10,826 nt of DNA, taken from assembly GCA_051652765.1 (NCBI GenBank), contig JBOFUV010000127.1:1-10826 (forward strand), read 5' to 3'. Of the stretch, positions 1-10,826 are shown piece by piece. How positions within the stretch are numbered: position 1 is the stretch's first letter; each line of letters opens with the position of its first letter. Source of the stretch: Microcoleaceae cyanobacterium (lineage in GTDB: Bacteria; Cyanobacteriota; Cyanobacteriia; Cyanobacteriales; Microcoleaceae). The translations under genes were made by a program, and so were the position numbers. The notes under the pieces were generated by a model. That model searched no databases. It saw nothing but the letters and a program-made list of their open reading frames with translations, and was not told the DNA's origin.

Positions 1-197
1 TTGTTCAGGGGGGGGGAAGTACTTCGATGATCAGTCGCTTAGGGCAGGTGATTTATACTGCAACAAGCCTAAATCCTGAAGCAAAAGTTTGGATTTCTGT
101 TGAGGGAGAACCTTTAAAAGTACTGGGAGGAGAGGGATTGGAAATTCCTCAACCGAGTACTCGTGCCAATTTTTCAACTGAATTTCAGATGGAATAG
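1..197 (+). CDS. 3' end of a GerMN-domain protein (5'-truncated by the window edge)
   Basis: Not in the ORF track. The frame from base 3 reads [64 protein letters not shown], with TAG at 195-197. GGGS-SM--RL-Q--YT-T...V-I-VEG...GGEGL matches the cyanobacterial GerMN C-terminus as I recall it. Confidence 0.85.
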
Positions 198-220
198 TTA
201 GATGGAATAGTTAGATGGAA
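187..220 (+). repeat. 13-bp tandem repeat (AGATGGAATAGTT x2.6) spanning the GerMN stop codon
   Basis: Exact copies at 187-199 and 200-212, plus a partial AGATGGAA at 213-220. Confidence 0.95.
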
Positions 221-516
221 ATGTACGCTGTCATCAGATACAATTCCTCAAATTTCTGCTATTTGACAGCATCCCATTCCCTGAAATTGACCCAACAAAT
301 AACAAACATAGAAGTCAAAACTTCGGGGCTTGCAGGCCCCAGTAGAGAGAATGTTGACGTAGATAGTGCATTGGTTTTAAGCTGTAGCCCAGTATTAGTA
401 ATTCTAGCTTTCTATTACTCTCCAGCTTCTGAGGGCCAAAAACCCTCTCTGACAACGCTTTCAGGCACTTTTGTCAAGCCGATAGGGTTTTGCCCTGTTA
501 CCTATCTCTATCATTT

Positions 517-522
517 GAGGGC
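517..522 (+). promoter_or_regulatory. Possible Shine-Dalgarno sequence for the ZIP-cNMP gene
   Basis: GAGGG at 517-521, 9 nt before the ATG at 531. Confidence 0.45.
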
Positions 523-530
523 TTATTGTT

Positions 531-2360
531 ATGTTTGAAACCGTTTTTTGGAGTGCTTTTGTCGCTGGGATCATCAGTGCTTGCTCAATGCCGTTAGGAG
601 CGTTAACTTCCCTATTTTGGCAGCCTAGAAAGCGAGTATTGGCATTTTTGGTTGCATTCGGAGGAGGAGCTTTACTGGCTGCTATAGTCATCGATCTAGT
701 TGGCAATGTTAAAGAAAAAGGCCATATTTTAGAGTTGATCATTGGCTCAATTATTGGGAGTTTGTTCTTCACTCTAGTCAATCAAATCGTGAATAATTCA
801 GGAGGTTTTTTACGCAAGCCATCGACTCTTTTAACTCACCTAAATCAACAAAAAAGCCGTAGCTTTAAACAGCGAATGGGTCAGTTACAACGGCTGGAGT
901 TCTTTCGAGATTTGCCCCAAGAGGTACAACAAAAACTGGTTCAGCTTCTATGGTTTGTGAGCTATCCCAAAGGCACAACTCTCTATCGTCAAGGCGATCC
1001 GAGTGAAAGTCTCTATATTATTGATGAAGGGAAAATAGATTTATTAGATCCGCAAGCCGAATTGTCTTCATTAAAGCATCTCACAACCAATGATTTATTT
1101 GGTAAATTCGCATTTTTTACTGGGAGTCCTCATCAAACCAGTGCTGTTGCGATGGACGAGACTAAACTAGCAGTTTTATCTCGTTCAAATTTTGAAGAAT
1201 TATTAGAAACTTCTCCTTATCTAGTGGATGAAACTGAACAATATATCCAGGGGGAGGAAATCGCCGATTATCTGCAAAAGCATCAGGGATTAAGTGCAAC
1301 TGAAGTTCAAGCATGGGTCAATCTAGCCATCAAAACCATCCGTCAGGACAGAAAAATTCCGCCAGCAGTGGCCATAGAGCAGAAAGAAGCTGAATTTCTG
1401 AGATTAGCCCGTCAGATTCGCCAATTCCCTGTGTTTAGCTATTTGCCGCAAGAAGACCTTGAAGAAATTGCGGCTCGTTTAATCTATCGGCCCATAGAAA
1501 GTGGTTATGCTTTTTTTCAACCGAGTGAAGCGGCTGATCGTTTGTACCTGCTTCATCAGGGACATGTCGAGATTTTGTATCCAAATCATCTGAACACCCC
1601 TTCTCTAGTTTTGACCGCTGGGGATGCTTTTGGAGAACTAGCCTTCATTACCTGCGCGCTGCATACTGTAACCGCGATCGCCAAAACAGATGGAGCGGTA
1701 TGGGTGCTGAGACGGCAAGACTTTCTCGAAGTCCTGCAGCAGTCTAAAAACCTGGAAGAGAGTGTCAAGACCTTTGTGGAAACTCCCCGAATCAAGGACT
1801 ATCTTCAAAAGCGACAAAACTTTGATCCGACTAAGACTACTGAATGGGTCAGGCAAGCTTTGGAAAATATGAACGCAGGGCAATTAATGCCTGCGGTAAC
1901 AACGATGTCTGAGGATATTGGCTCCCATAACAACGCCCCGATGTCAATTTGGCTAGGCTTACTCATGGATTCAATTCCTGAAGCGTTAACCATTGGAGCG
2001 CAACTGTCCCATCATCCCATCAGCACTTCACTCCTGGCTGGGCTATTCATCGCCAACTATCCAGAAGCGCTGTCAAGTTCAAGGGGAATGAAAGAGCAAG
2101 GCTTTTCTAACTCCAAGATTTTGACAATGTGGACTTCTATTATGCTATTAACTGGGATTTTATCGGCTGTTGGTAGTGTGCTGTTTGCGAGTGCATCAGA
2201 ATCAGTGATTTCATTACTAGAGTCTACGGCGGCTGGAGCCATCCTAACTGTGATTGCAGAAACCATGCTACCAGAAGCCTATGCCAAGGGAGGTTCAATT
2301 GTCGGATTATCTACCTTATTGGGCTTTCTTGTCATTATTGTGATCAAAAGCCTGGAATAA
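531..2360 (+). CDS. ZIP (ZupT/GufA-like) metal transporter with two inserted cyclic-nucleotide-binding domains
   Basis: aa 1-90 hold three hydrophobic segments with ZIP-like motifs (SMPLGA, AFGGGALLAAIVIDL). aa ~119-235 and ~296-412 are CAP/cNMP-fold domains (LYRQGDPSESLYIIDEG...FGKFAF; FFQPSEAADRLYLLHQG...FGELAF). aa ~469-609 form the ZIP C-terminal half (LMDSIPEA, IANYPEALSS, AAGAILTVIAETMLPEA). Confidence 0.85.
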   Translation: MFETVFWSAFVAGIISACSMPLGALTSLFWQPRKRVLAFLVAFGGGALLAAIVIDLVGNVKEKGHILELIIGSIIGSLFFTLVNQIVNNSGGFLRKPSTLLTHLNQQKSRSFKQRMGQLQRLEFFRDLPQEVQQKLVQLLWFVSYPKGTTLYRQGDPSESLYIIDEGKIDLLDPQAELSSLKHLTTNDLFGKFAFFTGSPHQTSAVAMDETKLAVLSRSNFEELLETSPYLVDETEQYIQGEEIADYLQKHQGLSATEVQAWVNLAIKTIRQDRKIPPAVAIEQKEAEFLRLARQIRQFPVFSYLPQEDLEEIAARLIYRPIESGYAFFQPSEAADRLYLLHQGHVEILYPNHLNTPSLVLTAGDAFGELAFITCALHTVTAIAKTDGAVWVLRRQDFLEVLQQSKNLEESVKTFVETPRIKDYLQKRQNFDPTKTTEWVRQALENMNAGQLMPAVTTMSEDIGSHNNAPMSIWLGLLMDSIPEALTIGAQLSHHPISTSLLAGLFIANYPEALSSSRGMKEQGFSNSKILTMWTSIMLLTGILSAVGSVLFASASESVISLLESTAAGAILTVIAETMLPEAYAKGGSIVGLSTLLGFLVIIVIKSLE

Positions 2361-2390
2361 GTAAATGGTTGCAATTAATTGTTAGAAAGG

Positions 2391-2433
2391 AGGGGGTCTG
2401 GGCTTGCCCCAGGAAGGAGACAATACCCCCTTC
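2391..2433. repeat. GC-rich hairpin element (REP-like dispersed repeat or weak terminator) downstream of the ZIP gene
   Basis: AGGGGGT (2391-2397) pairs with ACCCCCT (2425-2431) and encloses CTGGG-cttgc-CCCAG (2398-2412). Only TT follows, so there is no proper U tract. Confidence 0.5.
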
Positions 2434-2481
2434 AGTTCCAATCTGCACCAGTAAGAAAATATAGCCTTTAATCTTAAACTA

Positions 2482-3180
2482 ATGTACGCTTTAATTTCCC
2501 GCGAAAAGATTCAACTTCCCCCTGGAACAGTTGTGCGAATGCTGTGTTCTTGGCAGGACTATAAAATATTGGCCGAAAGTCGGGGCGACGGTTCAATTCC
2601 TCGGATGAAATATCATGATGGAGAAGTTCTACTGATGAACCCACTGCCAGTTCATGGTCGTAACGCCAATATTTTGGGTGATATCATTAAGGTTTTATTG
2701 GATAGTCAGAATCGCAACTATGAAGCCTTTACTCCAATTACAATGGAACTCCAAGAAGCCGGAGGAATTGAACCGGATTATTGCTTTTACATTGATAATT
2801 GGGGAAAAGTTGTTGGGCGAGATCGATTGAATTGGGAAGTCGATCCTCCCCCTGATTTAGTGCTTGAAATTGACGTGACAAGTTATACAAATGCAGAGGA
2901 TTACTTACCCTATAGAGTGCCAGAAGTCTGGTTGTTTAAAAAAGATAAACTGACCATTCATCGACTCCAAAGCCATCAATTACGCCATCAATTACAAAGT
3001 CATCAATTACAGAGTCAAAAACAAGACCCTGCTGAACAGCAATCTTATCAATTGCAAACGATGAGCCATTTTTTCCCTGAAATCGACTTGCATTGTCTAG
3101 TCCAGCAGTGCTTAGAATCCGCTAGCGAGAAGGGTTCAGGGGCTGCGATTCGAGAATTGCGGCAAAGATTAACCCAGTGA
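2482..3180 (+). CDS. Uma2 family (DUF820) putative endonuclease, PD-(D/E)XK fold
   Basis: Motifs SWQDY, RMKYHDGEVLLMNPLPVH, GIEPDYCFY, PPPDLVLEIDVTS and Y..YRVPEVWL are typical of cyanobacterial Uma2 proteins. Confidence 0.92.
   Translation: MYALISREKIQLPPGTVVRMLCSWQDYKILAESRGDGSIPRMKYHDGEVLLMNPLPVHGRNANILGDIIKVLLDSQNRNYEAFTPITMELQEAGGIEPDYCFYIDNWGKVVGRDRLNWEVDPPPDLVLEIDVTSYTNAEDYLPYRVPEVWLFKKDKLTIHRLQSHQLRHQLQSHQLQSQKQDPAEQQSYQLQTMSHFFPEIDLHCLVQQCLESASEKGSGAAIRELRQRLTQ
2974..3010 (+). repeat. In-frame short repeat CATCAATTAC x3 (HQL repeats) inside Uma2
   Basis: Copies at 2974-2983, 2986-2995 and 3001-3010, spaced 12 and 15 nt, encoding SHQLRHQLQSHQLQS. Confidence 0.9.
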
Positions 3181-3216
3181 TGATCCAGTGATTACAACGA
3201 GGAATTAAACCAGGGA

Positions 3217-6200
3217 CTATCGCCGACCTTCCAACCAATAAGTTCTCATGTAGCCTTTTCCTTTCACCTCAATCACCCCTCGCTCCTCAAACCAATAGCG
3301 GTGGTCAAGTAAGCGTTTTGTGTTTTCTGTCACTTGAATTTTGCCTGCAATTCCCCTGGACTCCATGCGAGAGGCAACATTCACTGCATCTCCCCACAAA
3401 TCATAGATAAACTTGCGGGTTCCAATCACTCCTGCAACAACAGGCCCAGTATTAATCCCAATCCGCAATTGCAAAGGCTTACCATCGACTCGACTAAAGC
3501 GGGTGATAGCATGTTGCATCTCTAAAGCCATTTCTGCTGAAGCTTCGGCATGATCACTGCGAAGGTCAGGAATGCCGCCTGCAACCATGTAGGAATCCCC
3601 AATGGTCTTAATTTTCTCAAGGTGATGTTTTTGAGCGAGTTCATCAAAAACGGAAAAAATTTCATTCAGCCAATCGACTAACTCTTGAGGTGAAATTTGG
3701 GCAGAAAGCTCTGTAAAGCTCACAATATCTGCAAATAAAATTGTGGCTTGATCAAAGCGATCCGCTATTGATTGCACATCTTGCTTGAGCCGTTCGGCAA
3801 TTGACTGAGGCAGAATGTTTTGCAACAGTCGTTCTGACTTATGTTGCTCAACTTGCAGCGCGTCCAGCATTCGCTTGCGTTCTGTGGTGTTGTGAGCAAC
3901 CCAGATCACCCGCTCATCCGGCAGGGGAGAAACTGTTGCTGCAAACCAGGTAACTTCGTCAGTCCCAGAGTCAAGGAGATTGTACGGGTTTTGGCTGGAT
4001 TCATCATACGGCTTGAAAAGAGGCAAACTATACTCAATCGTTTGAGTTTTGCCCGTTTCCAAAACTCTCAGAATATGGTGATAAAACAGGCAGGCTTGAG
4101 TCGTAGGAAGAACTTCAAAGACAGTCTTCCCAAGGCAGCTAGATGCTGGACTATACAGTGCATCTGAGTTTGTTGTAATAATTTTCTGATACCGTCCCTC
4201 TCCATCAAAGACTGTAATCACGTCTGTCATGGCAGCAAATAAAGCTCGGAGTTCTGCTTCCGAAGCTCTCAAGGCTGCCTCTATCCGTTTCCGTTCAGTG
4301 ATTTCTCGAACTAGCTCGGCAGTCCGTTCATCAACTCTGAATTCTAAAGCATCCATGGCCTCCTGCAGGGACAATTCTGCCTGTTTGCGTTCTGTGATGT
4401 CGATGACACTGCCTTCGTAGTAGAGCACATGACCGCCGCGATCGCGAACTGCAAAGGCATTCTCCGAGATCCAGTACAACTCCCCATCTTGACGGCGAAT
4501 CTGAGACTCAAAGCCCATAACTGATCCGTGTTCATCAATCAGGCGAATAAATTCTTGCCGTCGATTCGGACTGACGTAGAGTTGTCCAGCAATATTGACA
4601 ATGCTTTCAACCATCCTCTCAGGGGAGTCATAGCCATACATATGGGCCAAGGCCGGATTGGCACGGAGATAGCGACCATCCGGAGTTGTTCTGAAGATCC
4701 CTTCAATCGCGTTTTCAAAGATACTGCGGTAATCGGCTTCAGTCTGCTTCAGGGCTTCTTCAGCCTGCTTGCGTTTGGTAATGTCAATCCCGACAAAAAA
4801 AGCCGCCTGACTATTGTTATATTTGTGGGCCGCAATCAAAAAGTTGTGGGGTTGACCATTGATTAAAGACAGAATTTCCCGATCACTGTCCTGATCGGGT
4901 CTAGAAAAGAAATCCCGGACAAATTCATTGAACTGGGGACTGCTGTCTAAAAAGCCAATATAACGATTAATAAATGTTTCGGGGGGAAGATCGAAGATAT
5001 CCGCCAGATATTGATTCACCCCCAAATAACACAAATCTGAACTAATCCAAGAGACCATGCCAGGAATCACCTCTAGGATTGTTTTCAGTTGATCCTGAGA
5101 GGCTTTTAAGGCCGCTTCTGCTTTTCTGCGGGCAGTAATATCAATCCCGATCACAAACGCTTCTTGATCTTGATTATACTTCTGGGCAATGATCCAGTAA
5201 TGGTGCTGCTCTCCTTGAACCAAAGCGGTCACTTCTTGGGATGCATCTCGGTTTGAAATGGCAAACAAATGTTGAATAAATTGATTGAACTGGAACCCGC
5301 CCCCAAGGAACCCGATGTGCTGATCGGTGAATTGTTCTCGCTGTAAGTCGTGAATATCTGCCAGTCGCTGGTTTACCTCTATGTAGGTCGAGTCTGAACG
5401 CACCCAGGAAACCGTCCCAGGTACCGCTTCCAGCACGGTTTGCAATCGAGCATTGGCAGTTCGCAACGCCTCCTCGATTTGACGACGCTGAGTAATATCA
5501 ATTCCAACAATAAAAGCCGCTTGATTGTGATCATATTTCTGCGCCACAACCAGATAATGACGCATCTCCCCGCCGCTGACCTTGGTAAAGACTTCGCGAC
5601 TGGCTTCTAATTCTGGACTCTCAAACAGATCTTGGACAAAATCACTAAACTCAGAACTGGTGCCCAAGAACCCGATATCCTGACCTGAAAAGTCTTCACG
5701 GGGCAAGCCAAAAATATCGGCTAGCCGCTGATTGACCTCGATGTAGTGCAAATCCGAACGAATCCAAGATACTGTACCGGGCACTGCACTCAATACAGTT
5801 TGTAGCCGCATGTTGGCGATTTGCAATTCTTCACGGGCGTGCTGATGTTCGATAATTTCTTTCAGCAGTTGCCGATTGGTCACTTTTAGATGGTTCGTTC
5901 GTTCTTCAACCAACTGCTCTAGCTGTTGATTGATCTTTTCCAGTTCTGTTTCATACTGCTGCCGTTTTTCAATTTCTGCCTGCAACTGCGCCCTTGCCGC
6001 TTCTAGCTCAATCGACTTTTGCTCCAGTTCTTCCGCTCGCTCAATACTTTGACTTACTTCTGCCAGGAGATGAGTCACCATCTCTCTGGGGTTGAAATGA
6101 TTTTCCTCAAACCCCAACCAAGGCAAGGGCCGAATTCGTTCTGGGCTAGTATAAATCACGTTAAATTGACCCTCAGATTGAGCTTGACCAATACGACAGA

Positions 6201-7191
6201 CTTTTGAGATATGCTGATTCGGCTGCAAACAAACAAACCCTCCAGGAGAAGCCAAACACAATCCATAAGCTGCTGCCCGGACTCGATCCAGATCAAAGGA
6301 ACGGGCCAACTCCACGGCCTGTTTCCAAAAATAAACCTGCATATAGGCAGCCTCGATCGGGTCGCTGGTGACTCGATCCTCGCCATAGTGAGCCTTGAAC
6401 CGTCTGACAAACTCCAGATTCTCAGATGTATCCAAACTCTGAAAGTAACTCCAGCAACTCAAATGTCCAGCGGCGGCATCTCCAATACTGTGCAATTCCG
6501 TTTCGGAGACAGAGGTTGCCAGAATTGTAATATCGTCCGCTCTCAAGCCCGATTCCTTGAACTGGCGATAAAAGGCAACATTACTGTCCCCATTGATAGT
6601 ATTGAAAATAACATCGGGCTGGGCCTGCCGAATCCGGGCAATAATCGAGCCAAAGTCCTGAGCTCCCAGAAAAGGATAGGCTTGCCCAACGACTTCTCCG
6701 CCATGAGCTTTGAGTTGCAGCTTGACTAACCTACTCACCGTGTGGGGAAACGTGTAGTCCGAACCAATCAAAAAAAAACGCGATCCCCGATGCTGGAGCA
6801 ACCAGTTCACCGCAGGCTCAACCTGCTGATTCGCGCACAGTCCAGTATAAAATATGTTAGGTGAAGCTTCTAACCCCTCATATTGAACCGGATACCAAAG
6901 TTGCTTATTAAACTTTTCGACAACGGACTTGACCGCAAGCCGATCCCTAGAAGTCCAGCAGCCGAATAAAGTTGAAACTCCATTTTGCAAGATTAACTTT
7001 TCTGTTTTCTGAGCAAAGCAAGCTGGGTTTGAAGCACCATCCTCAACAATGGCCTTGATTGAACAGCCTAAAACTCCTCCAAGTTGATTAATCTCAGCGA
7101 TCGCCATCAGAGCCGCATCTCGCAAGGGAGATTCGCTCATGGCCATTGTCCCGCTGAGGGAGTGCAAAATACCAACGGATACACCTGACAT
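3217..7191 (-). CDS. Class III adenylate cyclase with N-terminal UrtA/AmiC-like binding domain, coiled coil and five PAS domains
   Basis: aa 1-360 are urea/amide-binding-protein-like (VGILHSLSGTMA, GCWTS, YPVQYEGLE, NQQ, GSDY.FP, NTINGDSN). aa ~375-460 are coiled coil. PAS domains lie at ~459-578, 579-697, 698-816, 817-940 and 977-1110, ending in DIT.R or NTTER. The cyclase at ~1145-1320 has ILFADIVSFT, KIKTIGDSYM and YDLWGDAVNVASRMES: two metal Asp, the ATP-specifying Lys/Asp pair, and catalytic Asn/Arg. No signal peptide or TM segment is visible. Confidence 0.92.
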   Translation of the reverse strand: MSGVSVGILHSLSGTMAMSESPLRDAALMAIAEINQLGGVLGCSIKAIVEDGASNPACFAQKTEKLILQNGVSTLFGCWTSRDRLAVKSVVEKFNKQLWYPVQYEGLEASPNIFYTGLCANQQVEPAVNWLLQHRGSRFFLIGSDYTFPHTVSRLVKLQLKAHGGEVVGQAYPFLGAQDFGSIIARIRQAQPDVIFNTINGDSNVAFYRQFKESGLRADDITILATSVSETELHSIGDAAAGHLSCWSYFQSLDTSENLEFVRRFKAHYGEDRVTSDPIEAAYMQVYFWKQAVELARSFDLDRVRAAAYGLCLASPGGFVCLQPNQHISKVCRIGQAQSEGQFNVIYTSPERIRPLPWLGFEENHFNPREMVTHLLAEVSQSIERAEELEQKSIELEAARAQLQAEIEKRQQYETELEKINQQLEQLVEERTNHLKVTNRQLLKEIIEHQHAREELQIANMRLQTVLSAVPGTVSWIRSDLHYIEVNQRLADIFGLPREDFSGQDIGFLGTSSEFSDFVQDLFESPELEASREVFTKVSGGEMRHYLVVAQKYDHNQAAFIVGIDITQRRQIEEALRTANARLQTVLEAVPGTVSWVRSDSTYIEVNQRLADIHDLQREQFTDQHIGFLGGGFQFNQFIQHLFAISNRDASQEVTALVQGEQHHYWIIAQKYNQDQEAFVIGIDITARRKAEAALKASQDQLKTILEVIPGMVSWISSDLCYLGVNQYLADIFDLPPETFINRYIGFLDSSPQFNEFVRDFFSRPDQDSDREILSLINGQPHNFLIAAHKYNNSQAAFFVGIDITKRKQAEEALKQTEADYRSIFENAIEGIFRTTPDGRYLRANPALAHMYGYDSPERMVESIVNIAGQLYVSPNRRQEFIRLIDEHGSVMGFESQIRRQDGELYWISENAFAVRDRGGHVLYYEGSVIDITERKQAELSLQEAMDALEFRVDERTAELVREITERKRIEAALRASEAELRALFAAMTDVITVFDGEGRYQKIITTNSDALYSPASSCLGKTVFEVLPTTQACLFYHHILRVLETGKTQTIEYSLPLFKPYDESSQNPYNLLDSGTDEVTWFAATVSPLPDERVIWVAHNTTERKRMLDALQVEQHKSERLLQNILPQSIAERLKQDVQSIADRFDQATILFADIVSFTELSAQISPQELVDWLNEIFSVFDELAQKHHLEKIKTIGDSYMVAGGIPDLRSDHAEASAEMALEMQHAITRFSRVDGKPLQLRIGINTGPVVAGVIGTRKFIYDLWGDAVNVASRMESRGIAGKIQVTENTKRLLDHRYWFEERGVIEVKGKGYMRTYWLEGRR

Positions 7192-7255
7192 AAGCCTTAC
7201 TCACAGCATAAAACTTGGAGTTCTCATCAGAAGCCATTTACAATCCTGCACCTAG

Positions 7256-7298
7256 ATTTCGGAAACCAAGCCAACCCATTTCGGAACCTACCCAACCC
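7256..7298. repeat. Imperfect tandem direct repeat (22+21 bp) upstream of the cyclase
   Basis: ATTTCGGAAACCAAGCCAACCC (7256-7277) followed by ATTTCGGAACCTACCCAACCC (7278-7298). Confidence 0.8.
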
Positions 7299-7604
7299 TG
7301 CTCGATTACTGTTCACCTCAATATAAGCACCTTTTAACTGCACTGCGGTATCATACGCCTCTTTAGTTAAAGATTACTGAAGTCATAAATTTCCTAAACT
7401 AGCTAGTCACAACACCCAACATTTAGCCTGATAAACTTGTTTCAATGCAATCATGAAGCCCCGCATTGCAATCCTAAATGATGTATAAAAAATTGAAGTG
7501 TCAGCACTTTACTGAAACAAACAAAACTGCACCTCTTCAATTTTACAACTTGAATCGGATTACCATGCTTTTACTTCGCTCAGTATAACAGCTTCATCAA
7601 CAGC

Positions 7605-7637
7605 ACAGGCCGATCCCCTCAGGGGGGATCGGCCTGT
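7605..7637. repeat. Perfect 14-bp inverted repeat (strong hairpin)
   Basis: ACAGGCCGATCCCC (7605-7618), loop TCAGG, GGGGATCGGCCTGT (7624-7637). No U tract follows on either strand. Confidence 0.9.
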
Positions 7638-7798
7638 ATTATCAGAAAAAATTTTGATAAATCCTGAAAATCAAAGGAATTGTTTAAAGAAGTTCTAAGA
7701 ATATATCGATATTTCTTTATAAACCTTAATATTTTAATCCTAGAGCAATTGATTCTATCAACTTTATTTTATCTAGAATTCAACTTACTGTCACCGGA

Positions 7799-9457
7799 TT
7801 AAATCATCCGGCATTCTATTAGTTGAGCGGCCATAATATCCGCATGTTGCCACCACTTTCCATTGGTTTGCACCCAGATACGAGAAGGCAAATGATCCGT
7901 TGGAGCAGAGAGCTTAAATTTAAATCCATCCGTGGGATTATGCGGATTGTAAGTCAACCAACCGATGTGATCGCAAAATGCACCGTAATCTCCCTCAAAC
8001 TTTTGGTAGATCCGGGCTTGAACACTGAACCCAAACCGTCCACCGCTATACTTCACCCAGAGTCGGTCTAGGGTTCTCAAATCCTCACAGGGTAAATCTT
8101 GCAATTCTCTGGGATGGAGATACTGATTTCTGGACTTTTTGAGGGTCTGACAGAGCACCGCCCAGGTTTCTGTATCTGCGTCTTTCCATCGACGGCTCGC
8201 GAGGAATTTTTGCAGGAGAGTATAGTCAACTCCAACGGCAGAAATCAACTGATCTTTGGGATGCTGGCCCAATCCAGGAATCCAGCGCCCCAGGGTTGTA
8301 GAAATCCTGGATGCAGGAGGTTGAGTAACAGAGACTTTTTTACGAGGAGGAGGAGTCAGTAGATTAATCGCAGGTGATTTTGGGGTTTGGGAATGGGGGA
8401 CTGTCAAGGCTCCCAAGACTTGAGTAGCGGAACTGTAACGTTGATTGAGCTGAGTTGCGACTAACCGATCCAAAATTTCTTCCAAGGGTGAACTCACACT
8501 GCGATCGCCCGTAAGAAACTGTCGCCAAACCCATTTTTCCGCCACCACATCATACAAATTCCAGGGAGAAACTCCCGTCATTAAATGCAAGCAGGTCACG
8601 CCCAAACTGTAGAGATCACTAGCTGGAAAGGCTTTGCCCCGATGTTGTTCAGGAGCCATAAATTCTGGACTGCCAATAATTGTTCCCGTCTGCATCGCCA
8701 TTGTTCCGGTAAACAGCTTGGCCACGCCAAAGTCAATCAAAACCATTGGGCTATTTTTGTTGGAGGTGAAGGATCTAGGGCTTGGCGCAGGCGGAGCTGA
8801 AAATAGCTCCCGAACCACCGCCTGACCCTGAATGGCTTCTACATCCTCTAGAATTTTAGTTTTCATCTCCGCTAAATTTGGGGGATTGTCATGCACTCGA
8901 ACATCTTGAATCGGCAGAGGTAGAACGGGGGCTTGAGGGGATCGCCGCATGATATTGGCAGGTTTAATATCTCGATGAATAATCTGATGCTCGTGAATAA
9001 ACTTTAAAACAGGCAACAGTCCCTGAAGTATTTGCCAAATTTTAAACTCACTAAATACTCCTGTTGCCTCTAACTCCTGAGCTAGGGTTTTTCCGGCAAT
9101 ATATTCTTGGACTAAAAACAGTTGTTGGTCTTGTTCAAAATGGGCGAGAAGCTGAGGGATTTGGGGATGTTTTCCCAGTTCATCAAGTCGTACTGCTTCG
9201 GCTTTGAAAAGTTGAGCAGCTTTGTTGTAACTGTCGATACTCTGACTTTGAAACTGAAACTGTTTAATCACACAGGGAGGTCTGGAGGGCAGGTGTTCAT
9301 CAACGGCTAAATAGGTTTTACCAAAGCCCCCCTGACCAATAGGATGTAGGGGACGGTAACGATTTTGCAGCAAAATAACAGCTCCACAACTTTGACAGTA
9401 TTGAGCTGTCTCTACGTGGCTGGGGTTGGCACATCCAGGGTTAACACAGTAGCTCAT
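7799..9457 (-). CDS. Hanks-type Ser/Thr protein kinase with N-terminal 4-Cys Zn ribbon and C-terminal GUN4 domain
   Basis: CVNPGC...CQSCG prefix. Kinase motifs GQGGFGKTY, CVIKQ, HRDIKPANI, IDFG, GSPEFMAPEQ and SDLYSLG. A Pro-rich linker leads to the GUN4 domain at aa ~408-550 (DYTLLQKFLA..RWKDADTET, LPCEDLRTLDRLWVKYSGGRFGFSVQ, IGW, AP..HLP). Confidence 0.93.
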   Translation of the reverse strand: MSYCVNPGCANPSHVETAQYCQSCGAVILLQNRYRPLHPIGQGGFGKTYLAVDEHLPSRPPCVIKQFQFQSQSIDSYNKAAQLFKAEAVRLDELGKHPQIPQLLAHFEQDQQLFLVQEYIAGKTLAQELEATGVFSEFKIWQILQGLLPVLKFIHEHQIIHRDIKPANIMRRSPQAPVLPLPIQDVRVHDNPPNLAEMKTKILEDVEAIQGQAVVRELFSAPPAPSPRSFTSNKNSPMVLIDFGVAKLFTGTMAMQTGTIIGSPEFMAPEQHRGKAFPASDLYSLGVTCLHLMTGVSPWNLYDVVAEKWVWRQFLTGDRSVSSPLEEILDRLVATQLNQRYSSATQVLGALTVPHSQTPKSPAINLLTPPPRKKVSVTQPPASRISTTLGRWIPGLGQHPKDQLISAVGVDYTLLQKFLASRRWKDADTETWAVLCQTLKKSRNQYLHPRELQDLPCEDLRTLDRLWVKYSGGRFGFSVQARIYQKFEGDYGAFCDHIGWLTYNPHNPTDGFKFKLSAPTDHLPSRIWVQTNGKWWQHADIMAAQLIECRMI

Positions 9458-9534
9458 AGCACCAGATTAATAGACCCTATCAAAGGTTATCTATGGAAAA
9501 CTGAAACGTCTCGACCCAACTCAAACAACAGAGT

Positions 9535-9554
9535 CTCACGCTCACTCACGCTCA
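9535..9554. repeat. 10-bp tandem duplication CTCACGCTCA x2
   Basis: Exact copies at 9535-9544 and 9545-9554, just downstream of the stop codon of the binding-protein gene. Confidence 0.85.
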
Positions 9555-9568
9555 AGTTTGACAAACTC

Positions 9569-10826
9569 CTAGTTAAAAATCAAATCAATTCGATTTTGGG
9601 CTTTTTTCAAGGCTGATTCGGGAGCCTCTCCTAACAGTGTGGCTTCAATCGAGCGACCCAAACTTTCTGATAGCCGAGTGTATCCAGGAATAATGGGACG
9701 CGATCGCGCCCACTGCATCTGTTGTAGGAAGACTTTTAAACTGGGTTGTTGAGCCACAAAGGCTTGATATTGCTCACTTTGGCGAGTTTGCAAGTTCACA
9801 GGTAAATATCCCGTTCCCAAACTCCATTGGGCCTGAAAGTCCTGACTCAAAATATATTCTAGAAACTGGAGCGAGGCTTGTTCCTGTTCGGGAGTGGTTT
9901 TCATCACAAACAGGTGCTCGCCCCCGACTACTGTTGCCCGTTGGGTTTGGGCAGGTATCGGCATCACTCCATAGTCTATCCCTGCTTGTTCCAAGTACTC
10001 TAGTGTCCATGGCCCCGTAATTTGCATGGCTACCTTGCCCGCAATAAAATCGTCCTGTTCATAGCCCCGTTCAGGCTCTGACAGGATCGCAGATCCCTCC
10101 TGAACGAGATCTGACCAAAACTGCAAGGCGGCAATGGCTCCCGGATTGAACACATTCACGGCGTTGTCCTGAATCAACTGACCTTCAGCACTAAACAGGA
10201 ACGGCAACCAGGTAAACACCGTCCATTCGCCCTTGCCTAGGGGTAACATTAGTCCATGTTGGTCAATCTTGCCATCCCCATTCCGATCTTGGGTGAGTTG
10301 TTTGGCGACGGCTTGAAATGTCTGCCAAGTTTGGGGTAGAGCGTTTATCCCTGCCGCCTCAAATAAACTCGGGCGGTAAAAAATGGCCACATTATTCGTC
10401 GCCATTGGCACTGACCAGAGGTGTTGGTTCAGTACCATCGCCTCCAACAACACTGGATCAATTTCTGATTTGAAAGGCAGTTGATTGAACCAGGTTTCCA
10501 GGGGTTGAATGGCCCCTAATTCAATCAGTTGACCTGTTAGGGTCGGGTTATACCACAAAATATCGGGGGCTGCATTTCCGACCACAGCCGTCAGAATTTT
10601 GGGCAATTGTTGATCGGGTTGGCCAATATAAAGCGCTTCAACCTGAACTGTTGGGTGGGTTTGATTAAAGCGATCCACCAAGGTCTGAAACACATCCCGA
10701 TTGGGAGGGGGATTAATCCCATGCCATAGGGTGAGATGGATGACCTCAGAGTTCTGTCCGACTCGGTCTTGACAGCCCGTAGAGATTGACAACATGATGA
10801 TGCATAGCAGCACAAATCCAAGTCTA
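9569..10826 (-). CDS. Carbohydrate ABC transporter substrate-binding lipoprotein (family 1 / CUT1); start probably outside the window
   Basis: Motifs LTLWHG, FNQTHPTVQVE, AAPDIL, WSVPMATNNVAIFYRPSLF..AG...PQTW, F.AGKVAMQITGPW and GGEHL. A hydrophobic stretch ends in a lipobox-like STGC. The frame stays open upstream of the GTG at 10813 (R-L-G-F) to the window edge. Confidence 0.9.
   Translation of the reverse strand, partial: RLGFVLLCIIMLSISTGCQDRVGQNSEVIHLTLWHGINPPPNRDVFQTLVDRFNQTHPTVQVEALYIGQPDQQLPKILTAVVGNAAPDILWYNPTLTGQLIELGAIQPLETWFNQLPFKSEIDPVLLEAMVLNQHLWSVPMATNNVAIFYRPSLFEAAGINALPQTWQTFQAVAKQLTQDRNGDGKIDQHGLMLPLGKGEWTVFTWLPFLFSAEGQLIQDNAVNVFNPGAIAALQFWSDLVQEGSAILSEPERGYEQDDFIAGKVAMQITGPWTLEYLEQAGIDYGVMPIPAQTQRATVVGGEHLFVMKTTPEQEQASLQFLEYILSQDFQAQWSLGTGYLPVNLQTRQSEQYQAFVAQQPSLKVFLQQMQWARSRPIIPGYTRLSESLGRSIEATLLGEAPESALKKAQNRIDLIFN

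Follow-up and report, generated by a model that had tools for sequence, protein, structure and literature searches.

The window, the whole stretch of 10,826 nucleotides that was analysed, carries on its forward strand an open reading frame (531-2360) without an internal stop that encodes a 609-residue protein. From the letters alone, this protein had been described as ZIP transmembrane helices (TM) 1-3, two cyclic nucleotide-binding (CNB) domains and ZIP TM4-8, in that order, a layout that is borne out by Pfam, by a hydropathy pattern of three plus five segments and by an AlphaFold2 model. The features of the gene are the following.

531..2360, forward strand: whole gene, 609 aa, encoding ZIP TM1-3, CNB-A with hairpin, CNB-B with hairpin, and ZIP TM4-8
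534..797, forward strand: ZIP TM1-TM3, aa 2-89, from hydropathy, profile and model
801..818, forward strand: GGFLRK motif closing TM3 on the cytoplasmic side, in the place where BbZIP has its DxxxPHxH zinc sensor
819..890, forward strand: predicted helix joining TM3 to CNB-A, aa 97-120, from the AlphaFold2 model
882..1250, forward strand: CNB-fold domain A, aa 118-240, from Pfam; ribose Glu absent (K192), His201 in place of the phosphate Arg
1131-1133, forward strand: His201 codon, phosphate-Arg position of pocket A
1251..1385, forward strand: helical hairpin following CNB-A, within the duplicated unit; Y247-L248 and W262 are conserved
1407..1778, forward strand: CNB-fold domain B, aa 293-416; its pocket, G-E-L-A-F...H-T, is more strongly conserved than that of A
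1662-1664, forward strand: His378 codon, pocket B
1782..1910, forward strand: helical hairpin after CNB-B with Y424-L425 and W439, leading to TM4
1935..2351, forward strand: ZIP TM4-TM8, aa 469-607, from Pfam, profile, hydropathy and model
1968..1982, forward strand: TM4 site motif D480-S-I-P-E484, corresponding to BbZIP H177-N178-L-P-E181
2052..2066, forward strand: TM5 site motif A508-N509-Y-P-E512, corresponding to BbZIP Q207-D208-V-P-E211

Pfam recognized two cNMP_binding stretches (E 3e-36), as had been expected for PF00027. The split PF02535 match expected to flank them did not appear: the Zip match is confined to aa 457-605 at 31.6 bits, under the gathering cut-off of 35.1 that 10/18 relatives scanned reach, and the N-terminal half has none. 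No NCBIfam model passed in a scan of the 609-aa protein, and the C-terminal half matched neither NCBIfam ZupT nor, in a sequence search, anything in the PDB. For the N-terminal half, neither direct sequence comparison with BbZIP (E 8.7) nor a profile search of the PDB gave a significant match. Homology to BbZIP across TM1-8 emerges with a 12-row profile in which insert-less relatives predominate (E about 1e-11), and in hydropathy averaged over 124 homologues three hydrophobic segments lie ahead of aa 85 and another five beyond aa 470. The AlphaFold2 model, built on a 124-row alignment, has a pLDDT of 86.1 and a pTM of 0.60, the latter making the relative placement of the domains uncertain. In a wide VIA search of this model, residues 4..609 superimposed on BbZIP 7z6m with Z 24.7 and an rmsd of 2.4 A (226/238 residues), and the next structural matches were CNB domains (Z up to 16.9); a Foldseek listing with the whole model contained CNB proteins only. 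Both membrane halves are thus modelled as one BbZIP fold, in agreement with the sequence-only reading.

The membrane core departs from BbZIP in residues of its transport site. In BbZIP, TM3 belongs to the scaffold and TM4 to the elevator domain (PMC10256678 and PMC9873690, in excerpt), the M1 site uses H177, and the TM3-TM4 cytoplasmic loop regulates the protein and bears the M3 site of D144, H149, H151 and E276 (PMC10256678, in excerpt). The 12-row profile maps H177 to D480, N178 to S481, E181 to E484, Q207 to A508, D208 to N509, E211 to E512, E240 to T541, H275 to E577, E276 to T578 and the entrance position S106 to D55. The predicted transport site is therefore free of His and consists of Asp, Glu and Asn only. 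Over 213 family rows, D480 is found in 213, E484 in 207, N509 in 210 and E512 in 212; D55 is acidic in 211/213, and G91 and R95 are invariant (213/213), insert-less relatives included. The ligands of the second site are weakened (N178 to Gly or Ser, E240 to Thr), with Gly at the S481 position in 103/121 of the clade. Where BbZIP has its M3 sensor, this protein has N84, no His and T578, and the His-containing binuclear site and His loop sensor of the ZupT/GufA type are replaced by D-S-I-P-E and A-N-Y-P-E, T541 and GGFLRK. TM5 also carries S515-S516-S517. In ZIP8, putting His in place of O-donors at the entrance and the site makes Zn preferred over Cd, Fe and Mn (PMC10372143, in excerpt). Since such His swaps push ZIP8 towards Zn, the all-oxygen site would argue for a different cation, and we read it as a putative single oxygen-only site favouring a harder ion. 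Because this site lacks His, Zn appears doubtful as cargo.

The insert (aa about 99-466) lies in the TM3-TM4 cytoplasmic loop, and both the insertion point and the BbZIP loop (PMC10256678, in excerpt) agree with the earlier proposal that it occupies the regulatory position of ZIP transporters. It is a gap-free tandem repeat of a CNB domain, its C-helix and a YL..W hairpin (28% identity over 160 aa, E 1e-24). The hairpin Trp (W439) is conserved in single-CNB relatives too, and the last linker, aa 460-468, is of low confidence in the AlphaFold2 model. As modelled, the PF00027 fold has its beta-barrel, N-terminal helices, pocket helix and B/C helices. Heme could be envisaged as a ligand, since CooA places its heme His near the Arg position; CooA deletes the pocket helix, however, and the presence of this helix in the model led us to set heme aside.

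The two pockets share an unusual substitution. Pocket A reads G-K-F-A-F-x-x-G-S-P-H, without the Glu and with His for Arg, while pocket B reads G-E-L-A-F-x-x-x-x-x-H, keeping the Glu and again having His for Arg. Among 120 two-CNB proteins, the Arg position of B is His in 108 and Arg in 3, and that of A is His in 78, Tyr in 14 and Arg in 8; in a set richer in close cyanobacterial homologues, His reaches 140/145 (B) and 125/145 (A). Glu occupies the ribose position of B in 40/120 of the clade and is outside the five commonest residues in A, where Lys, Arg, Trp or Gln is found. Position +3 is Phe rather than Leu in 99/120 (B) and 102/120 (A). Pocket B retains Gly (120/120), Ser or Ala at +2 (119/120) and Thr or Ser after the His (104/120). 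By comparison, single-CNB relatives are canonical (Glu 72/82, Arg 65/82), and at the Arg position of 15 other CNB domains in the same genome His occurs in 0/15 and Arg in 8/15. In a domain tree the A and the B sequences make up a clade each, and the two clades unite in a single group (support 0.92). The His/Phe pocket therefore arose once, at or before the duplication, and has been conserved since; in another protein (P0183) a canonical domain was duplicated independently. In CNB domains the Arg offsets the charge of the cyclic phosphate, and the trypanosome PKA regulatory subunit, which has lost it, has also switched ligand (PMC10959531, in excerpt). Judging from these residue patterns, pocket B would keep its phosphate-side contacts and dispense with the ribose contact, as in an oxyanion site. 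We regard the insert as a strongly conserved sensor module, probably regulatory. As to gating by cAMP, cGMP or another ligand, which had been suggested at the outset, the change of the pocket Arg to His in both domains leaves cAMP and cGMP unsupported and makes the last of these the likelier branch.

Homologues that might exist uncharacterised in databases were indeed numerous: a word-index search found 353 among 8000 candidates. The family sample joined 120 matches listed from this search with 150 from an exhaustive search, two being shared, and among these 268 matches listed, two CNBs together with both membrane halves were counted in 145 and a single CNB in 58. Because so many homologues share the two-CNB layout, an assembly chimera or artefact is ruled out, and the protein is a real, conserved and uncharacterised variant of the ZIP fold. 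Insert-less relatives of about 250 aa exist, as do forms with up to three CNBs, some of the latter bearing the names of protists (Vitrella, Balamuthia, Gymnodinium and Pyramimonas). Named two-CNB members belong to many cyanobacteria, Methylococcales and other Gammaproteobacteria; the ESM Atlas holds only unnamed or cAMP-binding-labelled clusters of the same family. The distribution is patchy: matches occur in 5/401 genomes sampled from the phylum, in 20/401 of the order sample (E below 1e-70) and in 5/144 genomes of the window's family. One sister genome has no match and another has a 46% copy, and the sequences nearest to the window's protein (76-78%) belong to other cyanobacterial MAGs. This patchiness and the placement of the closest sequences suggest lateral movement of the gene; its GC3 (0.39, against 0.45 +/- 0.06 for the genome) bears no compositional trace of recent transfer, and a plasmid collection searched at E 1e-30 gave no match. 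It is the only Zip match in the window's genome. A membrane-half tree covering 222/225 rows places nine single-CNB proteins, at moderate support, inside the two-CNB part, and the history of the family is therefore not a simple stepwise one.

The phosphate and polyphosphate gene context of two-CNB ZIPs is the new element of this analysis. We compared loci with annotated neighbours (68 metagenome, 2 MAG and 40 cyanobacterial, confirmed with NCBIfam) against a ten-gene phosphate set: pstS, pstC, pstA, pstB, ppk1, ppk2, ppx, phoD, phoX and a choice-of-anchor/phytase-like phosphatase. Truncated loci with one visible CNB (L045, L048, L089, L101 and L121), L073 and the short-flank loci L003-L033, none with a phosphate match, were left out before counting. 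Two-CNB loci had a phosphate gene within 2 kb in 18/78 cases against 0.53 expected, the set having been defined after the neighbours had been inspected and the background (0.9% per gene) being the 2860 genes of one genome, that of the window. The same adjacency holds for 15/62 clusters at 85% DNA identity and for 7/29 loci with full flanks, while 1/26 single-CNB loci has such a neighbour, a convergent ppx. Fresh two-CNB loci gave 6/20 (19 genes; binomial p 1.5e-8), and pooling gave 24/98 two-CNB against 1/26 single-CNB loci (Fisher p 0.025); both p-values are too favourable, since all six fresh hits are related to loci that were already positive. About three quarters of the two-CNB loci (74/98) have no phosphate neighbour.

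The arrangements are varied. L106 has a PhoB-like regulator followed by pstS-C-A-B and the ZIP gene after a 61-bp gap, and in L114 and L120 the ZIP gene overlaps a pstC-A-B-ppk1 series. It follows pstS in L034, L041, L149 and L152, in L150 with an IS4 between, and separately in L074, and it follows pstC in L037; it precedes pstS in L072 and pstSCAB in L068 and L069. Of these, L106, L114, L120, L034, L041, L149, L152, L068 and L069 look like operons. Divergent orientation from ppk1, pstB-ppk1 or pstS is seen in L104, L143, L145, L105 and L142, and phosphatase or ppk2-family neighbours in L046, L050, L086, L088 and L058. These phosphate-linked arrangements are spread over many separate tree branches, which argues that the association arose repeatedly; mobile accessory genes that share islands may be the source of the co-location. 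Given this context, the branch of a ligand other than cAMP or cGMP points to phosphate. A second neighbour theme, for which no background rate was computed, is glycogen breakdown and fermentation (eno, glgP, xfp, ackA/pta, pgm, pgi, pyk and lactate permease), whose enzymes use Pi or Mg2+. SphR boxes scoring 15/16 at four related loci (L040, L105, L107 and L111), a score found in 13/587 background regions, are too weak for use.

The window's own copy lies between a gene that we take to encode a GerMN-like lipoprotein, upstream, and a Uma2 gene (contig overlap with C60). No phosphate gene is found in the window or upstream, and in a crude consensus scan the best SphR (Pho) box upstream of the gene scores 12/16, equal to the background median of 12, with 15/16 for the genome's own pstS. 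In the tree, the group that contains this protein is sister to the pstS-ZIP clade (support 0.93), and the protein's link to phosphate is thus one of descent. A scan for promoter and terminator gave chance-level results, and a search of sequencing runs listed no RNA run holding the gene. An adenylate cyclase gene follows 0.9 kb downstream; we reject a functional tie to it, since it is convergent, separated by the Uma2 gene and not conserved: among the related loci scanned, just L080 and L096 have a cyclase-family neighbour. The genome has MgtE and no match to PhoU or Pit. Replacement of PhoU or Pit by this protein is rejected as a general rule because the four other carriers tested have PhoU (4/4) and Pit (2/4).

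We tentatively favour, with a confidence that stops somewhat short of probable, a ZIP-fold carrier of a hard divalent cation that is tuned by a phosphate-bearing ligand other than cAMP and serves phosphate economy. The protein would work as an elevator, its one ion site would offer oxygen ligands only (D480, E484, N509 and E512), and its cargo would be Mg2+, Mn2+ or Ca2+ rather than Zn2+, possibly with phosphate. Such cations could act as counter-ions of polyphosphate or as cofactors of phosphatases and phosphoryl-transfer enzymes. The two CNB domains, threaded between scaffold TM3 and transport-domain TM4, would tether both; a cytoplasmic ligand (Pi, pyrophosphate or a phosphorylated metabolite) would bind mainly in pocket B, and the CNB C-helix and YL..W hairpin would then pull on TM4, so that the elevator stroke is permitted or blocked. 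With relatives repeatedly found next to genes of phosphate uptake and polyphosphate, its role is probably in phosphate economy and not in zinc uptake gated by cAMP. Several observations run against this reading: the window's copy has neither a phosphate neighbour nor an SphR box and its genome has MgtE; the His of pocket A is less constant (78/120) and the window's protein still has the Glu in pocket B; and the phosphate gene set was post hoc, with a one-genome background and fresh positives akin to earlier ones.

Phosphate may instead be the cargo, as metal-phosphate or in cation symport, which we consider unlikely though it is the best placed of the alternatives. A low-affinity Pi importer or release valve of ZIP fold, gated by CNB domains turned sensor of internal Pi or pyrophosphate, would be a bacterial counterpart of SPX-gated phosphate transport, and its place beside pstSCAB and ppk would balance high-affinity uptake against polyphosphate turnover. 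The operonic positions after pstB or ppk1 and beside pstS are consistent with this, as are the missing second metal site (G/S481, T541), where an anion might fit, the presence of R95 instead of a His/Asp/Glu metal relay at the cytoplasmic exit, the TM5 serines, and the absence of a Pit or PhoU match from the window's genome. The core site is still acidic and cation-like, however, R95 and the site are common to single-CNB and insert-less relatives that lack phosphate context (1/26, and 0/12 with short flanks), and other carriers have Pit and PhoU. No ZIP is known to carry phosphate. If true, this reading would supply a missing route for the exchange of phosphate and its counter-ion in polyphosphate cycling, and the phosphate carrier would descend from a cAMP-gated ZIP family, equally unstudied, that reaches protists.

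Slightly less likely still is an insert that is ligand-free or metal-sensing, in which the His residues bind the transported metal or the pockets are self-filled as in CNB-homology domains, with regulation by feedback or partner binding. The replaced M3 residues and the strongly conserved His of pocket B would suit a new metal sensor, and the +3 Phe could fill the pocket. Yet each domain has one conserved His, with no second conserved His or Cys nearby in sequence, the retained pocket hydroxyls suggest a bound oxyanion, and this reading alone leaves the phosphate context unexplained.

That cAMP or cGMP binds both domains and gates metal uptake, the idea closest to the original proposal, now seems improbable. 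The CNB fold is intact, pocket B keeps its Glu, an adenylate cyclase gene is nearby, and a single-CNB relative with the canonical pocket, BAA18856.1, which we take to be Slr0593/SYPK, reportedly binds cAMP. On the other side, few pockets have Arg at the phosphate site (8/120 in A, 3/120 in B), in A the ribose Glu gives way to Lys, Arg, Trp or Gln, and the cyclase neighbour is convergent and not conserved. The cyclic-nucleotide reading fits the single-CNB relatives, which keep Glu and Arg; the cAMP story probably belongs to them, while the two-CNB clade points to phosphate physiology.

Least probable, by a small margin, is a transceptor whose ZIP core senses an external ion and signals via the CNBs (PhoR/SphS or Pst being possible receivers), net transport being low: the gene of L106 follows pstB, where phoU commonly lies, an MgtC-family gene is co-located at L105 and MgtC acts on PhoR (PMC6658541, in excerpt), and several BbZIP relay residues are lost, but entrance D55, the site and small interface residues are conserved, insert-less forms included, there is no output domain, and PhoU is present in 4/4 other carriers tested.

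Members without an insert, with one canonical cyclic-nucleotide pocket and with two His-type pockets form a natural series for studying how ligand domains control an elevator transporter, and a single-domain member is found in the genetically tractable Synechocystis PCC 6803. Through its phosphate and polyphosphate context, a membrane protein of cyanobacteria and proteobacteria that had no assigned role gains a concrete hypothesis. If correct, this hypothesis would give CNB folds a new ligand class and possibly the ZIP fold a new cargo.

In the open-access literature that was searched, we found no CNB-inserted ZIP, no ZIP with a folded small-molecule sensor and no description of the single-CNB Synechocystis protein as a ZIP; the excerpts of PMC9278863, PMC3814192, PMC13192868 and PMC6658541 likewise do not mention the ZIP-CNB architecture. 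Among known systems, BbZIP of Bordetella bronchiseptica (7z6m, 5tsa and 8ght), E. coli ZupT and GufA-type proteins share the eight-helix fold, the xxxPE motifs of TM4 and TM5 and a regulatory element in the TM3-TM4 loop. Compared with BbZIP (18% identity), our protein has H177 changed to D, N178 to G/S, Q207 to S/A, D208 to N, E240 to T and E276 to T, lacks the DxxxPHxH sensor and, where BbZIP has a loop of about 20 aa, carries about 370 aa that hold two CNB folds. Single-CNB ZIPs such as Synechocystis PCC 6803 BAA18856.1 (P0294) are about 30-36% identical and share the D-x-I-P-E / S-N-x-P-E core, the GGFLR motif and the insertion point; they differ in having one domain, a canonical G-E-x-A-L..P-R-S-A pocket and phosphate context in 1/26. 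The gene order of BAA18856.1, beside recA and fur, fits its presumed identity with Slr0593, and slr0593 is tabled as a 'cAMP binding membrane protein' that is transiently down in iron deprivation (PMC3516471, in excerpt).

MloK1, SthK, HCN, SLC9C1 and the KCNH CNB-homology domain resemble our protein in joining a CNB fold to a membrane transport core (Z 13-17). Such channels and transporters carry the CNB C-terminal to the membrane core, and CNNM also has a CNB-homology domain; here, by contrast, the CNBs are inserted between the scaffold and elevator halves and their pockets are of the His/Phe type. Re-purposed CNB pockets are known from NtcA, which binds 2-oxoglutarate. In the trypanosome PKA regulatory subunit, the pocket has turned to a nucleoside via the Glu, Ala and Arg positions (PMC10959531, in excerpt). 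Unlike in these two, the substitutions found here are Arg to His and Leu to Phe, with a dispensable Glu, and they stand in a membrane transporter.

The cyclase gene convergent with the ZIP gene and the other features flanking the ZIP gene in the window are as follows.

1-197 (+), 3' end of a gene whose remainder lies on contig C60
187-220, perfect 13-bp tandem repeat of 2.6 copies, running across the stop codon of that gene
2959-3024 (+), tandem repeats that give the Uma2-family protein an insertion rich in His and Gln
3217-7191 (-), 1324-aa cyclase protein
7799-9457 (-), Ser/Thr kinase carrying a 4-Cys prefix, its C-terminal domain being GUN4-like

The 1324-aa protein combines a UrtA/AmiC-like amide- or urea-binding domain with a class III adenylate/guanylate cyclase, and it also contains a coiled coil and several PAS domains. 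There is no apparent leader, the Pfam match of the UrtA/AmiC-like domain beginning at residue 5, and the protein is a candidate cytoplasmic urea/amide-sensing cyclase. At the left edge, a 139-bp exact overlap with C60 joins the truncated gene, which we take to be GerMN-like.

The genome to which the window belongs (99.97% complete) carries four pstS copies together with ppk1, ppk2, ppx and phoX, and a search of the whole genome for PhoU and Pit (PHO4) returned a match to neither. Ion-related neighbours accompany related ZIP genes in one case each:

L105 2517-2906, MgtC-family gene upstream of the ZIP gene, same direction
L114 5422-5979, EF-hand protein gene convergent with the ZIP gene
L148 7993-8589, divergent neighbour of the ZIP gene, presumably Fur-like

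At five loci (L120, L121, L152, L150 and L065) the two-CNB copy is disrupted by a frameshift, stops or an IS4 insertion, consistent with a gene that is dispensable and mobile.

Longer CNB-inserted ZIPs (P0243, P0257, P0264, P0249, P0250 and P0255) have one to three CNB domains, often degenerate, and four carry protist names (Vitrella, Gymnodinium, Balamuthia and Pyramimonas). The ZIPs encoded at L017-L028, of about 250 residues, have no insert and a basic loop, GAKHRKR; in two of them (L022 and L028) the reading frame is split by a stop or frameshift. They share the His-free site of the CNB-inserted ZIPs, here in the form D-G-I-P-E / S-N-I-P-E, and seem to make up a ZIP subfamily that is still uncharacterised.
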